Source of the DNA: Myxococcota bacterium
GTDB taxonomy: Bacteria; Myxococcota_A; UBA9160; JAFDDA01
Assembly (NCBI GenBank): GCA_965228475.1
Contig: OZ245817.1
Coordinates: forward strand, 3,328,001-3,392,000
Direction of reading: 5' to 3'
DNA length: 64,000 bases
The position numbers and the translations under genes are program-made. Positions 1 to 64,000 of the stretch are shown in pieces. Position 1 is the first letter of the stretch. Each line of letters opens with the position of its first letter. The notes under the pieces are model-generated. The model was not told where the DNA came from, did no database searches, and worked only from the letters and a program-made list of their open reading frames with translations.

Positions 1-2
1 TC

Positions 3-350
3 GAGTTCGACGTGCCGGTCACCGTCGAAGCCTTCATCGGGTCTGCGATGGAGTACCACGATGAGATTGGTGCGCTGAATTGGGATGGAAGCGCGTTCGA
101 GCTCCTCGGATTCAGCCCCTGCGACCCCTTTGGCGGCCCGTTCTGTTCGGGCGAGGAGTTGATCGGTTCAGGGGCCTATCCCGCGCACGCACCGACTCGC
201 TTCTTTGCACTCTTTACCGCGACCACGGTTCTTCTCCCGTCGTTCAAGCTGACCCGAATCGAGGGCGTAACCCCCTTCCCGGTGCCCGAACCGTCGCTTG
301 TTCTGCTGCTCGGGATCGGCCTCCTCGCCATCGCGCACCGGCACGGCTGA
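3..350 (+). CDS. PEP-CTERM sorting-domain protein, C-terminal part (5' truncated by window edge)
   Basis: Frame open from the window start; ends VPEPSLVLLLGIGLLAIAHRHG (PEP motif + TM helix + basic tail). Confidence 0.75.
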   Translation, partial: EFDVPVTVEAFIGSAMEYHDEIGALNWDGSAFELLGFSPCDPFGGPFCSGEELIGSGAYPAHAPTRFFALFTATTVLLPSFKLTRIEGVTPFPVPEPSLVLLLGIGLLAIAHRHG

Positions 351-375
351 CGCCGAGCGGAACGCGCGATGGCGT

Positions 376-1176
376 CTAGCCGACCCGGGCGCTCTGCCCC
401 CCGTCCACCGGCAGCGCGACGCCGGTGATGAAGCCGGCCTCGTCCGAGGCCAGGAAGAGCGCGGCGTTCGCCACGTCCCAGGCGGTGCCCATGCGGGCCC
501 GCAGCGGGACCATCGCATCGCGTTCGGCGATGAGCTTCGCCTTGTCGACGCCGCGCCCGCGCGAGATGCCCTCGATCGCCATGGGCGTGTTCATGAGGCC
601 GGGCATGATGACGTTCGCGCGGATGCCGTGCTTCGCGTTTCCGATCGCGAGCGATTGCGTGTAGGCGTTCACGCCGGCCTTCGAGGTCTTGTAGGCGACG
701 ATCCCCGTCGAGCAGACGGCCGCCACGGAGGAGACGTTGGTGATCACCCCGCTCCGCTGCTCGCGCATGACCGGCAGCACGTGCTTGCACGGAAAGACGA
801 CGCTCTTCAGGTTCACGGCGAGGATGCGATCCCAGACCTCCTCGGCGATGTGGGCCGGGCCCGCGTCCGCGCCGCCGATGCCGACGTTGTTGTGCAACAC
901 GTCGATCCGGCCGTGGCTCTCGGCCACGCGCGCAGCGAGCTCCCGGCAGTCCTCTTCGCGGGTGGCGTCGGCCTCGAGGGCGTCGGCGAACCCGCCCTCC
1001 TCGCGGATCATGCCCGCCGTCTCCTCGGCGGAGGCCAGATCGCGGTCCACGGCGACGACCTTCGCGCCCTCGCGGGCGAACAGCACGGCCGTGGCGCGCC
1101 CGTTGCCGATCGTGTCGCCCGGGGTCTGCCCCGCCCCAACGACGATCGCCACCTTCCCGGCGAGGCGTCCGCTCAC
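376..1176 (-). CDS. Short-chain dehydrogenase/reductase (SDR) family oxidoreductase
   Basis: GKVAIVVGAG..GNGRA Rossmann motif, HNNVG, YKTSK catalytic motif, ITGVALPVDGG C-terminus; GTG at 1176 chosen as start. Confidence 0.9.
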   Translation of the reverse strand: MSGRLAGKVAIVVGAGQTPGDTIGNGRATAVLFAREGAKVVAVDRDLASAEETAGMIREEGGFADALEADATREEDCRELAARVAESHGRIDVLHNNVGIGGADAGPAHIAEEVWDRILAVNLKSVVFPCKHVLPVMREQRSGVITNVSSVAAVCSTGIVAYKTSKAGVNAYTQSLAIGNAKHGIRANVIMPGLMNTPMAIEGISRGRGVDKAKLIAERDAMVPLRARMGTAWDVANAALFLASDEAGFITGVALPVDGGQSARVG

Positions 1177-1346
1177 GCGGCCCACAGGCGTTTCATGGAC
1201 GAGAAGCCCCCTTTCGGGGCCACGATACACGAGGCGCTGCGGCATCGAGCGCCCGGAAAACCCGGCACAGCCAACCTCTCCACGAGAGTATGATGGTCTC
1301 GTCATGGCGCCTGGGCGCATGCCCGTGGCACGACGCGAGAACCACC

Positions 1347-2333
1347 ATGCCCCGTCCCTCCCCGGCCACCCTCGACCTGGTGATCCCGATCTACGACGAA
1401 GAGCGGGTGCTCCCGACCCTCCTCTCGCGGCTCGACGAGGTGTTCTCCCCCGCCGCCCTCGCGGACCACGGGATCTCGCGCGTGCGCTACCGCTTCGTCG
1501 ACGACGGCAGCCGGGACGCCTCGGCCGCCGTGATCTGTGACCACAAGGCTCCGCCGGGACGGATCGTGCTCTACCGGCTCTCCCGGAACTTCGGGCACCC
1601 CAACGCCGTCTCCGCCGGGCTCGACCACGCCGATGCCGACGCCGTCGCCGTCCTCGACGCGGACCTCCAGGACCCGCCCGAACTCGTGCTCGAGATGCTC
1701 GAGCGCTGGCGCGAAGGCGTCGACGTCGTCTTCGCCCAGCGGCGCAAGCGCAAGGAGAACGTCCTCAAGCGCGCCGGCTATTGGGCCTTCTACCGCATCG
1801 TCTCCTTCCTCTCGGACCTCGACGTCCCCCTCGACAGCGGCGACTTCTGCCTGATGGACCGGCGCGTGGTCACCGCGCTGCGCGAACTTCCCGAGCGGCT
1901 GCGTTTTCCGCGCATCCTGCGCAGCTGGGTCGGCTTCCGGCAGGCGGGCGTCGAGTACGACCGCCCGGAGCGGGCCGCCGGGAAGACGAAGTACGGCATC
2001 GCGCGCCTCTACCAGCTCGCGACCGACGGCATCGCTTCCTCGAGCATCCGGCTGCTGCGCGTCGCCCAGCTCTTCAGCTTCACCTTCGCCGCCATCACCG
2101 CGCTCCTGTGCGGGTTCCTCCTCTACGAGGTCGGCACCTACGGGGGCGATCGCGAGGGGCTCGTGGTGCTCGGCGGGCTCATCCTCGTCGCGGGCGGGAA
2201 CTTCGTCATCACCACGTGTCTCTACATCCTGGGCGCCTACGTCGGGCGAACCTACCTCGAGGTGAAGGGACGGCCGCCGTATCTCGTCATGGAGGTCGTG
2301 GACCCCGGCGAGCGCAGGGAGTCCACGCGATGA
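1347..2333 (+). CDS. GT2 polyisoprenyl-phosphate glycosyltransferase (GtrB/ArnC-like)
   Basis: VIPIYDEE, VDDGSRD, LSRNFGH, DADLQDPPE, SGDFCLMDR motifs; two C-terminal TM helices; EVKGRPPY. Confidence 0.92.
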   Translation: MPRPSPATLDLVIPIYDEERVLPTLLSRLDEVFSPAALADHGISRVRYRFVDDGSRDASAAVICDHKAPPGRIVLYRLSRNFGHPNAVSAGLDHADADAVAVLDADLQDPPELVLEMLERWREGVDVVFAQRRKRKENVLKRAGYWAFYRIVSFLSDLDVPLDSGDFCLMDRRVVTALRELPERLRFPRILRSWVGFRQAGVEYDRPERAAGKTKYGIARLYQLATDGIASSSIRLLRVAQLFSFTFAAITALLCGFLLYEVGTYGGDREGLVVLGGLILVAGGNFVITTCLYILGAYVGRTYLEVKGRPPYLVMEVVDPGERRESTR

Positions 2334-3139
2334 CCCTGCCCGGCCTGCGCGACGTTTCGGCGGAGGTCGAGATGATCTCGACGCCGCGTGCCGACACGTT
2401 CGAGGAATCGAGCGAGTGGTACGGCTACGCGAGCCACGAGCATTTCTGGTTCCAGTGGCGTTTCCGGGCCATACAGGCGCTGATCGCCGACGTGGGCGTG
2501 CCGAGGGACCGGCCGGCCCGCGCCCTCGACATCGGCTGCGGTACCGGCATCGTGCGGGCGCAGTTCGAAGCGGCGACCCGCTGGGACGTCGACGGCGTGG
2601 ACCTGAACCTGCCGGCCCTGCGTTCGGCGGCGCCGGGGCGCGGCAGCATCCGCTACTACGACGTCGAGGAGCGGCACGCCTCCTTCGAAGCGGCCTACGA
2701 CGTCGTCACGCTCTGCGACGTGATCGAACACATCGCCGACACGAAGCGCTTCCTCGAAGCCGCGCTCTGGCACCTCGCGCCGGGCGGATGGCTGATCGTG
2801 AACGTCCCCGCGCTCCCGGCCCTCCACAGCCGCTACGACGACGCCGCCGGACACCTCCGCCGGTACACGAGAGCCTCGCTCGCGGCGGAGCTCGAAGGGC
2901 TCCCCGCGGACGTCCGCGAGACCCGCTACTGGGGCCTCTCCATGGTGCCGCTCCTGCTGGCGCGAAAGCTCTGGGTCGGACGCAACGCTTCGGCGGATTC
3001 GGTCCTGCGCGAGGGGTTCGAACCGCCCGGTGACGCCGTCCACGCGATCCTTCGCGCGATGATGCGCACCGAGACGCGGCTCCTCGCAAGACCGCCGCTC
3101 GGCAGCTCCGTGTTGCTCGCGGCCCGCCGCAACGCCTAG
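2330..3139 (+). CDS. Class I SAM-dependent methyltransferase
   Basis: LDIGCGTG motif I, DVIEHI, GHLRRY; ATGA overlap with upstream GT2. Confidence 0.88.
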   Translation: MTLPGLRDVSAEVEMISTPRADTFEESSEWYGYASHEHFWFQWRFRAIQALIADVGVPRDRPARALDIGCGTGIVRAQFEAATRWDVDGVDLNLPALRSAAPGRGSIRYYDVEERHASFEAAYDVVTLCDVIEHIADTKRFLEAALWHLAPGGWLIVNVPALPALHSRYDDAAGHLRRYTRASLAAELEGLPADVRETRYWGLSMVPLLLARKLWVGRNASADSVLREGFEPPGDAVHAILRAMMRTETRLLARPPLGSSVLLAARRNA

Positions 3140-3143
3140 GCCC

Positions 3144-4676
3144 TTGAGGCGCTCTGCCGACACGTGGGTTCCCCTCGCCCTCGGCGTGCTGGCGGTCGCC
3201 GTCTGGGCACCGCTCGTCCCCGTCGGCTTCGGCATCGCGGACGAAGGCTGGCTGCTCTCGGCGATCGATCGGCTCGTCGACGGCCAGCGCCTCTACGCGG
3301 ACGTCTACCGGAGCTACGGCCCGGGCCTCTACTGGACGTTCGAAGGCCTCTTCCGGGTCTTCGAAACGAGCACGCTCTCGGTTCGCTGGGTCTGGCTCGG
3401 TGGGCTCGTCCTGCTGAGTGCCGGCAGCTTCTGGCTGGCGCGGCCGTGGCTCCCGCTGTGGGCGGCCGCCGCCGTCGGACTCGTCCCGATCTTCCTGCGC
3501 CCGCCGGCCCACAAGACCTTCGTGCCGCTGGCCTACCTCGGCGTGCTCTGGCTCTGCCGGGGAGTCGCGGAGCGCCACGGTCGCCCGCTTCGGTTCGTCA
3601 CCCTGCTGGCACTCGGGGCCGGCTTCGGCTTGCTCGCCCTCTTTCGCCAGGAGGCGAGCGCCTTCGGCATGCTCATCGCCTGGGGCACGGCCGCGTCGAA
3701 CCCGGTTCGGGAGGGCCGGAGCGCACTCGGCCACACGCTGTGGGCGGCGTGGAGCCTCGGCCTGGGCGCAGCCCTCGTCTGGCTCCCGGTGCTCGGCGTG
3801 TTCGCCGCGACGGGCGCGCTCTTCGATGCGGCCGAGCAGCTCGTCTTCGCCGGAGCGCGCGGCAACGCGGCGATGTCGATCCCCTTCCCCGAATGGAGTC
3901 GCGTCCTCACCGGGCCCGAGCGGCTCCGGACGTCCCTCTTCTTCCTTCCCGGGATCGTGGCAGCGCTCGGCTTTCTCGTTTCGTGGCGATGGCTGCGCTC
4001 GCCGGAGCGGCGGACGGCGGGCCTGATCCTCGCCCAGTGCTCGGCGATGGCGGTGCTGGCCTACGGGATCTTCGCGTCGCGCTCAGATTTCCCGCATCTC
4101 CTCCAGGCGCTCGTCCCGGCGGCGCTCGTCTGGGCCGCCTGCGTTGCGGAGGGGTTCCGGGCCACTCCCGCATCGCGCGTCCTGGCCGCGGGCCTCGCGC
4201 TCTGGCTGATCGCCGGCACGGCCCTGCTCTCGAACGTTCCGGACTACTACGCGCGGCGGGCGCGGGCCGTGCCGATGCCGGTTCCCGGGGGCGAGGTGCT
4301 CGTCAGCCCGGAAGAGGCCCGGGTGCTCGGAGAGCTCGTCGCGGCAGTCCACCGGGAGGTTCCCCCCGGCCAGCCGATCCTCGCCCTCCCCTACATCCCC
4401 GGCCTCTACCACCTGGCCGATCGCCCCAACGCGAGCCGGCACGACGCCGTCCTGCCGGGCTACGCCACCGAGGCGATCCAGAGCGAGGTCATCGAAGCCG
4501 TCGACCGCGACCGGGTGCCGCTACTGGTCATCTACGCCCGCGCCATGGACGGCCGCCACCAACGGACCCTGGGGAAATCCGCGCCCACCCTGACGGCCCA
4601 CCTCCGCCGCCGCTACGAACCGATCGAACGCATCGGCGGCTTCCGGCTGCTGCGCTGGAGAGAGCCGACCCGCTAG
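3144..4676 (+). CDS. Multi-pass membrane protein, probable GT-C fold (ArnT/PMT-like) glycosyltransferase
   Basis: Acidic DEG motif after first TM, LYADVYRSYGPG, ~11 hydrophobic segments, soluble C-terminal domain; in operon with GT2. Confidence 0.65.
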   Translation: MRRSADTWVPLALGVLAVAVWAPLVPVGFGIADEGWLLSAIDRLVDGQRLYADVYRSYGPGLYWTFEGLFRVFETSTLSVRWVWLGGLVLLSAGSFWLARPWLPLWAAAAVGLVPIFLRPPAHKTFVPLAYLGVLWLCRGVAERHGRPLRFVTLLALGAGFGLLALFRQEASAFGMLIAWGTAASNPVREGRSALGHTLWAAWSLGLGAALVWLPVLGVFAATGALFDAAEQLVFAGARGNAAMSIPFPEWSRVLTGPERLRTSLFFLPGIVAALGFLVSWRWLRSPERRTAGLILAQCSAMAVLAYGIFASRSDFPHLLQALVPAALVWAACVAEGFRATPASRVLAAGLALWLIAGTALLSNVPDYYARRARAVPMPVPGGEVLVSPEEARVLGELVAAVHREVPPGQPILALPYIPGLYHLADRPNASRHDAVLPGYATEAIQSEVIEAVDRDRVPLLVIYARAMDGRHQRTLGKSAPTLTAHLRRRYEPIERIGGFRLLRWREPTR

Positions 4677-5530
4677 AGCGCCGCGGCCACGCGCCGGCGG
4701 TGCACCACCCACGCCGCAAGCACCACGACCCCGAACGTCGCCACGCCGGGCTCGGGGAGGACCGACGCGTAGAACGCTCCGTAGAGCGCGTCGGCGTAGA
4801 CGTCGTAGCCCGCCGGGGTCAGGTGGATCGAATCGGCGAAGGCGGCGTCGGGCCCCGAGAGGGTCGCGTCGGGGAGGCTCGGGTCGCCCGGCGCGATTCC
4901 GAGCTGGGGAATCCCGAAGGCGACCTGCATGAGACCGTGCGTGTCGACGACCGTGACGCGGCTCGCGAGAAGCGGATCCGCAGCCACGTTCTGGGCGACC
5001 CCGTCGAGGAAGAGGTCGATCAGCAGGTTGGCCAGGGCCGGCGTGGACCCGGCGGGCGGGTTGGGAACGTAGTCGTAGCCCGAAAAGAGGATCTCGGCCG
5101 AACTCGAGGATGCGATCTGGGTGAGAACGGAGGTCGTGGCGCTCACGGTCTGCGAGATCACCGTGATGGGGTTCCCGCCACCAAGAACTCCACCGATCAG
5201 GTCGTTGCCTCCCACGATGAGATGCGCGACCACGGCATCGGGATGGGCAGCGAACAGGCCCGCGACGTCGTAGGTTCCCCCGCTCCACTGCGCCGCGGTA
5301 CTCCCCCCGACGCTGGCGTTGGTGACGCCGAGCGCGCCGTGACCGTTCGCGGCGAGGGTCGACTCGATCGACGGGCCGGCCAACACGCCCCAGCTGTCGC
5401 CGAGCAGCACGATGGGGGAGGCCTGGGCCGGCCCGGCCAGCAGCAGGAAGCCCACCAACAGGATCGTTGCGGAGTCCGCGCCTCGCAGCGCCTCCCGGCA
5501 TCGTCCTTCGCTTCGTCGCAGGTGGCCCAC
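4673..5530 (-). CDS. SGNH/GDSL hydrolase with PEP-CTERM-like anchor
   Basis: Signal peptide ending AQA; LLGDSW block I, GGND block III, DSIH block V; C-terminus LPEPGVATFGVVVLAAWVVHRRR; start uncertain. Confidence 0.8.
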   Translation of the reverse strand: MGHLRRSEGRCREALRGADSATILLVGFLLLAGPAQASPIVLLGDSWGVLAGPSIESTLAANGHGALGVTNASVGGSTAAQWSGGTYDVAGLFAAHPDAVVAHLIVGGNDLIGGVLGGGNPITVISQTVSATTSVLTQIASSSSAEILFSGYDYVPNPPAGSTPALANLLIDLFLDGVAQNVAADPLLASRVTVVDTHGLMQVAFGIPQLGIAPGDPSLPDATLSGPDAAFADSIHLTPAGYDVYADALYGAFYASVLPEPGVATFGVVVLAAWVVHRRRVAAAL

Positions 5531-5550
5531 TCCGTCCCCTTCCCCTGGTT

Positions 5551-5566
5551 CGCAGTCAGCATCCCA
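5551..5566 (-). promoter_or_regulatory. Possible sigma54 (-24/-12) promoter for the SGNH PEP-CTERM gene
   Basis: TGGGATGCTGACTGCG: GG-N10-GC spacing, about 20 nt upstream of the GTG start; weak consensus match. Confidence 0.35.
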
Positions 5567-5649
5567 TGGCGGTGGGCAGCTCGTCTACCTCGGGGAGGGG
5601 GAAAGCGCCGGCCGCGCGGATCGGTCTCCGAGCGGCCGACGCGTGTGGA

Positions 5650-6381
5650 CTAGTTCCTGCGGCCGCGCGGCCAGAGACTCCAGGCGAGGCCCAGGGCGAT
5701 CCACCCGATCGGCCTCGGCTCCGGGACGGTGAGACTCGCCGACCACATCCCCGACGCGGACTCCGCCGGGCTTCCCGACGCCGTCGCAGAGGCCAGGACC
5801 GACCAGTGGTACTCCCCGGCCGCGAGCGTTCCCGTGCCGGGCCCGGCCGCTTCGTTGCAGCTGGCATCGAACTCGTAGAGCACCGCGCCGACCGCATCGG
5901 ACAGCGTCGCCCGAAGATCGGCCGCACCCCCGGCGCACGTCGCCGAGAGCGCCGCGCTCGCCACGAAGGAAGTCGCCTCGTCGACGAGGAACGTCACCTC
6001 GAACGTCGAGCTGCCGTCTCCCGATCCGTTGTCTCCGGAGGCGCTCAGCGCGCCGGAGGCGTCGAACCCGTCGATCCGCAGGCTCGACTCCTGGCTCGAT
6101 CCGCCGCTGGCGAAGGCCGGCGGGGGACAGCCAGGGTCGTCGGGCGGACAGCCCGGGTCGTCCGTAGCGCCGAAACCTGCCGTGCCGAGCCAGGGGTCGG
6201 AGTCGTTCGCCGGGTCGAAGGCGTCCGAGTCCGAGCCGCCGATGCTCCCGGCGAAGGCGCCCGCCTGTACCTCGCGGGTCTGGTCGACGATGGTCAGCGC
6301 GGCCGCCGAACCGGCCGTCCCAAGACAGAATCCGAACACCGCGGCCCACAGTCCGAGGGCCCTCTTCTCAACCAACATCAC
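5650..6381 (-). CDS. PEP-CTERM surface protein
   Basis: GGAGG SD; signal peptide ending AAA-LT; Ser/Gly/Asp-rich body; C-terminus VPEPRPIGWIALGLAWSLWPRGRRN. Confidence 0.8.
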   Translation of the reverse strand: MMLVEKRALGLWAAVFGFCLGTAGSAAALTIVDQTREVQAGAFAGSIGGSDSDAFDPANDSDPWLGTAGFGATDDPGCPPDDPGCPPPAFASGGSSQESSLRIDGFDASGALSASGDNGSGDGSSTFEVTFLVDEATSFVASAALSATCAGGAADLRATLSDAVGAVLYEFDASCNEAAGPGTGTLAAGEYHWSVLASATASGSPAESASGMWSASLTVPEPRPIGWIALGLAWSLWPRGRRN

Positions 6382-6413
6382 TGGATCCTCCTCAGTAGAT
6401 CACTGAGAGGCAG

Positions 6414-6430
6414 AGCAATTTATATACCGA
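6414..6430 (-). promoter_or_regulatory. sigma54 promoter for the PEP-CTERM gene 5650-6381
   Basis: TCGGTATATAAATTGCT: GG-N10-GC with TTGC at -12. Confidence 0.6.
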
Positions 6431-6580
6431 TTTGGACGATCGAATTGGCATAGAGATAGGGCGGTCCGGATTCGCCAGATGCCGATAAAGTCATTCAAAA
6501 GAAATACTTTTCCCAATTTGTGGAATCAGAAGTCTCGTTTCCCACGGGCAAAAATGAGTCCGCTTGACCAGTTTTTTATA

Positions 6581-6593
6581 CAACTATTTGATC
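6581..6593 (-). promoter_or_regulatory. Putative IHF binding site
   Basis: gATCAAATAGTTG matches the WATCAANNNNTTR core except at position 1; AT-rich context between two sigma54-like promoters. Confidence 0.45.
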
Positions 6594-6621
6594 TATCGAA
6601 CGCATCTGACAAACCGGCCGT

Positions 6622-6638
6622 TCGGCACGGGTCTTGAA
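6622..6638 (+). promoter_or_regulatory. sigma54 promoter for the 6682-10255 operon
   Basis: TCGGCACGGGTCTTGAA: GGCACG -24 box, TTGA variant at -12, correct spacing. Confidence 0.6.
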
Positions 6639-6681
6639 AGAACTCCGGAACGCCGCCCCGCGCCGGGGCGTGGAGGAAGCG

Positions 6682-8769
6682 ATGCCCGTCCGACCCGTTC
6701 GCCGTTCCGTTCTGTGCCTTTCCCTCTTGCTCGGCTTCACCCTCGCGCCCACGTGCGGGCCCGCGCCGACCCCCACGATCCGGATCGTCACGCCCGAGAC
6801 CGGCGACGTGGTCTTCTCGTCCCTGCCCTCCGTGGGCGGGCCCGGTGTTCGCGTCGAGGTGGAGGTCGAGAACGCGCTCGGCCGGATCTTCGTCTTCGTG
6901 AACGGCCAGGCCGCCTCGCGCATCGGCTTCACGAACCGCTACGAGCTCGACCTCGCCCTCGACGCAGACCAGCGCTTCCAGCCCATCCTCGCGGAGATCC
7001 AGGTCGGCACTTCGACCGTGGCCGTGGATCGGGTGGTCGCCCTCTGGGGCTTCGAAAGCGACGAGAACGATCCGGTTCCCGACGCCATCGCCCTGCGCAT
7101 GAACGACGAGGACTCGGTCCTCGACCACGTGGAGCCGTCGCTGACGGACGCGGTCCAGGCCGCCGTCGACCTCGAGGCGCTCGTCGAGGACCTGCTCGGC
7201 CAGCTCGAGTTCCTCCAGCCGGGCTTCTCCCTGCCCTTCGGCATCCGCATCGGCGACGCCGGCGGCACGGTCGCCGCGACCATCCCGCCCTACGAAGTCC
7301 GCATCAACGCGCAGAACACGCCCGCGGCGTCGCCCGGCGGCACGCTCGGCCTGACCGTCGATGCCGACGACGTGGCACTCCGGCTCGAGCTCCCGCTCGA
7401 GGGCTTCGTGATCAACAACGGGACGTGCGTGATCCTCGTCGGCTTCGACGCGTCGCTGCACGTGGATCTGGATCTCGAGCCCGGCGCGGACCCCCACGGC
7501 CTCGGCTTCGAGCAGATCGGCCCGGTCGACTTCGACCTCGACGGCTTCTCGGCCTCCCTCGGCTCGGGCGGCGACTGCCCCGACGTGGTCGTGAACAACT
7601 TCCAGTCCTTCCTCGACGGCTCGGGCTTCTCCGACGTCCAGGACGAGATCGCGGGGGCCTTCAACGACCTGCTCGGCGGAAGCGGCGTCTCCATCGCCTC
7701 CCTGCTCGAGGAAGGCTTCAACGAGAGCGAACTCGACCTCTCGGGCGTGATCGGCTCCTCGCTCTCGGGCTCGCTCGACCTGACCTACGGCTCGATCCCC
7801 GAAGACGACGACGGCGTCACCGCCTTCCTCGATGCGCTGATCGGCGTGCCGACGCCCGCCGGCCCGACGCCCTTCTGCCCGAGCACGATCTGCCCGCGGC
7901 CGGACTTCGACTCCGTCTACCTCGGCAACGGCCCGCTCACGCTGCCCGACTTCGCCAACGACGGGCAGATGACGCCCCCGGTCGGACTCATCGGGTTCCC
8001 GGGCTATCAGCCGCCGCAGCCCTACGACCTGGCGGTCTCGTTCAGCAACCGCGTCATCAACAAGATGCTGCTCGACATGATCGAGCAGGGACTGCTCTCG
8101 GCGACGATCACCGAGGTCCCGGACCCGTTCTCGGCCGGGACGATCCCGCTCAGACTCGACGTCCTCGACCTCTATTTCCTGATCGAGACGGGCGCCACCT
8201 ACCTGGGCCCGATCGCCGCCGAGATGCCCGACGGCTCGGCCACCCCGGTGCGCATCACCGTGGCGCCCGAGATCCCGGCGCTCGTCGTGCCCACCGAACC
8301 GGGCGGGGTCCTGATCCCGGACGGCGTGCCGCGGCGCGAAGTGCAGATGGCCCAGCTCGCGCTCCGCGTGCAGATGGAAACGTCCGCCGGCTGGAAGACC
8401 CTCATCAAGGGCTACGTCGACCTGAGCGCGGACCTCTCGATCGGGCTCGGTGGAAGCGGCCTTTCGGCCGGCCTCGGAACGCCCGCGATCGAGGAGTTCG
8501 TCCTCGTCTACAACCTGCCGGACGTGCCCCCGACCGTGCTGCGCTCCTTCCTCGAGGACAACTTCGCGGCGATCGCCGGCGCGGTGGACGTGGCCTCGGG
8601 CGAGATCGCGAGCCTGCCGCTGCCGGCCTGCGTGCTCGGGCTCCAGCTCGAACCGCTCCTGCTGCGCGAGCACGGCGGGGACTTCTTCACCGTCTACGCC
8701 TCCCTCGAGGAGGTCCAGAACGAAGTCCTGGCCTGCGGCGACCCGATCTTCACCCCGCTTCTGCCCTGA
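6682..8769 (+). CDS. Large secreted protein or lipoprotein of unknown function; possible BPI/LBP (TULIP)-like domains
   Basis: GGAGGA SD; basic N-terminus + hydrophobic core ending LAPTC; strong coding GC3 pattern; motif resemblance to BPI/LBP judged by eye only. Confidence 0.75.
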   Translation: MPVRPVRRSVLCLSLLLGFTLAPTCGPAPTPTIRIVTPETGDVVFSSLPSVGGPGVRVEVEVENALGRIFVFVNGQAASRIGFTNRYELDLALDADQRFQPILAEIQVGTSTVAVDRVVALWGFESDENDPVPDAIALRMNDEDSVLDHVEPSLTDAVQAAVDLEALVEDLLGQLEFLQPGFSLPFGIRIGDAGGTVAATIPPYEVRINAQNTPAASPGGTLGLTVDADDVALRLELPLEGFVINNGTCVILVGFDASLHVDLDLEPGADPHGLGFEQIGPVDFDLDGFSASLGSGGDCPDVVVNNFQSFLDGSGFSDVQDEIAGAFNDLLGGSGVSIASLLEEGFNESELDLSGVIGSSLSGSLDLTYGSIPEDDDGVTAFLDALIGVPTPAGPTPFCPSTICPRPDFDSVYLGNGPLTLPDFANDGQMTPPVGLIGFPGYQPPQPYDLAVSFSNRVINKMLLDMIEQGLLSATITEVPDPFSAGTIPLRLDVLDLYFLIETGATYLGPIAAEMPDGSATPVRITVAPEIPALVVPTEPGGVLIPDGVPRREVQMAQLALRVQMETSAGWKTLIKGYVDLSADLSIGLGGSGLSAGLGTPAIEEFVLVYNLPDVPPTVLRSFLEDNFAAIAGAVDVASGEIASLPLPACVLGLQLEPLLLREHGGDFFTVYASLEEVQNEVLACGDPIFTPLLP

Positions 8770-8812
8770 CCCGCGTCGGAACGCATTCGGAAACCTGGAA
8801 AGGAACGTTGTC

Positions 8813-10255
8813 ATGACTCATTCGATCCGCACTCTGGCGCGGGGACTCGCAATCGCGATCGCCGTCGCCCTCTCCTTCGACGCCCCGGCGGCGCCGATCC
8901 TCCACGGCGACTTCGACGGCGCGACGGTGACCTTCAACGCCGTCACCGAAGAGGCCCTCACCCCCGGCGACGGCCCGATCCTGTTCGGAACGCCTTCGGT
9001 CGTCGGCGACGAGCTCGACTTCAACCCCACCTCGTTCGCGGCCTCGGCGACCGGGGCCGGGGGCGTCGACGTCACCGACGGCCTGCTGCAGTTCGAGGTG
9101 AAAGCGCGCCCGGGCTACGTGATCGACGAGATCACGTTCTCGGAGCGCGGGGACTACACCCTCGTGGGCGGCGGCGGCGCCGGAACCTTCGCCTCCGTCC
9201 AGGCCGCCGTCTTCGGGGAGATCCTCGAGGTCTCGGGCATCGAGCTGGCCGCGGCCATCCGCTTCCAGGGGAACTTGACCTTCACGCCGTCCGACGGCGA
9301 CTTCGACCTCGCGACCGACGGCGTCGCGGTCGCGCGGATCTTCCACGGATCCATCGCCTTCGATCTCCAGGCCGTGCTCGACGCCGCGGGCGTGACGGGC
9401 GAAGTGACCCGCGTCGGGTTCGCCCTCGACAACACGCTCGTCGCGACGAGCGAGTTCGGGACCAGCGCCTTCATCGCCAAGAAGGACCACGACGGCGCCG
9501 CGGTCGGCGTCGCGGTGGTGACCGACGTGCCCGAGCCGCAGCCCGGCGAACTGCTCGCCCTGGCGGCCCTCCTGCTGTTCGTCACCTCCGGGCGCATTCG
9601 CTTCCGGGGCACGCTCGCGGTGCTCGCCGGGCTCGCGACCCTCTCCGGGGGCTCGGCGATGGCCGCCCCCTTCACCTTCGAGAGCGGAACGATCACGGGG
9701 ACCTACGACTTCGCCACGGGGCGGACGCGCGGCGCCCTCGAGTTCGACCCGAACGACGGCTCGCCGGTGGACTACTCAGACTACAGCCTCTCGTTCGACT
9801 TCGACGGCCTGGTCGCCCTCGTCGGCGGAACCTCGGCCAACGGCACGTGGTCCGGCGACGCCGAGACCTCGGCCGGCCGCAACGCCCGCCTGCGCATCAC
9901 CATCGACGACGGCGACCCGGGCGCGTGGACCGCTTCACCGGGGCCCGGCCGGACGGAGCTCGGGCTGGGAACCCACGTCGTCCTCGATGCACCGATCGCG
10001 TTCCTCCCGAACGAAGAGCGCGACGTCCCCCTGCTCCCGGAGCACTACACCGAGCTTCGTGTCCTCGCCGAGTTCGACCTCGTCGACTGGGTCTGGGACG
10101 CGAGCGAGTTCGCGGGGAACGTGACCGGCTACGCGTTCAGCGGAACGTTCGAGCTCCAGGCGGTGCCGGAGTCTTCCCTCGTCATCCTGCTCGGCGGCGC
10201 CGCGATTGCGCTGGGCGTCGTGCGCAGCGGCCTGCGGCGCCCCTGCCTTTCCTGA
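8813..10255 (+). CDS. Tandem double PEP-CTERM protein (two signal peptides, two PEP-CTERM anchors)
   Basis: Signal ...DAPA-AP; internal VPEPQPGELLALAALLLFVTSGRIRFRG; second signal TLAVLAGLATLSGGSAMA-AP; terminal VPESSLVILLGGAAIALGVVRSGLRR. Confidence 0.8.
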   Translation: MTHSIRTLARGLAIAIAVALSFDAPAAPILHGDFDGATVTFNAVTEEALTPGDGPILFGTPSVVGDELDFNPTSFAASATGAGGVDVTDGLLQFEVKARPGYVIDEITFSERGDYTLVGGGGAGTFASVQAAVFGEILEVSGIELAAAIRFQGNLTFTPSDGDFDLATDGVAVARIFHGSIAFDLQAVLDAAGVTGEVTRVGFALDNTLVATSEFGTSAFIAKKDHDGAAVGVAVVTDVPEPQPGELLALAALLLFVTSGRIRFRGTLAVLAGLATLSGGSAMAAPFTFESGTITGTYDFATGRTRGALEFDPNDGSPVDYSDYSLSFDFDGLVALVGGTSANGTWSGDAETSAGRNARLRITIDDGDPGAWTASPGPGRTELGLGTHVVLDAPIAFLPNEERDVPLLPEHYTELRVLAEFDLVDWVWDASEFAGNVTGYAFSGTFELQAVPESSLVILLGGAAIALGVVRSGLRRPCLS

Positions 10256-10283
10256 TGCGCCGCCGTCGCGAAGCGCGGCCCGG

Positions 10284-10308
10284 GGGGCGGGGCACGGTGC
10301 CCCGCCCC
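10284..10308. terminator. GC-rich palindrome between convergent genes (terminator or REP-like)
   Basis: GGGGCGGGGCAC-g-GTGCCCCGCCCC perfect inverted repeat. Confidence 0.5.
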
Positions 10309-10323
10309 TCTTCCGCGAAACGC

Positions 10324-11019
10324 TCAGGCGGTGCCTTCGACCCTGCGGATCGCCGAGAGCATGACGGTCTCGAGCTGGTCCACGAAGTCCATGGCCACGG
10401 CCATGGCTTCCTCCGAATCGCCGCGCTCGATGGCGTCGAACATCGCCCGGTGGAGAGGGACGTAGCCATCCGGCACGAAGACCGGCGCAGGCGAGAGCTC
10501 GTCGGGCCGCATGTGGTCGATCTCGTTCAGCACCCAGAGCAGCGGGAAGAGCTTGGCCGGCTCGAGCACCGCACGCAGCATGGCCAGGTTGTGGGAGGTG
10601 AAGCGTGCGGCGTCCGAACGCGCCTCGAAGGCGCGCTCGAGATGATCCCGCGCGTCGTCGAGATCCCTCGCCCCGAGCCGCCGCACGGCTGTCCGCACCA
10701 TGATCCGATAGAAGAACCGGATCAGATCGACCGCGTCGTGCGCGAGCGTCGCGGCCGGTGGGAACGTCCCGACGCTCCCCTCCGGAAGATGCGCCAGCAC
10801 CCCGGGCCGCCAGCGGCCGGGGCCGAGCGCCGCGGGGCCCTCCTCGGTCTGCGTCACGACCCGGAGCCGGAGGAGCTCCGCCAACGCCAGCTCCGGGGTC
10901 GGCTCGGGCGTCGGACCGGAAGAGAGCAGTTCACCCGGCTCGAGCTTGCCTTCGAGCACGGCGCTGATCACCCCCGTGACGGCTGCGACCGTCGGGTCGA
11001 CTCGATTCGTGGCGTCCAT
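10324..11019 (-). CDS. GntR/FCD-like regulator with atypical HTH
   Basis: GAGGAG SD; EGKLEPGELL GntR-like start; FCD-like C-terminus HRAMFDAIERGDSEEA. Confidence 0.65.
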   Translation of the reverse strand: MDATNRVDPTVAAVTGVISAVLEGKLEPGELLSSGPTPEPTPELALAELLRLRVVTQTEEGPAALGPGRWRPGVLAHLPEGSVGTFPPAATLAHDAVDLIRFFYRIMVRTAVRRLGARDLDDARDHLERAFEARSDAARFTSHNLAMLRAVLEPAKLFPLLWVLNEIDHMRPDELSPAPVFVPDGYVPLHRAMFDAIERGDSEEAMAVAMDFVDQLETVMLSAIRRVEGTA

Positions 11020-11054
11020 GGCGATCTCTCCTCGGCTCGTTGAACTCTCGCGGA

Positions 11055-11618
11055 CTACTTCTTCCCGCTGGAACGGCTCTTCCCCTTGCCGCGCCCGCGC
11101 GGCTCGCGAAACCAGGGAAGCCCGTCGTACCAGCCTTTGATCGCCTCGCCGTAGGCGAGGGCGAAGCGCAGCGTGTAGCCGCGCGGGGAATCGAGCTCCT
11201 CCTCCGGCAGACTCGCCGCGAGCTTCTCCCAGGTCTTGAGGAGCTTCTCGTGGCGGGAGCGGTGGAGGCTCAGGAACCAGCCGAGCTCGTTCTCGCGCAG
11301 GTGCTCCCCGAACCAGAGCGTGAGCAGCATCGGGAATCGGAAGATCTCCGGCCCGGGCTCGCGGGAGATCCACTCGGCGAAGGCTTCACGCCCCTCGTCG
11401 GTGAGGGTGTAGACGCGGCGATCGCGCTGGCCGCGCTCGCCGCCGCGCACGAAGCCCGCCTCCTCGAGCGTCCGCAGCTCCCGGTACACCTGGCTGCGCG
11501 TGACGTTCCAGAAGTACCCGATGGTCGAGGCCGCCTGCTCGGCGACGTCCCAGCCGGACTTCGGCCCGTCGTGGAGGAAGCCGAGGACGGAGTAGGCGGT
11601 GGCGTTCGGGCGGGCCAT
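11055..11618 (-). CDS. PadR family transcriptional regulator
   Basis: VLGFLHDGPKSGWDV, SQVYRELRTLEEAG, RRVYTLTDEGR, plus C-terminal helical domain. Confidence 0.92.
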   Translation of the reverse strand: MARPNATAYSVLGFLHDGPKSGWDVAEQAASTIGYFWNVTRSQVYRELRTLEEAGFVRGGERGQRDRRVYTLTDEGREAFAEWISREPGPEIFRFPMLLTLWFGEHLRENELGWFLSLHRSRHEKLLKTWEKLAASLPEEELDSPRGYTLRFALAYGEAIKGWYDGLPWFREPRGRGKGKSRSSGKK

Positions 11619-11707
11619 CGGCCCAGACTACTCGAAAACCCGCTTGAACGAGCAATTTATCCGATCGAATTGACCTTTCCCGAGTTGCGCCCACTCGACC
11701 CCGGCAA

Positions 11708-12118
11708 CTAGAGCCGCAACGCCGCGGTGCTGAGCGCGGACTCCCCCGCTTCGTTCCAGGTCGAGATCCGGTAGAGAGCCGGCGCGGCGCCCGTCGGGTA
11801 GTGCAGCTCGAGCAGCAGGAGGTCGCCCGTGAGCAGCGCCGTGGTCCCGATCGGCAGCTCGAAGGATCCCGCGCGCGGGACGAACGTGTAGAAGACGTTT
11901 CGGACGCCGCCGGCCGCCTCGCCGCTGCCCGTGAAGCGGAACTCGCCGTCCGGCTCGAACTCGCCGGTCGTCGGCGACTCGCGCCAGAGCCGGAGGCCGA
12001 GAACGTCGGCCGAAGCGAAGTCCGGAATGACGACGCGAACGCTCTGCCAGCGGCACCCGCCGAGCGGAAGCGTGACGAACAACAACAACAGCAACGAAGC
12101 GAGCCGAATCGAGCGCAA
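11708..12118 (-). CDS. Small lipoprotein, hypothetical
   Basis: TTG start; hydrophobic signal with LGGC lipobox; beta-rich mature part ending WNEAGES. Confidence 0.65.
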   Translation of the reverse strand: MRSIRLASLLLLLFVTLPLGGCRWQSVRVVIPDFASADVLGLRLWRESPTTGEFEPDGEFRFTGSGEAAGGVRNVFYTFVPRAGSFELPIGTTALLTGDLLLLELHYPTGAAPALYRISTWNEAGESALSTAALRL

Positions 12119-12241
12119 GACGCAATTCCCCCGTGCGGCGCGGACGCCGCGTTTTCAAGATCACGAGCTCGATGGAGGGGGAGCCGACCGGGGTCGGGTC
12201 GTCGACGCGCGAGCTACTTCAACGTCGACACCGTCGGGAAG

Positions 12242-12258
12242 TGCAGACGACGTGCCAA
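12242..12258 (-). promoter_or_regulatory. sigma54 promoter upstream of the lipoprotein gene
   Basis: TTGGCACGTCGTCTGCA, near-consensus TGGCAC-N5-(T/C)TGC. Confidence 0.65.
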
Positions 12259-12447
12259 CGCGGGAGCGCTGCGAGTTCGCAGTGCAGCGGTCGAAACGGA
12301 CTCGCTCGGTAAGAACTGCTCCTCGCGACGTCGACGGGTCGCAAGGCTTACCGGCCGTCGCACGCCGACCGCCTTGACTCGCGAATCAGCCTCGTGCCAC
12401 GCTGCCGCATCGTCGCCCGGCGCCCACCGGGCCATGGAGGGAAACCC

Positions 12448-14313
12448 GTGCCGATCGTCACCCTGCGCTCCCGCACCGCCCTTGCGGCCGCCGCCCTGTG
12501 CCTGCTCAGCCTGCCCTACGCCCCGGACGCCTCGGCAAACGGCTCCCAGAGCCTCGAGCAATGCGCGGCCAGCAAGCTGCGCGCCGCGGCCGAGGCCTGC
12601 GAGGGGCTCGTCGGTGCCTACGCCCTCCCGGACCGCAGCTGGTTCGGCCACTCGCCGCGCGAGGCCCGCATCGAGCGCGCCCTCGCGGACCTGTCCGACG
12701 CCTACGCCGCGGCCGACGCCATCGCGATCGAAACCGGCGCGGTCTGTTCGGACTCGACCGGCGGCGCCGGCGAGACCGCCGACGCGATCGCGAGCGCGGC
12801 CGAAGCCCTCGCGAGCGCCATCCAGTCGGGCGACGACGAGCCGGGCTGGGGCTTCTTCGGTTTCTTCCGCGCCTGGATCGCCAAGCTGCACCAGAAGTAC
12901 CAGCTCTTCGCGACGGCCCAGCTCTGCGGGAACCTCGTCGACGCCGAAGCCCGTCACCTCTTGAACCGCGACGAAGACCGCCTGCGCGAGGGCCTCGCGG
13001 AGAAGCAGGACCGGGCCTTCCACCGCTTCGATCGCTTCTGGGCGCTCCTCGCCCTGATCTTCCACTCGGATTCGGGCCCCGACCCGAACGCGATCGCCGA
13101 CGACGTCGACGCGCTCACGGGCGACGTCGTGCTCGCCGTCGCGGTCTCGCCGCTCATCTCTCCCGAGTGGGTGCGGGTCGACCCCGAAGCCGTCGTCTCC
13201 TACGAAGGACGCGACCTCGAGCCGACCTGCTGGGACGGCGAGCCGTGGTCCTTCTTCGTGAAGGGCGGCTCCGTCAACAAGCTCGTCATGTACTACCAGG
13301 GTGGCGGCGCCTGCTGGAGCGGCATCACCTGCGGCGGCCTGCCTTCGCTCGGCATCGGGCCGACCTTCAAGCAGACCGTCGGCGGAAGCCCCGCCGGCTT
13401 CAGCAGCGGCTTCGCCGACCTCGACAACCCGGAGAATCCCTTCAGGGACTGGAACCAGGTCTTCGTCCCCTACTGCACGGGCGACGTCCATTGGGGCGAT
13501 GCGGTCGTCGAGTACGAAACGGCCGAGTCCGGGCCGCTGACCGTGCGCCACAAGGGCTTCGTGAACTCCCAGGTCGCCGAGAAGTTCGCACGCGAGCACT
13601 TCGTCCACCCCGAGGACGTCTTCGTCACGGGTTCGAGCGCCGGGGCCTACGGCGCCATCGTGAACTCCCTCTACCTCCAGGAGCGCGCCTACCCCTCGGC
13701 CCAGTTCACCGTCGTCGGTGACGCCGGAAACGGCGTGATCACGCCCGACTTCCTCGTCGACGACCTCTCGAACTGGGGCATCCAGAACAACCTCCCGCCG
13801 TGGATGCCCGGGCTGAACGTCCCCTTCGAGGAGCTCGAAGCCGCGGATCTCTACATCGAGGCCGCCAAGACCTACCCGGGGAATCGCTTCGCCACCTACA
13901 CGACGGCCTACGACGGTGGCCAGGGCGGCCAGACGGGCTTCCTGAACATCATGCGGACGGGCGAGAACGTGATCTTCTGGATCCGCTGGTGGGACGCCTC
14001 GTGTGACTGGAACACCGAGATGCTCGCCCTGAACGAGCGCGCCGCCGACGAGGCCCCGGACAACTTCCGCTACTACGTGGGAACGGGCTCGGCGCACACG
14101 GCCTGGGGCCGGCCCAAGGTCTACGACGACACGACGGGCGGTGTCCCGACTCTCCGGGACTGGCTCTCGGAGATGCTCGTGGGCGGCCCGGGCTGGACGA
14201 ACGTCGTGGCCGAGGACTTCGGCGTCCTGCTCGACGGCGACCCGCGCGCCAACCCGGCCTTCGGCAACGTCGAGCCCTTCGATCTCGAAGCGGGAAGGAT
14301 CGTCTGCGACTGA
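12448..14313 (+). CDS. Secreted pectinacetylesterase-family (PAE/Notum-like) hydrolase with N-terminal helical domain
   Basis: GGAGG SD; signal peptide; YQGGGACW, VPYCTGDVHWG, TGSSAGAYG nucleophile motif. Confidence 0.85.
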   Translation: MPIVTLRSRTALAAAALCLLSLPYAPDASANGSQSLEQCAASKLRAAAEACEGLVGAYALPDRSWFGHSPREARIERALADLSDAYAAADAIAIETGAVCSDSTGGAGETADAIASAAEALASAIQSGDDEPGWGFFGFFRAWIAKLHQKYQLFATAQLCGNLVDAEARHLLNRDEDRLREGLAEKQDRAFHRFDRFWALLALIFHSDSGPDPNAIADDVDALTGDVVLAVAVSPLISPEWVRVDPEAVVSYEGRDLEPTCWDGEPWSFFVKGGSVNKLVMYYQGGGACWSGITCGGLPSLGIGPTFKQTVGGSPAGFSSGFADLDNPENPFRDWNQVFVPYCTGDVHWGDAVVEYETAESGPLTVRHKGFVNSQVAEKFAREHFVHPEDVFVTGSSAGAYGAIVNSLYLQERAYPSAQFTVVGDAGNGVITPDFLVDDLSNWGIQNNLPPWMPGLNVPFEELEAADLYIEAAKTYPGNRFATYTTAYDGGQGGQTGFLNIMRTGENVIFWIRWWDASCDWNTEMLALNERAADEAPDNFRYYVGTGSAHTAWGRPKVYDDTTGGVPTLRDWLSEMLVGGPGWTNVVAEDFGVLLDGDPRANPAFGNVEPFDLEAGRIVCD

Positions 14314-14364
14314 GGCGACGCCAGAAGGGGCGCCGGGAGCGGAGAAGATGCGCGGACGCGAGTA

Positions 14365-14826
14365 TCAGCGTGCGCGGGCCTTCCAGGCGCGCGTGATCTC
14401 GAGATAGCCCTCGTCGCCCGGGGCGCCCTCGTAGCGGACGACGCCTTCCGGAATCTCGACCCAGGGCTGACGGCTGGCCGCGAAGATGTGGCCCGCCGGG
14501 ACGATCCACGTGGTGTCGTCGAACGTCCCGCCATCGAGCCTTCGCAGCGGCATCCCCGGCCGGGCACCGCCCAGATGCGTTCCACAGCGGGGGCAGACAT
14601 CGCCGCCCTTGTTCCGGCCGTCCGGGAGTCCGACGCCCTTGTTCACGGGCTCACCGGAGAGCAACCGGTAGCTCCCCTCGTGGACCATGACGGAGACGAT
14701 CCCGACGGAGCCCGTTTCCGTCTGGCAATCCGTGCAGTGGCAGACGTACACGAGGACCGGATCCTCCTCGACGACGAAGCGGACGTCGCCGCAGATGCAG
14801 CCCCCTTCCTGGCGGAAACCCGACAT
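14365..14826 (-). CDS. GFA/CENP-V family zinc protein
   Basis: GGCICGDVRF, CHCTDCQ, CPRCGT, HIFAASRQPW. Confidence 0.92.
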   Translation of the reverse strand: MSGFRQEGGCICGDVRFVVEEDPVLVYVCHCTDCQTETGSVGIVSVMVHEGSYRLLSGEPVNKGVGLPDGRNKGGDVCPRCGTHLGGARPGMPLRRLDGGTFDDTTWIVPAGHIFAASRQPWVEIPEGVVRYEGAPGDEGYLEITRAWKARAR

Positions 14827-14867
14827 GGCGGAAGGCTAACAGGCCTGCCGCTGGTATCGTACCGCCC

Positions 14868-16709
14868 GTGAGTGCGTCGGCCGAACCCATCGAGACCCTG
14901 CTCGCCCCGCTCGCCGGGACGGTGCTCGAGCTGCCGGTCGGCGTGGGTGAACCGGTCCACCGCGGCCAGACCCTGTGCGTGCTCGAAGCGATGAAGACCG
15001 AGCACCCGATCGAGGCGCCCTCCGCGGGCGTCGTCGCGCGGATCGAAGTCACCCTCGGCGAAGTCGTGGACGAAGATGCGCCCCTGGTGGCCCTCACCCT
15101 GGGCGAAGAAACGCCCTCGGAGGAACGGACCGAAGCGGCCGTCGATCTCGACGCGGTGCGGCCGGATCTCGCGGCCAGCCGCGAACGCCACGCGCTGCTC
15201 GAGGACGAAGCGCGGCCCGAGGCCGTCGCGCGGCGGCGGCATCGCGGCCAGCGCACCGCGCGCGAGAATCTCGCGGACCTGTGTGACCCCGGGAGCTTCA
15301 GCGAGTACGGCGCCCTCGCTACCGCCGCCATGCGCCGCACCCGGCCCGAGGCGGAGCTGCGTGCGAAGACGCCGGCGGACGCGATCGTGACGGGCCTCGC
15401 CACCGTCAACGCGGACCGTTTCGGTGCCGAAGCCGCGCGCTGCGCGGTGCTCGTGGTCGACGCTTCGGTGCTCGCCGGGACTCAGGGCTACTTCCACCAT
15501 CGGAAGATCGATCGCATCCTCGAGCTCGCCGAGAAAAACGCCATGCCGGTGGTCTTCTTCCCGGAAGGCGGCGGGGGGCGCCCGAACGACAGTGACCCCG
15601 TCGAGCTCGTGGTCGCAGGGCTCGGCGTGACGAGCTTCCACACCTTCGCCCGGCTCTCCGGAAAGGTCCCTCGGATCGCCGTCGTCTCGGGCTTCTGCTT
15701 CGCGGGCAGCGCGGCCTTCGCCGGCTGCGCGGACGTGCTGATCGCGACCCGCAACGCGAGCCTCGGCATGGGCGGCCCGGCCATGATCGAGGGCGGAGGC
15801 CTCGGCGCCGTCGAGCCCGAAGCGGTGGGGCCGATCTCGGTGCAGGAAGCCAACGGCGTCGTCGACCTCGTGGTCGAGGACGAGCGCCAGGGCGCCGCCC
15901 TGGCGCGCCGCACGCTCTCCTACTTCCAGGGCCCGATCGAACCCGGTCCCGCCGCGGACCCGCGCATCCTGCGACACGCCATTCCGGAGAACCGCCGCCG
16001 CGCCTACGACGTGCGCGCCCTCATCGACGCGCTCTGCGACGAGGGCAGCGTGCTCGAGCTGCGGCGCGCCTTCGGCCGCGGCATGGTGACCGCGCTCGTG
16101 CGGATCGAGGGCCGGGCCTTCGGCCTCATCGCGAACGACCCGGAGCACCTGGGCGGCGCCATCGACGACGAAGCGGCCGAGAAGGCCGCGCGCTTCCTCC
16201 AACTCTGCGACGCCTTCGGCCTTCCGGTCCTCTCCCTCTGCGACACGCCGGGCTTCATGGTCGGCCCCGAGGTCGAGGCCCGCGCCCAGGTCCGCAAGGT
16301 CTCCCGGCTCTTCACCGTCGGCGCGAACCTCTCGGTGCCCCTGTTCATGGTGATCACGCGCAAGGCCTACGGGCTCGGCGCCCAGGCCATGGCCGGCGGC
16401 ACGTTCGGCGCCCCCGTCTTCAACGTGGCCTGGCCCACGGGCGAGATCGGCGGCATGGGCCTCGAGGGCGCGGTGCGCCTCGGCTTCAAGCGCCAGCTCG
16501 AATCCATCGACGACCCGGCCGAGCGCGAGGCCCTCTTCGAGAAGCTCGTCGGTTCGATGCTCGAACGCGGCAAGGCGCTGAACGCGGCGAGCCAGCTCGA
16601 GTTCGATGCCGTGATCGACCCGGCGGAGACGCGGGCATGGATCCGGCGCGGGCTCGCGAGCGTCGGCCCGCCCGGCCCGGGCTCCCGCCGCTTCGTCGAC
16701 ACCTGGTAG
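14868..16709 (+). CDS. Biotin carboxyl carrier + carboxyltransferase fusion (acyl-CoA carboxylase family)
   Basis: EAMK biotinylation motif; EGGGGRP, GGPAMIEGGG, CDTPGFMVG carboxyltransferase motifs. Confidence 0.9.
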   Translation: MSASAEPIETLLAPLAGTVLELPVGVGEPVHRGQTLCVLEAMKTEHPIEAPSAGVVARIEVTLGEVVDEDAPLVALTLGEETPSEERTEAAVDLDAVRPDLAASRERHALLEDEARPEAVARRRHRGQRTARENLADLCDPGSFSEYGALATAAMRRTRPEAELRAKTPADAIVTGLATVNADRFGAEAARCAVLVVDASVLAGTQGYFHHRKIDRILELAEKNAMPVVFFPEGGGGRPNDSDPVELVVAGLGVTSFHTFARLSGKVPRIAVVSGFCFAGSAAFAGCADVLIATRNASLGMGGPAMIEGGGLGAVEPEAVGPISVQEANGVVDLVVEDERQGAALARRTLSYFQGPIEPGPAADPRILRHAIPENRRRAYDVRALIDALCDEGSVLELRRAFGRGMVTALVRIEGRAFGLIANDPEHLGGAIDDEAAEKAARFLQLCDAFGLPVLSLCDTPGFMVGPEVEARAQVRKVSRLFTVGANLSVPLFMVITRKAYGLGAQAMAGGTFGAPVFNVAWPTGEIGGMGLEGAVRLGFKRQLESIDDPAEREALFEKLVGSMLERGKALNAASQLEFDAVIDPAETRAWIRRGLASVGPPGPGSRRFVDTW

Positions 16710-16742
16710 GCCTGCGCAGCCTCCGGCCGCCGCGCGCGGCGT

Positions 16743-17696
16743 TCAGCTCGCGCGATCCCGAAACACCGCCGGCGGCCGGTAGAGCTCCGCCGGGTCGTCC
16801 GAGAGCCAGCGGTAGTAGATCCGCTGCTCCCAGGTCGGGTCGAGGAAATAGGCCCGTGCGATGATCGAAGGGCTCCGCCCCGGGTGCCAGCGCGGCAGCT
16901 TCTGGCTGATCCAGCGCGCGTAGTAGGAGACGGCGAGCCCGCGCCGGTACGGCTCGAAGACCGTCTCGGAGGCCTGGTGGTAGAACGCGTTCGGCGAGGC
17001 GCCGACGTGGATCTCGAGCGCGCCTTCGCCCCCCGAACGCACGGCCTCGACGATCTCGAGCGCCGAGAGCGGCACGCCATCGGGCCCGGTGTAGTGGACG
17101 TCGTAGTCGCCGTCGACGACGACCCACTTGCCGTGCCGCCGTGACCAGAGCTCCGCCACCATGTGTCCGTCGAGCTGGACCGCGCGCCCGTGGCCGCGGC
17201 CGGCCTGGACGAGCTGGATCAGCATCTTCGTGATGTCGCCGCAGGCGAACTCCGCGCCCTTCTCGGCCTCGTCGAGCATCTCGAGCACGTCGAGCCGGAC
17301 GTGCTCGGCCTTCGGGTAGCCGTGCGGGAACTGGCCGCGCAGGAAGTCCGCCATGGCGGCGAACTCGGGGACGTCGAGGGGACCCTGCCCGTAGAACCGG
17401 GCGGTGCGCGGATCGGAGCGAACCCGGACGAAGTAGGGGTGTAGAGCCGATTCCTGGAAGGGAGCGCCCTCCTCCGGATCGAGCCAATCGCCCCCGCCCT
17501 CGCGCAGGGAGACGAACAGCGATGCCCCTTCCATGAAGCCGCGCTTGGCCGTGACCTTCCACAGGCGGACGACGGCCGGGTCCCCGTCCACCGGGTTGCT
17601 CGCGGCGCTGTAGACGACGAAGAAGGCGAATCCGGCGAGGGCGACGAGCACCGCAACGCCGATGCCGAGCCTGCGCAGGAGCCGATGGGAACGCAT
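16743..17696 (-). CDS. Membrane-anchored transglutaminase-like (Cys-His-Asp) protein
   Basis: N-terminal TM; FACGD, GHMVAELW, KWVVVDGD triad pattern. Confidence 0.7.
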   Translation of the reverse strand: MRSHRLLRRLGIGVAVLVALAGFAFFVVYSAASNPVDGDPAVVRLWKVTAKRGFMEGASLFVSLREGGGDWLDPEEGAPFQESALHPYFVRVRSDPRTARFYGQGPLDVPEFAAMADFLRGQFPHGYPKAEHVRLDVLEMLDEAEKGAEFACGDITKMLIQLVQAGRGHGRAVQLDGHMVAELWSRRHGKWVVVDGDYDVHYTGPDGVPLSALEIVEAVRSGGEGALEIHVGASPNAFYHQASETVFEPYRRGLAVSYYARWISQKLPRWHPGRSPSIIARAYFLDPTWEQRIYYRWLSDDPAELYRPPAVFRDRAS

Positions 17697-17793
17697 CGGC
17701 GCAGTATACGAGGCTCCGCCCCGGAGGGCCTCGAGGCCCGAAGACCCAAGGGCCCCGAGGCGACAGCGAGGGCCGCTTTGTTAGCTTCCGGCC

Positions 17794-19137
17794 ATGCCCG
17801 CCACCGACGCCGCCCTCCCCTTCAGCGAGATCCCCCGCGCCCCGCTCTCGCGGATCCTCCAGACCCTGGTCAAGCCCAAGGCCCAGCGCTACGCGATGCG
17901 CGAAATGACGGCGGACTTCTACCGCGACTTCGGGCCGGTGGTGATCCAGGGCCGCGGCCGCTTCAGCACCGTCAACCTGTTCGGCCCGGACGCGAACCGC
18001 TTCGTCCTGCTCGACCGCGACCGGATCTTCTCCGCCCGCAAGCCGTGGATGCTGATCATGGGCGAGATCTTCCCGAACGGGCTCCTGCTCCGGGACGGCG
18101 TCGAGCACCTCCACCACCGGAAGATCATGCTCGAGGCGTTCAAGCGCCCGATCCTGCGCGACTACGCGGACCGCATGAACCCGGCCATCGAGGCCGGCCT
18201 CGAGAACTGGGGCAAGGAATCGTCCTCGATCAAGGCCTTCGATTCCTTCAAGGCGCTCACCCTCGACATGGCCATGACGATCTTCGTCGGCGTCGATCTC
18301 GGCCCGGATGCGGACAAGACGAACCGCGCCTTCGAAGCCATGGTCGCCGCGTCCATGCCGGGTTTCCGGCACAAGCTCCCCTTCGGCCGGTACTACGAGG
18401 GCCTGCAGGGCCGGAGCTCGATGCTCTCCTTCCTCGAGAGCCTGCTCCCGAAGAAGCGGACCGACCCGGGCGGCGACATCTTCAGCCGACTCGCCCATGC
18501 CCGCACCGAGGAAGGCGACACCTTCGCCGACCAGGACGTCCTCGACCACATGGTCTTCCTGATGATGGCGGCGCACGACACCACGACGAGCACGCTGACC
18601 TCGATGACCTACGAGCTCGCGAAGCATCCCGAGTGGCAGGACCGGCTGCGCGAAGAGAGCCTCGCGTTCGGCGACACGCCGCCCGGCTTCGAAGACCTCG
18701 ACGGGCTCGAAGCCATGACCTGGGCCATGCGGGAGACGCTTCGCCTCTACCCGCCGCTGCCCGTCATTCCGCGCGTCGCGAACGAGGACTTCGAGTGGCA
18801 GGGGTACCGAATTCCGGCGGGCACGATGGTCGTCGTGGCGCCGATCCACACCCACTACATGCCCGAGTGGTGGACCGGCCCGACCCGCTTCGACCCGGAA
18901 CGCTTCGCCCCGGCCCGGGCCGAGGACAAACGCCACAGCCACTCCTGGATTCCCTTCGGCGGCGGCCCCCACATGTGCCTCGGGCGCCGGTTCGGAGAGG
19001 CCCAGGTCCGGCTGATCCTCCACCAGATGCTGCGGCGGTTCCGCTGGAGCGTGCCCGAGGGCTACGAGATGCCGGTCCAGCAGGCGCCGATCTCGAAGCC
19101 GGTCGACGGCCTTCCGATCCAGATCGAGCGGCTCTAG
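17794..19137 (+). CDS. Cytochrome P450
   Basis: AAHDTT I-helix, ETLR, FDPERF, PFGGGPHMCLG heme motif. Confidence 0.96.
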   Translation: MPATDAALPFSEIPRAPLSRILQTLVKPKAQRYAMREMTADFYRDFGPVVIQGRGRFSTVNLFGPDANRFVLLDRDRIFSARKPWMLIMGEIFPNGLLLRDGVEHLHHRKIMLEAFKRPILRDYADRMNPAIEAGLENWGKESSSIKAFDSFKALTLDMAMTIFVGVDLGPDADKTNRAFEAMVAASMPGFRHKLPFGRYYEGLQGRSSMLSFLESLLPKKRTDPGGDIFSRLAHARTEEGDTFADQDVLDHMVFLMMAAHDTTTSTLTSMTYELAKHPEWQDRLREESLAFGDTPPGFEDLDGLEAMTWAMRETLRLYPPLPVIPRVANEDFEWQGYRIPAGTMVVVAPIHTHYMPEWWTGPTRFDPERFAPARAEDKRHSHSWIPFGGGPHMCLGRRFGEAQVRLILHQMLRRFRWSVPEGYEMPVQQAPISKPVDGLPIQIERL

Positions 19138-19142
19138 CGCCG

Positions 19143-19179
19143 AAACGAGAAACGGCGGCGCCCCGAAGGACGCCGCCGT
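19143..19179 (-). terminator. Rho-independent terminator, possibly bidirectional
   Basis: ACGGCGGCG...CGCCGCCGT stem followed on the minus strand by TTCTCGTTT; lies between convergent genes. Confidence 0.6.
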
Positions 19180-19216
19180 GTGGCGTGAACTGAAGCCGGC
19201 GAGCCGGCTGGCCCGG

Positions 19217-19792
19217 CTAGCGCCAGGCGTAGTGGTCGTAGCGGTGACCGTGGTCGTAGCCGCGATCGTGCCGCGCCAGGCGAGCGAGCCGGGCATCCAC
19301 GCGCCGGTCGATCTTGGCGATCAGCCGATCCGTGCGGCGCAGGTCCTTGCGGAGCGCCTTGCTGCGCGGCAGGTCGCGAGCGCGCTCGCGCACGGTCTCG
19401 AACCGCTTCACCACCCAGGCCAGGTCCCGCGTGAACCCGCGGTCGAGGCGGCGGTGTCGCGCCTCACGAGCGAGCTCGTCGGCGGAGCGCTCGAGCCGGC
19501 GCAGCGCGCGCAGGGCCCGCGCCTCGTAGCGATCGTCCGGGAGGCCCGTGGCGTACTCGGCTTCGCGAACCATGCGGTCCGTCGTTCGCTCGAGCTGAAA
19601 GACGAGCTCGCGCACGCTGCGCCGGTCGCGATCCTTCCGGTCGTAGCGGTCGTAGCGATCGTCATGGCGGTCGTAGCGGTCCTCACCGTGGCGATGCGAT
19701 CGGCCGTCGCGGTCGTGGCGCGCCTCGGCGGCCGGGGCCACCACGAAGGTGAAGAGTCCCAAAAGCATGGCCAACGTGGTCTTCGTCCTCAT
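19217..19792 (-). CDS. Secreted Arg/Asp/His/Tyr-rich protein, hypothetical
   Basis: GGGAG SD; signal peptide ending AEA; DRY/DRH low-complexity repeats, then helical region. Confidence 0.75.
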   Translation of the reverse strand: MRTKTTLAMLLGLFTFVVAPAAEARHDRDGRSHRHGEDRYDRHDDRYDRYDRKDRDRRSVRELVFQLERTTDRMVREAEYATGLPDDRYEARALRALRRLERSADELAREARHRRLDRGFTRDLAWVVKRFETVRERARDLPRSKALRKDLRRTDRLIAKIDRRVDARLARLARHDRGYDHGHRYDHYAWR

Positions 19793-19872
19793 TGCGTTCT
19801 CCCGTTCCCGGAATTCCGGGGTTCTGGGAGGTCAGACGAAGCGGGCCGGGAGTTATTCGATCGGCCGGAAAC

Positions 19873-20886
19873 TCACGCCAGGACGGCGCAAATGGCGTCG
19901 GCGAACTCCTGGGTGTTGGCCGATCCGCCGGCATCGCGCGTTCGAACGCGCCCTTGATCGAATATTTCTTGAAGTGCGCCCCGCACGCGCGCTGCCGCGG
20001 CGGCCTCTCCAAGGTGGTCCAGCATCAGCGCACCGGCGAGGATCAGCGCGGTCGGGTTCGCGATGCCCTGCCCCGCGATGTCCGGCGCGGCGCCGTGCAC
20101 GGCCTCGAAGATCGCCACGTCTTCGCCCACGTTGGCCGCGGGAGCGAAGCCGAGGCCCCCGACGAGACCCGCGATCTCGTCGCTCAGGATGTCGCCGAAC
20201 ATGTTCTCCATCACGAGCACGTCGAACTTTCCCGGATCGAGCACGAGCTGCATCGCGGTCGCGTCGATGATGCGGTCCTCGAATTCGATCTCCCCGGCGT
20301 ACGCCTCCGCGATCTCGCGCCCGACGTCGAGCAGCAGGCCCTGGGTGACCTTCAGGATGTTCGCCTTGTGGACCAGCGTGACCTTCCGGCGCCCGTTGCG
20401 CTTCGCGTACTCGAAGGCGTAGCGGACGATGCGCTCGGCCCCGTAGCGCGTCACGACCATCACGGACTCCGCGGCCGCCTTGCGATCGCCGCCGACGCCG
20501 ATGTAGTGCTCGACGCCGACGTAGAGGCCCTCGGTGTTCTCGCGCACGAGGACGAGGTCGACGTCCTCGTAGCGGCCCGGAACGATCGTGCGCGCCGGGC
20601 GGACGTTCGCGTAGAGGTCGAATTCCTGGCGAAGGGCCACGTTCACCGAGCGGAAGCCCGCGCCCGAGGGCGTCGTCAACGGCCCCTTCAGCGCGACGCC
20701 GGTGCGCCGGATCGAGTCGAGCACCGCCGCCGGGAGCGGCTCCCCGACGCTTTCGAGCGCCGTGACGCCCGCGACCTGCTCGTCGATCTCGAACTCGACG
20801 CCGGCGGCTTCGAGCACGCGCAGCGTCGCGCGCGTGACCTCGGGGCCGATGCCGTCGCCGGGGATGCAGGTGATGGGATGAGCCAC
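19873..20886 (-). CDS. Isocitrate/isopropylmalate dehydrogenase family protein (NAD-IDH-like)
   Basis: IPGDGIGPEV, SVNVALRQ, RENTEGLY, HKANILK, NMFGDILSD, EAVHGAAPDIAG. Confidence 0.92.
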   Translation of the reverse strand: MAHPITCIPGDGIGPEVTRATLRVLEAAGVEFEIDEQVAGVTALESVGEPLPAAVLDSIRRTGVALKGPLTTPSGAGFRSVNVALRQEFDLYANVRPARTIVPGRYEDVDLVLVRENTEGLYVGVEHYIGVGGDRKAAAESVMVVTRYGAERIVRYAFEYAKRNGRRKVTLVHKANILKVTQGLLLDVGREIAEAYAGEIEFEDRIIDATAMQLVLDPGKFDVLVMENMFGDILSDEIAGLVGGLGFAPAANVGEDVAIFEAVHGAAPDIAGQGIANPTALILAGALMLDHLGEAAAAARVRGALQEIFDQGRVRTRDAGGSANTQEFADAICAVLA

Positions 20887-20899
20887 GCGTTCCCCCGCC

Positions 20900-23833
20900 C
20901 TAGAAGAAGAGGCGAAGCTTGGCGCCGAAGGAGTGGTAGAGCCCGCCGTCGCCCCAGTGCCCGTCGTAGCCGATCGACATGCCCCCGCCCGAGCCGTGGG
21001 GCTGGAAGAGAAGATGGACGCCGACGTCGAGCCCCTGCTCGGTGTCCTGGGCGTCGATGGTGAAGTCGCCGGTGCGCGCGGCGGCGCCGCGGAAGCGCGA
21101 CTCGAGCTCCCGATCCGCCCCGGTCCAGATGCTCCGCCACTTCACGGTCAGCTCCGGCGTCCAGGTGCCGTGAGCGAAGCCCGGCCCCCGGTCCGAGAAC
21201 GGATTCTGGAAGTGGCGATAGAAGAACCGCCCGCCGAAGGAAGTGGCGACCAGCGTGTTCTCGCGCTCGGCGATGCGCAGGTCGAGGGAGCTCGCCCCCG
21301 ACTCGCTGATGTCGTCTTCCTGGATCCACGTCACGTCGAAGGCCGCGACGGGCTCGAGGTGGAAGTTTCCGAACGCCTGAACCCAGGACAGCTCGAACAG
21401 CGCGAGGATCCGGTTGCTGTTGAAGTCGCCCTCGGCGAAGAGGGCGTCGCCGAACTGGCCCTGCGGGTTGATGCCGAAGAAGTCGATCTGGCGGTCGTGC
21501 TTGTGGTCGCCGCGGCCGTAGCCGAAGGCGGCTTTCGCGCGCGCCCCGGCGTAGCGGAACGTCCCGGCCATGCCGATCTCGAAGGTGTCGAGGTCGCCTT
21601 CGCCGCCCTTGTTGACGTGGATGTCGGTCGAGGTGATGCCGCCGAACATCGAGACCAGCCAGTTGCGCGTGACCCGCCAGTCGACGCCGCCCATGATCCC
21701 CTGCTCGCGGAAGCGGGAGACGCGGAAGTCGCTTCCGCTGTCGCGCTTGCCGAAACCGGTGAGGGCGCGCATCCAGGCCGACCAGCCGCGCGGTCCGCAG
21801 GGGACGTCGCCGCGCTGGGCGGGCCGCAGGCCGTAGAGAGAGGGCTTGCACCACGGGCGCTCTTCGATCGCGGTCTCGGCGATCATCCGCCCGATCCGCG
21901 CCGTCTGCCCGGTGTGCGCGTCGTAGGCCTCGGGATGGAAGGCGTCGAGGAGCACCGGGAACTGCGACGCCTCGAAGTCGTCCAGAGCGAGCAGGACCGA
22001 GTTCAGGCTCGCGCTGAACTCCCGGGATGCGAGCACCCGATCGAGGTAGCGCCCGACGGCCCGCTGGTTGTCGGTCTCCCCGACCGAGGCGTAGCTGTTG
22101 CGGCGGATGCGGAGGATCACGTCGTTCGCCGTCTGATCCACGATGAACCGCAGGAGCGCCGTGTCCTGGGGCGTGTTGACGAAGGCGCCGGCCAGGCCCG
22201 CATCGGAGTGGACCACGGTGAAGTCGGCATCGCGCAGCGGGGTGAGCGGGGCGATGCCGAGCGTCCCGTTCAGGTTGGCCGCGCCCGCGAAGCTGAACTG
22301 GCCCGCGGTTCCATTGAGCGGATCGATCAGCGTGGTGAGCCCCGTCCCGGGCGCCATCGTGAAGGCGCCCCCGTTGAGTCGGACGGTGGTGTCCGTCTGG
22401 AGGGTGCCGGCGTTCAGGCTGATCGCGTTGGTGAAGGTCGCCGTGCCGTCCAGGTCCCAGACGCCGGCGCCGGCCGTTCCCGAAGGCGGCATGTCCGGAT
22501 CGGCGTTGATCTCCAGGGTCTCGAAGCCGGTCACCGCGGTCTGGTTGAAGTCAAGCCGGCCGCCGCCGTTGCCCTGGAGCAGGAAGCGGTCGCCCGCGCC
22601 GCCGCCGTCGGCGCCACCCTCGATGTCGCCGTCGATGAGGCTCCCGCTGGTTCGGAGGTCGAAGACGTCGTCCCCGGCTCCCAGGTCCACGTCACCGAAG
22701 AGCGAGCCGCGGTTCTCGATCGTGTCGGCGCCGCCACCGCCGAGGATCGCGGTACCGGGAACCGCGGTGTTCGAAGCGTCGAAGCCGTCGACGCCGAAGA
22801 GATCGCCGCGGTTGATGAGGTTGTTCGTGCCGCCCGCGGTGAAATCGATCGCCGCTCCGGGAGTCCCACCCCCGCCGGTCAGCTGGTCCGTGCGAATCGT
22901 CCCGTCGTTGACGATGGTGGTATTCGGCCCGGCCACGATCGCCCGGGCGCCCTGCCCTGCCGCCGAGATGCTCCCGTTGTTGACGATTTCGGCGGTCGTC
23001 GGGTCCGCGTCCCCGCCCCCGGTCCGGATGGCGATCGCGTTCGGGCTCGCATCCGGGCCGGTCACGCGTACCGAGTTGTCGTTTTGGATGATGTTGTTGG
23101 CGCCGGCGTCGATGCCGATCGTCGTGGCGCCCGCGTTCGCCGCATCGAGGCCGATCGTTCCGGTGTTGAGAACGTCGACGGTCATCGGATCGCCGTCGCC
23201 GGCCCCGACCCGGATGCCGGTCACGCCGTCGGCGCCGCCCCCGGTGGGCGTACGGATGATGCCCGCGTTGGTGACCTGCGCACTCGCGCCGCCCTCGATG
23301 CCGGTGCTGTTGTCCCCGGAGAGTTCGATCACCCCGCCGTTCACGATCGTGTTGGACGCGGTCTCGGCGATGCCCCTCCCGTTGCCCGTGACGTTGATCG
23401 TGCCGTTGTTCTGGACGTCGACGGTGTCGCGGTCCGCATCGCCGGTCCCGACCTGGATGCCGTCCCCGGCGCCGTCGACCGTGATCGTGCCGTTGTTGAC
23501 GATCGTGTTGCCGTCGTTGGCGGCGATGCCGTCCCCACCCGCGCCCGTGGTATCGATCGTCCCGCCGGTGTCGACGGTGATCACGTTGTTGTCCCGGACG
23601 TCGATCCCCACCGGGCTCAGCGTCGCGTCCGAGTTCACCGTGATGGTCTGGCCGTCCTCGACGCCGGTGCCGAAGCCCCCCGTCCCAGGCGGTGCGCAGG
23701 TGATGACGTTCGGGGCCGTGACGGCGCAGTCCGCCCGGGCCTCTCCCGGATCGAGCGCGAAGGCCCCCACGGCGAGGAGGGCCGACACGAGCAGGCGGCG
23801 GGCGAGGGTGTGGGAGGGCGCGGGGGGCGGCAT
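20900..23833 (-). CDS. Autotransporter (type Va) outer membrane protein
   Basis: AGGAG SD; signal peptide; Gly/Asn/Thr-rich beta-helix repeats (I-x-NNGTI); linker helix TDNQRAVG; C-terminal beta-barrel ending LRLFF. Confidence 0.88.
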   Translation of the reverse strand: MPPPAPSHTLARRLLVSALLAVGAFALDPGEARADCAVTAPNVITCAPPGTGGFGTGVEDGQTITVNSDATLSPVGIDVRDNNVITVDTGGTIDTTGAGGDGIAANDGNTIVNNGTITVDGAGDGIQVGTGDADRDTVDVQNNGTINVTGNGRGIAETASNTIVNGGVIELSGDNSTGIEGGASAQVTNAGIIRTPTGGGADGVTGIRVGAGDGDPMTVDVLNTGTIGLDAANAGATTIGIDAGANNIIQNDNSVRVTGPDASPNAIAIRTGGGDADPTTAEIVNNGSISAAGQGARAIVAGPNTTIVNDGTIRTDQLTGGGGTPGAAIDFTAGGTNNLINRGDLFGVDGFDASNTAVPGTAILGGGGADTIENRGSLFGDVDLGAGDDVFDLRTSGSLIDGDIEGGADGGGAGDRFLLQGNGGGRLDFNQTAVTGFETLEINADPDMPPSGTAGAGVWDLDGTATFTNAISLNAGTLQTDTTVRLNGGAFTMAPGTGLTTLIDPLNGTAGQFSFAGAANLNGTLGIAPLTPLRDADFTVVHSDAGLAGAFVNTPQDTALLRFIVDQTANDVILRIRRNSYASVGETDNQRAVGRYLDRVLASREFSASLNSVLLALDDFEASQFPVLLDAFHPEAYDAHTGQTARIGRMIAETAIEERPWCKPSLYGLRPAQRGDVPCGPRGWSAWMRALTGFGKRDSGSDFRVSRFREQGIMGGVDWRVTRNWLVSMFGGITSTDIHVNKGGEGDLDTFEIGMAGTFRYAGARAKAAFGYGRGDHKHDRQIDFFGINPQGQFGDALFAEGDFNSNRILALFELSWVQAFGNFHLEPVAAFDVTWIQEDDISESGASSLDLRIAERENTLVATSFGGRFFYRHFQNPFSDRGPGFAHGTWTPELTVKWRSIWTGADRELESRFRGAAARTGDFTIDAQDTEQGLDVGVHLLFQPHGSGGGMSIGYDGHWGDGGLYHSFGAKLRLFF

Positions 23834-23979
23834 CGGGACTCCTGGGACGGCGAGCGGCCGAGTATGGCGGATCGGGCCCGGCCCGGCTCGATCGATTTCG
23901 GCCCACGCTTCCAACCCTTGGACACCCGAGCTGCCGCCCGGAGTTCCGGCTTCCTGCGCGCCGCGGCGGGGGCGCGGGC

Positions 23980-25539
23980 CTATTCGTCGAGGTAGCCGAG
24001 CGCCTTCAGCCGCTCGCGCATGGCCGGGTCGAGCTCGGTCTTCTCGGCCTCGCCCCGCGGGCCCTGGGCATGGGCCTCGGAGCGCTCTACGAGGCGCTGG
24101 TAGGCGGCCCGGGCCTCCGGGGAGGCACCGCGCTGGAGGAGGTCCGTCTGCTCGCCCGGGTCGCGCTCGAGGTCGTAGAGGGAGCGGCCCGTGCCCCGGC
24201 CCGGCCGGTTCAGCCGGCCGTCGGGCTCCTCGACCAGCTTGAAGCGGGCCTCGCGGTGCGACTGGTTCCGGGGCTTCCCGATCACGCCCTCGGTCACCAC
24301 GGAGCGGTGCGGGTCCGCGAAGGCGCCCGAGAAGAACGAGACGCCCTGGTCCTGCTCCGTGAGGCACGAGACGCCCAGGTAGTCGCAGAGGCTTCGCCGC
24401 AGATCCACCAGCGCGGCCGGGCAGGAGTTCACCGCGGGCGCAATCCCCGGGAGCCGGGCCAGGAGCGGCACACCCGTCTCGCCCGAAAACAGGCCGTGGC
24501 CGTGGCCGAGCCAGCCGTGCTCGTGGAGCGCCTCGCCGTGGTCGGAGGTCACGACGATCGCCGTCTCCTCGGCCCCGGGCTGGCCGGCGAAGCCGTCGAG
24601 GAAGCCGCCGAAGGCCCGGTCGAAGTGGGCGACGCCCTCGTCGTAGACGAGCTCCATCAGCGCGAGGTTGGCCGGGAGGCCCTGCTCGACGAGCGGGCGG
24701 CGGCGTTCGTCGAGGGCGAGCTTCGCGATCTGCTGCTGGGAGGCCGGCGAGACGGGGCGGTCGTCCGCTTCGATGTCGGCCCACCGCGCCTCGAGGGACG
24801 CGCGCGGCACGCCGTGGAAGGGCGAGTGCGCATCCATGTAGTGGAGGTAGAGGAAGTAGGGACGGCTCGCGTCCGGGCGGGAGCGCAGCCAGTCGAGCCC
24901 CGCGCGGGTGACCTTCTCGCCCGGGGTCGTGTTGTCGGCGAAGGCGTCCTCGTAGGTCTGGAAGCCCTGGGCGAAGCCGAGCTCGCGCTTCAGCCACGGG
25001 TTGCTGACGAAGGCGGCGGTCTCGTAGCCGGCCGCGGAGAGCGCTTCGGCCAGGGTCGTGTGGCTCGCCGCCAGCACGTCGGATTCGACGACGCGCTCGC
25101 CGCCCGCGGCCCGGGCGGCCCGGCCGCGCAGCTCCGGGTGCGAAATCACGCCGTGGGCCGAGGGGACGAGGCCCGTGAAGAGGCTCGCGATCGAAGGCTT
25201 CGTCCAGGGCGCCTGGCTCTCGGCCGCGGTGAAGACGATCGCCTCGCGAGCGAAGGCGTCGAGCCGGGGCGTCGTGGCGGGCCCGCCATAGGGCGCGAGG
25301 CGATCGCGCCGCGTCGTATCCGTCAGGATGAGGACGAGGTTGCGGCGCGACTCGCCGGAGGGAGGCGGAAGCGGCTCGCAGCGGGCCGCCGGGAGCGGCG
25401 GCAGCGGCTCGGGCGGCGGCTCGGGGGCGCAGCCCGAAGCGCTCCCGACGAGAGCCGCCAACACGATCGCGAGCGCGAGCCGCGATGCATCGCCGCGCCG
25501 GCCCGTCCCGCCTCTGCTGCTTCGTCGCCCGCTGCCCAC
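23980..25539 (-). CDS. Sulfatase/alkaline-phosphatase superfamily lipoprotein
   Basis: ASGC lipobox; LILTDTTRRD, APWTKPSIASLFTG, HYMDAHSP, SDHGE, LYDLERDPGE, LKALGY; start uncertain. Confidence 0.85.
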   Translation of the reverse strand: MGSGRRSSRGGTGRRGDASRLALAIVLAALVGSASGCAPEPPPEPLPPLPAARCEPLPPPSGESRRNLVLILTDTTRRDRLAPYGGPATTPRLDAFAREAIVFTAAESQAPWTKPSIASLFTGLVPSAHGVISHPELRGRAARAAGGERVVESDVLAASHTTLAEALSAAGYETAAFVSNPWLKRELGFAQGFQTYEDAFADNTTPGEKVTRAGLDWLRSRPDASRPYFLYLHYMDAHSPFHGVPRASLEARWADIEADDRPVSPASQQQIAKLALDERRRPLVEQGLPANLALMELVYDEGVAHFDRAFGGFLDGFAGQPGAEETAIVVTSDHGEALHEHGWLGHGHGLFSGETGVPLLARLPGIAPAVNSCPAALVDLRRSLCDYLGVSCLTEQDQGVSFFSGAFADPHRSVVTEGVIGKPRNQSHREARFKLVEEPDGRLNRPGRGTGRSLYDLERDPGEQTDLLQRGASPEARAAYQRLVERSEAHAQGPRGEAEKTELDPAMRERLKALGYLDE

Positions 25540-25781
25540 GGGCGCGGAGCATGGCAGATCGGGAAGCGCCCGGCTCAAGCTTTCGGACGGCGCACCCGAG
25601 AACCCCCAAGGCGAAGGACCCGGCCGGCCGGCGCGCCGAAGCCTTCCTTGGAAGCGCATGCGCATCGGGGGTTCGGCAACCGGCAGGAGCCGCGCACGTC
25701 GCTGCCCGATGCTGGCGTCGCTGCCCGGCGCCCGTGGGCCGATTGCAACACCACGGACAACGTGGGACACTTCCGGGTTCG

Positions 25782-27818
25782 ATGAAGCCGCGCGTCTACC
25801 TCGCAGATCTCCGCCACAACTACACCGGCGTGCTGTCCAACGACTGCATGCCCCTCGGCGTCGCCTACATGAAGGCGGTGCTCGACCGCGACGTGCCGGA
25901 GGTCGACTCGCGCCTCTTCGCCTATCCGGACCACCTCTGGCAGGTACTCCAGGACGAGCCGCCCGACGTCCTCATGCTCAGCAACTACATGTGGAACGAG
26001 TGGCTGAGCTTCAAGTTCGCGGAGCTCGCCAAGCGCGTGAACCCCGAAACGCTCGTCGTGATGGGCGGCCCGAACATCTCGATCGAGCCCGAGCGGCAGA
26101 TCGCCTACTTCGACGCGCACCCCGAAATCGACGTCTACGCCCTCGGCGAGGGCGACTTCCTCGCGCGCGACCTCGTGAAGATCTACCTCGAGGCGGGGTC
26201 GCTTGCGGCCTTCCGCGAGCGCGAGCTGCCCTCGGCGCTCTACCGCGATGGCGACGGCAACACCGTGCGCCAGGAGAGCTGGGAGCGGCACAAGGAGGTG
26301 GAGGAGATCCCCTCCCCCTGGCTCACCGGCGTCCTCGACGAGTTCTTCGACGGCAAGCTCGCCCCGCTCCTCGAGACCAACCGCGGCTGCCCCTTCACCT
26401 GCACGTTCTGCGTCCAGGGCACGCGCTGGTACACGAAGGTGCACTACTTCGCGAAGGAACGGATCGAGGAAGAGATCCGCTACATCGCCAAGCGCATCCA
26501 CGAGGTCTGCCCGAGCATGGGCTTCCTCCGCGTGGCCGACCCGAACTACGGCATGTTCGAGCGCGACGCGGAGATCTCGGGCTGGATCGGCGAGGCCCAG
26601 GCCCAGTACGGCTGGCCGACCTTCATCGACGCGACCACCGGCAAGAACCGCCCGGACCGCGTGATCAAATCTCTCGAGAAGACCGGCGGCGCCCTGGTGC
26701 TCTACCAGGCCGTCCAGTCCCTCGACGACCGCACGCTGAAGAACATCAAGCGCTCGAACATCAGCAAGGAAGCCTACGACCAGATCATGATCCACGTGCG
26801 CGGGCGCGGCCTGCGCTCGCTCTCGGACCTGATCCTCGGCCTCCCCGGCGAGACCCTCGAGAGCCACCTGAAGGGCATCGAGACGCTGATCGACTCCGGC
26901 ACCCACGAGCTGCATCTCTTCCAGGCGATGATGCTCAAGGGCTCGGAGCTCGAGATGCAGAAGTCGCGCGACGAGAACCGCATGCAGACGCGCTTCCGCG
27001 TCCTGCCGAAGAACTTCGGCATCTACGGCGGCGAGATGGTCTTCGACATGGACGAGATCGTCGTCGGCACCGAGACGCTCGGCTTCGAGGACTACATCAT
27101 CGCGCGCAAGCACGCGCTCGCCTCGACCATCTACCAGAACGATTCCTGGTTCGAGGACGCCGTCGAGCTGGTCGAACGCTTCGAACTGAACCGCTCGGAC
27201 TGGTTCTTCGCCATCGCCAACGCACTCCGTGAGGCCGACGGCGAGGTCGGGGAACTCGTGGCGGCCTTCGAGGCCGAGACGCGCGGCGAGCTCTTCGAGA
27301 CCGTCGAAGACCTGGTCGCCTTCTACAGCCAGCCCGAGAACTTCAAGAAGCTCGAAGCCGGCGAGATCGGCGACAACCTCATGTACAAGTACCGGGCGAA
27401 CGCTTCGTTCTTCGTCTGGCCGGACATCTGCCGCGTCGGCATGGCCGCCACGCGCAAGCTCCTCGAGGACCACGCCTTCGACACGCAGATGCCGGAGTTC
27501 GGCGTCTTCTGGGAAGACCTCACGCGCTTCGTCGAGGCCAAGCACGCCCACGGGACGACGCCGGACACGATCCTCGCACCGGTCGAGCTCGAGCTGCGCC
27601 ACGACCTCCCGGCCTGGGTGGCCGCCGGGCGCCCGACGGACATCGCGCGATTCCGCCTGCCCGAGCCGACGAAGTTCATCGCCGCCCTGCCCGAGGAATC
27701 CGAGCGGGAGATCCGCGGCCTGTTCGACGTCTGGACGACGAGCCTGCAGGGGCTGACCAAGGGCGTCACGCGCATCCGCTCCGACGCCCAGGTGCGCGAG
27801 TGCCGCCAGGCGGCCTAG
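25782..27818 (+). CDS. Cobalamin-binding domain radical SAM protein
   Basis: N-terminal B12-binding domain (PLGVAY, SNYMWN, VMGGPN, GEGD); ETNRGCPFTCTFC CX3CX2C; LILGLPGET. Confidence 0.9.
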   Translation: MKPRVYLADLRHNYTGVLSNDCMPLGVAYMKAVLDRDVPEVDSRLFAYPDHLWQVLQDEPPDVLMLSNYMWNEWLSFKFAELAKRVNPETLVVMGGPNISIEPERQIAYFDAHPEIDVYALGEGDFLARDLVKIYLEAGSLAAFRERELPSALYRDGDGNTVRQESWERHKEVEEIPSPWLTGVLDEFFDGKLAPLLETNRGCPFTCTFCVQGTRWYTKVHYFAKERIEEEIRYIAKRIHEVCPSMGFLRVADPNYGMFERDAEISGWIGEAQAQYGWPTFIDATTGKNRPDRVIKSLEKTGGALVLYQAVQSLDDRTLKNIKRSNISKEAYDQIMIHVRGRGLRSLSDLILGLPGETLESHLKGIETLIDSGTHELHLFQAMMLKGSELEMQKSRDENRMQTRFRVLPKNFGIYGGEMVFDMDEIVVGTETLGFEDYIIARKHALASTIYQNDSWFEDAVELVERFELNRSDWFFAIANALREADGEVGELVAAFEAETRGELFETVEDLVAFYSQPENFKKLEAGEIGDNLMYKYRANASFFVWPDICRVGMAATRKLLEDHAFDTQMPEFGVFWEDLTRFVEAKHAHGTTPDTILAPVELELRHDLPAWVAAGRPTDIARFRLPEPTKFIAALPEESEREIRGLFDVWTTSLQGLTKGVTRIRSDAQVRECRQAA

Positions 27819-27847
27819 CGCGGCTCCGGCCGCGCGGCGACGCAGCG

Positions 27848-28516
27848 CTAGCGCGTCAGCCGGTGGTACACGACCAGGTACAGGAACTTCACGAACTCCC
27901 GGAGATGGTTCATCTCCGAGACGCCCTTGCTGCGCGGGTGGTAGCCGGCCGGCACCTCGGCGACGCGGGTGCCGCGGCGCGCCGTCACCGCCGTGAGCTC
28001 GAGGATGTAGTCGAAGCCGGGCCGCCGATAGGTGTCCGGGTCGAGCACCTCGCGCCGGAAGCCGCGGATGCCGGTGTAGATGTCCGTCATGCCCTGGGCG
28101 AAGAGCAGATTGAACAGGCTCGTCAGGAAGCGGTTGCCCCAGTAGCGCGGGAAACCCATGTCGCCCCGGTCCGGCCCGAGGATGCGCGAGCCGTAGACGG
28201 CACCTTCGGTCTCGAGCGCGGCGGCGATGGCCGGGACGTCCTCGGGCAGGTACTCGAGGTCGGCGTCGATCATCACGACCTTCTCGCCGGTGCCGGCGCG
28301 CACGCCGTCCACGAGCGACTGGCCGTAGCCGAGGTTTTCGTCGTGGCGCACGAGGACGACGCCGCCGTCCTCGGCCAGGAGCTCCGCCGTCCGGTCCGTC
28401 GACGCGTTGTCGACGAAGATCAGCGTGGCCTCGGGGCAGGCGCGGCGCAGGCGCTCGAGAAGCTCGGCGACGTGCATCTCTTCGTTGTAGATCGGAACGA
28501 CGATGTCGACCGTCAC
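27848..28516 (-). CDS. GT2 glycosyltransferase (dolichol/polyprenol-phosphate mannose synthase-like)
   Basis: VVPIYNEE, VDNASTD, NLGYG, IDADLEY, YGSR, TDIYTG. Confidence 0.9.
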   Translation of the reverse strand: MTVDIVVPIYNEEMHVAELLERLRRACPEATLIFVDNASTDRTAELLAEDGGVVLVRHDENLGYGQSLVDGVRAGTGEKVVMIDADLEYLPEDVPAIAAALETEGAVYGSRILGPDRGDMGFPRYWGNRFLTSLFNLLFAQGMTDIYTGIRGFRREVLDPDTYRRPGFDYILELTAVTARRGTRVAEVPAGYHPRSKGVSEMNHLREFVKFLYLVVYHRLTR

Positions 28517-28691
28517 GCGGGCCCCCGGAAACGCGAGCCCAGCGGCCCGGCGGCGCGTAGGATGGCACGTCGGCGTCTCGGCCGCAGGGTGCGGCCGCCC
28601 TGCGCAGCGCCTGCACGCCCGTGTGCGATTGCCCGGGCCTCGGACCGACGGCTACACTTCGCGCCATGACCGACCTGGTGGGCGTGACTCC

Positions 28692-30203
28692 GTGACCGAC
28701 CTGGTGGGCGTGATTCCGGCGGCGGGCAAGGGCGTCCGGGCGTATCCGTACACCGAGTCCCTCCCGAAGTGCATGCTCGAGATCGACGGCGTGCCGCTGC
28801 TTCGCCGCAACCTCGAACGCATGCGCGACGCGCTCGGCATCCGCCGCGTGCGCATCGTCATCGGCCACCACGGCGAACACATCCGCGAGTACGTGGGCGA
28901 CGGCGGTTGGCTCGGCCTCGAGATCGAGCTGATCGAGAACGAGCACCTCGACCGCGAGCTCGCCTACTCGATCTACCTGGGCACGCGGGGCGTCGACGTG
29001 CCGTGCCTGGTGATGCTCTCGGACGAGTGCTACGTGGGCGCGGACCACGCCGCACTCGCTGCCCAGGCTGCCCCCGACGCACTGGCCGTCTGCGGGCTCA
29101 TGCGCAGCACGAGCCGCGCCCAGGTCCGCCGCAACTACGTCGTGGAAGAGCGCGACGGCCGGGTGGTCGACCTGATCGAGAAGCCCGAGGACGGCCTCGC
29201 CCAGTGGATGGGCGTCGGGACGTACCTGCTCCGGCCGGGAACGGTGCGTCGGCTCGAAGCGGCCTTCGAAGGCCCGGCCTCCGGCTGGCCGAAGGATTGG
29301 ACCAGCTGGCTCGGCGAACTCGCCCGGGCGGGCGCACCCATCGGCGCCCACCGGCTCGAAGGCGAATACGTGAACGTGAACGACCGCGAGGCCCTGAACC
29401 AGGCCAACCACCTCGTGCGCAACCGCGACTTCGAATCGCGCACGGCAAGCCTCGTCTACGTGGTCGACGACGCCGAGGATCGCATCGAGGAGTCGGTGCT
29501 GGCCTTCGCCGAGGCGCCCGAACTCTCCGAGGTCGTGGTGGCCGCACGGCGGCCCTCCGCCGCCCTCGACGCCGCCGGCCGCCACCCGAAGGTCCGTCTC
29601 TTCGTCCACGAGGAAGCGGGCGTTCCCCTCGGCGTGCTCACCCGGGAAGCCCTCGACCTCGCGAGCGGCGACATCCTGCTCACGGCCTACAGCGACGACT
29701 CCTGCGCCCCGCGCGATCTCGCGAAGCTGCTCGTCTACGTGCGCGACGCGGACCTCGTCGTCGGAACCCGCACCACGCGTCAGATGATCGAGCAGGGCTC
29801 GAACATGCGCGGCCTCGCACGCGCGGCCCACATCCTTCTTGCGAAGCTGCTCGAGACGCTCTGGTGGCGCTTCGATTCGCGCTTCACCGACGTCGCCTGC
29901 GTGTACCGTGCGTTCTGGCGGAGCACCTGGACGCTCATCCGCGACGAGCTCGACAGCCCGGGCGTCGAGATCTTCCCCGAGATGGTGATCGAGGTGCTGC
30001 GGGCGCGGCGCCGTGTGATCGAGATCCCGGTCCACTACTGCGTGCCGAGCAGCGAGCTCGAGTACGTCCCGTCGAAGTACCAGAACGCCGCGACCTTCCT
30101 GCGCGTGGTGACCCTGCTGGTTCGCAAGCGGCTCACGGCACCCGGCGCCTCACGCGTCCGGCGCGCACCGGCCCTCCGGGCGGGCGGCGGGCCGCCTTCA
30201 TGA
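28692..30203 (+). CDS. Sugar-phosphate nucleotidyltransferase fused to a GT2-like domain
   Basis: GVIPAAGKGVR...PKCM NTase motif, IEKP, VNVN; C-terminal half with DLVVGTR, FTDVACVYR, EIPVHY. Confidence 0.82.
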   Translation: MTDLVGVIPAAGKGVRAYPYTESLPKCMLEIDGVPLLRRNLERMRDALGIRRVRIVIGHHGEHIREYVGDGGWLGLEIELIENEHLDRELAYSIYLGTRGVDVPCLVMLSDECYVGADHAALAAQAAPDALAVCGLMRSTSRAQVRRNYVVEERDGRVVDLIEKPEDGLAQWMGVGTYLLRPGTVRRLEAAFEGPASGWPKDWTSWLGELARAGAPIGAHRLEGEYVNVNDREALNQANHLVRNRDFESRTASLVYVVDDAEDRIEESVLAFAEAPELSEVVVAARRPSAALDAAGRHPKVRLFVHEEAGVPLGVLTREALDLASGDILLTAYSDDSCAPRDLAKLLVYVRDADLVVGTRTTRQMIEQGSNMRGLARAAHILLAKLLETLWWRFDSRFTDVACVYRAFWRSTWTLIRDELDSPGVEIFPEMVIEVLRARRRVIEIPVHYCVPSSELEYVPSKYQNAATFLRVVTLLVRKRLTAPGASRVRRAPALRAGGGPPS

Positions 30204-31021
30204 GCACGCCCGAAGCCAACTCGCCGGACCGCGACGCGCACTTCCGCCAGCTCGAACGGGCCTGGCAGGAAGAAGTGGGCCAGCACCTGCTCGACGTCCC
30301 GCACGAATCGCCCGGCTCGGCGCTCGTCTTCGAGCGGCAGTTCGCCCGGGTGATCGAACACCTCGACCTCTCGCCCGGCGGCGTGATCGCCGAGGTGGGC
30401 TGTGGCAAGGGGCACTTCCTCGCACAGGTCGCACGCGAAGCCGGCCCGGGCGGAGCCACCGTGGTCGGCATCGACCTCTCGAGCGCCGTGCTCGCCCTGC
30501 CCGGCAAGGGACTCGCGGGCCTGAAGGCCGACGGCGAGGGCCTCCCCTTCGCCGACGGAAGCCTGCGCGCCATGGTCTACGACGGCGCCCTCCACCACCT
30601 GATCGACTACCGCGCGGCACTCCACGATGCCTACCGCACCCTCGCCCCGGGCGGCCGCATCGTCATCTTCGAGCCGGTCTCCTCGCCCTTCACGCGCTTC
30701 GTCCACCGCGTGCTCGACCCCTTCGTCTTCCAGCAGGTCGAGTACGAATCGCCGATCGACCAGGAGTACAAGCACGCCTTCCTCGAGGCTCCGGTGCTCG
30801 AGACCCTCGACGAGCTCGGCATGCCCTACACCCTCGAGCGCAGCGACGCCCTCGCCTACCCGCTCACCGGTTGCTACGCCGGCTCGGTCTTCGCGCGCTC
30901 GCTGCCGCTCATGCGCTTCGTGATGACGCTCGAGTCGATCGGCGAGCGCATTCCCCTCGTGCGCGGCCTGCTCCGCTTCGCATCGTGGCGGTTCCTCGTC
31001 GTCGCGACCAAGCCGGCCTAG
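30200..31021 (+). CDS. Class I SAM-dependent methyltransferase
   Basis: EVGCGKG, GIDLS, LPFADGS, ALHHL, LAPGG; ATGA overlap. Confidence 0.88.
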   Translation: MSTPEANSPDRDAHFRQLERAWQEEVGQHLLDVPHESPGSALVFERQFARVIEHLDLSPGGVIAEVGCGKGHFLAQVAREAGPGGATVVGIDLSSAVLALPGKGLAGLKADGEGLPFADGSLRAMVYDGALHHLIDYRAALHDAYRTLAPGGRIVIFEPVSSPFTRFVHRVLDPFVFQQVEYESPIDQEYKHAFLEAPVLETLDELGMPYTLERSDALAYPLTGCYAGSVFARSLPLMRFVMTLESIGERIPLVRGLLRFASWRFLVVATKPA

Positions 31022-31042
31022 CCGCTTGGCGGCGCGGATCTC

Positions 31043-33064
31043 GTGACGACGCGGATCTCGGCGCAGGCGCTCACCCGCTGGCAGGCGCTCGTGCTCCTGG
31101 CCGTCGCCGCCGGCAGCGCGGCCATCTGGCTCTACGCCACGCGGGTGTCGGACGCCGTCGTCTACCTCGAGCCGGACCCGGCCGCGCAGTGGATCGCCTC
31201 GGCCCAGCCCGCATCCCTGCAGCCCGTGCGGATCCCGCGGGACGAGCCCTTCGTCGCACGGTTCGGCACGCGCTTCGAGGTCCGGGGGCCCGAAGGCGCG
31301 GAGGCGCGGCTTCGCGTGCGCGCGGTCCGCGGACTCGAACTCTTCCTGAACGACCGGCCCGTTCCGCTCGAGGGGCGGGACCCGGCCCGCTGGAAGCAGG
31401 AGAGCACGGTCGACGTTTCGGAGCACCTCGTCCCGGGCTCGAACCACCTCGTCGCGGTGGTCAGCAACTTCGAGGGCCCGGCGCTGCTCTGGCTCGCCAT
31501 CGAGGGGCTCGGCCAGCCCGTCGCGAGCGGGCGCGGCTGGTGGATCGAGCACCCGGACCGGAACGTCCCCGCGCGCTACGCGATCGACGTGCGGCGCGTA
31601 CCGCGGGCCGACCAGGCGCCGACGCCCGCCGAGGGCCTGCGCGCCCGGGCGGGGCCGCTCGCCGCCGCCTTCCTGCTGTGCGCCCTCCCCGTCTGGCTCC
31701 TGCCGGCGGGGGCGCGAAGGAGCGCCGAACGCCACGCCGTCGCGATCGCGGCCGGCGCCGTCGCGCTCTTCTGGGCGGTGCTCTACGCGACCAAGGCGGC
31801 GCACTTTCCCGCGACCCTCGGCTTCGACGTGAACGGCCACTACGAGTACCTGCGCTTCCTGGCCGAGGAGCGGCGCATCCCCATCGCCTCGGACGGCTGG
31901 TCGACCTTCCACCCGCCCCTCTACTACGTGGCGACCGCCGCGCTGCGTGGGCTGTTCGGCTCGGCCCAGGGCGAAACCCTCGACGGGTTCGTCCTTCACT
32001 TCTTCCCGGTCGTCGCGGGCCTCGCTTCGGCGCTGTTCGCCGGCGCCCTCGTCCGGCGCCTCGCGCCCGGGGAACCGCTCCTCGCCGCTGCGAGCACCCT
32101 TGTGGCAGGCCTCCTGCCCATCAACGTGCTGCTCGGCAGCCTGGTCTCGAACGAGGCCGTGAACGCGGGCCTCGTCGGCCTCGTCCTGCTCCTGGCCGCG
32201 GACGCGATGGTCCGTGAGCGGGCGACGCCCCGGGCCCTCGCGGGCCTCGCCCTGGCCGGCTCGGCGGCCCTGCTCGCGAAGACGACGAGCCTGCCCGTCG
32301 TCGCCGCGGCCTTCGCCGGGGTCGGCCTGAAGCTCTGGCTCGTCGAAGGCCGGTCCTTCGCCCGCAGCGCGGCGGCCGTGGCCGGCGTGCTGGCCGGCGT
32401 CGGCGTCCTCGCCGGCTGGTTCTACGCGCGCAACGTGCTCCTCTTCGGGAACCCCTTCGTCACGAACTACGACCTGCCGGACGCCACCTACTGGCTCGCG
32501 CCCGGCTTCCACACGCCCGCCTGGTACGCGAGCTTCGGCGCCGTCCTCGAGCACCCCTTCTTCGCGAGCTACGCCGGCTTCTGGGATGGGCTCTACTCGA
32601 CCTTCTTCGGCGACGGCCAGGCCTCCGGCATGCTCGGCATCGCGCACCCGAGCCCGTTCTGGGACTACGAAGCCATGGCCGCCGGGTATTGGCTGGCCGC
32701 GCCCGCCGTGGCCCTGCTGGGGCTCGGCTTCTTCGTGATGGGCGCGCGGGCGGTGCGCGCGGAGCCGGGGCCGCGCCTCGCCTGGAGCCTGCTCCTGGCC
32801 ACGGGGTACGGCATGAGCTTCCTCGTTCTGCTCACGACGCTCCGCTACCCGCACTACGCGCTGCCGAAGGCGTTCTACGCGCTGCCGGCACTCGCCGCCT
32901 TCGCCGCGGCGCTCGCCCTCGGCATCGTCGCCCTCGACGCCGCCCTGCGCGAACGCGCCGGCGGTGTGACGGGCCGGACGCTGCGGAGCCTCCTCCACGG
33001 CTGGCTCGGCGCCCTCGCGTGCGCGTGGCTGCTCGCCTATCTCGGACGCGGCCTCGCGGCGTGA
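31043..33064 (+). CDS. GT-C (ArnT/PMT-like) membrane glycosyltransferase with N-terminal periplasmic beta domain
   Basis: GFDVNGHYEY, FHPPLYY, SNE, LAKTT, WFYARNVLLFGNP; many TM segments. Confidence 0.75.
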   Translation: MTTRISAQALTRWQALVLLAVAAGSAAIWLYATRVSDAVVYLEPDPAAQWIASAQPASLQPVRIPRDEPFVARFGTRFEVRGPEGAEARLRVRAVRGLELFLNDRPVPLEGRDPARWKQESTVDVSEHLVPGSNHLVAVVSNFEGPALLWLAIEGLGQPVASGRGWWIEHPDRNVPARYAIDVRRVPRADQAPTPAEGLRARAGPLAAAFLLCALPVWLLPAGARRSAERHAVAIAAGAVALFWAVLYATKAAHFPATLGFDVNGHYEYLRFLAEERRIPIASDGWSTFHPPLYYVATAALRGLFGSAQGETLDGFVLHFFPVVAGLASALFAGALVRRLAPGEPLLAAASTLVAGLLPINVLLGSLVSNEAVNAGLVGLVLLLAADAMVRERATPRALAGLALAGSAALLAKTTSLPVVAAAFAGVGLKLWLVEGRSFARSAAAVAGVLAGVGVLAGWFYARNVLLFGNPFVTNYDLPDATYWLAPGFHTPAWYASFGAVLEHPFFASYAGFWDGLYSTFFGDGQASGMLGIAHPSPFWDYEAMAAGYWLAAPAVALLGLGFFVMGARAVRAEPGPRLAWSLLLATGYGMSFLVLLTTLRYPHYALPKAFYALPALAAFAAALALGIVALDAALRERAGGVTGRTLRSLLHGWLGALACAWLLAYLGRGLAA

Positions 33065-33094
33065 CCCGGAAGCTCGCGCGGAGGGTCCGGACAT

Positions 33095-33123
33095 TTGACC
33101 GTCGCTGGGGCCCCCGGTAGAGT
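33095..33123 (+). promoter_or_regulatory. sigma70 promoter of ffs-dnaX
   Basis: TTGACC-N17-TAGAGT. Confidence 0.7.
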
Positions 33124-33147
33124 CGGCTCGGTCCCGCGGCGCAACGC

Positions 33148-33251
33148 GATCGCAGGGTCCCGCTCGGGCGCGAGCCTCGTGAACCCCGTCAGATCCGGAA
33201 GGAAGCAGCGGCAGCGGGTGTTCGGGTTGCGGGCGGGGGTGCCCTGCGATC
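33148..33251 (+). ncRNA. ffs: Signal recognition particle RNA (4.5S)
   Basis: Conserved core GTGAACCCCGTCAGATCCGGAAGGAAGCAGCGG; terminal stem GATCGCAGGG/CCCTGCGATC; directly upstream of dnaX; ends approximate. Confidence 0.92.
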
Positions 33252-33291
33252 CCGTGCGCGGCGGGGTCGCGAAGCCCGAGGTATCCCCCGC

Positions 33292-35127
33292 TTGAGCTAT
33301 CAGGTCCTCGCACGCAAGTGGCGGCCGCAGACGTTCGACGACGTCCGCGGGCAGGAGCACGTCACCACCGCCCTGCGCAACGCGATCCGGCTCGACCGCG
33401 TGCACCATGCGATCCTCCTGTGCGGCCCGCGCGGCGTCGGCAAGACGACGCTGGCGCGCATCCTGGCCCGCTGCTTGAACTGCGACAAGGGCCCGACGGA
33501 CGCCCCCTGCGGCGTCTGCCCGGCCTGTAGCGAGATCTCGGCCGGCACCTCGACGGACGTCCAGGAGATCGACGCCGCGAGCCGCACCAGCGTCGACGAC
33601 ATCCGGGACGTGATCGAGTCCATCCGCTACGCGCCCTCGCCGGGCAAGCACCGCATCTACATCGTGGACGAGGTCCACATGCTCTCGAAGCCGGCCTTCA
33701 ACGCGTTCCTGAAGACGCTCGAGGAGCCGCCGCCGCGGAGCCTGTTCATCTTCGCCACGACCGACCCGGAGAAGATCCCGTTCACCGTGGTCTCGCGCTG
33801 CCAGCGCCACGACCTGAAGCGCATCACCACGAGCGAGATCGTGGCGCGGCTCCAGGAGCTCGCCGGAAGCGAAGGGATCGAGATCTCCGAAGCGAGCCTG
33901 CTCGCCATCGCACGCGAGGGCGACGGCTCCCTGCGCGATTCGCTCACCCTCTTCGATCAGATCATCGCCTCGGGCGGAACCGAGATCGACGACGCGCGGG
34001 TCGCCGAGGTGCTCGACCTGATCGACCGGCGCCTCCTGCTCGCGATCCTCGAAGCCTGCGTCGACGGCGACGCCGCCGAGGCGCTCGCCGCCTGCGGGCG
34101 GGCCGAGGAAGCGGGCATCGACGCGCGGCGACTCTCGGCGGCGCTGCTCGCGAGCCTGCGCGACCTCGTCGTGCTGCGCATGGCACCGGACTCGCCGGAA
34201 CTCGTCGACGGCAGCGACTCCGAACTCGAAGAGCTCCGCACGATCGCCACCCGCAGCGACGGCCTCCGCCTGCGCCGGATGTTCCGCGCGCTCGTGAAGG
34301 AACAGGAAGATCTGGCTCACGCGCCCGAGCCCTTCCCCGTGGTCGAGATGGCCATCGTCCGCCTCGCGACGATGGCGCCCGGCGACGACGTGGCGAGGCT
34401 CCTGACCCGCCTCGACGCGCTCGAGAAGCGCCTCGCCGGCGGCGCTCCGCCCGCGCCGCGTGGCGGCGGAGGCGGTGGCGGCGCGCCCGCCGGGCGGCCC
34501 ACCGGCCCCGCCCGGGAACGGGGCGGACCGAGCGCTCCCGCCGCGCAGCGCGCGGCCGCGCCCGAGCCGGCGGCACCACGCGCCGAGGCCGGCCCGGCGC
34601 CGGAGCCGAGCCCGCCGGTCGATGCCGGCCCGCCCTTCGAGATGACCCCGCCGCCCTCCGAAACCCATGCGCCGCCGGAAACACCCGCACCGCAGGCATT
34701 GCCCCCGGCGACGGCCTCCGAAGAAGCCCCCCTGAACGTCGTCTTCGACCGGATCCGCGCCGCGGCCCAGGAGGAGAACCGCGGCCTGTTCTCCGTCCTC
34801 GATGAAGGGCGGCTCCTCTCGAAGAACGAGGGCAAGCTCGAGATCGCTCTCCCGGAGGGCTTCCCCGCGCGGCGGGTGGCGAACCGGATCACGGACCTCG
34901 AGGCCATCGCCGAGCGCATCTTCGGCCGGCCGACGCGCATCGAACTCGTGGCGGGAGGCGGCGGCGACGTCGCGAAGCCGGCACCGGCCGAGAAGCCCCA
35001 GCGCGCGCCCGAAGACAGCGACCTCGCCCGCGCCCGGCGCCAGGAGGCGCTCCGGCATCCCGGCATCAACGACGCCCTCGACGTCCTCGGCGGCGAAATT
35101 CTGGACATCCGCCCGATCTCCTCGTGA
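33292..35127 (+). CDS. dnaX: DNA polymerase III subunit gamma/tau
   Basis: SYQVLARKWRPQTF, GPRGVGKTT, zinc motif, DEVHML, SRC; Pro/Ala-rich linker. Confidence 0.98.
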   Translation: MSYQVLARKWRPQTFDDVRGQEHVTTALRNAIRLDRVHHAILLCGPRGVGKTTLARILARCLNCDKGPTDAPCGVCPACSEISAGTSTDVQEIDAASRTSVDDIRDVIESIRYAPSPGKHRIYIVDEVHMLSKPAFNAFLKTLEEPPPRSLFIFATTDPEKIPFTVVSRCQRHDLKRITTSEIVARLQELAGSEGIEISEASLLAIAREGDGSLRDSLTLFDQIIASGGTEIDDARVAEVLDLIDRRLLLAILEACVDGDAAEALAACGRAEEAGIDARRLSAALLASLRDLVVLRMAPDSPELVDGSDSELEELRTIATRSDGLRLRRMFRALVKEQEDLAHAPEPFPVVEMAIVRLATMAPGDDVARLLTRLDALEKRLAGGAPPAPRGGGGGGGAPAGRPTGPARERGGPSAPAAQRAAAPEPAAPRAEAGPAPEPSPPVDAGPPFEMTPPPSETHAPPETPAPQALPPATASEEAPLNVVFDRIRAAAQEENRGLFSVLDEGRLLSKNEGKLEIALPEGFPARRVANRITDLEAIAERIFGRPTRIELVAGGGGDVAKPAPAEKPQRAPEDSDLARARRQEALRHPGINDALDVLGGEILDIRPISS

Positions 35128-35152
35128 GCTCGGGCCGGGAGGAGAAGCAGGC

Positions 35153-35500
35153 GTGAGCCAGGACTTCGCCGAGCTCATGAAGAAGGCCCAGGAGGTGCAG
35201 AACCGGATGCGCGAGGTCCAGCAGGACCTCGCGCGCCGCACCATCGAGGGCAGCGCCGGCGGCGGCATGGTCACCGCCGTCGCCACCGGGGAGCTGCGCA
35301 TCCGCGAGATCAAGATCGAGCCTTCGCTGCTCGAGCCCGGAAGCGACCACCAGATGATGCAGGACCTCGTCGCCGCCGCCGTGAACGCCGCCCTCGGCAA
35401 CGCCCAGCGCATGGTCCAGGAAGAGCTCCAGCGCGTGGCCGCCCAGAACCCGATCGCCTTCGGCCAGCCCGTCGGCCCCGGCCAGGGTCAGGGCCAGTAG
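35153..35500 (+). CDS. ybaB: YbaB/EbfC nucleoid-associated protein
   Basis: MKKAQEVQ, GSAGGGMV, MMQDLVAAAVN; between dnaX and recR. Confidence 0.95.
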   Translation: MSQDFAELMKKAQEVQNRMREVQQDLARRTIEGSAGGGMVTAVATGELRIREIKIEPSLLEPGSDHQMMQDLVAAAVNAALGNAQRMVQEELQRVAAQNPIAFGQPVGPGQGQGQ

Positions 35501-35507
35501 GCCCGCC

Positions 35508-36107
35508 GTGCGCTCCTCCCCGCCCATCGACCGCGTGATCGGCGCCTTGAAGCGGCTGCCGGGCATCGGCGAGAAGTCCGCCACGCGGCTGGCCTTCCAC
35601 CTGCTCTCGGCCGCCGACGCCCAGGTTCAGGAGCTCGCGGAATCGATCGTGCGACTGAAGAAGGAGATCGTGCTCTGCGCCGAGTGCTTCGATCTCACCG
35701 ACGCCTCGCCCTGCGCGGTCTGCCGCAACCCCGAGCGCGATGCGGGCATCGTGTGCGTGGTCGAAGAGCCCGCGGACCTCGCCGCGATCGAGGAGACCCG
35801 GAGCTTCCGCGGCCGCTACCACGTGCTCGGCGGCGCCCTCGCGCCGATCGACGGCGTCGGCCCCGAGGAGCTCCGCATCGCGGACCTCGAGACCCGCGTG
35901 CGCGGCGGCGGCGTCCGCGAAGTCATCCTCGCCACCAACCCGAACGCCGAGGGCGAAGCCACCGCCCACTACATCGCCGACCGCCTGCGCGACGCCGAAG
36001 CCCGCGTCACCCGCATCGCCTACGGCATGCCCATGGGCGGCGACCTCGAATACGCCGACCGCGTCACCGTAGAACGCTCCCTACAAAACCGAAGCGACCT
36101 CTCCTAG
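35508..36107 (+). CDS. recR: Recombination mediator RecR
   Basis: LPGIGEKSATRLA, C4 zinc finger, EVILATNPNAEGEAT. Confidence 0.98.
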   Translation: MRSSPPIDRVIGALKRLPGIGEKSATRLAFHLLSAADAQVQELAESIVRLKKEIVLCAECFDLTDASPCAVCRNPERDAGIVCVVEEPADLAAIEETRSFRGRYHVLGGALAPIDGVGPEELRIADLETRVRGGGVREVILATNPNAEGEATAHYIADRLRDAEARVTRIAYGMPMGGDLEYADRVTVERSLQNRSDLS

Positions 36108-36184
36108 CTCCGCCCGGGGTGTGCCGCAGGCACACCCCCGTACCCCCCAGTGCGAGCGGTGGGCCGCCCCGAGCCCACCGAGTA

Positions 36185-36291
36185 GCGCGGACAGGGAGGG
36201 AGGCCTGCCGGACCGTAAACCCATCCTGGATGCCCGTCCCCACCGAGCCTGACGTGACGTCGGTCCGGCAGGCCTCCCTCCCTGCCCGCGC
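36185..36291. repeat. Long intergenic inverted repeat (REP/MITE-like)
   Basis: 31-bp arms (24 bp perfect: CAGGGAGGGAGGCCTGCCGGACCG) with a 45-nt spacer; extra hairpin GGGGTGTGCC-gca-GGCACACCCC near 36116-36138. Confidence 0.7.
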
Positions 36292-36514
36292 GCCCCCGCC
36301 CAACTCGGCAAAAACCCCGACACCCAGAATCAGCCACCCGCCGATCCCCGAAGAATGATCTCCCTCACAAGACCTAAAGCCCCCCGCCCAGCGCGCCGAT
36401 TGCACCCCAAGAACCGTTTCGCTTGATCGAAGCTGCTGCGGAAGGTTAGATTGCAAGCGAATTCCCGTTTGGTTCGGGGCGGTTACAGGGACGGCTGCGG
36501 ATGATGGACCGGTC

Positions 36515-37000
36515 ATGAACAGCACGCTCGTCATGTACGACGAGGACCACCGGAAGCTCCTGGCGATCATCCAGCGCTTGTCGCAGGACGCCACGGCGAA
36601 GGGCGTGTTCCTCGTCGACACGAACGGCCAGATGGTCGCCGAGGCGGGTCAGATGCAGGGCATCGACACCACGAGCCTCGCGTCGCTCACCGCCGGCAAC
36701 ATCGCCGCCTCGACCGGCCTCGCAAAGATCATCGGGGAAGAAGAGTTCCCGACGCACTTCCACCAGGGCCAGCGCGACAACCTCTTCATCACGTTGTGCG
36801 CGAGCCGCATCATTCTCGTCGTCGTGTTCGACGAGCACAGTTCTCTCGGCCTGGTTCGCCTGCGGGTGAAGAAGGCCAGTGCGCAGATCGCGCAGGTGTT
36901 CGAGGAGATCCGCAAGAAGGCCGAACAGGAGCAGAGCTCCGGCGGCAGCCCGTTCTCCGAGATCACCGACGACGACATCGACAACCTGTTCTCCGAGTAG
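36515..37000 (+). CDS. mglB: MglB roadblock/LC7 GTPase-activating protein
   Basis: [25 protein letters not shown]-terminal [13 protein letters not shown] as in myxobacterial MglB. Confidence 0.96.
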
Positions 37001-37007
37001 CCACCCC

Positions 37008-37601
37008 ATGTCTTTCATCAACTACAGCGCTCGCGAGATCAACTGCAAGATCGTCTACTACGGCCCGGGCCTCTGCGGGAAGACGACGAACCTCCAGTTC
37101 ATCTACAACCGCACCAACCCCGAGGTGAAGGGGAAGATGATCTCCCTCGCCACGGAGACCGAGCGGACGCTCTTCTTCGACTTCCTGCCGCTGGCGCTCG
37201 GCGAGATCCGCGGCTTCAAGACGCGCTTCCACCTGTATACGGTGCCCGGCCAGGTCTTCTACGACGCCAGCCGCAAGCTCATCCTGAAGGGCGTGGACGG
37301 CGTGGTGTTCGTGGCCGACAGCCAGGTCGAGCGCATGGAGGCGAACCTCGAGAGCCTCGACAACCTGCGGGTGAACCTCGCCGAGCAGGGCTACGACCTC
37401 GACAAGATTCCCTTCGTCATGCAGTACAACAAGCGCGACGTCCCGAACGCCGCGCCCCTCGAGGACCTGCGCAAGCAGCTGAATCCCGACGGGAAGATCC
37501 TCGACTTCGAGGCCTGCGCGACGACCGGCCAGGGCGTCTTCGAAACGCTCAAGGCCTCCGCCAAGATGATCCTGAAGGATCTGCGGAGCATGAGCCGCTA
37601 G
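37008..37601 (+). CDS. mglA: MglA small Ras-like GTPase
   Basis: [50 protein letters not shown]. Confidence 0.98.
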
Positions 37602-37634
37602 CGCTTCCTCGCCGAAGCGTCCGACCGGAACGCC

Positions 37635-38333
37635 TCAGAACCCGTTGATGCGAAGCCGAGGCAGGGTCTCGGCCAGCAGCGGCTCCGCGCGCACGGCCGC
37701 CCGCAGCGCCCGCGCCGCGAGCGCCGACGGCCCTGCCACGAGCACCTGGTTGTCGTAGCCCTCGATGCGGATCCGCACGCGTGCGGGGGCGATCGTGCGC
37801 AGCTCGCGGGCCAGCGCCGGGGCCTCGTCGAGGCTGTTCGTGACGAGCAGGCCTCCTCGGGCGACGCGCGCCCAGGCGTTGTGCAACCCCGGCTCGGGGT
37901 ACCACTCCGGCTTTCGCACGCCGTCGCCCTCGCCGACGAAGACGTCGTCGATCACCAGGTCGAAGCGGCGGCGCGTGGTGCGGACGTACTCGCGGGCGTC
38001 GTCGCAGACGGTGTCGATGCCGAGCTTCGCGAGACCCAGGTGCTTGCGCGCGGCGGCCAGCACCTCGCGGTCGAGCTCCACGCCGACGATCTGCGCCGCG
38101 GGAGCCAGCGCCCGCACGAGCCGCGCGGCGCTCCCACCCCCGAGGCCGAGAATGAGCACGCGGCGTCGGCGCGCCGGCGGCAGGGCGAGGATCGGGAGCG
38201 CGAGCGCGTCCCACACCGAGCCCGTCGTCACCCGGCCCGGCCGGAGGAGCGAGGCGTAGGTGTCGTCGACGCGGAGTTCGAGCCCGCCCGCCCGTTCGAC
38301 GACGCGCACCCGCGCGCTTCGAGACCGCTTCAC
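37635..38333 (-). CDS. Spermidine synthase-like SAM-dependent methyltransferase-fold protein
   Basis: VLILGLGGGS, VGVELD, DDAREYV, FDLVIDDVF; start approximate. Confidence 0.75.
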   Translation of the reverse strand: MKRSRSARVRVVERAGGLELRVDDTYASLLRPGRVTTGSVWDALALPILALPPARRRRVLILGLGGGSAARLVRALAPAAQIVGVELDREVLAAARKHLGLAKLGIDTVCDDAREYVRTTRRRFDLVIDDVFVGEGDGVRKPEWYPEPGLHNAWARVARGGLLVTNSLDEAPALARELRTIAPARVRIRIEGYDNQVLVAGPSALAARALRAAVRAEPLLAETLPRLRINGF

Positions 38334-38351
38334 CTCGTCTACACTCCCGCC

Positions 38352-40817
38352 ATGGATCTCTTCGACCAGGCGCGCCCCGCGCGCGCCGGCGTCGTTCGTG
38401 TCGCCCTGCCCGTCCCGGAAGATCGCCTCTTCGACTACGCGGTGCCGCCCGCGCTGGCCGAGGACGCCGAGCCCGGGCGGCGCGCCCTCGTCCCCTTCGG
38501 CCGCCGCCGCCTGACGGGCGTGATCGTCGAGACCGCCGAGGCGCCGAGCCCGGAAGCCCGCGGGAAGTTGCGCTCCCTCGAGCAGATCGTCGACCCCGAA
38601 CCCGCCCTGCCGGCCGAACTGCTCGAGATCCTGCGCGCCGAGGCGGAGTCCGTCCTCTGCCCGCTCGGCATCGCCCTGGCGGCGGCCCTGCCCGCGGGCT
38701 CGGTGCCGAAGACCGTCGAGCAGCTCGAAATCACCGAGCGCGGACGGCGCGCCCTCGCGGCGCGCGCCGCGAGCGGAGAACTCGGTGCGTTCCTCGAAGC
38801 CCTCCGCGAGCGGCCGATGGCCCGCCGGGAAGCCACACGCCGCTTCCCGGCCTCCGCCGATCGACTCGCGGGCTGGGAGCAGGAAGGGCTCGTCCGCCGG
38901 AGCCACGGACTCCGGCGCGCCACCGCGCGCGAGGCGACCCGGCGCACCGTGGCCGTGGCGCCGGGCGTCGACGTCGCGGCCGCCTGTGAGGGTCCGCTCG
39001 CGCGCGCGCATCGACGCGCGGACCTCCTGCGCCACCTGGCCGACGTCGGGCCGAGCGACGTCCTCGGCCTGCGCGACGTCTTCCCGACCGCCCCGACGCT
39101 CGTCCGCGAACTCGCCCGGGGCGGCTTCGTCGAGCTCGGCACCCGGCGTGCCCCGCGCTCGGTCCTCGAAGGCACGCCCGAAGCGGACCAACGCGTCACC
39201 CTGACCCCGGAGCAGGAGGACGCCCTCGGCCACATCAACGGCGCGGTCCGCGCGAACCGCTTCGAACGCTTCCTCCTGCACGGCGTCACCGGGAGCGGCA
39301 AGACCGAGGTCTACCTCCGGGCCGTCGCCGCCACGCTCGCGGCGAAGCGGCAGGCGCTCATTCTCGTCCCCGAGATCACCCTCACGCACCAGATCGTCGC
39401 GCGCCTGCGCGGCCGCTTCGGCGACCGCATGGCGGTGCTGCACAGCGGCCTGTCCCCGAGTGAACGGCTCGAACAGTGGCAGCGGCTGCGGCGCGGCGAG
39501 GTCCCGATCGCCGTCGGCGCGCGCTCCGCGATCTTCGCGCCCCTCGAACGGCTCGGCCTCATCGTGATCGACGAGGAGCACGACGGCGCCTACAAGAACG
39601 ACGAAGGCTTCCGCTACCACGCGCGAAGCATCGCGGCCCGGCGCGGAGAACGCGCCGGCTGCCCGGTCGTGCTCGGCAGCGCCACGCCCGCCCTCGAGAC
39701 GCGCCACGCCGCCGACACCGGCGAGTGGCGACGCCTCGCCCTCCCCCGCCGCATCGGCGGGCGGCCCCTGCCGGCCGTCGAGATCGTGGACCTCGCCGCC
39801 GAGCGCGCCGCGGCGCCGCGCGGCCGCAAGCTCATCCTCTCGGCCCCGCTCCGCCGCGCCCTGCGCAGCACGCTGGACGAAGGCGGCCAGACGATCCTCT
39901 TCCTGAACCGCCGCGGCTTCTCGACCAAGGTCCTGTGCTTCGATTGCGGCCATGCCGAGCACTGCAAGCACTGCGACATCTCGCTCGTCTTCCACGCCGC
40001 GGCGGACACCCTGCGCTGCCACTACTGCGGCTACGAGATGGCGCCGCCGCGCGCCTGCACCGGATGCGGCGCCCCGGAGACGGCGCTCCTCGGGCTCGGC
40101 ACCGAGCGCCTCGAGGAAGAGGTCCGCGCGGAGTTCCCGGACGCCCGGGTCGCGCGCCTCGACCGCGACGTGGCCCGCCGCAAGGGCGCCATCCAGGAGA
40201 GGCTCCGCTCCCTGCGCGAGAACGAGCTCGACGTGCTGATCGGGACGCAGATGGTCGCCAAGGGGCACGACTACCCGGGCGTGCGGCTCGTCGGGGTCGT
40301 CGCCGCCGACCTCGCGCTCCACCTTCCGGACTTCCGTGCGGCCGAGCGGACCTTCCAGCTGCTGACCCAGGTGGCCGGCCGCGCCGGGCGCGGCAGCTCC
40401 CCCGGGCGCGTCGTGCTCCAGACCTTCGTCCCGGACCACTTCGCCATCGAGCCCGTGCGCACCCACGACTACGAGCGCTTCTACGCCACCGAGCTCGAGA
40501 CCCGCCGCAGCCTCGGCTACCCGCCCTTCGGCCACCTCGCACACACCGTCGTGTCGGGCCCGGCCGACGAGGAAACCCGGCAGTGCGCCGAGAAGCTCGC
40601 GGAGCTCGCGCGGGCGGCGGCACCTGCGGCGGAGGTACTCGGCCCGGCGCCGGCCCCCCTGGCCCGCCTGCGGGACCGCTATCGCCACCAGATCCTGGTG
40701 AAGAGTGGCGATGCGGAGGCCGTGCGCCTCGCGGCGCAAGCGCTGCTCGAAGGCGCCCGCCGGCTGCGATCTCCGCTCGCCGCGCACGTCGACCTCCATC
40801 CGATCAACATGCTATAG
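38352..40817 (+). CDS. priA: Primosomal protein N'
   Basis: GVTGSGKT, DEEHD, GSATP, LNRRGF, Cys-rich zinc region, GTQMVAKGHD, QVAGRAGR. Confidence 0.98.
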   Translation: MDLFDQARPARAGVVRVALPVPEDRLFDYAVPPALAEDAEPGRRALVPFGRRRLTGVIVETAEAPSPEARGKLRSLEQIVDPEPALPAELLEILRAEAESVLCPLGIALAAALPAGSVPKTVEQLEITERGRRALAARAASGELGAFLEALRERPMARREATRRFPASADRLAGWEQEGLVRRSHGLRRATAREATRRTVAVAPGVDVAAACEGPLARAHRRADLLRHLADVGPSDVLGLRDVFPTAPTLVRELARGGFVELGTRRAPRSVLEGTPEADQRVTLTPEQEDALGHINGAVRANRFERFLLHGVTGSGKTEVYLRAVAATLAAKRQALILVPEITLTHQIVARLRGRFGDRMAVLHSGLSPSERLEQWQRLRRGEVPIAVGARSAIFAPLERLGLIVIDEEHDGAYKNDEGFRYHARSIAARRGERAGCPVVLGSATPALETRHAADTGEWRRLALPRRIGGRPLPAVEIVDLAAERAAAPRGRKLILSAPLRRALRSTLDEGGQTILFLNRRGFSTKVLCFDCGHAEHCKHCDISLVFHAAADTLRCHYCGYEMAPPRACTGCGAPETALLGLGTERLEEEVRAEFPDARVARLDRDVARRKGAIQERLRSLRENELDVLIGTQMVAKGHDYPGVRLVGVVAADLALHLPDFRAAERTFQLLTQVAGRAGRGSSPGRVVLQTFVPDHFAIEPVRTHDYERFYATELETRRSLGYPPFGHLAHTVVSGPADEETRQCAEKLAELARAAAPAAEVLGPAPAPLARLRDRYRHQILVKSGDAEAVRLAAQALLEGARRLRSPLAAHVDLHPINML

Positions 40818-40826
40818 ACCTCGGCG

Positions 40827-41357
40827 ATGGCCCTTCGCGAAGTCCTGCAGTTCCCCGACCCGCGCTTGAAGCGCATCTCGGAGCCCGTCGGCGAGATCAC
40901 CGACGAGATCCGCGAGCTCGCCGCCGACATGTGCGAGGTGATGTACGACGAGCCGGGCATCGGACTCGCCGCACCCCAGGTCGGCGAAGCGATCCGGCTC
41001 GTGGTCGTCGATACCGAGTGGACCGAGGACGGCGCGGACCGCAACCCGCTCGTGCTGGTGAACCCGGAGATCGTCGAGAAGGAAGGGCGCATCACCTGGA
41101 CGGAAGGCTGCCTCTCCGTCCCGGACTACACGGCGGACGTCGAACGCGCCTCGCGCGTGAAGCTCAAGGCAACGGACCTCGAAGGCAACCCGGTCGAGAT
41201 CGACGCCGAGGAGCTCCAGGCCGTCTGCTTCCAGCACGAACTCGACCATCTCGACGGCGTCCTGTTCATCGACCGCATCAGCCGCCTCAAGCGGAGCCTC
41301 TACGTGCAGAAGCGCAAGAAGGCCCTGCGCGAGGAGGCCGAGGCGAACGCGCTCTGA
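40827..41357 (+). CDS. def: Peptide deformylase
   Basis: GIGLAAPQVG, EGCLS, QHELDHLDG. Confidence 0.98.
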   Translation: MALREVLQFPDPRLKRISEPVGEITDEIRELAADMCEVMYDEPGIGLAAPQVGEAIRLVVVDTEWTEDGADRNPLVLVNPEIVEKEGRITWTEGCLSVPDYTADVERASRVKLKATDLEGNPVEIDAEELQAVCFQHELDHLDGVLFIDRISRLKRSLYVQKRKKALREEAEANAL

Positions 41358-42382
41358 CCGCCGCGCCCCGCCCGCTGCGGCTCGTCTTCTTCGGCACGCC
41401 GGACTTCGCCGTCCCGACCCTCCGGCGCCTCCTCGAAGGCCCGCACGAGGTCGTCGCCGTCGTGAGCCAGCCCGACCGAGGACGCGGCCGGGGCCGCAAG
41501 CGCACGCCGAGCCCGGTGGCCGCCGTCGCGCTCGAGCACGGCCTGCCGCTCTACCGGCCGGAGCGGGTCGGCGAGCCGGAGATGGCCGAGACGCTCCGGG
41601 GCCACGCGCCCGACGTCGGCGTGGTCGTGGCCTTCGGCCAGTTCCTGCCCAAGCGCATCCGCGAACTTCCGGCGCAGGGCTTCCTCGTGAACGCCCACGC
41701 GAGCCTCCTCCCCCGGCACCGGGGCGCCGCGCCCATCGCCCACGCGATCCTGGCCGGCGACGCGACGACCGGCGTCTGTGCCATGCGCGTCGACAAGGAG
41801 ATGGACGCGGGCCCGGTCTGCGCGCGGCGCGAGACGCCGATCGGACCGGAAGAGAACACGGGCGAGCTCACGGAACGGCTCTCCCACCTGGCTGCCGACG
41901 TGATCGGGGAAGCCCTCGATGCCGCGGCGCGCGGGCCCCTCGAGTGGGTCGAGCAGGACGCGGCGCGCGCCACCCACGCCCCGCGCATCGAACGCGACGA
42001 CGCCCGGCTCGATTGGAGCGAAGACGCCGAAGGGCTCGTCCGCCGGATCCGCGCCATGGCCCCGAAGCCCGGGGCCTTCACCGAGCGCGCGACGGACTCT
42101 GGCCACGAGCCGCTCCGCATCCTCGCGGCCGCGGCCGAAGCCAGCGACGGCGGCTCGGGTGCGTCGGACGAACCGGGGACCGTCTCGCTCCTCGAAGGCC
42201 GGCCCCGCATCGCCACCGGGCGCGGCTGGCTCGTTCCCTCGATCCTTCAGCGGGCCGGGGCACGAGCCCTCGACGTCGACGACTTCCAGCGAGGCCGCGG
42301 CCTCGAGCCCGGCGAGCGGCTCGGTGAGCAACCCGGCGGGAAGCCGGGCGAGCCGCTCGGTTCGCCGGCGAAGCTCGGTTAG
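41354..42382 (+). CDS. fmt: Methionyl-tRNA formyltransferase (apparent CTG start)
   Basis: RLVFFGTPDFA, SQPDR, VVAFGQ, NAHASLLPRHRGAAPI, MDAG; between def and rsmB; no nearby canonical start codon. Confidence 0.93.
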   Translation: MTAAPRPLRLVFFGTPDFAVPTLRRLLEGPHEVVAVVSQPDRGRGRGRKRTPSPVAAVALEHGLPLYRPERVGEPEMAETLRGHAPDVGVVVAFGQFLPKRIRELPAQGFLVNAHASLLPRHRGAAPIAHAILAGDATTGVCAMRVDKEMDAGPVCARRETPIGPEENTGELTERLSHLAADVIGEALDAAARGPLEWVEQDAARATHAPRIERDDARLDWSEDAEGLVRRIRAMAPKPGAFTERATDSGHEPLRILAAAAEASDGGSGASDEPGTVSLLEGRPRIATGRGWLVPSILQRAGARALDVDDFQRGRGLEPGERLGEQPGGKPGEPLGSPAKLG

Positions 42383-42391
42383 CATCCGGCC

Positions 42392-43837
42392 ATGGCGGGA
42401 CGAGACGGCAACGGCGGCGGCAAGCGCGGCGGCGGGAGACCCCACCGCGGACGCCCCCGCGACCGCGACAGCGGCGGGCGGCGCCGCGCGACGCCCACCC
42501 GCGCCCGCCTGCTCGCCGTGCGCGTCCTCGAACGCATCGAGCGCACGCGCGCCTACGCGGACCTCGCCCTCCACGGCGCCCTCGCCCGAAGCGACCTCCC
42601 GGCCCAGGACCGCGCCCTCGCGACGGAGCTCGTCTACGGCACCTTGCGCTGGCGCGGGAGCCTCGACTACCGGCTCTCGAACGTGCTCGACCGCGACCTC
42701 GGCAAGCTCGAGCCCGTCGTCCTCTCGATCCTGCGCACGGCGGCCTACCAGATCACCCGCACCCGCATCCCGGTCTCGGCGGCCGTCGACCAGGCTGTGC
42801 GCTGCTCGCGCGCGGCCGGCGCTTCGCGGGCTTCGGGGCTCGTGAATGCCGTCCTCCGCCGGCTCGCCGAAGCCAAGGATTCGATGGTCTGGCCCGACCC
42901 CGCCGACGACCCGGTCGGCCACATGACCCACGCCCTCTCGATGCCGGGCTGGATCGCCGAGCGCTGGATCGAACACTTCGGCGCCGAGGAAGCCATCGCG
43001 GTCGCGGCCGCCTCGAACGAAGTTCCGCCCCGGACGGTGCGCGTGAACCGCCAGAAGAGCGACCCCGAGACGCTGCTCGAAGCCCTCCGCCCCCACCACC
43101 CGGGCGCGCGCCGCTGCCGCTTCGCTCCCGACGGCCTCGTGCTCGACCAGCGCGGCCACCCGGGGAGCGACCCGCTCTTCCTCGAAGGCGCCTACACCGT
43201 GCAGGACGAAGCGTCCCAGCTCGTGGTGGAGCTGCTCGACCCGCAGCCCGGGGAGAGCGTCCTCGACGCCTGCTCGGCACCGGGCGCCAAGGCCACGGCC
43301 ATCGCCGAGCGCGTCGGCGAAGAGGGCCGCGTGATGGCCCTCGACCGACACCCGCGACGCCTCGGCCTCGTGCGCCGCGACGCCCGCCGGCTCGGCCTCG
43401 CCACCCGCATCGAAACCCTCGAGCGCGACGCCTCGAAGCCCCTCGGCGACCTCGGGAGCTTCGACCGCGTGCTCGTCGACGCGCCCTGCTCGGGGCTCGG
43501 CACGCTCCGCCGCAACCCGGACGCGCGCTGGCGCATCCAGCCCAAGGACATCGACCGCCTCGCCGCGGTCCAGACCGCGATCCTCCGCCAGGCGGCGGCC
43601 CAGGTCGTTGCGGGCGGCACCCTCGTCTACAGTACGTGCACGATCCTCCCAGAGGAGAACGAAGCCGTGATCGATGCCTTCCTGAGCGTGGAGACGGGCT
43701 TCCGGCGCGTCCCGGCCGCGGACGTCTCCCCCGCCGTCGCACCCGTGCTGGGCGAAGACGGCGCCCTGCGAACCCTGCCCCATCAGTACGAGACCGACGG
43801 CTTCTTCGCCGCGCGGCTCGTTCGGGAGCCCTCATGA
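42392..43837 (+). CDS. rsmB: 16S rRNA m5C967 methyltransferase
   Basis: NusB-like N-domain, VQDEASQ, DACSAPGAK, DAPCSGLG, YSTCT. Confidence 0.96.
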   Translation: MAGRDGNGGGKRGGGRPHRGRPRDRDSGGRRRATPTRARLLAVRVLERIERTRAYADLALHGALARSDLPAQDRALATELVYGTLRWRGSLDYRLSNVLDRDLGKLEPVVLSILRTAAYQITRTRIPVSAAVDQAVRCSRAAGASRASGLVNAVLRRLAEAKDSMVWPDPADDPVGHMTHALSMPGWIAERWIEHFGAEEAIAVAAASNEVPPRTVRVNRQKSDPETLLEALRPHHPGARRCRFAPDGLVLDQRGHPGSDPLFLEGAYTVQDEASQLVVELLDPQPGESVLDACSAPGAKATAIAERVGEEGRVMALDRHPRRLGLVRRDARRLGLATRIETLERDASKPLGDLGSFDRVLVDAPCSGLGTLRRNPDARWRIQPKDIDRLAAVQTAILRQAAAQVVAGGTLVYSTCTILPEENEAVIDAFLSVETGFRRVPAADVSPAVAPVLGEDGALRTLPHQYETDGFFAARLVREPS

Positions 43838-44499
43838 GCCGCGTCCTGATCGCCCCTTCGATCCTCGCCGCCGACTTCGGCCACCTCGCGGACGAGATCG
43901 CCGCCGTCGAGGCGGGGGGCGCCGACTGGATCCACGTCGACGTCATGGACGGCCGCTTCGTGCCGAACATCACCCTCGGCCCGGTGGTGGTGGAAGCCGC
44001 CCGGCGCGCCACCGACCTCCCGCTCGACGTCCACCTGATGATCGAGGAGCCGGAGCGCTACATCGGGGATTTCGTCAAAGCGGGCGCGGCGACCGTCGGC
44101 GTCCACGTCGAGACCTGCCCGCACCTGCACCGGACCGTGGCCCAGATCCGCGAGGCCGGCGCCCGCGCCTGCGTCGTGCTGAACCCGGGAACGCCGGCGG
44201 AGCTCGTGCGGCCGGTCCTGCCCGAGGCGGACCAGGTCCTCGTGATGAGCGTGAACCCGGGCTTCGGCGGCCAGCGCTTCATCGAGGCTTCGCTCGACAA
44301 GATCGCCACCTTGCGCGGCTGGATCGACGAGTCCGGGCTCGAGGTCGACCTCGAGGTCGACGGCGGGATCGCGCGCGGCACCGCGGGCCGGGCCGCCGCG
44401 GCGGGCGCCAACGTGCTCGTCGCCGGAAGCGCCGTCTTCTCCGAGAAGGACTACGGCGCCGCGATCGAAGGCCTTCGAAAAGAGGCCGAAAGCGCCTGA
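43834..44499 (+). CDS. rpe: Ribulose-phosphate 3-epimerase
   Basis: IAPSILAADF, HVDVMDGRFVPN, DVHLMI, MSVNPGFGGQ, VDGG. Confidence 0.98.
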   Translation: MSRVLIAPSILAADFGHLADEIAAVEAGGADWIHVDVMDGRFVPNITLGPVVVEAARRATDLPLDVHLMIEEPERYIGDFVKAGAATVGVHVETCPHLHRTVAQIREAGARACVVLNPGTPAELVRPVLPEADQVLVMSVNPGFGGQRFIEASLDKIATLRGWIDESGLEVDLEVDGGIARGTAGRAAAAGANVLVAGSAVFSEKDYGAAIEGLRKEAESA

Positions 44500-44548
44500 A
44501 CCGCGCGCTCCCTAGGAAAAGACCCGCCGCTCTGGTAGAAGGATCCCC

Positions 44549-45415
44549 ATGAATCCTTCGCCGCGCCGGTCCTCTGCCTTCCTTCTCCCCCTGCTGTTCG
44601 CGCTGCTCGTCCCCGCCGCCCCCGGCCCGGCCCGCGCGGATGCCGTCCCGGGCGCCTTCCCGGAAGATGCCCTGCCCGAAGACGCGCTCCTCTCCGGGGA
44701 GGAGATCTACCGGCGCGTCCTGAAGAACCGCCTGCGCTCGTACGAGCAGCGCACCCGCGTCGTCTCCGGCGACCGCGGCGGCTCGGAGCAGGAAAGCCAG
44801 ATGACGGTCCAGTACATGAGCTTCCGCAACGATGCGGACGAGGCCGTCGGGGGCATCCACTCGAAGACGCGGCTCGAGTACGAGAAGCCCTTCGACCTGC
44901 GCTTCACGTCCTACCTGGTGATCGACAAGGAAGGCGCGACGAACGATCAGTTCGTCTACCTGCCGACCTACCGGCGCGTGCGCCGCGTGAACCTGCGCGG
45001 CGAGGCCGTCTTCGGCTCGGACTTCAGCTTCGAAGACGTGCTCCCGCGTGAGCTCGAGGACGCCACCTACGACCGCCTGCCCGATCGCAACATCGACGGC
45101 GTGCCCTGCTTCGTGGTCGAGGCGATCCCCCAGGCGACCGCCAACTCCGAATACTCGCGCTTCATCTTCGCCGTGGAGAAGGAGCGCTACGTGCCGCTCC
45201 ACATCCGCTACTGGAACGAGGCCGGCGTCTTCTTCAAGGAGCTCCACGCGGACTACGACTCGATCACCCGGTTCGACACGGCGTGGATCCCGATGCGTTC
45301 GACCATGAAGAACCTGCTCCAGGACAGCTGGTCGCGGCTCTTCATCGACGAGCTTCAGCCGAACCCGAAGTTCTCGAAGGCGATCTTCTCGCTGCGAGGC
45401 CTCGAGGGGCGCTAG
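44549..45415 (+). CDS. Outer membrane lipoprotein-sorting (LolA-like) periplasmic protein
   Basis: Signal peptide; DQFVYLPTYRRVRRV, FGSDFSFED, SEYSR; adjacent to an MMPL/RND exporter. Confidence 0.8.
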   Translation: MNPSPRRSSAFLLPLLFALLVPAAPGPARADAVPGAFPEDALPEDALLSGEEIYRRVLKNRLRSYEQRTRVVSGDRGGSEQESQMTVQYMSFRNDADEAVGGIHSKTRLEYEKPFDLRFTSYLVIDKEGATNDQFVYLPTYRRVRRVNLRGEAVFGSDFSFEDVLPRELEDATYDRLPDRNIDGVPCFVVEAIPQATANSEYSRFIFAVEKERYVPLHIRYWNEAGVFFKELHADYDSITRFDTAWIPMRSTMKNLLQDSWSRLFIDELQPNPKFSKAIFSLRGLEGR

Positions 45416-45422
45416 GCGGCGT

Positions 45423-47792
45423 TCAGCGCCGGAATCGCACGAGAAGCGCCGGGAGCAGGACCAGGTCCGAGAGCATGCAGATGGCCATGGTCGTGGCGGC
45501 GAGCAGGCCGAACTGGCGGAGCGTGGCGAAGCCCGAGAGCGCGACGACCCCGAAGCCGACGCACAGCATGACGGTCGCGATCGCCACCGGCCGCCCGACC
45601 GTCCGCGTCGCCGTCTCGATCGCGGCTTCGACCGGCACCCCGGCGTCGCGCTCGCGGCGGTAGCGCACGACGTAGTGCACGGTCCCGTCGATGGCGATGC
45701 CGAGGACGATGCTCCCGATGAGGCTCGTCGGCAGCGAGAGCGGGGCGACCCCCGCTCCGAGCAGGCCGAAGAAGAGCGCGACGGGCACGAGGTTCGGGAT
45801 CATCACCAGCCAGCCGAGCCGGAACGAACGGAAGGTCCACCAGACGACGGCGAAGATCGCGAGCCCCGCGGCGGCGACCGTGCGCGGCTGGGCCTCGGCC
45901 ACACCGTCCGCGCTGCGCGCGATCAGGACCGTGTTGCCCGTGACCGCCGTGGCGGCCACGCCCGGCAGCGGGACCTCCGCGACCACGGCCTCGATTCGCG
46001 CCACGAGGTCCCGCACCGCCGCCGAGCCGATCTCACCCGTGCGCACGACGAGGTTCGCCCGCGAGTGGTCGAGGTTCACGAAGCGGGCGAGGTCGCCCTT
46101 CGGGACGAGGAAGAGGAGCTCCATCACGCCGGGGCGGCTGTCGGGCAGGACCTCGGCGGCCGGGTCGCCGCCCGAGAACGCGCGGTTCAGGCGGCGCAGG
46201 GTGTCGACGAAGGTCGTGGCGTGACTCACGCCCGGCAGCTCCGCCAGGCGGTGCTGCAACGTCTCGAGGGCGGCCAGCGTCGCCGGCTCCCGGAAGGTGC
46301 CCTTCCCTTCGCCCTCGAGGGTCACGTAAACCGGGATGGCGCCGGCCAGGAGCCGGTTCACCGCCTCGAAGTCCGTCCGCACCGGCGCGCGCTCCGAGAA
46401 GAAGGAGAGGAAGTCCGTGTCGACCGCGATGCGCGGCAGCATGGCCAGGGCCAGCGCCGTGGAGAGGGCCCAGGCGGCGAGAAGGGGCGAGGGCCGGCGC
46501 GCCACCGCCCGGCCAAGGCGGCCGAGGGCGCCGTCGAGCCAGCGCTCGATGCGCTTCGCCCGGGGGGCCGCGACCGCCCGCGTCGGGCGCGCCAGCCAGG
46601 CCGGGACGAAGGTCAGCGAGAGCACCGTGATCGCGGCGACGCCGAGCACCGAGAACGCGCCGAGTTCGCGCACGGCCGGGACGTCCGAGATGCCGAGGGC
46701 CGCGAAGCCGACCCCGGTGGTGAGCCCGGCGATGCTGACCGGAAGCCTCACGTGTTCGAGGCAGCGCCGGGCCCGCTCGGGCGCCGGCGCTTCGGGCGCG
46801 GCCTCGCACTCCTCGTCGAAGCGCGTCAGCACGTGGACGCCGTAGACGCTTCCGACGGCGATCAGCACCGGCGCGAGCAGCGTGGTCAGGACGGTCAGCG
46901 GTTTGCCGAGCGCCGCCATCGCGCCGAAGGTCCAGAGCGTCGCCAGCACGACGGTGCCGAGCGGAAGGAAGACGCCGCGCGCCGTTCCCGTCAGGACGAA
47001 GAGCACGGCTGCGAGCGCGAGCAGTCCGCCCGGGATCAGCACGGTCAGGTCGCGCAGCATCCAGTGGTAGACGCGCGCCTTCACGTGGGGACGGCCCGCG
47101 ATGTAGAAGCGCCGGTCCGGCGCCGCCTCGGCCGCCACCACCGCCGCGATCGCTTCGTCGATGCCCGAAGCGATGAAGTCCGCGTCGCTCATCTTGCGGA
47201 AGGCCACGTTCAAGGCGGCCGTCCGCGCGTCCGCGGAGACGAGCGTCTTGCGGTAGAGCGGGTTCGCGAGCGCACGCTCGCGCAGCTCGGCGAGCGCCGC
47301 GGGCTCGGCCGGGACGTCCTCGATGAACGGCCGGACCTCGATCCAATCCTCTTCTTCGACGTAGCGGAAGGAGGTGACGTCGGCGAGATGCGTCACCCCG
47401 GTCACCCCGGGCAGGCGGGCCACGGCGTGACCGATGCGGCGGAGCGTCTCGAGGTGGCGCGGCTCGAAGACGCCTTCCGTCTCCATCGCGATCACGAAGA
47501 CCTCGTCGTCCCCGAAGTCGCGCACGGCCCGTTGGTAGTGCTCCCGGCCCGGGTCGCCGAGCGGGAGCATCGGCTCGGTCGAGGGGTCGATGCGAAGGCG
47601 CAGGCCCGGGCCCTCGGGCCCGAGCTCGACGATGGCGCCGACGGCGGCGAGGGTCGGCAGCGCGGCCGCCAGGAGCACCCAGCGCCGCCCGCGGACGAGG
47701 GCCCCCGGAAAGCGGACGGCGAAGGCCCACGCCGCCCCGAGCAGGACCGCCGCGGCGAGGGCGAACGTCGCGATCTCGGAGTCTCCCCCCAC
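45423..47792 (-). CDS. MMPL/RND-superfamily exporter
   Basis: Two repeats of periplasmic domain + TM bundle; [35 protein letters not shown]. Confidence 0.9.
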
Positions 47793-47868
47793 GCAGGCGA
47801 TTCTACGCGATGGGGCGGCTGCCCGAGGCGACCCGTGGCATACTCCCGCCGCTCGCGGGAATGCGTGA

Positions 47869-47945
<77 letters not shown>

Positions 47946-47961
47946 TTCCGCCCGCGGGCCA

Positions 47962-47991
47962 GAACCCCGGTCACCTTGGTGGCCGGGGTTC
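47962..47991 (+). terminator. Hairpin terminator after tRNA-Pro
   Basis: GAACCCCGGTCACC/GGTGGCCGGGGTTC stem followed by GTCGTTT. Confidence 0.55.
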
Positions 47992-48221
47992 GTCGTTTCG
48001 GCCTCGCGACACCCCGTTCCCGTCGCTGTGTGACCCGGGCGGCCCGACCCAGCGAAAAAAAATCACCGGCAAGCCGTGCCCCGGATCACGAGTGGGCGAT
48101 GAGCAACTCACGCCGCGAACGCCCGCGCGCGCTCGGCTTCGGGCGTTCGCAAAAACACCGTCTCACGCGCCGCGCGGACCCGCCCGAGAGGCTAAAACCC
48201 GTTTGATCTTCGTGGTTTACG

Positions 48222-48250
48222 TTGACAAGGCCGACCCCCGCTGTCAGCAT
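48222..48250 (+). promoter_or_regulatory. sigma70-like promoter
   Basis: TTGACA-N17-CAGCAT upstream of the 48333 ORF. Confidence 0.5.
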
Positions 48251-48332
48251 CCAGCCGGTCCGCAAGGGTCTGCGCAACGCGGGTCCGGAAGCCCGCGCAA
48301 CGCGGGTTCCCCAGGTGGCGACGGAGCGTTCG

Positions 48333-48593
48333 ATGACTCATTCGGAGATGGCGTGGGAGTTCGCGGGGCTGTTCCACGACCTCAAGATCGAAGAGATCAA
48401 CGAGGTGCTCGCGAAGAACGTCCCGATCGGCATGCTCGAGTTCTTCGACTGCTACGGCGCCGACGTCGCGAAGGCCGAGGGTCTCGAGGGCGATACCGCC
48501 AAGCGCGTCCCGAACCTGCTCCTGCTCGGCTACCTCCTGCGCGTGCTCGAAGAGCGCCTGATCCCCGAGGAACCGGGCGACCTCCCCTCCTGA
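48333..48593 (+). CDS. Small acidic hypothetical protein (86 aa)
   Basis: GGAG SD; typical codon usage; MTHSEMAWEFAGLFHDL...LLLGYLLRVLEERL. Confidence 0.75.
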   Translation: MTHSEMAWEFAGLFHDLKIEEINEVLAKNVPIGMLEFFDCYGADVAKAEGLEGDTAKRVPNLLLLGYLLRVLEERLIPEEPGDLPS

Positions 48594-48645
48594 CCTTCCG
48601 ACCGACCTCCTGACGCCCGGCCCATCCTGAGCGATCCTCACGCCC

Positions 48646-49047
48646 GTGAGTGATCTCAAGCGCGAAGTCCGAACCGAGAATGCCCCCGACCCCGTCGGGC
48701 CCTACTCCCAGGCGATCGCCGCCGGCGGCCTGCTCTTCGCGAGCGGCCAGATCCCCCTCGACCCGAAGACGGGAGAGATCGTCGGCGACGAGATCGAGGA
48801 GCAGACCCGCCAGGTCCTGCGAAACCTCACCGCCGTCCTGCAGGCGGGCGGCGCGAGCCTCGCGGACGTCGTGAAGGCGACGGTCTACGTGGTGGACCTC
48901 TCGCTCTTCCCGCGCATCAACGCCGTCTACGCCGAGTTCTTCAACGTCGAACCGGCCCCGGCCCGCGCCACCGTCGAGGTGGCCGCCCTGCCCCTGGGCG
49001 CCCAGGTGGAGATCGACGCCGTCGCCGTGCTCTCCGGCCAGGCCTAG
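48646..49047 (+). CDS. RidA/YjgF enamine-imine deaminase
   Basis: VGPYSQA, SGQIP, NAVYAEFF, PARATVEVAALP, VEIDA. Confidence 0.95.
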   Translation: MSDLKREVRTENAPDPVGPYSQAIAAGGLLFASGQIPLDPKTGEIVGDEIEEQTRQVLRNLTAVLQAGGASLADVVKATVYVVDLSLFPRINAVYAEFFNVEPAPARATVEVAALPLGAQVEIDAVAVLSGQA

Positions 49048-49703
49048 CGCGGCGCCGGGGGCTCCTCGGGCGCCCCGTCGGAAGGGCCGTCGTCGCCGTA
49101 GCGGCGCACCAGCAGCGAGAGGTTCACGGCGTTGATCCCCGCGTGGGCGACGACGGGCGCCACCAGGTTGCCCGTGGCCTCGAAGAGGAACCCCAGCAGG
49201 AAGCCCGCGGCCACCGAGAAGAACGTCCACAGCCGGAACTCGGGCCGCGGCACATAGTGGACCAGGCCGAAGATCACGCTCGCCCAGGGGAGCCCGACCC
49301 GGGGCTGGAGGGCGCCCCGGAAGAAGAGCTCCTCGGCGAGGCCGCTCGTGGCCGCCAGGACCAGGATCGCCCCCGGGCCGACCGGGCCGATCATCTTCGC
49401 GAGCCCGCGCGCGAGTTCCTTCCCGGCCCGCGTGTTCTCCGTGAGCTGGTGGGAGACGAGCACGACCAGGGCCGCCGCCATCCCCCCGACCAGGAGCCCG
49501 CGGCCGAGGTCGATCCCCGCGCGGGCCGCATCGGCCGAGGCGTAGAGGAGGGGCTCGCCGTACCAGGCCGTGCGCCAGAGCCACGCCAGGGCCGCCAGCA
49601 CGGCGTAGAAGACCAGGGCCGAGCGCACCAAGCGCCCAGGCGGCATCGGCTCGAGATCGCCCGGTTCGGGGGCGCTCCGGGGCTCGGGCTCCATCTCGCT
49701 CAT
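49044..49703 (-). CDS. CPBP (CAAX/Abi) family intramembrane glutamic endopeptidase
   Basis: EELFFRG, FGLVH, HAGIN motifs; TM segments. Confidence 0.9.
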   Translation of the reverse strand: MSEMEPEPRSAPEPGDLEPMPPGRLVRSALVFYAVLAALAWLWRTAWYGEPLLYASADAARAGIDLGRGLLVGGMAAALVVLVSHQLTENTRAGKELARGLAKMIGPVGPGAILVLAATSGLAEELFFRGALQPRVGLPWASVIFGLVHYVPRPEFRLWTFFSVAAGFLLGFLFEATGNLVAPVVAHAGINAVNLSLLVRRYGDDGPSDGAPEEPPAPR

Positions 49704-49883
49704 GGGCGCGGGTCCGCCATCACCGCTGGTCTGTAGCCCACTCCCCCCGCGCGGAGCCCGAAAAACCGCCGCCTGCTTGCCGGCCTCCGGGCCGCCCGGT
49801 AGCCTTCCGGGGTCCGGCGTCCCCTCTTGGGGACGTCGTTTTTCGTTTCCAGCCCGCCCCCCGGGCCCAGCCCAGGATCGTTC

Positions 49884-50360
49884 GTGAGCGACCGGATTCC
49901 CATCACCCGCAGCGGCTTCGAGAAGCTCAAGGAAGACCTCGAGCGGCTGAAGTTCGTCGAGCGGCCCCACAACGTCCAGGAGATCGCCGAGGCCCGCGCC
50001 CACGGCGACATCAGCGAAAACGCCGAGTTCCACGCCGCCAAGGAGCGCCAGGGCCAGATCGAGGCCCGCATCGTGATGGTCGAGGACCGCATCGCCCGGG
50101 CCCAGGTGATCGAGCCCGGCGACGAGCCCCCGGACGCCGTCCGCTTCGGCACGACCGTCGTCCTCGAGGACACGGACACCGGGGAAGAGGTCAAGTACAC
50201 GCTGGTCGGCGAGGACGAATCCGACGCCTCGGCCGGCCGGATCTCCGTCACCTCCCCCGTGGCCCGGGCCCTGCTCGGCAAGGCGGAGGGAGACGAGGTG
50301 AAGGTCAAGGTGCCCAAGGGCACCCGCGAGTTCGAGGTCCTCGACATCCGCTACGACTGA
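49884..50360 (+). CDS. greA: Transcription elongation factor GreA
   Basis: ARAHGDISENAEF, ISVTSPVARALLGK. Confidence 0.97.
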   Translation: MSDRIPITRSGFEKLKEDLERLKFVERPHNVQEIAEARAHGDISENAEFHAAKERQGQIEARIVMVEDRIARAQVIEPGDEPPDAVRFGTTVVLEDTDTGEEVKYTLVGEDESDASAGRISVTSPVARALLGKAEGDEVKVKVPKGTREFEVLDIRYD

Positions 50361-50449
50361 TCGCCAGGACCGCGGCCCCGAGCCTGGGGGACGCGTTGCA
50401 AACCGTGGCCGTCCTTCTAGAATCGGGCCGGTCCGAGTCAAGGGATCGT

Positions 50450-50525
50450 TCCCCGGTAGCTCAGTTGGCAGAGCAAGCGGCTGTTAACCGCTGGGTCGTA
50501 GGTTCGAGTCCTACCCGGGGAGCCA
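50450..50525 (+). tRNA. tRNA-Asn (GTT)
   Basis: 76-nt cloverleaf; anticodon loop CT-GTT-AA; GGTTCGAGTCC; CCA; upstream TTGCAA-N16-TAGAAT promoter. Confidence 0.97.
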
Positions 50526-50568
50526 CCTTGAAGGCGCAGGGACGCGCCTTCGGGGCCGAAGGGGAAGA

Positions 50569-51150
50569 ATGGTCCACCGAATCGTGGCGCTCGGAAGGAT
50601 CCGGGCCATGGCCCTCGCCGTGTTGCTCGCCGTCGTCGGGAGCGCGCCCCAGGCTCTCGCCCAGGAAGTCTGGGTGAAGGACGAGGTGAACCTCAACCTC
50701 CGCACGGGCCCGGGCAACCAGTACCGCATCGTCGGCCTGCTCAAGACGGGCGACTCCGTCCGCATCGTGAAGCGCGGCGACGGCTGGACCCAGGTGCGCA
50801 TCTCCGACGGCAAGCAGGGCTGGGTGCCGGCAGGCTTCCTGATGGCGGACCCGCCCGCCGCGACGCGCGTCGAGCGCATGGAACACGAGACGCGCGAACT
50901 GCGCGAAACCGTCGAGAGCCTGCGCGAGAGGCTCGGCTCGGTGACGTCCGAACGCAGCGACCTCGAATCGAGCGAGAGCGAAGCGCGCACGCGCGCGGCG
51001 GAGCTCGAAGCCGAGAACATGGAGCTGAAGGCCGGCGCGCGCTGGCCCGAGTGGATCACCGGCGCGGGAATCCTCGCGAGCGGGATGCTCGTCGGCTCCA
51101 TCCTGCAGACCTGGGCCTCGCGCCGCCCGCGCTCCCGGATCCGTCTCTAA
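50569..51150 (+). CDS. SH3-domain protein with coiled coil and C-terminal TM (YgiM-like)
   Basis: Signal peptide; LRTGPGNQYRI, GWTQVR, QGWV; coiled coil; WITGAGIL anchor. Confidence 0.88.
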   Translation: MVHRIVALGRIRAMALAVLLAVVGSAPQALAQEVWVKDEVNLNLRTGPGNQYRIVGLLKTGDSVRIVKRGDGWTQVRISDGKQGWVPAGFLMADPPAATRVERMEHETRELRETVESLRERLGSVTSERSDLESSESEARTRAAELEAENMELKAGARWPEWITGAGILASGMLVGSILQTWASRRPRSRIRL

Positions 51151-51165
51151 CCGAATCTCATCCCG

Positions 51166-52554
51166 CTACGCGAGCGTCACGCCGGGCAGGTAGTTGGCGT
51201 GGAAGCCGTGCGGCAGGCGGTGCGGGAGCTTCACCCGGGCCAGCGGCCCATCGGCGAGGTTCTCGGCGTCGAGAACGGCGAGCTCGCCGTGATCCGTCTC
51301 GGGGTTCCACAGGCTGACGAGGACGAAGCCCTCCCCTTCCGGTGCCTCCGGCGAGCGCGCGGCGAAGACGGCCTCGCCGGTGTAGCCCCCGAGGCGGGCT
51401 TCGCTGCGGGTGCCGCGATCGAAGTCGTAGCGGGCCACGCCGTCGAACAGGCCGAGGGCCTTGCTTCCCTCCGTGTAGAGGCTCGAGATGCCGAAGCGGC
51501 AACCGTCCATCGCGAAGCGGTCGTCGATGCGCGGGAACTCGCAGGGGTTGTCGTCGAGGGTCTCCTCCTTCACGCCGCCGGCCGCGAGATCGATCGTCCA
51601 GCGCGTGAGGTAGGGCGGCGTGCCGCCTTCGAGGCCCGCCTCGGGGTCGTCGAAGAGCGCGAGGGATTCCATGCGGCACACGTCGGCCACGATCTGCGAG
51701 CCCTCGCTCGCGGCGTTCATCACGTGGAAGACGTAGCAGGCGGGGATCTCGAACCAGCGGACGTCGGCGGCCCCGCCCTCGCGCGGCATCACGCCGAGGC
51801 GCGTTCCGAGCTCGGGTTCCCAGCGGATCGGCTGCTCCGAGAGCAGGTTCTCCGTGCGGAAGGTCGCCGGGCAGACCATGAACACCACGTGGTCCCGGGT
51901 CACGATCACGTCGTGCATCATCGTGGCGACGGGCACGTCGATGGCCTCGCTCCGGACGAGCGTGCCGTCCGCGGCGACGACGTGGTAGCGGAGGAAGGGC
52001 GGCACGGGGGAGTAGCCGAAGAAGAGCATTTCCCCGCTCACCGGGTCGACGTGCGGGTGGGCCGTCATCGGGCCCTCGAGCGCGCCGCCGAAGTCGTGCA
52101 CGCCGCGGGTCTCGAGCGTCCGCGGGTCGACCTCCGTCGGCGCGGCCGCCTCGAACAGGGCGAGGAAGCGCCCCGCGTGCTCGACCAGATGCGTGTTGGC
52201 GGCGTTGAAGGAGACGCCGAGGGCGCGCGGGTCGTTGTTGGTGATGTCGAGCAGGCCGCCGAAGAGGCTCTCGCCCGCCGCCTGCTCGGCCAGGAACTTC
52301 TCCGTCCGCAGCCAGCGGTTCTTGTAGCGGCACTTGCCGCCCGAGAACGAGAAGGCGTGGACCATCGCGTCGCCGTCGAACCAGTGGTAGCGGGTCCGCG
52401 GCGGGAACTGCGGGTTCGGACCGTTTCGGTAGAACGTCCCCTCGAGCGCTTCGGGGATCTCCCCCTCGACCTCGCATTCGGCGATGTCGACCTCGTGGGG
52501 CCACGGGGCGTAGTTGTCGCGCAGGTACGGATTGTCCTTGGGGAACTGACTCAC
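51166..52554 (-). CDS. Carotenoid oxygenase / lignostilbene dioxygenase family protein
   Basis: YRNGPNP, HWFDGD, TAHP, MMHD, VFHVMNA, EFPRID, PHGFH (four-His Fe site). Confidence 0.93.
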   Translation of the reverse strand: MSQFPKDNPYLRDNYAPWPHEVDIAECEVEGEIPEALEGTFYRNGPNPQFPPRTRYHWFDGDAMVHAFSFSGGKCRYKNRWLRTEKFLAEQAAGESLFGGLLDITNNDPRALGVSFNAANTHLVEHAGRFLALFEAAAPTEVDPRTLETRGVHDFGGALEGPMTAHPHVDPVSGEMLFFGYSPVPPFLRYHVVAADGTLVRSEAIDVPVATMMHDVIVTRDHVVFMVCPATFRTENLLSEQPIRWEPELGTRLGVMPREGGAADVRWFEIPACYVFHVMNAASEGSQIVADVCRMESLALFDDPEAGLEGGTPPYLTRWTIDLAAGGVKEETLDDNPCEFPRIDDRFAMDGCRFGISSLYTEGSKALGLFDGVARYDFDRGTRSEARLGGYTGEAVFAARSPEAPEGEGFVLVSLWNPETDHGELAVLDAENLADGPLARVKLPHRLPHGFHANYLPGVTLA

Positions 52555-53195
52555 GGAAGACTCCCAGGCAGCCCGCCCTTCCGGGCGACCGCCGCATGAA
52601 CGCAACGCACGGTTTCTTGCAGCCACTCAGTCTCGCGGCTTCCGTCCTCGTCGACGAAGCAGCCGGTCAGGCCGGCGGTGACGATCCCGAAGACGAGCCG
52701 CGCGACGATCTCCGGACGCATCGGGCGCACGCGTCCGGCGTCCTCCTGGCGAACGAGCAGGTCCGCCAGCGCGGCCTCGATGCGCTCGCGCACGGCGGAC
52801 TCGGCGAGGTCGCGGTGCTCGCCGTTCGAGAGACGGGCGAAGGCGCGGACGAGCGCGCGGTTCTCCCGGGCGAAGGCGAAGACCGAAGCGAGCATGGCCT
52901 CGGCGCCGTCCGCCGCGGCGCCACCTTCCACTGCGGTTCCGGAGAAGGCGGACTCGAAGGCACCTTCCCCGAGCTGCCCGGCCACGGCGGCGAGGATCCC
53001 CCGCTTCGAACCGAAGTGGTGGTAGAGGAGCCCCTCGGAGACCCCGGCCTTCCGAGCCACGCGGGCGGAGGTCATGGCCTCGTAGCCCTCGTTGCCGAGA
53101 AAGGAGGCGGCGGCCCCGAGGATCCGGTCCCGGCTCTCGGCGGGATCCCGGCGCACGGGGCGGCGCTTGCGGGCGGCGGCGGGCGGGCGGGCCAT
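52551..53195 (-). CDS. TetR family transcriptional regulator
   Basis: RDRILGAA..GYEAMTSARVARKAGVSEGLLYHHFGSK; GTGA-coupled to the oxygenase gene. Confidence 0.93.
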   Translation of the reverse strand: MARPPAAARKRRPVRRDPAESRDRILGAAASFLGNEGYEAMTSARVARKAGVSEGLLYHHFGSKRGILAAVAGQLGEGAFESAFSGTAVEGGAAADGAEAMLASVFAFARENRALVRAFARLSNGEHRDLAESAVRERIEAALADLLVRQEDAGRVRPMRPEIVARLVFGIVTAGLTGCFVDEDGSRETEWLQETVRCVHAAVARKGGLPGSLP

Positions 53196-53206
53196 GGCCC
53201 AACCTA

Positions 53207-53223
53207 ACTGAGCGGCACTCAGT
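53207..53223. promoter_or_regulatory. Putative TetR operator palindrome
   Basis: ACTGAG-N5-CTCAGT lying in the TTGAGG...TAGGTT promoter spacer of tetR. Confidence 0.6.
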
Positions 53224-53270
53224 CCCTCAAGCGGATCTTTCACCGCCCGGCCTGCCCAGGGGCGCCCGAA

Positions 53271-54623
53271 TCAGGAAACCGAGAGGTATTGCGCGACCTT
53301 GGGCGCCTGGTCCGTGGTGGTGATGATGAGCACCAGGTCCCCGACCTCGACCGTGTCCTCGCCCGAGGGCAGGAGCAGGTCGTCGCCCCGCCGCAGGGCG
53401 GCGATCAGGACGCCCCGCGGCAGGCCCACCTCCGAGATCGGCGCCCGGGTGATCGGACTCCCGCGGACCGCCTCGGCCTCGACGACCTCGACGCGGTCTT
53501 CGAGCAGCGGCGCGACGCTGCGCACCCCGGCCCCGTGGATGTGCTGGAGCGTCAGGCCGATCGCCAGCAGGCGCGGGCTGATGATCGCGTCGATGCCGAC
53601 GTCGCCCATCAGGTTCACGAGCGCCGGGTTGTCGACCAGGGCGAAGGCCCGCGCGGCTCCGAGGCGCTTCGCGAGCAGACCGGCCACGAGGTTGATCTCG
53701 TGGTCGGGGGTCGCGGCGATGAAGGTCGCGACGCGGTCGACGTCCTCCTCGAGCAGGAGCCCCCGGTCGGTCGCGTGGCCCATCACGACGAGCGTATCGC
53801 CGAGCTGGTCGGCGGCGGCCTGGGCGAGGTCCGGATCCGGCTCGACGAGCACGACGCGGCCCTCGTGCCCCTCGAGGCGGCGCGCGAGGTCGAGGCCGAT
53901 CCGGCTCGCGCCGGCGATCATGATCGTCTTGCGCCGCTCCTCCTGGGCCCCGACGAGGGAGACGACGTCGTCGAGGTGCCGGCGCGCGATCGCGAAGTAG
54001 ACGATGTCCTGGGCGCGGATCTCCTCCTCGCCGTGCGGCACGATCCAGTTGCCGTTGCGGTCGATGGCCGCGACCACCGAGGGCGTCCCGGCGAAGGCGA
54101 GGCGCATGAACGAGACGGGCTGGTCCACGAAGTCCGAGCTCTCGCCGATCTTGAAGGCGACCATCATCAGGCGCCCGCCCATGAACTCGACGACGTCGAG
54201 GGCCGAGGGCACCTCGAGGAGCTTCGCGATGCGGTCGACCGCAGCCGCCTCCGGGTCGACGCACACGTGCTCGAAGGGGTGGTCGCGGCTGACGAGCGAG
54301 AAGCCTTCCATGTGGTCCGGGTCCCGCAGCCGCACGACGATGTGCGAAACGCGGAAGAGCGACGCCGCGAGCAGGCCGACGATCATGTTCGTCTCGTCGG
54401 AGTTCGACATGCCGACGATCAGCTCGGCATTCTCGATGCCGGCGGCGCGCAGCACCGGCGCCTTGGCTCCGTTGCCCTGGACCACCTGGACGTCGAGCCG
54501 CTCGTCGAGGGCGCGGGCCGTCGCCGGGTCCTGCTCGATCAGGGTGATGTCGTGGCCGTCGTGGCTGAGCTTGTCCGCGAGGGTCTCGCCCACCAGGCCA
54601 CCGCCGACGATCAGGATTCGCAT
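53271..54623 (-). CDS. trkA: Trk potassium transporter regulatory subunit TrkA
   Basis: Two RCK-N/RCK-C repeats: MRILIVGGGLVG, DETNM, IMIAGASRIG. Confidence 0.92.
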   Translation of the reverse strand: MRILIVGGGLVGETLADKLSHDGHDITLIEQDPATARALDERLDVQVVQGNGAKAPVLRAAGIENAELIVGMSNSDETNMIVGLLAASLFRVSHIVVRLRDPDHMEGFSLVSRDHPFEHVCVDPEAAAVDRIAKLLEVPSALDVVEFMGGRLMMVAFKIGESSDFVDQPVSFMRLAFAGTPSVVAAIDRNGNWIVPHGEEEIRAQDIVYFAIARRHLDDVVSLVGAQEERRKTIMIAGASRIGLDLARRLEGHEGRVVLVEPDPDLAQAAADQLGDTLVVMGHATDRGLLLEEDVDRVATFIAATPDHEINLVAGLLAKRLGAARAFALVDNPALVNLMGDVGIDAIISPRLLAIGLTLQHIHGAGVRSVAPLLEDRVEVVEAEAVRGSPITRAPISEVGLPRGVLIAALRRGDDLLLPSGEDTVEVGDLVLIITTTDQAPKVAQYLSVS

Positions 54624-54686
54624 GCGGCCCGGAATCTAGGCTTTCGCGTACCGGGCGGCTAGCGGCCTCTCGCGGCGCGGGGCGGC

Positions 54687-56072
54687 CTACAGCCGCGCGG
54701 GGATGAGCAACATCGCCACCACGTTCACGGCCGTGACCGCGAGCGCCACCAGGAACGTGTACCCGACGACGTCGCCGAAGCGCAGTCGCATGACCGTGAG
54801 GATCGGGATGGCGAAGAAGGGCTGGATCAGGTTCGTCGTGCTGTCTCCGTAGGCGTAGGCGAGCACGAGGGTGCGGATGGAGATGCCGAGTTCCTCCCCC
54901 GCCGGCACGAGGAACGGCGCCTCGATCAGCCACTTCGAGCCGGCCGAGGGGACGAAGAGGTTCATGAAGCCCGAGTAGAGGTAGACGAGCAGCGGGAAGG
55001 TCTCGGTGCTCGCGATGCGCGCGAAGCCGTCGCCGAGCCAGTCCCCGAGGCCCGTGTGGATCATCAGCCCGAAGATCCCCGCGTAGAACGGGAACTGCAG
55101 GACGATCCCCCACGCGGCGTCGACGCCGCGCCGGCAGGCCTCGAGGAACGAGGGCGCGCGCCCGTGCAGGAGCAGCGCGGTCACGAGGAACACGACGTTG
55201 TAGGCGTTGATCGTCCACGACGTGCCGAAGCCCTTCGTGACGATCGAGTGCCCGAGCGGGTAGGCCATGAGCGCGGCCGCGAGGAGCACCCAGCCGCGGA
55301 AGCGGTCCATGCTGCCCGCGGGCGTATCGGGCACCGGCGGCTCCGCGGGCGGCTCGGGGAGGATGGCGTCGAGCTGCTCGGGCGTGAGCGTCACGCGGCC
55401 TTCCTTCGGGTGGAGCGCGAGCACGGTCGCCATCCCGACCGCACCGATCAGCACCAGGTAGACGAGGTTGAAGGTCGAGAAGAGCGTCTCGGTGACGGGC
55501 ACCAGGACGTCGACGACCGGCTCGCCCACCGCCGGGGCCACGAGCGGGTTGCCCGGGGTCGCAAGGATCAGCGGCGCCGAGCCCGAGAGCCCGCCGTGCC
55601 AGACCGTGCCCATCCCGACGTAGCAGCCGACGATCAAGAGGCGTACGTCGGCGTTCGGGTTGCGGCGGCAGAGGAACGGCACGAAGAGCGCGCAGCCGAC
55701 CAGGCAGAGCGCCCAGTTCAGATACGCCGTACCGAGCGAGACCGCGGCGGCCAGAGCGACGGCCTGGAGCGGCTTCTCCGGGTCCGGGAGGCCGGCCAGG
55801 CGGTCGAGCCCGCGATAGACGGGCCGGGACGTCACGCAGGCGTGGGCGGCGACCATGGCGATCGTGAACTGCATGGCCAGGGTCAGCAGATTCCACATGC
55901 CGGCCCCCCAGGCGAGCACCGCCTCCTCGGGGCCGACCCCGGCCCCTGCGATCGCCAGGACCAGGGCGAGTGCCGTCAGGATCATGCAGATCACCCAGGA
56001 ATCGGGGACCCAGCGTTCCGTCGCCCGGGAGAGGGCCGCGCCGCCAGCGCGAAATGCGTCGAGAAGCTTCAT
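54687..56072 (-). CDS. atoE: Short-chain fatty acid transporter (AtoE family)
   Basis: WVPDS, AMQF, WHGGLSGSAPL, QFPFYAGIFG, FVPSAG, AYGD..TNLIQPF. Confidence 0.88.
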   Translation of the reverse strand: MKLLDAFRAGGAALSRATERWVPDSWVICMILTALALVLAIAGAGVGPEEAVLAWGAGMWNLLTLAMQFTIAMVAAHACVTSRPVYRGLDRLAGLPDPEKPLQAVALAAAVSLGTAYLNWALCLVGCALFVPFLCRRNPNADVRLLIVGCYVGMGTVWHGGLSGSAPLILATPGNPLVAPAVGEPVVDVLVPVTETLFSTFNLVYLVLIGAVGMATVLALHPKEGRVTLTPEQLDAILPEPPAEPPVPDTPAGSMDRFRGWVLLAAALMAYPLGHSIVTKGFGTSWTINAYNVVFLVTALLLHGRAPSFLEACRRGVDAAWGIVLQFPFYAGIFGLMIHTGLGDWLGDGFARIASTETFPLLVYLYSGFMNLFVPSAGSKWLIEAPFLVPAGEELGISIRTLVLAYAYGDSTTNLIQPFFAIPILTVMRLRFGDVVGYTFLVALAVTAVNVVAMLLIPARL

Positions 56073-56226
56073 CGCTGGCCCCTCCCGGCTCGGGCGCGGT
56101 TACCCTATCGGGCAGGCCGCGCCCAGCCAAGTCCGAAAGAGGATGCATCACCGTTGACCGACGACTCGAGCGCGGACCCTTCTTCGCGAGCCACGGACCG
56201 TTGAGCCCCCGGCCGAGGAGCGCCCG

Positions 56227-58170
56227 GTGACGGCCGGCCCGAACGCCGCGGCCGAACGCCGCGAGGCCCTCCAGCGCCTGGGCGAGGGGAGCAGCCAGGA
56301 CCGGCTGGGCTTCCGGCTCGTGCTCCAGATCTTCGCGCGCTGCCTCACCCTGCTGCGCGGCGTGCGCCGCCACGTCGTGGCCCTCGTGCTCGGCTGGACG
56401 ATCTTCCTGACCGTCGCGATCGCACCGGGCCTCGTGCTCTCGGACCTCTTCCTCACCCGCGTCCTGCTCGGAGAACCGCTGACGGAGCTCCAGGCGACCC
56501 TGGTGCGCATGGACCCGGCGGAGACCGTCGAGGTCGAGGCGCTCACCCAGGAGCAGCGCCGCACCGTCGCGCGGCGCGGGCTGCTCGTCGTCCCGATGGC
56601 GCTGCCGCTCGTCCTCGCCGTGCTCGGCCTCTCCTACTACTACATCTGGATCCTGCAGCGCGTGAACCAGGTGCTGCGGCTCGAAATGCTCGCACGGCTG
56701 CAGACGCTCTCGCTCCGCTTCCACTCCGGGACGCGCGTCGGCGATGCCATCTACCGCGTCTATCAGGACAGCGCGATGGCGACGCAGCTCATCGAGGTGA
56801 TGATCCTCGTCCCCCTGCGCGGCCTCGCCTTCTTCGCGATCGGGTGCGTCGCGGTGGCGATGCTGGCGCCCAAGTTCGGCTGGCTCCTGCTGGCCGTCGT
56901 CCCGCTCCAGCTTCTCGTGGGCGCGCTGTTCTCGAAGCCCCTCCGGGTCCGCTTCCGCAGCGCCCGCGAGGCGAACAGCCGGCTCACCTCACGCATCCAG
57001 GAGACCGTCTCGGGCATCCGCGTGCTCAAGGCCTTCGGCGCCGAGCGGCGCGAGCAGGAGCGGTTCGAGGAAGCGTCGACGGAAGCCTTCCAGGCCGCCT
57101 ATCGCGCGCGCAGCGTCCTCGCGATCTACGGCGTGCTCCTGTTCCTGACGCTCGGCTTCGTCGCCATCAGCGGCATCGCCCTCGCCGCCGTCGAGACGGC
57201 CAGGGGCTCGGGTCTACGCGCCGAGTGGATCGCCGTCTACCTCGGCATCAATGTCTGGACGCTCGGCGTGTACCAGTTCTTCAAGGATCGCTTCAGCTCC
57301 GGCGGCCGGGGCTTCCGCATGCTGCTTCGCATGTGGGGCAAGGGCCAGGACATCGCCGTCGGCCTCGACCGCGTGTTCGAGCTGCTCGACCTCGAGCCCG
57401 AGGTCGAGGACGCCCCTCATGCAAAGCCCCTCGCGCCGCTTCGCCAGGGCGTCCGCTTCCGCGACGTCTCCTTCCGGTACCAGCCGGACCGTCCGTGCCT
57501 CGAATCCGTCGATCTCGAAGCGGGCACGGGCACCATCACCGCGCTCGTCGGCCCGACGGGCTCGGGCAAGAGCACGCTCGTCACCCTCCTGCTTCGGCTC
57601 TTCGACCCGGACGGCGGCCGCATCGAGATCGACGGCGTCGACCTGAAGGACGTCCAGCTCGAGAGCCTGCGCGAGAACGTCTCGATCGCCCTGCAGGAGA
57701 ACCTGCTCTTCGGAACGACCATCCGCGAGAACATCCGCTTCGCGGTGCCCGACGCCAGCGACGAGGCCGTGCGCGCGGCGGCGCGGGTCGCCTGCGCGGA
57801 CGAGTTCATCGAACGTCTGCCCGAGGGCTACGACACCCTGCTCGGCGAGCGCGGCGCCAAGCTCTCGACGGGGCAGCGCCAGCGCATCTCGATCGCCCGG
57901 GCGATCCTCAAGGACGCGCCGATCCTCGTCCTCGACGAGCCCACCGCCTCCCTCGACGCGGCGACCGAGCTCGAGGTGCTGAAGCGCCTCGCCGCCTGGG
58001 GCGAGGGGCGCGTGATCTTCCTCGTGACCCACCGGCTCAGCACGATCCGCCGGGCCGACCAGATCGTGGTGCTGCGCGACGGCCGGATCGTCGAGCGCGG
58101 AACCCACGACGACCTCCTCCGCGAAGAGGGCAGCTACCGGCGGCACGTCGAGCTCGAGGCCGCATCGTGA
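56227..58170 (+). CDS. ABC exporter half-transporter (TMD+NBD)
   Basis: TM domain; GPTGSGKST, LSTGQRQR, VLDEPT, VTHRL. Confidence 0.93.
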   Translation: MTAGPNAAAERREALQRLGEGSSQDRLGFRLVLQIFARCLTLLRGVRRHVVALVLGWTIFLTVAIAPGLVLSDLFLTRVLLGEPLTELQATLVRMDPAETVEVEALTQEQRRTVARRGLLVVPMALPLVLAVLGLSYYYIWILQRVNQVLRLEMLARLQTLSLRFHSGTRVGDAIYRVYQDSAMATQLIEVMILVPLRGLAFFAIGCVAVAMLAPKFGWLLLAVVPLQLLVGALFSKPLRVRFRSAREANSRLTSRIQETVSGIRVLKAFGAERREQERFEEASTEAFQAAYRARSVLAIYGVLLFLTLGFVAISGIALAAVETARGSGLRAEWIAVYLGINVWTLGVYQFFKDRFSSGGRGFRMLLRMWGKGQDIAVGLDRVFELLDLEPEVEDAPHAKPLAPLRQGVRFRDVSFRYQPDRPCLESVDLEAGTGTITALVGPTGSGKSTLVTLLLRLFDPDGGRIEIDGVDLKDVQLESLRENVSIALQENLLFGTTIRENIRFAVPDASDEAVRAAARVACADEFIERLPEGYDTLLGERGAKLSTGQRQRISIARAILKDAPILVLDEPTASLDAATELEVLKRLAAWGEGRVIFLVTHRLSTIRRADQIVVLRDGRIVERGTHDDLLREEGSYRRHVELEAAS

Positions 58171-60158
58171 GCGAACCGACGGCGACGGCCCGGCCGGGCC
58201 TCCAGGAGAGCACGCAGATCAGCGCCGGGGAGACCGTTCGCCTCTTCCGCGAAGCGATCTCCTGGGTGCGCCCCCTGCGCGGGCGGTTCCTGTTCAAGGC
58301 GCTGGTCGTCGTGATCTCCGTCCTGCCGATGCTCTTCCTGCCCTTCCCGATCAAGATCTTCACGGACCACGTCATCCTGGCGATGCCGATCGCCGGCGCG
58401 CTCGACCAGTACCCGCCGTTCCTGCACGGCATCGTCTCCTGGATGGCCGCGGGGGCGCCCGCCGAGATCGCGATGCGCACCGCGGGGGTCCAGCTCGTCA
58501 CCCTGGTCCTGTTCGGTGCCTTCGGCGTGACCCTTCGCGAGCGCGACACCGCCGACGCGAACGTCGCCCAGGGCCAGGACACGGCGACGCAGACCGAGAA
58601 CGACGCCAACGTCGGCTTCACGCTCGGAGGCGGCCTGCTCGGGCTGCTCGACTACCACTTCACCCTGCGGCTCAGCCAGGACCTGAACCACCTCTACCGA
58701 TCGCGGCTGTTCGAGCGCATCCAGACGCTCCCGATGCGCGCCTTCGACGACGAGCGCATCGGCGACGCGGTCTACCGCGTCATGTACGACACGCCCGCGA
58801 TCACCCAGGTCTGCTACCGGATGATCCTCACGCCGATCGCCGCGCCAATCGGCATCCTCCTCATGGCGTGGATGCTCGCGACGCTCTTCGGGGACGACCC
58901 GTGGATCGTGTGGTCGGCGATGGCCGTGCTGCCGCTCACCCTGCTCGTGACGATCCCGTTCTCGGCGGTCTACCGGAACCGCGGTGAGCGCAGCCGCCTC
59001 GCCGGCTCCGGAACGACCTCGACCCTCGAGGAGGGCGTCCAGAACATCCTCGCCGTCCAGAGCCTCGGCGCCGAAGCGCTGCAGCGGAAGCGCTTCGACG
59101 CGGACTCGGATCGCTCCTTCGCCGAGTACCGCGGCATGGTCCGCGTCGTCATGGGCGCGATCTTCGTCGCCGTCCTGGCCGGTGGCGCGGCGGGCATCGT
59201 CCTCTTCCTGCACATGATCGACGAGGTGATCGCCGGAAACCTCACACCGGGCGACCTGACGCTGCTCACGACCTTCTACACCCAGATGGCGTTCATGGCC
59301 TTCGAGCTCGGCGGAGCGTGGTTCCTCTCCCAGAGCTCCGCCTCGGGCCTCCACCGCGTCTCCTTCCTGATGAAGCTCGCGGGCGAAGAGGATCCGCAGG
59401 GCATGCCGCCCCTCGCACCCCTCCGGGAGGGGCTTCGCTTCGAAGGCGTGGGGTTCCGCTACGGAAACGCGCAGGCGCTCGAGAACGTCGACTTCGAAGC
59501 GCCGCTCGGCTCCTTCACCGCCTTCGTCGGGCCGGCGGGCGCCGGCAAGACGACCCTCGCCTACATGATCCCGCGCTTCCTCGAGCCGGATGCGGGGCGC
59601 ATCCTCGCCGACGGCGTCGACGTGCGCGAAGCCACGCGGGCCTCCCTGCGCGACCAGGTCGCGTTCGTGTTCCAGGAGACCCAGCTCTTCGATGCGACGG
59701 TCGAGGAGAACCTCCGCATCGGCAACCCCGAGGCGAGCGATGCGGAACTGCGACGCGCCGCGCGCGTCGCTGGAGCGGACCGGTTCATCGAAGCGCTCCC
59801 GGAGGGCTACCGGACGCCCCTCGGCCGCGGCGGCGGGCGGCTCTCGACGGGCCAGAAGCAGCGGCTCGCCATCGCGCGCGCGCTCCTGCGCGACGCCCCG
59901 ATCCTGATCCTCGACGAGCCGACCTCGGCCCTCGACCCGGAGACCGAGCACGCGCTCGTCGCCGCGCTGCGCGAAGCCAGCCGGACGAAGCTCGTGATCG
60001 TGATCGCGCACCGGCTGTCTTCGATCCGCGCGGCCGACCAGATCCTCTTCCTGGAAGAGGGCCGCATCCTCGAACGCGGGAGCCACGAAGAGCTCATCGC
60101 GCGCGAGGGCGGCGCCTACCGGCGCTTCGTCGACCTCCAGACCCGCGGCGCGGCCTGA
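58167..60158 (+). CDS. ABC exporter half-transporter (TMD+NBD), likely heterodimer partner
   Basis: GPAGAGKTT, LSTGQKQR, ILDEPT, IAHRL; GTGA overlap with the previous gene. Confidence 0.93.
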   Translation: MSEPTATARPGLQESTQISAGETVRLFREAISWVRPLRGRFLFKALVVVISVLPMLFLPFPIKIFTDHVILAMPIAGALDQYPPFLHGIVSWMAAGAPAEIAMRTAGVQLVTLVLFGAFGVTLRERDTADANVAQGQDTATQTENDANVGFTLGGGLLGLLDYHFTLRLSQDLNHLYRSRLFERIQTLPMRAFDDERIGDAVYRVMYDTPAITQVCYRMILTPIAAPIGILLMAWMLATLFGDDPWIVWSAMAVLPLTLLVTIPFSAVYRNRGERSRLAGSGTTSTLEEGVQNILAVQSLGAEALQRKRFDADSDRSFAEYRGMVRVVMGAIFVAVLAGGAAGIVLFLHMIDEVIAGNLTPGDLTLLTTFYTQMAFMAFELGGAWFLSQSSASGLHRVSFLMKLAGEEDPQGMPPLAPLREGLRFEGVGFRYGNAQALENVDFEAPLGSFTAFVGPAGAGKTTLAYMIPRFLEPDAGRILADGVDVREATRASLRDQVAFVFQETQLFDATVEENLRIGNPEASDAELRRAARVAGADRFIEALPEGYRTPLGRGGGRLSTGQKQRLAIARALLRDAPILILDEPTSALDPETEHALVAALREASRTKLVIVIAHRLSSIRAADQILFLEEGRILERGSHEELIAREGGAYRRFVDLQTRGAA

Positions 60159-60165
60159 TCGAGGG

Positions 60166-60864
60166 CTACTCGATCCGCCGCAGGCGCCAGACGAAGTGCT
60201 GTGCCAAGAGCGTCTCGAGCGGCGGCGGCACGACGTAGCGGACCTTCTTACGCCCACCGGAGGTGAGGCGCGAGAGCCGCGTCAGCAGGGCCTGCTTCCC
60301 GAAGGAGGTGCGCGCCTCGAGCGCGAAGCCGCGTTCGCGCAGGAGCTTCTCGAGCTTCTTCTGGGTGAAGAAGCGGTAGTGGTAGCCCTCCTGCTTCGGC
60401 GGGTGGCCCGTGAGCGTGCGCCAGCGGTAGGTCCAGTGGACGACGTTCGGCGTCGTGAGCACGAGCCAGCCGCCGGGCCGTACGACGCGCGCCATCTCCT
60501 CCACCAGCGCTTCCGCGCGCACGATGTGCTCGATCACCTCGACGAGCGTGATGCCGTCGAGGCTCGCGTCGCGAAAGGGCAGCGGGTGGTTCAGGTCGCC
60601 CGCGACGGCCGGGTGCCCGGCCCTCGCCGCACCGGCGGCGTTGCGTGCGTAGAAGTCGAGGCCGAAGCCGCGGTGGCCGCCCTCCCCCATCCGCTCGAGG
60701 AACTCGCCGACGCCGCAGCCGAGGTCGACCCAGCGCCCGGCGTCCTTCGGCTCGGGGACGAGGCGCGAGGCGTAGGCGTACCACGGGCGGTCGGGCTTTC
60801 GGGCGCGCGTCGCGTCGGAAACGTGGGCGGAGGTCTCGATCGGCGCCCCGGGAGCGTTCGACAT
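60166..60864 (-). CDS. Class I SAM-dependent methyltransferase
   Basis: VDLGCGVG, LPFRDAS, EVIEH, PGGWLVLTTPN. Confidence 0.88.
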   Translation of the reverse strand: MSNAPGAPIETSAHVSDATRARKPDRPWYAYASRLVPEPKDAGRWVDLGCGVGEFLERMGEGGHRGFGLDFYARNAAGAARAGHPAVAGDLNHPLPFRDASLDGITLVEVIEHIVRAEALVEEMARVVRPGGWLVLTTPNVVHWTYRWRTLTGHPPKQEGYHYRFFTQKKLEKLLRERGFALEARTSFGKQALLTRLSRLTSGGRKKVRYVVPPPLETLLAQHFVWRLRRIE

Positions 60865-60905
60865 GGCCTCATGCTAGCAGCCCGCCGCCGGACGCTCTGC
60901 GGCGT

Positions 60906-62195
60906 CTAGATCTCCTCGAGCTCCCGACTGCGGGTCTCGGGGAGGAAGAGCAGGATTCCCGAGACGAGGAGCGTCGCGCAGGCGAGGTAGGGAATGCTCT
61001 GGGCGAGGTCACCCTCGTTCGCGACGAACGGCGCCAGGGCGAACAGGCCGAGGGCGGAGGAGAGCACCTCGACGAGCAGCAGCCAACCCCCGGCCGTCGC
61101 GCGGTGCGCCGTCGGAAAGAGCTCCGTCGAGAACGCCCGGAGGATCATGCGGCCGCCCGAGGAAGTGAAGACGAACCCGACCCAGGCAAAGGGCACGACG
61201 TTCGCGGGCCCCCAGTAGAAGAGCGCCACCCAGGCCGGGAACAGGGCGTAGCAGACGCCTCCGACCCAGCGGCGCCCGAATCGGTCTCCGAGATGTCCGG
61301 CGACGACGTTCCCGACGATGCCGATCGCGCCACCGATGATGAACATGGCCGCGTACTCGCCCTTGGTCCAACCGAGGTACTTGATCGTGTGATAGGCGGT
61401 GAACTGGAAGGCGGCGACGCCCGCGAAACCCTGGATCGCCATCCCCGCGGCGACCGTCGCCAGCCGCCCCGAACTCTCCGCGAGCAGCCGGCGCATGGGC
61501 TCGAACCAACTCTCCGCGACGGCCCCGGAGGCGTCCTGGGCCTCGAAGCGCTCCGTCTCCGGGATCCGTCGGGCGAACACGCCGAGCAGGAGCAGCGGGA
61601 TCACGCCCACCCAATAGAGCGCCCGCCACTCGTAGGGCAGATGGTGCATCTGCGAGAAGAGCAGCGCCTCGATCGCGTAGCCCGTGGCCCCGACGGCCGC
61701 GAGCACCCCCATCCCCCAGCCCCGGCGTTCGGCCGGGAACTCCTCGGCCACGAGCACGTAGGCGACGGAGACGCCCGCCACGAAGGTCACGCGCACGAGC
61801 ATCTGGAAGAAGACGAAGCTCTCCATGCTCCAGGCGAAGCCGGTCGCGACGGTGGCCGCGGCGCTCGCCGCGAGGCTCGCGAGGAACGTCCGGCGGCGGC
61901 CGATCCGATCGCCGTAGACCACGAGCGGGAAGGCCAGGATCGCGCCGACCCGCACGACGCCGAGATAGGTCGGCAGGCTGCTCTCGGGAACTCCGAAGTA
62001 GGTCGCGATGAAGGGCAGGACCGAGGTGATCAGCGCGAGGTCGTACTCCTCGAAGATCAGCGCGGCGGCGACGGCGCCCAGCAGGGAGAGATGCTTGCGC
62101 TCGACGCCGGGCGGGATCTTCCCGAGGAAGGGCGGGATCCACCAGGGATTGGGCAGGGACTCGGGCGGGGCCGGCGTTGTCTGGCTGGCGGCCAA
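60906..62195 (-). CDS. Major facilitator superfamily transporter
   Basis: GDRIGRR and GDRFGRR motif A, EEFPAERRG, ELFPTAHRA, LPET; 12 TM. Confidence 0.92.
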   Translation of the reverse strand: MAASQTTPAPPESLPNPWWIPPFLGKIPPGVERKHLSLLGAVAAALIFEEYDLALITSVLPFIATYFGVPESSLPTYLGVVRVGAILAFPLVVYGDRIGRRRTFLASLAASAAATVATGFAWSMESFVFFQMLVRVTFVAGVSVAYVLVAEEFPAERRGWGMGVLAAVGATGYAIEALLFSQMHHLPYEWRALYWVGVIPLLLLGVFARRIPETERFEAQDASGAVAESWFEPMRRLLAESSGRLATVAAGMAIQGFAGVAAFQFTAYHTIKYLGWTKGEYAAMFIIGGAIGIVGNVVAGHLGDRFGRRWVGGVCYALFPAWVALFYWGPANVVPFAWVGFVFTSSGGRMILRAFSTELFPTAHRATAGGWLLLVEVLSSALGLFALAPFVANEGDLAQSIPYLACATLLVSGILLFLPETRSRELEEI

Positions 62196-63428
62196 CTAGG
62201 CGAGGTCGCCGAAGCGCTGCCGCGTCTCGTCCTCGGAGAGGCCCGCAGCCTCGGCCAGCTTGGCGAGCGACGCCGGATCCGAAAGATCCGTCGCCTCGAT
62301 CCGGGTCTGCAGGGCCCGCGCGTTCGCGTAGGCATCCTCGCCCGTGTCGACCTCGCGGACCTGGGTCCGGCCGGTCGCCTCGTCGACGATCTCGCGGAAC
62401 GGGACCGGCACGATCGTGCCGTTCTGCCGGGTGATCATGGCGTCGCTCGTTCCGGCGAGGAGCGCCCGGACGGCGCCCACGCCGAGGTCGCGCGTGTAGT
62501 CGCGATCGAAGGCCGTCGGCGAGACGCAGCGCAGCTCGTAGCCGACGTCCTTCTCGCCGATCGCGACGGTGATCCCGCGCGAGGCCAGGGCTTCGGCGAC
62601 GGCAGTGCGCAGCACCTTGCCGAGCGGCACCTCGGCCAGCCGCACGTGGCCGTGCTCGTCGCGGGGGACGTCCTTCAGGATCGGATCCTCCGGGTCGAAG
62701 CGCTCGACGACGCCCTCGGCGACCACGGCGACGCCGTCGCGGTGGCCCTGAGCGAGCCGCTTCACGATCGAGCCCTCGAGCACGCGCACGACCTGATCGA
62801 TGCGGATGTGGCCCTCGGGGAACTCCTCGGGGATGACGGTGACGGTCGACCCGCCGGACTTCCCGGCGCCGAGCGCCAGATGCCCTGCGGTCCGCCCCAT
62901 CATGATCACGAAGAACCAGCGCCCGGTGGTCCGGCAGTCTTCGCCGATGGCCTCGACCACGGTCGCGGCGTGCTCGCGCGCGGTCTCGAAGCCGAAGGTC
63001 GGGACGCCCGGGGGCAGCGGCAGGTCGTTGTCGATGGTCTTCGGGACGTGGACCACGCGGATGCGGCCCCCGGCCACCTCGGCGACGCGGCGCGCCGAGA
63101 AGGAGGTGTCGTCGCCGCCGATCGTGATCAGGTGGTCGATGCCGAGCGCATCGAGGGATTCGACGACCCGGGCGAGGTCCGCCTCGTCCTTCGTCGGGTT
63201 GGCGCGCGACGTGTGGAGGATCGAGCCCCCGCGCAGGTGGATCTGGGAGACCTCGCCCGCCGAGAGCTCCCGGACGTGGCTCGTATCGCCGGCCATCAGC
63301 CAGCGGAAGCCATCGAGCAGGCCGATCACGCGGGCGCCGCTCGCCAGGGCGTGCTGCGCGGCCGAGCCGATCACCCCGTTGATTCCGGGGGCCGGCCCGC
63401 CGCCGACGACGATTCCGAACGTGGCCAT
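62196..63428 (-). CDS. pfp: Phosphofructokinase, probably PPi-dependent
   Basis: GGGPAPGINGVI, GGDD (Asp variant), PKTIDND (Lys variant), MGRTAG, GYELR; AAGGAG SD. Confidence 0.88.
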   Translation of the reverse strand: MATFGIVVGGGPAPGINGVIGSAAQHALASGARVIGLLDGFRWLMAGDTSHVRELSAGEVSQIHLRGGSILHTSRANPTKDEADLARVVESLDALGIDHLITIGGDDTSFSARRVAEVAGGRIRVVHVPKTIDNDLPLPPGVPTFGFETAREHAATVVEAIGEDCRTTGRWFFVIMMGRTAGHLALGAGKSGGSTVTVIPEEFPEGHIRIDQVVRVLEGSIVKRLAQGHRDGVAVVAEGVVERFDPEDPILKDVPRDEHGHVRLAEVPLGKVLRTAVAEALASRGITVAIGEKDVGYELRCVSPTAFDRDYTRDLGVGAVRALLAGTSDAMITRQNGTIVPVPFREIVDEATGRTQVREVDTGEDAYANARALQTRIEATDLSDPASLAKLAEAAGLSEDETRQRFGDLA

Positions 63429-63474
63429 GGACACTCCTTCTCTGCGCCGGGCGAGGACTGTACCATGCCCCGTG

Positions 63475-64000
63475 ATGAACGCCGTCGGCCTGATCCCCGC
63501 GCGCTACGCAGCCCAGCGCTTCCCCGGAAAGCCCCTCGCGCCGATCGCCGGCAAGCCGATGCTCCAGCACGTCTACGAGGGCGCACGGCAGGCGAAGCGG
63601 CTGCGCGAGGTGGTCGTGGCCACCGACGACGAGCGGATCGCCGCGGCCTGCAGCGAATTCGGCGCACCCTGTGTGATGACCTCTCCCGACCACCCGACCG
63701 GGACGGACCGCCTGGCCGAAGCGGCCGCCGCCCTCGAAGGCGACGTGATCGTGAACATCCAGGGCGACGAGCCGCTGATCGAGGGCTTCGTGATCGACGC
63801 CGCCGTCGAGGCGCTCGCCGCCGACCCCGGTGCCGTGATGTCGACCCTCGTCCACGAAGCCGAGCCGAGCGCCCTGGCCGACCCGAACCGCGTGAAGGTC
63901 GTCCTCGACCAGCGGGGCCGGGCGCTCTGGTTCTCGCGAGCCTGCATCCCGCTCCTGCGCGAGACGAACGACCCGGCGGCGGAGCCCGTCTGGTGGCAGC
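63475..64000 (+). CDS. kdsB: 3-deoxy-manno-octulosonate cytidylyltransferase (3' truncated by window edge)
   Basis: Read directly from sequence: MNAVGLIPARYAAQRFPGKPL, VVATDD, TGTDR, NIQGDEP, DPNRVKVV, FSRACIP. Confidence 0.93.
   Translation, partial: MNAVGLIPARYAAQRFPGKPLAPIAGKPMLQHVYEGARQAKRLREVVVATDDERIAAACSEFGAPCVMTSPDHPTGTDRLAEAAAALEGDVIVNIQGDEPLIEGFVIDAAVEALAADPGAVMSTLVHEAEPSALADPNRVKVVLDQRGRALWFSRACIPLLRETNDPAAEPVWWQ

Follow-up and report, generated by a model that had tools for sequence, protein, structure and literature searches.

The gene at 8813..10255 of the window, by which we mean the whole stretch of 64,000 nucleotides that was analysed, is probably a fused gene pair, from whose single product cleavage is predicted to yield two exported proteins. 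The evidence points to an in-frame fusion of two neighbouring PEP-CTERM genes that is recent in its lineage, and we take the gene to be a genuine case, probably a young one, of a PEP-CTERM sorting variant that is widespread and has apparently gone unpublished. A sequence-only reading of the window had proposed the anatomy of the product: a signal peptide, a first domain, a PEP-CTERM-type tag, a second signal-like stretch, a second domain and a second tag. This order is borne out by the sequence, by alignment with homologs and by the score on a signal matrix, and the landmarks given with it (VPEP from 9527, a proposed cut after 9664, i.e. residue 284, and VPES from 10163) were found in place. 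The features are as follows.

8813..10255, + strand: whole ORF (P0001), 480 aa plus stop, open in contigs of four sequencing runs and in a second assembly
8813..8890, + strand: predicted N-terminal signal peptide, residues 1-26, ending A-P-A, with a putative cut site
8891..9526, + strand: domain 1, residues 27-238 (212 residues), an acidic, Cys-free predicted beta-sandwich of a stand-alone PEP-CTERM protein family
9527..9610, + strand: inner PEP-CTERM-type tag, residues 239-266, with VPEP, a hydrophobic helix and a basic RIRFR tail
9596..9598, + strand: codon 262, ATT (Ile) here, Met in the product of the second assembly (P0005) and ATG in the contig of run X4
9611..9664, + strand: h- and c-region of the predicted inner signal peptide (residues 267-284), which ends in A-M-A
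9665..10162, + strand: domain 2, residues 285-450 (166 residues), acidic and Cys-free, no relative found in the searches given below
10163..10255, + strand: terminal PEP-CTERM-type tag and stop, with VPES, a hydrophobic stretch and a basic tail

Translation of 8813-10255 (+) revealed 480 codons in one frame and no inner stop. The single uninterrupted ORF of the earlier reading is thus confirmed by translation, by the contigs of four runs and by the second assembly, and gap-free contigs pass over the joint, where a check of read support had been suggested, in X1, X2, X3 and X4. Contigs of X1 and X2 span 8700-10400 with 0 differences; one of these two runs is possibly the source of the assembled DNA, so that they are perhaps not independent confirmation. 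A contig of X3 covers 8823-9695 with 0 differences, and a contig of X4 (a separate study, depth 2) covers 9542-10400 with 18 substitutions and 0 gaps. P0005 is an equal 480-aa fusion with 99% identity and three residue changes, and may come from one and the same strain as the X4 contig. Between 9527 and a point about 60 bases beyond the proposed cut, all forward frames are free of stop codons, and therefore the joint is not a mis-assembled overlap of a stop and a start; a one-base shift at the joint would leave at least 170 codons before a stop. An artefact of sequencing or assembly that joined two genes is very unlikely, with a probability close to nil. It could be suspected because the window sits within a single contig of 5.0 Mb (70% GC), which suggests long reads, and because the two fully spanning runs may be the source of the genome; against it stand the X3 and X4 contigs, the second assembly, the stop-free frames and two sister fusions of the genome that are confirmed in other assemblies or contigs.

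Residues 1-266 appear to be a complete former PEP-CTERM protein, since the inner PEP falls into the same alignment columns as the terminal tags of 18 stand-alone domain-1 homologs, all of which terminate right behind their tag. Domain 1 was matched in 12 of 60 relatives. The alignment of 18 excludes four matches in frames of 940-988 codons; judged from the three of them that were inspected, they resemble a class of paralogs in which domain 1 continues into other domains. Tandem domain-1 paralogs were also seen in the present genome (L017, G000:C1 4437624-4439142 (+)), one stand-alone with a tag and one heading a frame of about 940 codons. Scoring of 8000 candidates revealed no further long fusion of domain 1 (7 other matches of 264-284 aa), and genomes of the same genus and the same family (89% and 81% complete) gave no match. 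The N-terminal signal peptide is indicated by a hydropathy of 2.21, by its A-P-A end and by homologs with signal-like starts at the equivalent place, and AGGA is found a short way upstream of the ATG at 8813. No Pfam or NCBIfam family was found for domain 1 or domain 2, nor a solved relative by sequence. The predicted structure showed a confident beta-sandwich at about residues 27-238 (pLDDT mostly >83), whose best fold match was Bdellovibrio Bd1399 (8okh; Z 11.6, rmsd 3.4, 157 aligned); Foldseek matches were weak (TM <0.4), and the Bd1399 match of this model seems to give no functional hint.

The inner tag aligns with the terminal tags of the 18 homologs, displays QPGE where these show GTxL-like residues and has a helix at residues 244-259 in the predicted structure. 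A PEP motif, a hydrophobic helix and a basic cluster are present in both tags of the gene, the terminal motif reading VPES here and VPEP in the depth-2 X4 contig, which encodes Pro at residue 454. The whole chain departs from the usual placement of a tag at the extreme C-terminus with no further membrane helix after the signal, as about 215 residues, with two further hydrophobic stretches among them, come after the inner tag, whereas each half alone conforms to it. An HMM trained on 85 terminal tags from the same genome found 94 terminal and 6 inner matches there. With this HMM the inner tag of the gene scored 13.2 bits, towards the lower end of what terminal tags reach (11.0-37.6). The curated models named for this check in the sequence-only reading did not bear it out: TIGR02595 left the inner tag unmatched and gave the terminal tag 14.6 bits against a cut-off of 16, and neither tag is among the 71 matches of PF07589 in the genome. 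Many ordinary tags of this genome go undetected by PF07589 as well, its 71 matches standing against 94 terminal matches of the HMM.

The stretch behind the inner tag follows a membrane anchor and has the n/h/c build of a signal, positions -3 and -1 being taken by small residues. We scored it with a home-made, crude matrix, which differs from SignalP and was trained on 84 N-terminal signals of the stand-alone PEP-CTERM genes of the genome, with cuts set by our own rule and the four fused ORFs left out. The inner stretch scored 19.5, compared with a leave-one-out median of 19.4 for true signals, and the best cut of the matrix lies 2 residues before the cut site proposed earlier. This score tops all 87 read-through and 287 mature-domain controls. 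Read-through sequences, taken in frame behind the stop of ordinary tags, reached a maximum of 14.8 with a median of -7.9, and these low scores indicate that simple loss of a stop rarely yields such a signal-like stretch. Mature-domain sequences had a 99th percentile of 2.0 and a maximum of 18.7; without a fifth fused ORF and with a wider scan window (n=240) the maximum was 6.5.

Searches for homologs of domain 2 revealed none among 2003 candidates of 107-343 aa, P0005 only among 8000 candidates of 264-840 aa, no usable match in the Atlas and, in 193 genomes, one weak match (E 5.6e-4) in an unrelated-looking frame. Domains 1 and 2 are both acidic and Cys-free, their third-position GC is 0.96 and 0.93, respectively, and a strong codon bias runs along the whole gene. 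Comparison of domain 2 with the single depth-2 contig of X4 showed 8 silent and 2 replacement changes. The predicted structure of residues 262-480 is unreliable and uninformative for the joint and for domain 2.

Under the topology rules of Sec export the chain would start outside, run through a helix to a basic patch inside, return outside through a second helix and end in a third. Signal 1 would start Sec export and then be removed, domain 1 would cross the inner membrane, and the helix of the inner tag would stop transfer and leave RIRFR in the cytoplasm. This basic patch could at the same time act as the n-region of signal 2, which would restart export; signal peptidase I would cut near residue 284 and free domain 2, which would then be held by its own terminal tag, and exosortase would perhaps handle each tag as usual. 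The cut by signal peptidase alone would separate both membrane-held proteins, even if exosortase ignored the degenerate inner tag. The genome encodes candidates for both enzymes, with two matches to the exosortase family PF09721 and three to signal peptidase I above the respective cut-offs. Of the release of two proteins claimed in the earlier reading, the two-protein outcome stands as the likeliest reading on the basis of layout and signal score, as a prediction from sequence.

Against the cut count the scores of both tags below the curated cut-offs, the degenerate state of the inner tag and the hydropathy of the inner h-region, which at 1.70 (2.21 for signal 1) is lower than in the other three hydrophobic stretches. 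If the inner signal were left uncleaved or uninserted, an uncut or half-working chain would result, i.e. a membrane protein of three helices whose two domains lie outside, or one whose domain 2 stays in the cell and is degraded. In addition to the weak h-region and the degenerate tags, this would agree with a passage of Haft et al. 2006 (PMC1569441) suggesting that atypically placed tags are possibly non-functional, and with a description of the uncut fusion protein HVO_0405 of Haloferax volcanii as unstable (PMC7157517). We nevertheless consider such a chain unlikely, because the inner stretch scores like true signals, its A-x-A end included, because A-x-A ends are kept in old joints of other genomes, and because domain 2 resembles domain 1 in being acidic and free of Cys, possesses its own terminal tag and differs from the X4 contig mainly by silent changes.

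Codon 262 is, from the sequences compared, likely the former start codon of the second gene. The Met at this position in the sister strain, together with the 18 stand-alone homologs of domain 1, argues for a fusion that is recent in the lineage. The sequence-only reading had set a polyprotein against a recent fusion; the recent fusion of neighbours is upheld on these two grounds, and the two cease to be rivals. Met 262 in the sister strain would also permit separate translation of protein 2, which counts against the cut reading. Protein 2 could then come mainly from an inner start at codon 262, gene 1 having lost its stop, and the long chain would be a by-product. A Met between tag and h-region in 55 of 202 database joints and an ATG kept at the joint of a related fusion (G093, see below) would agree with two start sites. 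In the gene studied here, however, codon 262 reads ATT with no clear ribosome-binding site ahead of it, and 9 of the 18 joints checked at the DNA level, including this gene and two of its three sister fusions, lack any in-frame start codon (ATG, GTG or TTG) near the basic patch. Moreover, gene 1 has no stop, so each ribosome starting at 8813 would make the long chain, which would need handling in any case. Two start sites are accordingly judged quite unlikely.

For the fusion of two genes into one chain with a predicted cut, related genomes offer possible intermediates. One genome (G037) carries two genes with an ATGA overlap, and in a sister species of the same genus (G093) the pair is fused, with 2 bases missing just before the ATG, although an assembly error is possible in G093. 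The split and the fused pair are loci L056 and L030, respectively, at about 1580-1590. An ATGA overlap with a signal-bearing gene was found for 3 of the 92 terminal-tag genes of the present genome. Since the basic tail of a tag and the n-region of a signal share their chemistry, coupled genes could fuse at little cost. We read these cases as a series that would lead from a coupled pair to a fusion with Met and further to a shortened joint from which the Met is lost, and we infer the order of the steps. The fusion may be kept by selection for fixed stoichiometry, such as the 1:1 output named in the sequence-only reading, or it may simply be tolerated; tolerance is at least as likely for this gene, because the fusion is known from one species only, which also counts against the cut reading. 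A recent accident under no selection and heading for loss would be in line with the single species, the two degenerate tags, a domain 2 without relatives and the fast turnover of PEP-CTERM gene sets described in Haft et al. 2006 (PMC1569441). We give a dying gene no more than a slim chance, as two assemblies and a strain diverged by about 2% all keep the frame open, the changes in domain 2 are mostly silent and the codon bias is strong.

The same layout occurs elsewhere in the genome. The genome-own HMM detected four inner tags of at least 12 bits, at 1533312 (+), 1690879 (-), 3337527 (+, this gene) and 4197822 (-), every one in an ORF with a second, terminal tag; the remaining two inner matches (about 9 bits) lie in short frames, a pattern that goes beyond chance. 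These four inner tags were picked without use of the signal criterion, and behind 4 of 4 lie a signal-like stretch and then another domain with a tag (signal scores 19.5, 18.1, 12.4 and 24.0). The three sister two-unit PEP-CTERM fusions are as follows.

G000:C1 1532850-1533959, + strand: sister fusion L021
G000:C1 1689878-1691356, - strand: sister fusion L022
G000:C1 4197019-4198542, - strand: sister fusion L023

The inner tags of the sisters pass TIGR02595 with 23.5, 25.1 and 16.9 bits (cut-off 16). The fusion at 1533312 is also present in two other assemblies, and the one at 4197822 is spanned by an X3 contig without difference and is followed by a third PEP-CTERM gene via an ATGA overlap. 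A search of runs X1, X2 and X5 for sister locus D gave no long contig piece and was uninformative. A fifth ORF at G000:C1 ~2539938-2544150 (+) displays a Cys-type inner tag, a basic patch, a signal-like stretch and a terminal PEP-CTERM tag.

A search of other genomes for an inner PEP-CTERM tag followed by a signal, proposed in the sequence-only reading, revealed the layout in 14 relatives and in 125 of the 146 best database matches. A profile of the joint detected 29 foreign loci with 8 joints in 193 genomes of the order, and a wider profile detected 29 foreign loci with 7 joints, 6 of them new, in 401 genomes of the phylum. Together, joints were found in at least 14 genomes of four other families, a figure that is a floor, as the best loci only were read. 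One locus (L031) has the exact plan of this gene with a different cargo. Another (L038:1507-1641) shows by eye an inner PEP-CTERM tag and then a signal with a lipobox-like L-G-S-C end, so that its second product may be a lipoprotein. A further locus (L026) was not counted as a joint, its inner tag having no signal behind it (score -5.5). In seven genomes (7 of 7) the joint connects related upstream parts to FG-GAP proteins. Both signals are kept in these joints, and the flanks share about 24-49% identity, one near-identical pair aside, which suggests an old fusion with two signals kept; repeated fusion of one operon is a possible alternative. The same joint thus appears, from these comparisons, to be old and kept in other families.

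Searching 1.84 billion representatives with the profile returned 760 matches at E <=0.001. Among the best 146 foreign matches of the 760, 125 have at least one joint, and of these 108 also have a terminal tag and 53 at least two joints; since the profile selects for the layout, these counts show spread and not rate. The signal test was passed by 202 of 251 inner tags in the database matches. The other 49 scored <8; many of them are signal-like by eye and some clearly are not. The top match, from a Planctomycetales genome, has 10 tags and 8 passing joints.

Cleavage of polyproteins by signal peptidase is characteristic of eukaryotic viruses and is regarded as rare in bacteria. A bacterial one of the same working plan is the cytochrome b-c1 precursor FbcH of Bradyrhizobium japonicum, for which our literature search found no paper. 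The Gn/Gc precursor of bunyaviruses (PMC5113920) is likewise a signal-peptidase polyprotein. Both consist of a membrane anchor, a short cytoplasmic linker and an inner cleavable signal, and both give two products. Gn/Gc and FbcH yield fixed subunits of one complex and have no sortase tag, whereas the cargoes described here are unrelated and modular, with up to about 10 units.

The substrates of PEP-CTERM/exosortase (EpsH, Xrt) systems, as characterised in passages of Haft et al. 2006 (PMC1569441), share with both halves of the gene a signal peptide, a fast-evolving acidic cargo low in Cys, a PEP motif, a helix and a basic tail. The genome resembles such systems also in its many copies (the 94 terminal matches) and in the presence of exosortase. 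According to the same passages the tag is 'virtually without exception' near the C-terminus, and no membrane helix lies between signal and tag, one small family excepted (PMC1569441). In the present gene, in contrast, a tag stands mid-chain, and behind it come another signal and another cargo with its own tag.

Tags within a chain have been described for other sorting systems. An inner MYXO-CTERM in MXAN_5598 of Myxococcus xanthus was explained by the fusion of a gene pair, for which the overlapping genes traA and traB served as a comparison, and processing was proposed (Guo, Haft and Wall 2025, PMC11980579). Unlike here, the tag of MXAN_5598 is of the Cys type and cut by myxosortase, an unrelated protease, and the second half is an outer-membrane barrel; the passages on this protein in PMC11980579 make no mention of a second signal peptide. 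In HVO_0405, which like this gene is a strain-specific gene fusion, a central PGF-CTERM is cut by the archaeosortase ArtA, an exosortase homolog (PMC6098224, PMC7157517). As archaeosortase cuts a central tag, a mid-chain position need not block this enzyme family. HVO_0405 differs in being an archaeal Tat substrate with a NifU domain downstream, and the passages on it in PMC6098224 and PMC7157517 mention no second export signal or tag.

The NCBIfam model NF033207, 'midcut-by-XrtH protein', would by its name describe an exosortase tag mid-protein, with a different tag and enzyme subfamily (XrtH); this layout is taken from the name. The model has 175 positions and a cut-off of 45 bits. It did not match P0001, and no match above the cut-off was obtained in the genome or in any of 301 genomes of the phylum. 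A weak match (model positions 28-112, 14.1 bits, E 0.037) covers the tag and the inner signal of the sister fusion P0002. In relatives, ten loci below the cut-off include three (L088, L091 and L094) with an inner IPTL-like tag and, behind it, a second signal-like stretch. NF033207 may already cover the design for another tag, and its curators may be aware of it; no paper on NF033207 was found. The literature searched, the main texts of largely open-access papers, contained no account of PEP-CTERM polyproteins or of chains that combine an inner signal with more than one tagged cargo, and a prior mention is possible. The earlier statement that the arrangement is undescribed thus holds for the PEP-CTERM chain with an inner signal, for which no paper was found, and fails for inner sorting tags as such, in view of MYXO-CTERM, PGF-CTERM and the NCBIfam midcut-by-XrtH family.

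A more general proposal, which we put forward tentatively, is that PEP-CTERM-rich bacteria possess a reusable polyprotein grammar. A joint of 45 residues, composed of tag, basic patch and signal and resolved by signal peptidase and exosortase, would zip operons into genes of up to about 10 units; it would form by a small indel at an ATGA overlap, lose its start codon and shorten, and selection would keep it and lock the output of the partners. If these fusions are a widespread natural class, annotation would change, as one 'protein' would be several. Exosortases were without experimental analysis at the time of a 2018 review, in passages noting that short C-terminal pieces are hard to detect and that a natural mid-chain tag made archaeosortase cleavage visible (PMC6098224). 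PEP-CTERM fusions could likewise make exosortase cleavage visible. The sister fusions, whose tags pass the curated cut-off, are a stronger test case than this gene.

A consensus scan found neither a sigma-70-type promoter on the + strand nor a terminator after the gene. A G+C-rich inverted repeat without a T run was seen by eye at 10284-10308, between the gene and a convergent gene at 10324. Upstream, an ORF of 711 codons (6634-8769 (+)) ends 43 bases before the gene, and a transcript is perhaps common to both. This ORF has no Pfam or NCBIfam match; its Atlas neighbours are unnamed proteins, mostly from Myxococcota, some with Glucodextran_B or LBP/BPI domains. Further PEP-CTERM-type genes lie nearby at 12-350 (+), 4673-5530 (-) and 5650-6381 (-), the second with a weak GDSL/SGNH hydrolase match. 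At 20933-23995 (-) the window also contains a large ORF that is by eye autotransporter-like, with a repeat-rich passenger.
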